Positions 1 to 4,829 of a DNA stretch of 4,829 nucleotides are shown here, piece after piece (the first letter of the stretch is position 1; every line of letters starts with the position of its first letter). Source of the stretch: a virus. Its lineage: Duplodnaviria; Heunggongvirae; Uroviricota; Caudoviricetes. The notes beneath the pieces were generated by a model. It was not told the origin of the DNA and made no database searches. It was given only the letters and a program-made list of their open reading frames with translations. The stretch lies in IMG/VR virus record IMGVR_UViG_2690316099_000010; one strand, written 5' to 3'. A program made the position numbers and the translations under genes.

Positions 1-28
1 ACACTATCAATAAGTTGGAGTCATTACC
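1..28 (+). mobile_element. IS1 terminus (right inverted repeat end), element body lies left of the window
   Basis: Positions 1-28 (ACACTATCAATAAGTTGGAGTCATTACC) match the 3' end of IS1 as I recall it (ending GGAGTCATTACC) and are the perfect reverse complement of 4799-4826. The identity runs to the window edge, so the element is cut by the window. Orientation is from memory of the IS1 convention. Confidence 0.8.
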
Positions 29-437
29 CGTTAAAACATCTGCAGATAATGACGTTGACTTGGATACAGATGGATTCAGACAACTGAGGATATCGTGCCC
101 ATCCCCTTCTGCCAGCGGTGCGATTATATTGAGAAAAGCTTCTTATGAATTCGGCAAAAGTATAGGTGTATTTGATTTTGCAAACAATGCATCACCAGCG
201 ACGATGACATTTTTGNNNNNNNNNNNNNNNNNNNNNNNNNNNNNNNNNNNNNNNNNNNNNNNNNNNNNNNNNNNNNNNNNNNNNNNNNNNNNNNNNNNNN
301 NNNNNNNNNNNNNNNNNNNNNNNNNNNNNNNNNNNNNNNNNNNNNNNNNNNNNNNNNNNNNNNNNNNNNNNNNNNNNNNNNNNNNNNNNNNNNNNNNNNN
401 NNNNNNNNNNNNNNNNNNNNNNATTAATGATGATTAA
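29..437 (+). CDS. Hypothetical protein, 5' end interrupted or bounded by IS1; AT-rich, unknown function; interior masked (216-422)
   Basis: The frame is open from the IS1 junction with no stop across 29-215 (62 codons, improbable by chance in ~41% GC DNA), while both other + frames and all three - frames contain stops. The same absolute frame resumes after the mask and stops at TAA 435-437 (end ...INDD). A terminator follows 8 nt downstream. No family recognised. The TTG at 15 in the ORF track lies inside the IS1 repeat and is not a credible start. Confidence 0.3.
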
Positions 438-444
438 TATATAA

Positions 445-469
445 GCCGCCAGAAATTGGCGGTTTTTTT
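445..469 (+). terminator. Rho-independent terminator: 6-bp GC-rich stem (446-451 CCGCCA / 457-462 TGGCGG), 5-nt loop GAAAT, then T7 run 463-469
   Basis: Hairpin and U-tract read directly from the sequence, 8 nt after the stop at 435-437. The A-rich stretch ATATAA immediately upstream allows weak function in the opposite direction too. Confidence 0.6.
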
Positions 470-474
470 ATAGT

Positions 475-478
475 GGAG
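475..478 (+). promoter_or_regulatory. Shine-Dalgarno (GGAG) for the CDS starting at 484
   Basis: GGAG sits 5 nt upstream of ATG 484. Confidence 0.55.
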
Positions 479-483
479 ACAGT

Positions 484-2013
484 ATGGACTTACCTTCTTT
501 ACCTTCTCTTTCTTCACTCTTTTCTGCATCTTCAGGTATCAATTGGCGCGATAATCTTTACGACGCTTCATTTCGTGGCGTTCCGTTTTCGGTGGAGAGC
601 GACGAGGGTTCGTTCGGACGCCGCGTTCAGGTCCATGAATACCCAAACCGTGACAAACCGTACACGGAAGATCTCGGGCGTGCCACGCGACGGCTGACGA
701 TTAATGCGTATCTCGTTGGTGATGATTACGCAGAGCAGCGCGACAGGCTGATTACAGCGATTGAAACCGCCGGGCCGGGGACGCTGATCCATCCGCAGTT
801 CGGTGAAATGCAGGGCTGTATTGACGGGCAGGTGACCGTTTCTCACTCCGGCACTGAAGGCCGTATGTGCCGGGTTTCATTTCAGTTTGTTGAGAGCGGG
901 GAACTGTCATTTCCGGTCGCCGGAGCTGCAACCGCCAGAAAACTGGAGGAGTCGTCCGTATTCCTGGATGAGTTGATTGAAGACATGTTCGGCGATTTTG
1001 ATCTCGCGGGAATACCGGACTTTATTCAGAACGATGTTATTGCCCGGACGACCGATATGCTGGGAACCGTTCAGACAGCTTTCAAAATGGTTAATTCGGC
1101 TGTTTCTGCCGGAGCGAGACTACTGCAGGGCGATTTATCCGTCATTCTGATGCCGCCGTCGGTTGCCAGTGATTTTGTGCATACGTTGCAGGATACCTGG
1201 CGGGCCGGAACCNNNNNNNNNNNNNNNNNNNNNNNNNNNNNNNNNNNNNNNNNNNNNNNNNNNNNNNNNNNNNNNNNNNNNNNNNNNNNNNNNNNNNNNN
1301 NNNNNNNNNNNNNNNNNNNNNNNNNNNNNNNNNNNNNNNNNNNNNNNNNNNNNNNNNNNNNNNNNNNNNNNNNNNNNNNNNNNNNNNNNNNNNNNNNNNN
1401 NNNNNNNNNNNNNNNNNNNNNNNNNNNNNNNNNNNNNNNNNNNNNNNNNNNNNNNNNNNNNNNNNNNNNNNNNNNNNNNNNNNNNNNNNNNNNNNNNNNN
1501 NNNNNNNNNNNNNNNNNNNNNNNNNNNNNNNNNNNNNNNNNNNNNNNNNNNNNNNNNNNNNNNNNNNNNNNNNNNNNNNNNNNNNNNNNNNNNNNNNNTG
1601 GTGGTTCCACTGAACGTCAGTCCGATATTATTCACGTTTCTCATCCGGCACTTGACAGCGTGGCAGCCAGCACAGGACAGGATGAGAGAGCGCAACCACC
1701 CACGCGGGAAAATCTCACCATCATACGCGAATCGCTGAACGCGGCGATTGAACAGGAGCTCAGGCGTACGGCGGATGACAGGCTGTTTTTTCAGCTGACG
1801 TCATTACGTACAGAACTGAACCGGGATATTCAGGCGCGTCTGGTTCAGACGGAGGAAACCGCAGAGCGAACGCCAGCGGAAGTTCTGCCTGCGCTTGTTC
1901 TGGCTGCGTCATGGTACGACGATGCGTCCCGTGAAACTGATATCCTGGATCGAAATGCCATCTCTCATCCGGGCTTTGTTCCGGTCAGGGCATTAAGGGT
2001 ACCCGTCAGATGA
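484..2013 (+). CDS. Phage Mu gp43 (N)-like DNA circulation protein / tail-associated protein; interior masked (1213-1598)
   Basis: 509-codon frame with a good RBS. The N-terminal region (INWRDNLYDASFRGVPF...GRRVQVHEYPNRDKPYTEDLGRATRR...YLVGDDY) matches the conserved motifs I recall for the DNA-circulation N-terminal family. The visible N- and C-terminal parts lie in the same absolute frame either side of the mask, and the stop TGA 2011-2013 overlaps the next start (ATGA). Size is close to Mu N (about 490 aa). Confidence 0.8.
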   Translation: MDLPSLPSLSSLFSASSGINWRDNLYDASFRGVPFSVESDEGSFGRRVQVHEYPNRDKPYTEDLGRATRRLTINAYLVGDDYAEQRDRLITAIETAGPGTLIHPQFGEMQGCIDGQVTVSHSGTEGRMCRVSFQFVESGELSFPVAGAATARKLEESSVFLDELIEDMFGDFDLAGIPDFIQNDVIARTTDMLGTVQTAFKMVNSAVSAGARLLQGDLSVILMPPSVASDFVHTLQDTWRAGTXXXXXXXXXXXXXXXXXXXXXXXXXXXXXXXXXXXXXXXXXXXXXXXXXXXXXXXXXXXXXXXXXXXXXXXXXXXXXXXXXXXXXXXXXXXXXXXXXXXXXXXXXXXXXXXXXXXXXXXXXXXXXXXXXGGSTERQSDIIHVSHPALDSVAASTGQDERAQPPTRENLTIIRESLNAAIEQELRRTADDRLFFQLTSLRTELNRDIQARLVQTEETAERTPAEVLPALVLAASWYDDASRETDILDRNAISHPGFVPVRALRVPVR

Positions 2014-3086
2014 ATGATACCGTTTTACTTCGGGTTTCCGGTCGCGAATGGGGCGGCTGGACATCCGTCCGTATCAGTGCGGGCATTAACCGTATTGCCC
2101 GGGATTTTAATGTTGCCATTACCACCCGCTGGCCCGGAAGCCGGGATTATCAACCCCGGATAAAAAATGGTGAGCTGGTTGAAGTGCTTATCGGGGATGA
2201 GCCTGTGCTCACCGGATATGTGGAGGCACTACCGCTTCGTTATGACGCCAGCAGCGTCAGCATGGGAATTGTCGGGCGAAGCAAAACAGCCGATCTGGTT
2301 GACTGCTCTGCTTTGCCACTCCAGCAGAGCGGAAAAAACCTGCTCAGAATAGTCAGTGAACTGGCTGCGCCATTTGGCATCACCGTTGTTGATGCTGGCG
2401 TGCCGCAGACAGCGGTGATTGATGCCCAGCCGGAACACGGCGAAACCGTTGCCGATTGTCTTAACCGGTTACTGGGGCAGGTTCAGACGCTGGCTTATGA
2501 CGATGAATGCGGGCGACTGGTTCTGGGAAAACCCGGAACAGGTAAAGCGGCGACGGCGCTGGTGCTGGGAGAGAATATTCTTTCCTGTGACACGGAAAGA
2601 AGCATCAGAGAGCGGTTTTCTGAATATCAGGTCAGTGGGCAGCGCCCGGGCAACGACGATGATTTTGGTGAGGCCACCATTGCCGCAATACGTCAGACCA
2701 TTCAGGACAGTGGCGTGACCCGTTATCGCCCTTTGTTGATTCAGCAGTCAGGCACAGCAACGACAGCAACCTGTAAGGCCCGTTGTGAATTTGAAGCGCG
2801 CCAACGGGCTGCGCTTACCCGTGAGACAACATATACGGTTCAGGGCTGGCGGCAGGGCAGTGGCGCGTTATGGCGTCCGGGGTTATCTGTCATCGTTTTC
2901 GACCCGCTGAATAATTTTGATAATGATGAACTGGTGATCGCAGAAGTTACCTATAACCAGGACGACCGGGGCACGACGACTGAATTACGGGTTGGCCCGG
3001 CAGATGCTTATCTCCCCGAGCCTGTTACCGCCAGGAAGAAAAAAATGTTGAGGAGGATTTCTGATGAACGGGTTTTCTCTTCGTAA
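2010..3086 (+). CDS. Phage Mu gp44 (P)-like baseplate hub protein (late control D-type tail protein family)
   Basis: Uninterrupted 358-codon frame, fully visible. The ATG overlaps the upstream stop in an ATGA, which indicates translational coupling. Size and position immediately after the N homolog fit Mu gene order. Family call is from remembered similarity and synteny, not a search. Confidence 0.75.
   Translation: MNDTVLLRVSGREWGGWTSVRISAGINRIARDFNVAITTRWPGSRDYQPRIKNGELVEVLIGDEPVLTGYVEALPLRYDASSVSMGIVGRSKTADLVDCSALPLQQSGKNLLRIVSELAAPFGITVVDAGVPQTAVIDAQPEHGETVADCLNRLLGQVQTLAYDDECGRLVLGKPGTGKAATALVLGENILSCDTERSIRERFSEYQVSGQRPGNDDDFGEATIAAIRQTIQDSGVTRYRPLLIQQSGTATTATCKARCEFEARQRAALTRETTYTVQGWRQGSGALWRPGLSVIVFDPLNNFDNDELVIAEVTYNQDDRGTTTELRVGPADAYLPEPVTARKKKMLRRISDERVFSS
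3051..3056 (+). promoter_or_regulatory. Shine-Dalgarno (AGGAGG) for the CDS starting at 3064
   Basis: Perfect AGGAGG sits 7 nt upstream of ATG 3064, inside the 3' end of the preceding gene. Confidence 0.65.
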
Positions 3087-3165
3087 TCTGATTTCCCGGG
3101 CTGTCATCACGGCGGTGGATTCCGCCAGAAAGTGTCAGTCTGTAGGGTTGAAAATGATAGCCGGA
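3064..3165 (+). CDS. Phage baseplate assembly protein V / Mu gp45-like spike protein, 5' portion only; 3' end lost in masked region
   Basis: Strong RBS, ATG at 3064, and an N-terminus (MNGFSLRNLISRAVITAVDSARKCQSVGLKMIAG) resembling the gpV-family start pattern. Position after the P homolog fits Mu-like order. Only 34 codons are visible; the ORF-track length of 447 aa is an artefact of translating N. Confidence 0.55.
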
Positions 3166-3801
3166 NNNNNNNNNNNNNNNNNNNNNNNNNNNNNNNNNNN
3201 NNNNNNNNNNNNNNNNNNNNNNNNNNNNNNNNNNNNNNNNNNNNNNNNNNNNNNNNNNNNNNNNNNNNNNNNNNNNNNNNNNNNNNNNNNNNNNNNNNNN
3301 NNNNNNNNNNNNNNNNNNNNNNNNNNNNNNNNNNNNNNNNNNNNNNNNNNNNNNNNNNNNNNNNNNNNNNNNNNNNNNNNNNNNNNNNNNNNNNNNNNNN
3401 NNNNNNNNNNNNNNNNNNNNNNNNNNNNNNNNNNNNNNNNNNNNNNNNNNNNNNNNNNNNNNNNNNNNNNNNNNNNNNNNNNNNNNNNNNNNNNNNNNNN
3501 NNNNNNNNNNNNNNNNNNNNNNNNNNNNNNNNNNNNNNNNNNNNNNNNNNNNNNNNNNNNNNNNNNNNNNNNNNNNNNNNNNNNNNNNNNNNNNNNNNNN
3601 NNNNNNNNNNNNNNNNNNNNNNNNNNNNNNNNNNNNNNNNNNNNNNNNNNNNNNNNNNNNNNNNNNNNNNNNNNNNNNNNNNNNNNNNNNNNNNNNNNNN
3701 NNNNNNNNNNNNNNNNNNNNNNNNNNNNNNNNNNNNNNNNNNNNNNNNNNNNNNNNNNNNNNNNNNNNNNNNNNNNNNNNNNNNNNNNNNNNNNNNNNNN
3801 N

Positions 3802-3938
3802 GCTGTGATTATTTCGCTTTTTACATGGCGGCGTGCCGGGCGTGATGATGCACCACGGATATTTGGATGGTGGGGGGATACCTGGCCTGCGGTTCAGAAT
3901 GATCGCACGGGGTCGCGTTTGTATCTGTTGCGACGCAG
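3802..3938 (+). CDS. Phage GP46-family baseplate protein (Mu gp46-like), internal fragment between two masked blocks
   Basis: The visible frame AVIISLFTWRRAGRDDAPRIFGWWGDTWPAVQNDRTGSRLYLLRR carries the GWWGD ... GSRL(W/Y)LL motif I associate with the GP46 family, and sits in the expected position between the gpV-like and J-like genes. Both ends are masked. Confidence 0.5.
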
Positions 3939-4375
3939 NNNNNNNNNNNNNNNNNNNNNNNNNNNNNNNNNNNNNNNNNNNNNNNNNNNNNNNNNNNNNN
4001 NNNNNNNNNNNNNNNNNNNNNNNNNNNNNNNNNNNNNNNNNNNNNNNNNNNNNNNNNNNNNNNNNNNNNNNNNNNNNNNNNNNNNNNNNNNNNNNNNNNN
4101 NNNNNNNNNNNNNNNNNNNNNNNNNNNNNNNNNNNNNNNNNNNNNNNNNNNNNNNNNNNNNNNNNNNNNNNNNNNNNNNNNNNNNNNNNNNNNNNNNNNN
4201 NNNNNNNNNNNNNNNNNNNNNNNNNNNNNNNNNNNNNNNNNNNNNNNNNNNNNNNNNNNNNNNNNNNNNNNNNNNNNNNNNNNNNNNNNNNNNNNNNNNN
4301 NNNNNNNNNNNNNNNNNNNNNNNNNNNNNNNNNNNNNNNNNNNNNNNNNNNNNNNNNNNNNNNNNNNNNNNNNNT

Positions 4376-4798
4376 CTTGCCAGAAATCTGTTACCGGACG
4401 TGTGTGATGAAGACTGGCTGTACCGGCACGCCAGAATCAAACGCTGCCCGCGAAAAGAAGCGGTGGCAGCCCGGGGATTTGTGCGCTGGGATGGCGTAGA
4501 GGGGACGCCGGTATTGCCAGCGGGAACGCAGATCCAGCGTGATAATCAGGTGACCTTTACCACGACGGCGACGGTGACCGCAGCCGATGGTCTTCTCCGG
4601 GTGCCTGTTGTGGCAGACGAACCGGGATCGGCGGGGAATACGGATGATGGTATTGCCATGCAACTGGGAACACCCGTCAGTGGTCTGCCGTCCACAGGGT
4701 ACGCTGACACCATTACAGACGGTGAAGATATTGAAAATCTGGAAATATGGCGTGCCCGCGTTATGGAACGTTATTACTACATTCCACAGGGGGGCGCA
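4376..4798 (+). pseudogene. Baseplate J-like protein (Mu gp47 family), 5' end in masked region, coding frame interrupted by IS1 at 4798/4799
   Basis: This frame (phase of 4376) is not in the ORF track because it has no stop inside the window. It translates without stops to ...RKEAVAARGFVRWDGVEGTPVLPAGTQIQRDNQVTFTTTATVTAADGLLRVPVVADEPGSAGNTDDG...TDGEDIENLEIWRARVMERYYYIPQGGA, matching the Baseplate_J pattern as I recall it. The frame then runs straight into the IS1 terminal repeat, and the expected C-terminal third is absent. Confidence 0.7.
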
Positions 4799-4829
4799 GG
4801 TAATGACTCCAACTTATTGATAGTGTTTT
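4799..4829 (-). mobile_element. IS1 terminus (right inverted repeat end, reverse orientation), element body lies right of the window
   Basis: 4799-4826 (GGTAATGACTCCAACTTATTGATAGTGT) is the perfect reverse complement of 1-28 and matches the IS1 end as recalled. The following TTT is consistent with continuation into IS1 (TTTATG...). Confidence 0.8.

Follow-up and report, generated by a model that had tools for sequence, protein, structure and literature searches.

The window, that is, the whole analysed stretch of 4,829 nucleotides, is a piece of about 4.4 kb from a defective phiP27-like prophage in the chromosome of Shigella sonnei, and the IS1 tips that frame it very probably mark two independent, simple insertions, with the contig broken inside both copies. 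The evidence for this conclusion was observed directly and comprises sequence identity, element lengths, target-site duplications, colinearity, and lineage distribution. The readable sequence comes in five pieces that total 3,164 nt and take in the two IS1 junctions, and it matches S. sonnei 53G (HE616528.1) at 100% identity. Four further runs are masked by Ns (216-422, 1213-1598, 3166-3801, and 3939-4374), and these masks exceed the DNA that they replace in identical genomes by 27, 138, 136, and 63 nt, respectively. Given that the masks are longer than the replaced DNA, the true IS1-to-IS1 spacing is 4,406 bp rather than 4,770 bp; the preliminary description, which placed about 4.77 kb between inverted IS1 copies, was thus right about the inverted pair and wrong about the distance. 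Neither window junction was found in 5,426 complete E. coli genomes, because Shigella lies outside that collection, and the left junction had no match in a species-representative genome collection or a metagenome collection.

Positions 1-28 and 4799-4826 (28 nt each) are 100% complementary when read as reverse complements, and a 28-mer search of the window matched these two sites alone, with 0 matches expected from 200 shuffles. Both arms correspond to the same, insB-distal IS1 terminus (GGTAATGACTCC...), including the insB stop codon, and their sequence matches thousands of annotated IS1 elements; the right arm has 31 nt, since IS1 sequence runs on to position 4829. The left element lies on the plus strand and the right element on the minus strand, and both read into the window. 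The perfect pairing of the two tips and their common IS1 origin, as initially described, are therefore borne out by the complementarity, the 28-mer search, and the comparison with the 768-bp element. When taken as a clue to the k-mer size of the assembler, the arm lengths of 28 and 31 nt matched no specific assembler.

As the window shows the tips of IS1 alone, the completeness of the elements and their orientation towards the outside were read from complete genomes with identical junctions. Both window junctions are reproduced exactly in four closed chromosomes (loci L004, L007, L008, and L009) and two drafts (L003 and L011), and in all six both IS1 copies are full length at 768 bp, the right copy in draft L003 measuring 767 bp. 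Locus L005 contains the left junction and, by probe, two full-length IS1 copies. The left and right copies are identical to each other at 768/768 positions in L004, L008, L009, and L011. The 768-bp element carries the insA ORF, the A6C frameshift motif AAAAAAC at position 307, and the insB' frame, and the genes called at the IS1 copies match the Pfam families Zn_ribbon_InsA, HTH_Tnp_IS1, and DDE_Tnp_IS1. When its two ends are aligned, the termini form the imperfect inverted repeats GGTGATGCTGCC... and GGTAATGACTCC..., and both window arms represent the GGTAATGACTCC end. A length of about 768 bp, imperfect terminal inverted repeats, the insA/A6C/insB' arrangement, and a 9-bp target-site duplication are all present, as is characteristic of IS1. 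The full-length copies that the preliminary description had proposed to look for hence exist at both sites in complete S. sonnei genomes, and in S. sonnei genomes with both copies they form the inverted, inward-facing pair around a block of baseplate genes that it had described.

Each of the two elements is accompanied by its own target-site duplication. The 9-bp sequence CGTTAAAAC borders the left IS1 at either end, and the 9-bp sequence GGGGGCGCA the right IS1, the latter having been scored in every locus where the far IS1 end was read. In E. coli FDAARGOS_944 (L001), whose prophage is free of IS elements, nothing interrupts the two insertion sites, and CGTTAAAAC and GGGGGCGCA are each present as a single copy; CGTTAAAAC is also single-copy at the empty left site of L006 and L012. 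The outer flanks are colinear with the prophage of L001, and the 9-nt overlaps fall exactly at the duplications. The tape-measure gene is located to the left of the left IS1, and the remainder of the J/gp47 gene to the right of the right IS1. The features of the window are compiled in Table 1.

Table 1. Features of the window (positions refer to the 4,829-nt stretch; L-numbers denote the loci compared)
Feature	Position	Strand	Remarks
Left IS1, last 28 nt (insB-distal terminal inverted repeat)	1..28	+	Positions 741-768 of the 768-bp IS1 at L004 7417-8184
Inner copy of left IS1 duplication CGTTAAAAC	29..37	.	Other copy abuts the far IS1 end in L003-L005, L007-L011
AT-rich 160-aa moron gene, 3' part (from ~nt 102 of 483)	29..437	+	Split by left IS1; 216-422 masked
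Terminator-like hairpin and T-run after moron gene	443..475	+	L006 8572-8594 plus T tail, mapped onto window
Mu N-type DNA circularization/tail protein gene	484..2013	+	Pfam PF07157, E=3e-36; real length 1,392 nt; 1213-1598 masked
Mu P/gp44-type baseplate hub gene	2010..3086	+	Pfam GpP-like domains; exact protein in S. sonnei genomes
Mu gp45-type baseplate assembly protein V gene, then gp46 start	3064..3801	+	PF06890 at L004 11055-11588; mostly under mask 3166-3801
GP46 gene, visible part	3802..3938	+	PF07409 at L004 11594-12004
Baseplate J/gp47 gene, visible part	4375..4798	+	PF04865 on intact L001 protein
Inner copy of right IS1 duplication GGGGGCGCA	4790..4798	.	Other copy at the far IS1 end in L003, L004, L006-L012
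Right IS1, last 31 nt (same insB-distal end)	4799..4829	-	End of the 768-bp IS1 at L004 12591-13358

According to the Pfam matches, the genes for N (DNA_circ_N), the P/gp44 hub, gp45/V, gp46, and J/gp47 follow one another in the order of a Mu-type or phiP27-type module. At about 3032-3038 the hub gene has A7 where relatives have A8, and this difference alters its last codons. The J/gp47 gene is cut by the right IS1 after about nt 594 of 1,083, and its C-terminal part resumes beyond the element in L004. At the left junction, the AT-rich DNA had been ascribed to an IS1-mediated rearrangement. This explanation is refuted: the DNA belongs to a native moron gene of IS-free E. coli prophages, which has merely been split by IS1. 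Similarly, the tape-measure gene that seemed to be missing upstream of the Mu N homolog was found immediately beyond the left IS1. The intact moron gene occupies 11900-12382 in L001 and 8084-8566 in L006, and 11 complete E. coli genomes have it, free of IS1, in the interval from the tape-measure gene to N; it is missing from phiP27, in which N starts 15 nt after the tape-measure gene. The gene corresponds to PHROG 5586 (unknown function), matched no Pfam family and no PADLOC family, and has nine homologues, all of them hypothetical. An AlphaFold model of the moron protein reached a mean pLDDT of 40.7, which is too poor for a fold search.

The two IS1 copies are also separated by their distribution. 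Two Lineage 1 genomes of S. sonnei, L006 (CP180280, genotype 1) and L012 (CP179997, genotype 1.5), carry the right IS1 only, whereas Lineage 2 genomes carry both copies, and the two insertions therefore took place at different times. No other IS is as abundant in Shigella as IS1, whose insertion sites vary between lineages and which accounts for the largest share of the 229-348 IS insertions in Shigella reference chromosomes (Hawkey et al., 2020; PMC7373316). The pattern observed here is in line with a proposed burst of IS1 on the branch leading to lineages II and III (PMC7373316).

Very probably, each IS1 copy entered the prophage on its own, by simple transposition of the ordinary kind. The host prophage, phiP27-like with an HK97-type head and a Mu-type contractile tail, was already defective. 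The older, right element landed in the baseplate J/gp47 gene, and the younger, left element about 100 nt into the AT-rich moron gene that follows the tape-measure gene and precedes the Mu N homologue. Each insertion created its own 9-bp duplication and knocked out the gene that it struck, with nothing else being moved, and the inverted, mutually facing arrangement of the two copies is due to chance. Because IS1 is present in very high copy number in this genome, short-read assemblies break inside both elements, and the small contig that results ends on both sides in a few dozen nucleotides from one and the same IS1 terminus; we infer that the window is a short-read contig broken at this high-copy repeat. 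The exact P protein is present in 348 collection blocks, and in 274 of them the longest contig that encodes it measures only 2-5 kb, as is to be expected of assemblies broken at the two IS1 copies.

An inverted pair of identical elements could also act as an invertible segment, as suggested in the preliminary description, with recombination between the copies flipping the 4.4-kb baseplate block, either as a fixed state or as heterogeneity within the population. The substrate for such an event is present, namely two inverted, 768-bp IS1 copies of 100% identity that are located 4.4 kb apart, and IS-associated inversions are frequent on Shigella branches, to which 103 of 114 reconstructed inversions were assigned (PMC8072062). 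The IS1-to-segment junctions are, moreover, the same in either orientation of the segment, and an inverted state in the window's own strain would be compatible with them. However, the order outer-left (+), IS1 (+), inner (+), IS1 (-), outer-right (+) was recovered in all loci, and the segment was inverted in none of the eight loci carrying both IS1 copies. Each element has also kept matching duplications on its two sides, which a net inversion would part, and the loci revealed neither both orientations nor exchanged duplication halves. Given that the prophage was already defective, a flip would have no evident consequence. We consider an inversion very improbable on these grounds, and the earlier suggestion is not upheld. 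The search also covered a Gin-type invertase switch for this Mu-like module, which was rejected: no resolvase/invertase family was present among the Pfam matches of the called genes within 10 kb on either side, and the repeats are whole IS elements. An alternative view, in which the arms stem from isolated IS1 ends or from faulty assembly rather than from two real elements, could draw on the mere 28 and 31 nt of IS1 visible in the window and on L010 (CP029794.1), in which the IS1 copies are internally shortened to 464 and 449 bp. The full-length IS1 at both sites in four closed chromosomes and two drafts, along with the left junction and the two complete copies in L005, make it very improbable.

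IS1 composite transposons occur with direct copies of the element, as in Tn9, or with inverted copies, as in Tn1681. The segment resembles them in that a pair of the same IS brackets a few kilobases, with inverted copies as in Tn1681, and the preliminary description raised the possibility of a composite transposon. On this reading, two IS1 copies would have carried the baseplate block into its site as one unit, bringing the AT-rich DNA along. Yet there is no single outer duplication around the segment: the sequences at the two outer ends differ (CGTTAAAAC vs GGGGGCGCA), and each recurs at the inner end of the IS1 that it abuts. Cargo and surroundings form a continuum, as the interior and the exterior together rebuild an uninterrupted phiP27-like tail module of one colinear prophage, and the Lineage 1 genomes hold the same segment in place with one IS1, in agreement with different arrival times of the two copies. 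Neither an IS1 junction nor the unit itself was found in a different context in the 5,426 complete E. coli genomes or the 10 loci examined. IS-free relatives display the same gene order without IS1, the very outcome that the preliminary description had set against its own proposal. The probability of this scenario is negligible, and a composite transposon is refuted as the history of the segment. Because the junctions are alike in both orientations and only about eight long assemblies were inspected, we assign a slight chance to flipping of the block at low frequency in S. sonnei populations or to Tn1681-like movement of the unit. Short-read assemblies would make neither event visible.

The window is an instance of the IS1 insertions known for the S. 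sonnei chromosome (population survey of Hawkey et al., 2020; PMC7373316), and those of the reference strain 53G (HE616528.1) are identical to it in sequence, junctions, 768-bp elements, 9-bp duplications, and gene inactivation, without any difference. The Stx2e phage phiP27 (NC_003356) shares 96.7% nucleotide identity over 80% of the query and, in P27p47-p53, the same order of tape measure, N-type, hub, V, gp46, J, and gp48 genes. Unlike the Shigella prophage, phiP27 lacks both IS1 and a gene separating the tape-measure gene from N, whereas head genes of the Shigella prophage have been deleted or broken by other IS elements. The Gin/G segment of Mu and the Cin system of P1 likewise place an inverted repeat inside a Mu-type tail gene region. 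However, tail-fibre genes are switched there by a serine invertase that acts at short crossover sites, whereas the repeats found here are whole IS1 elements in baseplate genes.

The insertions described here are ordinary IS1 insertions that were already known from published genomes. They carry little biological weight, being a further example of the documented IS1 expansion that erodes Shigella genomes, in this case within an already dead prophage. The presence of one or two IS1 copies could serve as a minor marker by which Lineage 1 is told apart from Lineage 2 and perhaps from further lineages. On a more general note, where the tips of a small contig are reverse complements of each other and correspond to a high-copy IS, the usual cause is an assembly that broke at repeats rather than a mobile or invertible unit. 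Such cases can be decided quickly from the target-site duplications and from empty sites in related genomes.

The segment is part of a prophage tail module into which IS1 has inserted by two simple transpositions, one 9-bp duplication apiece, and each copy disrupts one gene of an already defective prophage. Its tips had been described as perfect reverse complements from the same IS1 terminus, which held: ACACTATCAATAAGTTGGAGTCATTACC at the left end recurs as an exact reverse complement at the right, and a search of the window for this 28-mer (up to three mismatches) returned these two sites only, with 0 expected from 200 shuffles. The arm sequence matches thousands of places annotated as IS1 family in complete E. 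coli genomes, as well as IS1 features with curated annotation in records of phage P1. A complete IS1 from a related genome measures 768 bp and carries the insA ORF and the insB' frame, with the A6C frameshift motif at position 307; its terminal repeats are unequal (GGTGATGCTGCC... versus GGTAATGACTCC...), and both arms correspond to the GGTAATGACTCC end, directly after the insB stop codon. The left IS1 therefore lies on the plus strand and the right one on the minus strand, both reading into the segment. When window positions 1-56 were compared with E. coli matches H42-H55, some IS1-end matches ran past the 28-nt arm to ~54 at 84-88% identity, with flanks weakly similar to positions 29-56. Given that ~49,000 IS1 places were searched, this similarity is probably due to chance or to IS1 preference for AT-rich targets.

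The best matches in complete E. coli genomes cover exactly 29..4799 and end there. In E. coli FDAARGOS_944 (locus L001), the matching DNA belongs to a prophage with an HK97-type head, a Mu-type tail and no IS1, and its genes run in the order tape measure, a 160-aa hypothetical gene, DNA circularization protein (Mu N type), baseplate hub (Mu P/gp44 type), V (gp45), GP46, J/gp47, YmfQ/gp48 and tail fibres, the family of every baseplate protein being confirmed by Pfam. Among sequenced phages, the Stx2e phage phiP27 comes closest (96.7% identity, covering 80% of the query); its gene order is the same, except that the 160-aa gene is lacking and N directly follows the tape-measure gene. An exact-protein lookup with the only gene free of masked bases found its product in closed chromosomes, including HE616528.1 of S. 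sonnei 53G, and the five unmasked pieces (3,164 nt, both IS1 tips included) are 100% identical to this strain. Compared with FDAARGOS_944, the GP46 stretch is only 89% identical and the remaining four unmasked pieces 99.9-100%; this stretch is a small patch of mosaicism between prophages that otherwise hardly differ. In addition, a poly-A run is A7 in the window and S. sonnei and A8 in FDAARGOS_944; the frameshift replaces the six C-terminal residues of the baseplate hub (NVEEDF) with 13 others (MLRRISDERVFSS) and lets the ORF continue into the V gene for 22 nt. Each of the masked N runs is longer than the corresponding DNA of the 100%-identical S. sonnei genomes, and the real spacing between the IS1 copies is therefore 4,406 bp rather than 4,770; window coordinates and ORF lengths are likewise inflated, the N gene appearing as 509 aa instead of 463 aa.

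Coordinates of features in the window and in related prophage loci
Feature	Sequence	Coordinates	Remark
Left IS1 tip	window	1-28	28 nt, all that the window holds of this copy
Right IS1 tip	window	4799-4829	31 nt, all that the window holds of this copy; arm 4799-4826
3' part of 160-aa gene	window	29-437	AT-rich
Terminator-like hairpin	window	443-475	
Gene used for exact-protein lookup	window	2010-3086	
Poly-A run	window	~3032-3038	
GP46 stretch	window	3802-3938	
Masked run	window	216-422	207 nt for 180 nt (excess 27)
Masked run	window	1213-1598	386 nt for 248 nt (excess 138)
Masked run	window	3166-3801	636 nt for 500 nt (excess 136)
Masked run	window	3939-4374	436 nt for 373 nt (excess 63)
Intact 160-aa gene	L006 (CP180280)	8084-8566	
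Intact 160-aa gene	L001	11900-12382	
Shortened IS1	L010 (CP029794.1)	7721-8184	464 bp; lacks ~212-515
Shortened IS1	L010	12590-13038	449 bp; lacks ~213-530
Decayed prophage regions	L004 (53G)	1-3020, 17900-20100	
Altered right neighbourhood	L007 (CP044151.1)	17970-21077	
Regions with ISEc60 insertions and frameshifted ipaHe	L001	1-8000, 21275-22916	

Five loci (L004, L007, L008, L009 and L011) contain exact copies of both junctions, and in each the arms belong to 768-bp IS1 elements, confirming the full-length copies anticipated by the preliminary description; since closed genomes are among them, the notion that the arms are solo IS1 end fragments is contradicted. The two copies are mutually identical in L004, L008, L009 and L011. 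A draft (L003) has both junctions with a right IS1 of 767 bp; in L005 the left junction is present and probes detect two full-length copies. The L010 copies are internally shortened with differing deletion end points, probably an assembly artefact at the repeat, the alternative being real internal deletions.

The left IS1 interrupts the 160-aa gene after ~100 nt and is bordered on either side by CGTTAAAAC, while the right IS1, which splits the 1,083-nt J gene at nt ~594, is bordered by GGGGGCGCA; in the IS-free prophage each 9-mer is single and uninterrupted at the corresponding site. This separate pair for each element speaks against the composite transposon proposed earlier, and transposition as one unit is further contradicted by colinear flanks and by genomes with one IS1: outside the left copy lie the first ~100 nt of the 160-aa gene and then the tape-measure gene, outside the right copy the remainder of J, gp48 and fibre genes. 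Inversion by recombination between two identical inverted copies is mechanistically possible, such events are common in Shigella (PMC8072062), and the junctions of the window would look alike in either orientation in its own strain. However, outer and inner flank probes gave uniform order and strand in 10/10 loci, no inversion was seen in the eight that carry both copies, and the duplications are unswapped. The structure shows all IS1 defining features tested and is an IS1 member; judged by their own defining features, it is neither a composite transposon nor the invertible segment first suggested.

The two simple insertions also differ in age. In L006 and L012 (CP179997) the right IS1 is present and the left site is empty and intact; a strain table (PMC12511311) assigns these genomes to genotypes 1 and 1.5 of Lineage 1, and two genomes with both copies, CP179990 (2.3) and 53G (2.8), to Lineage 2. 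The right insertion therefore came first, with the left one following the Lineage 1 split, which makes arrival as one composite transposon impossible. This timing fits a burst of ~45 IS1 insertions proposed on the branch to lineages II and III (PMC7373316).

At the left junction, the AT-rich stretch previously regarded as foreign material displacing the tape-measure gene is instead native: it is the 3' portion of the 160-aa gene, which in 11 complete E. coli genomes (95-100% identity) separates the tape-measure gene from N and has no IS1. Like phiP27, most other relatives lack this gene, and N directly follows the tape-measure gene in them. Its low G+C content, its own terminator-like hairpin and an N-terminus resembling a signal peptide give it the look of a moron. 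The gene belongs to PHROG 5586, a family of unknown function, had no match in Pfam or PADLOC, and has nine homologues, all hypothetical, among them proteins from Yersinia enterocolitica and from Escherichia phage vB_EcoM-720R4 (49% identity for the latter); its predicted structure (mean pLDDT 40.7) is too poor for use. IS1 inactivates it in S. sonnei genomes with the left copy.

Decay of the prophage extends beyond IS1. In S. sonnei, everything between the prohead protease and the start of the sheath gene has given way to an IS3-family element, with an IS4 upstream; in 53G, the genes that run from major capsid to tail terminator in L001 are absent. The right end adjoins smpB in this strain, which suggests integration at ssrA, and beyond the tail-fibre genes on that side L007 carries an integrase and other genes instead of smpB-ratA-ratB, through either rearrangement or another inserted element. 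L001 itself carries two ISEc60 insertions, one in the portal gene and one in the sheath gene. Its ipaHe effector gene, at the prophage end, is frameshifted; at the matching position of locus L002 this gene is intact.

Given that Shigella reference chromosomes contain 229-348 IS insertions, with IS1 as the largest share (PMC7373316), and that the longest contig carrying the exact P protein spans only 2-5 kb in 274/348 collection blocks, the window is probably a short-read contig broken within both IS1 copies, which would give a real length of ~4.47 kb. The structure is already known from the published 53G reference genome, and its two insertions exemplify a phenomenon that population-scale work has documented before.

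Follow-up and report, generated by a model that had tools for sequence, protein, structure and literature searches.

A probable IS1-split remnant of a prophage moron gene for a predicted exported beta-barrel protein in a Mu-like tail module of Shigella

What is the AT-rich open frame that lies between an IS1 end and the tail genes of the caudoviral record IMGVR_UViG_2690316099_000010, and is the copy found there a working gene? The stretch of DNA that was analysed, here called the window, comprises 4,829 nucleotides. An earlier note on its letters had described a compositionally foreign gene with a single open frame, a stop and a strong terminator beside an IS1 element, and these basic observations hold. 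Positions 29-215 have a GC content of 41.2%, as against 53.4% (484-1212), 54.6% (1599-3165) and 57.3% (4375-4798) in the tail genes. Only plus frame 2 is open in 29-215; each of the other five frames contains at least one stop. The stop codon lies at 435-437 and is followed by a 10-pair hairpin and T-run at 443-465, and window 1-28 is indeed the end of an IS1. The open frame is not due to chance: in unmasked sequence of this composition, the probability of 126 sense codons without a stop is about 4e-5.

Parts of the window are masked (Table 1), and the source loci were recovered by means of the exact gpP-like protein, which is fully unmasked (window 2010-3083). This yielded ten loci. In six of them (L003, L004, L005, L008, L010 and L012), every base of the five unmasked segments is the same, both IS1 junctions included. 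The labels of cluster members name Shigella sonnei and Shigella flexneri; L005 is from record HE616528.1, which we take to be the chromosome of S. sonnei 53G. The segment also occurs in E. coli genomes, at 98-100% identity but without the IS1 junction, and the exact junction of IS1 and gene is absent from the GTDB representative genomes. In the exact-match loci the whole window is 4465 nt long, compared to 4829 as shown. The masks are longer than the sequence that they hide, and open reading frame lengths read across them are therefore inflated. The real length of 29-437 is 382 nt. The argument that a mask of 207 nt, a multiple of three, allows the frame to continue was an artefact of the mask, which hides 180 nt. 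Its conclusion stands, since those 180 nt are in frame and stop-free, and the unmasked stretch is clean of both stops and frameshifts.

Table 1. Features of the window; coordinates are those of the sequence as shown, with masks
Feature	Position	Strand	Remarks
IS1 right end (terminal inverted repeat)	1..28	+	perfect 28-nt inverted copy of 4799-4826
9-bp target-site duplication CGTTAAAAC	29..37	.	identical copies at L005 3408-3416 and 4185-4193
3' remnant of 160-codon moron gene (codons 35-160 and stop)	29..437	+	100% identity to L001 8001-8382 and L005 4185-4566
Mask 1	216-422		shown 207 nt, real 180
Rho-independent terminator of moron cassette	443..472	+	GC-rich 10-pair hairpin and T-run; 12 nt upstream of gpN-like start
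DNA circularization protein gene (Mu gpN-like, PF07157)	484..2013	+	463 codons real; 509 shown (inflated by mask)
Mask 2	1213-1598		shown 386 nt, real 248
Mask 3	3166-3801		shown 636 nt, real 500
Mask 4	3939-4374		shown 436 nt, real 373
Second IS1, inverted	4790..4829	-	end at 4799-4829; own 9-bp duplication GGGGGCGCA at 4790-4798; cuts baseplate J/gp47 gene

The unmasked source reveals how the open frame came to lie against IS1. Window 1-28 is continuous with a complete 768-bp IS1 at L005 3417-4184, whose products contain the InsA and InsB Pfam domains. In L005 a gene starts at 3307, reads to ...AACGTTAAAAC, is interrupted by this IS1 and resumes at the second copy of CGTTAAAAC; the other copy, to the left of IS1, is outside the window. 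Window 29 aligns to nucleotide 102 of the 483-nt intact gene, and the cut falls after codon 34-37. L005 displays every mark of a simple IS1 insertion, namely the 768-bp length, terminal inverted repeats, insA and insB, and a 9-bp direct duplication. When IS1 and one copy of CGTTAAAAC are deleted in silico, the resulting gene of 483 nt does not differ from the E. coli allele in L001, and the identical, uninterrupted 160-codon gene is also found in L007, L011 and L024. The exact gene is restored by removal of IS1, and therefore the gene was split by a simple, recent IS1 transposition in a decaying prophage of Shigella with a Mu-like tail. The insertion is present in 8 of the 10 sampled loci, or 9 of 17 when all loci are counted. 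The segment had been supposed to be a gene lying between IS1 and the tail module, but it is codons 35-160 of one that IS1 itself severed from its start.

The same 768-bp element, 9-bp duplication and AT-rich target are known from other IS1 disruptions of genes in Shigella prophages. There is nothing unusual about the present case, a textbook simple insertion and one of several IS hits in the prophage. Between the two IS1 ends of the window are genes for gpN-like, gpP-like, gp45-like, gp46-like and gp47-like proteins of Mu-type tails and baseplates. The second IS1 is complete at L005 8582-9367. An origin of the IS1-flanked segment as a composite transposon was considered and rejected. Each IS1 has its own matching target duplication, CGTTAAAAC and GGGGGCGCA, and the two are therefore independent insertions between which the segment did not move as a composite transposon; the prophage is simply being riddled by IS1. 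At the first insertion site, L003 2531-4184 (GCA_000268045.1) has two InsB-type open reading frames between the 5' and 3' parts of the gene, spaced by the length of one IS1, which points to either a tandem dimer of IS1 or an artefact of assembly.

The uninterrupted gene, named a hypothetical protein in RefSeq (WP_000594909.1), lies between the tape-measure and gpN-like genes in L001, L002, L007, L011, L024-L028 and L030. The definition of a moron given by Hendrix and Juhala is restated in PMC3594210, and the intact ancestor of the fragment is a moron by that definition in all but the promoter. It is extra DNA: a search for empty sites with a 1.7-kb query, which ran from the end of the tape-measure gene through the gene itself to the start of gpN, returned 11 E. 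coli genomes with the complete region and approximately 40 others in which both flanks are 93-97% identical and lie 581 nt closer together. Only 15 nt separate the stop of the tape-measure gene from the start of gpN in L022. The composition is deviant, with 36.9% GC in the 581-bp cassette and a GC3 of 31% versus 52-55% in the flanks, and five divergent members in the same slot have a gene GC of 34-40% versus 47-57% in their flanks. The cassette also has a terminator of its own, and an equivalent hairpin follows the homologues in L013, L014, L016 and L018, as well as that in L019, which was read by eye. The terminator lies 12 nt before the gpN start, in what is expected to be a late tail operon, whose late transcripts must therefore extend past this hairpin. 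The earlier suggestion of accessory cargo, such as a moron, beside a structural operon therefore applies to the ancestral gene, but not to the copy in the window, which is a 3' remnant.

The promoter is the exception. A search of the 67-nt leader of the intact gene gave no sigma-70 consensus, and the upstream regions are not conserved. In L019 the gene starts 16 nt past the tape-measure stop, which counts against autonomous expression from a repressed prophage. On plasmid-like elements, distant members have parA and a CI-like repressor as neighbours, which counts toward expression in the lysogenic state. The coding sequence is under purifying selection, with dN/dS values of 0.09 versus the Yersinia homologue and 0.18 versus that of phage 720R4. 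A non-coding RNA was also considered as an identity for the region and rejected. Rfam gave only sub-threshold matches (RcsR1, sroD and Phe leader), centred on the terminator hairpin (window 443-472; L005 4516-4601), and these were considered to be chance matches.

The gene, which had been judged unassignable, belongs to a family: residues 1-160 of the intact allele match positions 1-161 of PHROG 5586 with an E-value of 9.7e-89. The window fragment corresponds to residues 35-160 of this protein, truncated by IS1, and the family has no assigned function. It is tiny. Of 1.84 billion cluster representatives scanned in full with HMMER, 15 reached E <=1e-3, no further relatives came from a profile search of 5.8 billion proteins, and a single-protein scan of viral contigs returned 7 loci, all close relatives. 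The named members are from E. coli, Shigella, Yersinia and Pantoea, all within the Enterobacterales. Relatives at 45-50% amino-acid identity occupy the same slot in phage vB_EcoM-720R4, a Yersinia prophage, metagenomic contigs and a prophage on an IncF plasmid, and they share its low GC and terminator. The most distant members (28-31% identity), in L018 and L021, are on plasmid-like or phage-plasmid-like contigs outside any tail operon, with ParA, a CI/LexA-type repressor, IncFII RepA and PemIK as neighbours.

Links to characterised proteins were sought widely. The query had no match in Pfam at E-values up to 10 and none in NCBIfam. Of the defence HMMs of PADLOC-DB, 0 families matched at E-values up to 10, and the toxin, immunity or defence gene proposed earlier has no matching HMM behind it. 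A sequence profile search of the PDB gave only noise (E >=0.29), no sequence or profile link to characterised exclusion, immunity or inhibitor families was found, and the literature yielded nothing on the accession or the PHROG identifiers.

The alignment places a signal peptide at the start of every full-length member, predicting Sec export, and the intact product of the gene in the window is likewise predicted to be exported. Most members have an A-x-A|K signal-peptidase I site without a cysteine at that position. The E. coli, Shigella and Yersinia members have instead a lipobox-like L-T/I-S-C, and MIKPFLMTVAILTSC fits L-x-[GAS]-C; the lipobox is not family-wide. In one Yersinia homologue (L014 5880-6060), which is annotated from MMLISCC, an upstream ATG-AAAAAA-CCT... 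would encode a canonical MKKPIYLCLMMLISC lipoprotein signal peptide, but is one base out of frame at the A-run. A frameshift, an error of sequencing and phase variation are all possible causes of the offset.

The mature protein of approximately 140 residues is predicted to consist of an N-terminal helix and an eight-stranded up-and-down beta-barrel. AlphaFold2 with a 12-row alignment gave a confident model, with a pLDDT of 84.9 and a pTM of 0.78, in which a helix at residues 24-41 precedes eight beta-strands; the single sequence gave a pLDDT of 36.5. The predicted fold, with its eight antiparallel strands, falls within the calycin-like class of eight-stranded up-and-down barrels, of the lipocalin/avidin type. 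Foldseek searches of BFVD and the PDB returned nothing at E <=0.001. Residues C57, G64, Y73, G80, F116 and C150 are invariant or nearly so. C57 follows strand 1 and C150 is in strand 8. These two strands would lie side by side once the barrel is closed, so C57 and C150 may well form a periplasmic disulfide that closes it.

These properties bear on whether the intact gene is cargo and whether the fragment in the window still acts. That the intact gene is a genuine component of tail or baseplate assembly, as might be supposed from its fixed position within the tail operon of many phages and its tight packing against the tape-measure gene in L019, is highly improbable. The gene is entirely absent from the approximately 40 prophages whose flanking tail genes are 93-97% identical, it encodes a signal peptide, its GC content is deviant, it ends in a terminator of its own, and it has relatives outside tail operons on plasmid-like elements. 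The structural reading was rejected on the evidence of the empty sites. As for the copy in the window, residues 1-34 with the signal peptide are missing, as are the GTG start codon and the GGAG ribosome-binding site; all of these are beyond IS1. Past the junction the copy encodes 126 residues, or 131 if a TTG in the IS1 end is counted, and not the approximately 136 given in the earlier note. This TTG, at window 15, is the sole upstream in-frame start, and inspection of the sequence showed no Shine-Dalgarno before it. No sigma-70-like promoter was found in window 1-700, and the fragment is not fused in frame to InsB, whose stop codon (window 11-13) is in a different frame. With the start, Shine-Dalgarno and signal peptide lost, and with neither an InsB fusion nor a credible new start gained, the fragment is therefore a recent pseudogene remnant and almost certainly non-functional. 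An intact frame identical to the functional alleles of E. coli and Shigella, the TTG and the retained terminator could be cited for continued expression and function of the fragment, which might for instance yield a truncated cytoplasmic protein by readthrough from IS1 or from an outward promoter. We regard this as very unlikely. The identity only mirrors how recent the insertion is, half of the N-terminal helix is missing in addition to the signal peptide and the expression signals, and a periplasmic barrel dependent on a disulfide would neither fold nor act in the cytoplasm. It is reasonable to conclude that window 29-437 is very probably the 3' remnant, split off by IS1, of a prophage moron for a predicted exported beta-barrel.

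What the intact protein does can be approached by comparison. The HK97 gp15 moron is located beside the tape-measure gene, and the exclusion that it confers depends on the tail of the incoming phage (PMC3594210). Like gp15, the PHROG 5586 gene is a small gene of deviant GC in a tail operon, adjoins the tape-measure gene, is absent from related phages and would have its product in the envelope. The work on gp15 as a moron is reportedly that of Juhala et al. in 2000 and Cumby et al. in 2012. There are also differences. Gp15 is a small inner-membrane protein related to YebO with no sequence similarity to the PHROG 5586 protein, which is predicted to be a Sec-exported, possibly lipidated beta-barrel of approximately 140 residues. 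The PHROG 5586 gene is downstream of the tape-measure gene, whereas that of gp15 is upstream, and exclusion activity is demonstrated for gp15 but hypothesised for PHROG 5586. Cor of phi80 and N15, Llp of T5 and Ltp of TP-J34 are similar in being small, exported or lipidated prophage proteins that are encoded near tail or receptor-binding genes and act at the envelope, where they block a specific outer-membrane receptor or the tape-measure protein. None of them has a sequence match or a significant structural match to the PHROG 5586 protein.

By analogy with the gp15 moron adjoining the tape-measure gene, the mature protein may act in the periplasm or outer membrane of the lysogen as a binding or blocking protein. 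Its likeliest role would be superinfection exclusion of related contractile-tail phages, possibly by interference as the envelope is crossed, a step in which the injected tape-measure and gpN proteins take part. This proposal is tentative and more apt to be wrong than right. A host-directed role is a little more doubtful still. Here the intact protein would be a moron for host fitness or virulence, a periplasmic or outer-membrane barrel such as an inhibitor of lysozyme or protease or a binder of small ligands. The Shigella copy would be a dead remnant in this case as well. The linkage to the junction of tape-measure and gpN genes is tight and conserved across divergent phages, and it better suits a role directed at phage. 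A relationship to MliC/PliC (PF09864), which are periplasmic inhibitors of lysozyme, was rejected. The profile-profile probability in hhalign was 0.06% against a profile of solved sequences, and no Pfam match to MliC was found in any of 13 members at E-values up to 1. Past an MliC-like SASG motif the sequence context differs, the family has an additional N-terminal helix and its cysteine pattern differs. Returning to exclusion, a more specific version is that PHROG 5586 is a new periplasmic exclusion factor specific to Mu-like contractile tails, which would capture or block the injected tape-measure or gpN protein, with the fixed slot reflecting co-evolution with the target. This version is unlikely to be right as it stands. 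If it were true, it would add a new type of protein to the few envelope-level exclusion mechanisms, and the inactivation by IS1 in S. sonnei would have removed a phage-resistance function.

The significance of the window itself is small, as it holds another IS1-inactivated gene in a decaying Shigella prophage. The proper annotation of the copy is a pseudogene fragment, and it should not be listed among candidate genes for toxins, immunity or defence. More of a lead, if a modest one, is the intact family, a predicted exported beta-barrel moron in the junction of the tape-measure and gpN genes of Mu-like tail modules. In L020, a HIRAN-domain gene (PF08797; 2387-2974) is located between the tape-measure gene and the family member, and the tape-measure-proximal junction may be a general hotspot for cargo in these tail modules. 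Other prophages of the set are also damaged. The E. coli prophage with the intact moron in L001 has its tail sheath gene split by ISEc60, an element of the IS4 family (2307-5107), so that prophage is also defective. In L023 (2375-2575), from E. coli FDAARGOS_1077, almost nothing separates the major capsid gene from the gpN-like gene downstream of it, which implies that the whole block of head-completion, sheath, tube and tape-measure genes was deleted up to just upstream of gpN.

Follow-up and report, generated by a model that had tools for sequence, protein, structure and literature searches.

An IS1 insertion splits the Mu gp47-like baseplate gene of a phiP27-like prophage remnant in Shigella sonnei

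The baseplate wedge gene carried by the viral DNA analysed here (the window: 4829 bases with five N runs, part of a Mu-type contractile-tail module) runs directly into an IS1 element. This is almost certainly the outcome of a simple IS1 transposition into the gp47-like gene of a phiP27-like S. sonnei remnant, which left the two halves of the gene collinear and would have cost the element a functional wedge. All unmasked segments of the window are 100% identical to, and collinear with, HE616528.1 (locus L004 below), the sequence of Shigella sonnei 53G (PMC5447701). At the 53G locus (HE616528.1, about 3,027,700-3,029,600) the position and orientation of IS1 and its 9-bp duplication are all as in the window, and we detected no difference except the over-long N runs of the latter. 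The window itself stops 31 nt into IS1; the far junction and the C-terminal half of the gene are shown in identical public genomes.

Related loci came from an exact look-up of the 358-aa hub protein encoded in the window, which yielded ten chromosomes or contigs (L003-L012), of which four were confirmed as S. sonnei. This protein was found in 348 index blocks, and for 274 of these the longest contig belonged to the size class of 2-5 kb, which fits a fragment whose IS1 ends interrupt assembly. A tail module with an intact gp47-like gene lies in E. coli FDAARGOS_944 (L001; NZ_CP065613.1 622407-638831). The features of the window are as follows.

1-28, plus strand: outer 28 nt of a second IS1, IRR end; same sequence as L004 8157-8184, where the IS1 at 7417-8184 ends.
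29-37, plus strand: right copy of the 9-bp target duplication CGTTAAAAC; L004 reads AACGTTAAAAC, IS1, CGTTAAAACATC.
29-437, plus strand: 3' part of a phrog_5586 gene (160-aa product; E=9.7e-89 to phrog_5586), an intact open reading frame in L006, L012 and L001.
484-2013, plus strand: Mu gp43-like tube initiator, annotated 'DNA circularization protein'; PF07157 on the 463-aa product in L003-L012.
2010-3086, plus strand: Mu gp44-like baseplate hub, 358-aa protein, unmasked.
3064-3165, plus strand: Mu gp45-like spike, start only, the rest masked; L004 11055-11588, PF06890.
3802-3938, plus strand: internal piece of Mu gp46-like baseplate wedge 1; L004 11657-11793, within the PF07409 gene.
4376-4798, plus strand: visible part of the Mu gp47 / Baseplate_J gene (baseplate wedge protein 2); open frame, PF04865, identity to relatives.
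4790-4798, plus strand: left copy of the 9-bp target-site duplication GGGGGCGCA, which flanks IS1 on either side in L003-L012 and occurs a single time in L001.
4799-4829, minus strand: outer 31 nt of IS1, IRR end (GGTAATGACTCCAACTTATTGATAGTGTTTT); identical to L004 12591-12621.

The visible part of the interrupted Mu gp47 / Baseplate_J gene, 4376-4798, covers codons 58-198 out of 360, with codon numbers taken from the alignment with S. sonnei 53G (gene start at L004 11997; window 4375 equals L004 12167). Codon 58 begins at 4376, and codons 1-57 are hidden in the masked run 3939-4374; since the window is N-masked to 4374, 4376 is not the start of the gene. Translation of 4376-4828 gives an open frame that starts LARNLLPDV, reaches ERYYYIPQGGA and then reads GNDSNLLIVF within IS1. 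The fragment matches PF04865 with 87.4 bits, above the curated cutoff of 21.1 (E=1.3e-24), over profile positions 2-134 of 255. An intact homologue scores 185 bits over positions 2-255, and the 3' piece found beyond IS1 in related loci covers positions 132-255, complementing that of the window. The visible part is 100% identical to the E. coli FDAARGOS_944 gene WP_000785589.1, annotated 'baseplate J/gp47 family protein', and shares 98.4% nucleotide identity with P27p52 of phiP27; in both, the gene is an uninterrupted 1083 bp of 360 codons. Its neighbourhood is conserved as well, the genes called in L003-L012 being GpP-like/Gp44-like, Phage_Mu_Gp45, GP46, Baseplate_J and Phage_Mu_Gp48. Family membership thus has the support of profile, neighbourhood and homology to a characterised member, Mu gp47, known from a solved baseplate; full-length coding capacity is missing, as IS1 splits the gene after codon 198 of 360, and we class it as a pseudogene of the family.

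The break falls at 55% of the gene, window 4798 being the last base of codon 198, and homology to the intact gene ends exactly at 4798/4799. Among 5,426 complete E. coli genomes searched by megablast, 50 carry the gene, with matches that span only query positions 1-425 (window 4375-4799); the match to phiP27 likewise stops at query 425 (window 4799). The junction with IS1 occurred in none of these 50 gene-bearing genomes, and the insertion is therefore not E. coli-wide. Exact matching of the 35-nt junction sequence to the species-representative genomes of GTDB likewise gave no hit; S. sonnei presumably has no separate representative there.

The intact homologue aligns with Mu gp47 (chain 9ki1_H, 360 aa) over residues 37-351 (phmmer, E=4.1e-36), an alignment that crosses the break and pairs RYYYIPQGGA followed by DPDYVIWAKEVQGINRAW with Mu RVQYPPFGGN followed by QFDYVRWAREVSGVTRAW. 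After GGA the intact 360-aa protein runs on with DPDYVIWAKEV, paired with GG-NQFDYVRWAREV of Mu, so that the break lies between GG(A) and a conserved D-Y--WA-EV segment. The chance that the protein ends naturally near the break, or that the frame does not belong to Baseplate_J, is practically negligible: Mu gp47 aligns across the break, intact homologues are 360 aa long and 98-100% identical up to it, and the PF04865 score stands at 87 bits. The first-pass annotation of this DNA, made from its letters alone, had described a J-like frame reading cleanly to IPQGGA at 4798 and entering the IS1 terminal repeat at 4799, which translation and megablast confirm, and had expected a conserved segment after the GG motif, which the Mu alignment bears out, the gene having no natural end there. 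Its view of the frame as a Baseplate_J homologue also holds, on the strength of PF04865 and the 9ki1_H match. It had put the break at about two thirds of the gene, which is wrong, and had proposed alignment to both Mu gp47 and P2 gpJ; the former placed the breakpoint, and the latter (302 aa) was too distant in its N-terminal half to do so.

The interrupting sequence belongs to IS1 and reads on the minus strand of the window. Positions 4799-4829 and 1-28 are both the IRR end of the terminal inverted repeats, and in L004 and other loci IRL and IRR lie 768 bp apart. The L004 element is 768 bp long, with a 91-aa insA, an insB' frame and the A6C site of the programmed -1 frameshift (motif TTAAAAAACTC at IS1 position 305). 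In 53G, insA begins with GTG and encodes 91 aa with Zn_ribbon_InsA/HTH_Tnp_IS1, and the insB frame is open and matches DDE_Tnp_IS1. Target duplications of about 9 bp accompany both copies, GGGGGCGCA at the right-hand and CGTTAAAAC at the left-hand one. In length, inverted repeats, insA and insB', A6C site and 9-bp duplication the element shares everything with IS1 of E. coli and Shigella, and we found no difference; the window holds only its outer 28-31 nt.

Both sides of the right-hand insertion can be read in the related loci. The window copy of GGGGGCGCA, at 4790-4798, forms codons 196-198 (Gly-Gly-Ala), and the order in L004 is ATTCCACAG GGGGGCGCA, then IS1 (12591-13358, 768 bp, IRR first), then GGGGGCGCA GACCCTGATTATG; the intact gene has one GGGGGCGCA followed by GACCCTGATTATG. 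IS1 occupies the identical gp47 site, with GGGGGCGCA on both sides, in ten of ten related chromosomes or contigs, and is 768 bp long in eight, 767 bp in one and internally deleted to 449 bp in one. Codons 199-360 (162 codons) follow it directly, and in-silico removal of IS1 and one copy of GGGGGCGCA restores the 360-aa frame in 9/10 loci, the restored frame differing from the E. coli protein by H238R only, with E99G in addition at one locus. L005 (UGZB01000001.1), the remaining locus, has lost 1 bp in a G run just before the IS1 junction, at about 12580-12590. It has a second single-base gap in the gp46-like region, and these losses may be homopolymer sequencing errors of the assembly.

The predicted 9-bp target duplication was therefore found, as was the rest of the gene beyond the right-hand IS1, where the C-terminal 162 codons lie in the related genomes. 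An inversion, or a remainder lying beyond the left-hand IS1, had been offered as well; neither is needed, the remainder being adjacent and collinear. On the far side of the left-hand IS1 come the 5' portion of the phrog_5586 gene and, past it, the tape-measure gene.

The same collinearity, in ten of ten related genomes or contigs, weighs against a history in which, in the genome that the window comes from, the 3' half was moved or removed by recombination or deletion between copies of IS1, whether by a 4.4-kb inversion or by an adjacent deletion. Such an event has a good substrate in the flanking IS1 copies, which are inverted and 768/768 identical in 53G; IS-mediated rearrangements are frequent in Shigella (PMC8072062), and the far junction lies outside the window. 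The 9-bp duplications, however, are intact at the right IS1 in all ten loci and at the left IS1 in L004, where it was checked, as is characteristic of a simple insertion that has not recombined since, and we consider this history very unlikely. We judge it extremely improbable that the IS1 end is an assembly artefact, a chimeric contig end on a gene intact in the organism: repeat contig ends are error-prone and both ends of the window are IS1, but the same junction appears in independently assembled complete chromosomes (53G HE616528.1, CP180280, CP179997, CP179990 and others). We thus retain simple insertion of IS1.

The left-hand IS1 arrived separately, as a simple insertion that made a duplication of its own, CGTTAAAAC. 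Window 1-28 is the reverse complement of the last 31 bases minus three, and the two end copies are mutually inverted; in L004 the copies bounding the 4.4-kb segment (7417-8184 and 12591-13358) are identical at 768/768 positions. That this identical inverted pair acts as an invertible or composite-transposon-like unit, with the segment flipped or moved in some S. sonnei and the left IS1 as a lineage marker, seems to us unlikely. No inverted arrangement of the segment was seen in ten genomes, and such a unit is not required because the ten genomes are collinear and the checked target duplications intact.

The left-hand copy splits the phrog_5586 gene, which sits between the tape-measure and gp43-like genes, is masked at 216-422 of the window, and is an intact 160-aa open reading frame at 8084-8566 of L006 and L012 and at 3914-4396 of L001. 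The left IS1 is missing from L006 (CP180280) and L012 (CP179997), both lineage 1 S. sonnei (PMC12511311), and is present in 53G, of lineage II, and in CP179990, of genotype 2.3. Hawkey et al. placed an IS1 burst on the branch to lineages II and III (PMC7373316); the distribution of the left IS1 fits a burst before these lineages but does not prove it, and this copy may serve as a lineage marker. All ten loci carry the gp47 IS1, so it is older than the left-hand one. We conclude that the gp47 insertion is old and fixed, and common to lineage 1 and lineage 2 S. sonnei.

Two further observations concern this end of the window and its IS1 copies. At 443-473, right after phrog_5586 and 11 nt before the gp43-like start, is a hairpin that resembles a terminator and has a T run (AAGCCGCCAGAAATTGGCGGTTTTTTTT); odd inside a tail operon, it suggests that the phrog_5586 gene may be a separately acquired insert (moron). 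In L010 (CP029794.1, a 4.54-Mb chromosome) the IS1 copies at 7721-8184 and 12590-13038 are each short by about 304-318 bp internally, with gaps at IS1 positions of about 212-515 and 213-530 that are either real deletions or an assembly problem, and the prophage remnant directly adjoins bamD (yfiO).

The window is best explained as a short-read-type contig of Shigella sonnei, or of something very close to it, cut off at both ends within collapsed IS1 repeats. IS1 transposed into codon 198/199 of a 360-codon wedge gene of the Mu gp47 / P2 J family, duplicating 9 bp (GGGGGCGCA) and leaving both gene halves in place and collinear. Under simple insertion the other end of the right-hand IS1 should read IRL-GGGGGCGCAGACCCTG, and window 4700-4798 should link through a 768-bp IS1 to GGGGGCGCAGACCCTGATTATGTTATCTGG. 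The 5' half, reading into IS1, would give a 224-aa product of 198 native and 26 IS1-encoded residues, and the 3' half of 162 codons lacks a start codon; the truncated product would retain the N-terminal part but not the conserved C-terminal half.

Mu gp47 is the wedge protein BW2, of which two conformers per wedge contribute to a core helical bundle and an inter-wedge handshake (PMC11915804). By analogy with this role in the Mu baseplate, the split gene would be unable to supply a functional wedge, and homology likewise points to a probable loss of function of the tail module. Baseplate wedge protein 2 of Mu (PDB 9ki1 chain H) has the same length as the intact homologue, 360 aa, at about 34% identity; the Mu gene is intact and lies in a gp43-gp48 gene string, in the same position as in the module of the window.

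The gene belongs to a phiP27-like prophage remnant adjacent to ssrA/smpB in S. sonnei, a species in which PHAST-type analyses have already flagged phiP27-like regions (PMC5447701). The tail module of phiP27, an Stx2e phage, comprises P27p44-P27p57 and has the same gene order as the relative of the window, with P27p52 (L52) as the gp47-like gene: sheath, tube, chaperone, tape measure, gp43-, gp44-, gp45-, gp46-, gp47- and gp48-like genes, then fibres. phiP27 differs in that it is an intact phage whose 360-aa gene is whole where that of the window is split by IS1, has no phrog_5586 gene (160 aa) between its tape-measure and gp43-like genes, and has head genes beside its tail module, which 53G lacks. 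Compared with the full phiP27 genome, the 53G locus represents only two stretches: 25382-25831, where 450 bp of the prohead-protease gene survive, and 29339-42214, which spans the sheath gene through the fibres. The major head, adaptor and neck genes between them (25832-29338) are gone, with an IS3-family element in their place and an IS4 upstream. Upstream of the sheath gene (L004 1-3018; L006 1-3795) the 450-bp protease fragment, flanked by IS3-family and IS4 elements, is the sole phage remainder, and the lineage-1 locus L006 has an extra 633 bp of the portal gene beyond IS4.

The modules of a functional phiP27-like prophage are incomplete within the 21-kb loci, head, adaptor and neck genes being missing and two genes split by IS1. 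The first-pass reading of a defective prophage or tail remnant gains independent support from the absence of head, adaptor and neck genes beside the tail module and from the other IS elements. We also considered a domesticated tailocin and rejected it on account of IS1 in two genes and the frameshifted end of the hub gene; the FDAARGOS_944 relative, with its intact gp47, has a truncated sheath gene, which also speaks against it. Just downstream of the module in that genome lies a frameshifted ipaHe effector gene, which suggests a Shigella/EIEC-like background.

Because the head, adaptor and neck genes are already missing beside this tail module and other IS elements abound in the prophage, the gp47 insertion has little further consequence; precise excision of IS1 would restore the gp47-like frame, but no phage. 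What we describe is a commonplace case of a pseudogene made by IS1, and published genomes already show it. No other IS is as abundant in Shigella as IS1; each reference chromosome has 229-348 IS insertions (PMC7373316), and IS1 is recognised as driving gene loss in the genus (PMC7373316; PMC8072062). In annotation, the baseplate J/gp47 gene should be entered as an IS1-disrupted pseudogene, not as a short protein, and the contig as a piece of a decayed phiP27-like S. sonnei prophage, one more case of the erosion of Shigella genomes by IS1. The two IS1 junctions could be phylogenetically informative and could explain assembly breaks.

The remaining tail genes of the window follow the Mu order, with roles, including that of gp43 as tube initiator, taken from the Mu proteins (PMC11915804). 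The N runs at 216-422, 1213-1598, 3166-3801 and 3939-4374 exceed the 53G sequence by 27, 138, 136 and 63 nt, apparently through the masking itself, so the lengths of ORFs running across a mask are artefactual as well, as for the gp43-like gene, which encodes 463 aa in relatives and 509 aa in the window. The hub gene has an A-run at 3039-3045 that is A7 in the window and S. sonnei and A8 in E. coli FDAARGOS_944. This 1-bp deletion replaces the last 6 residues and adds 7, changing the C-terminus from KKKNVEEDF to KKKMLRRISDERVFSS, and the frameshifted gene overlaps the gp45-like start by 23 nt. The gp46-like gene of L004 (11594-12004) encodes 136 aa with PF07409. Its piece in the window, 3802-3938, has 89% identity to E. 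coli FDAARGOS_944 and 93.6% to phiP27, with one indel each, against 98-100% for the flanking genes, which indicates local mosaicism.
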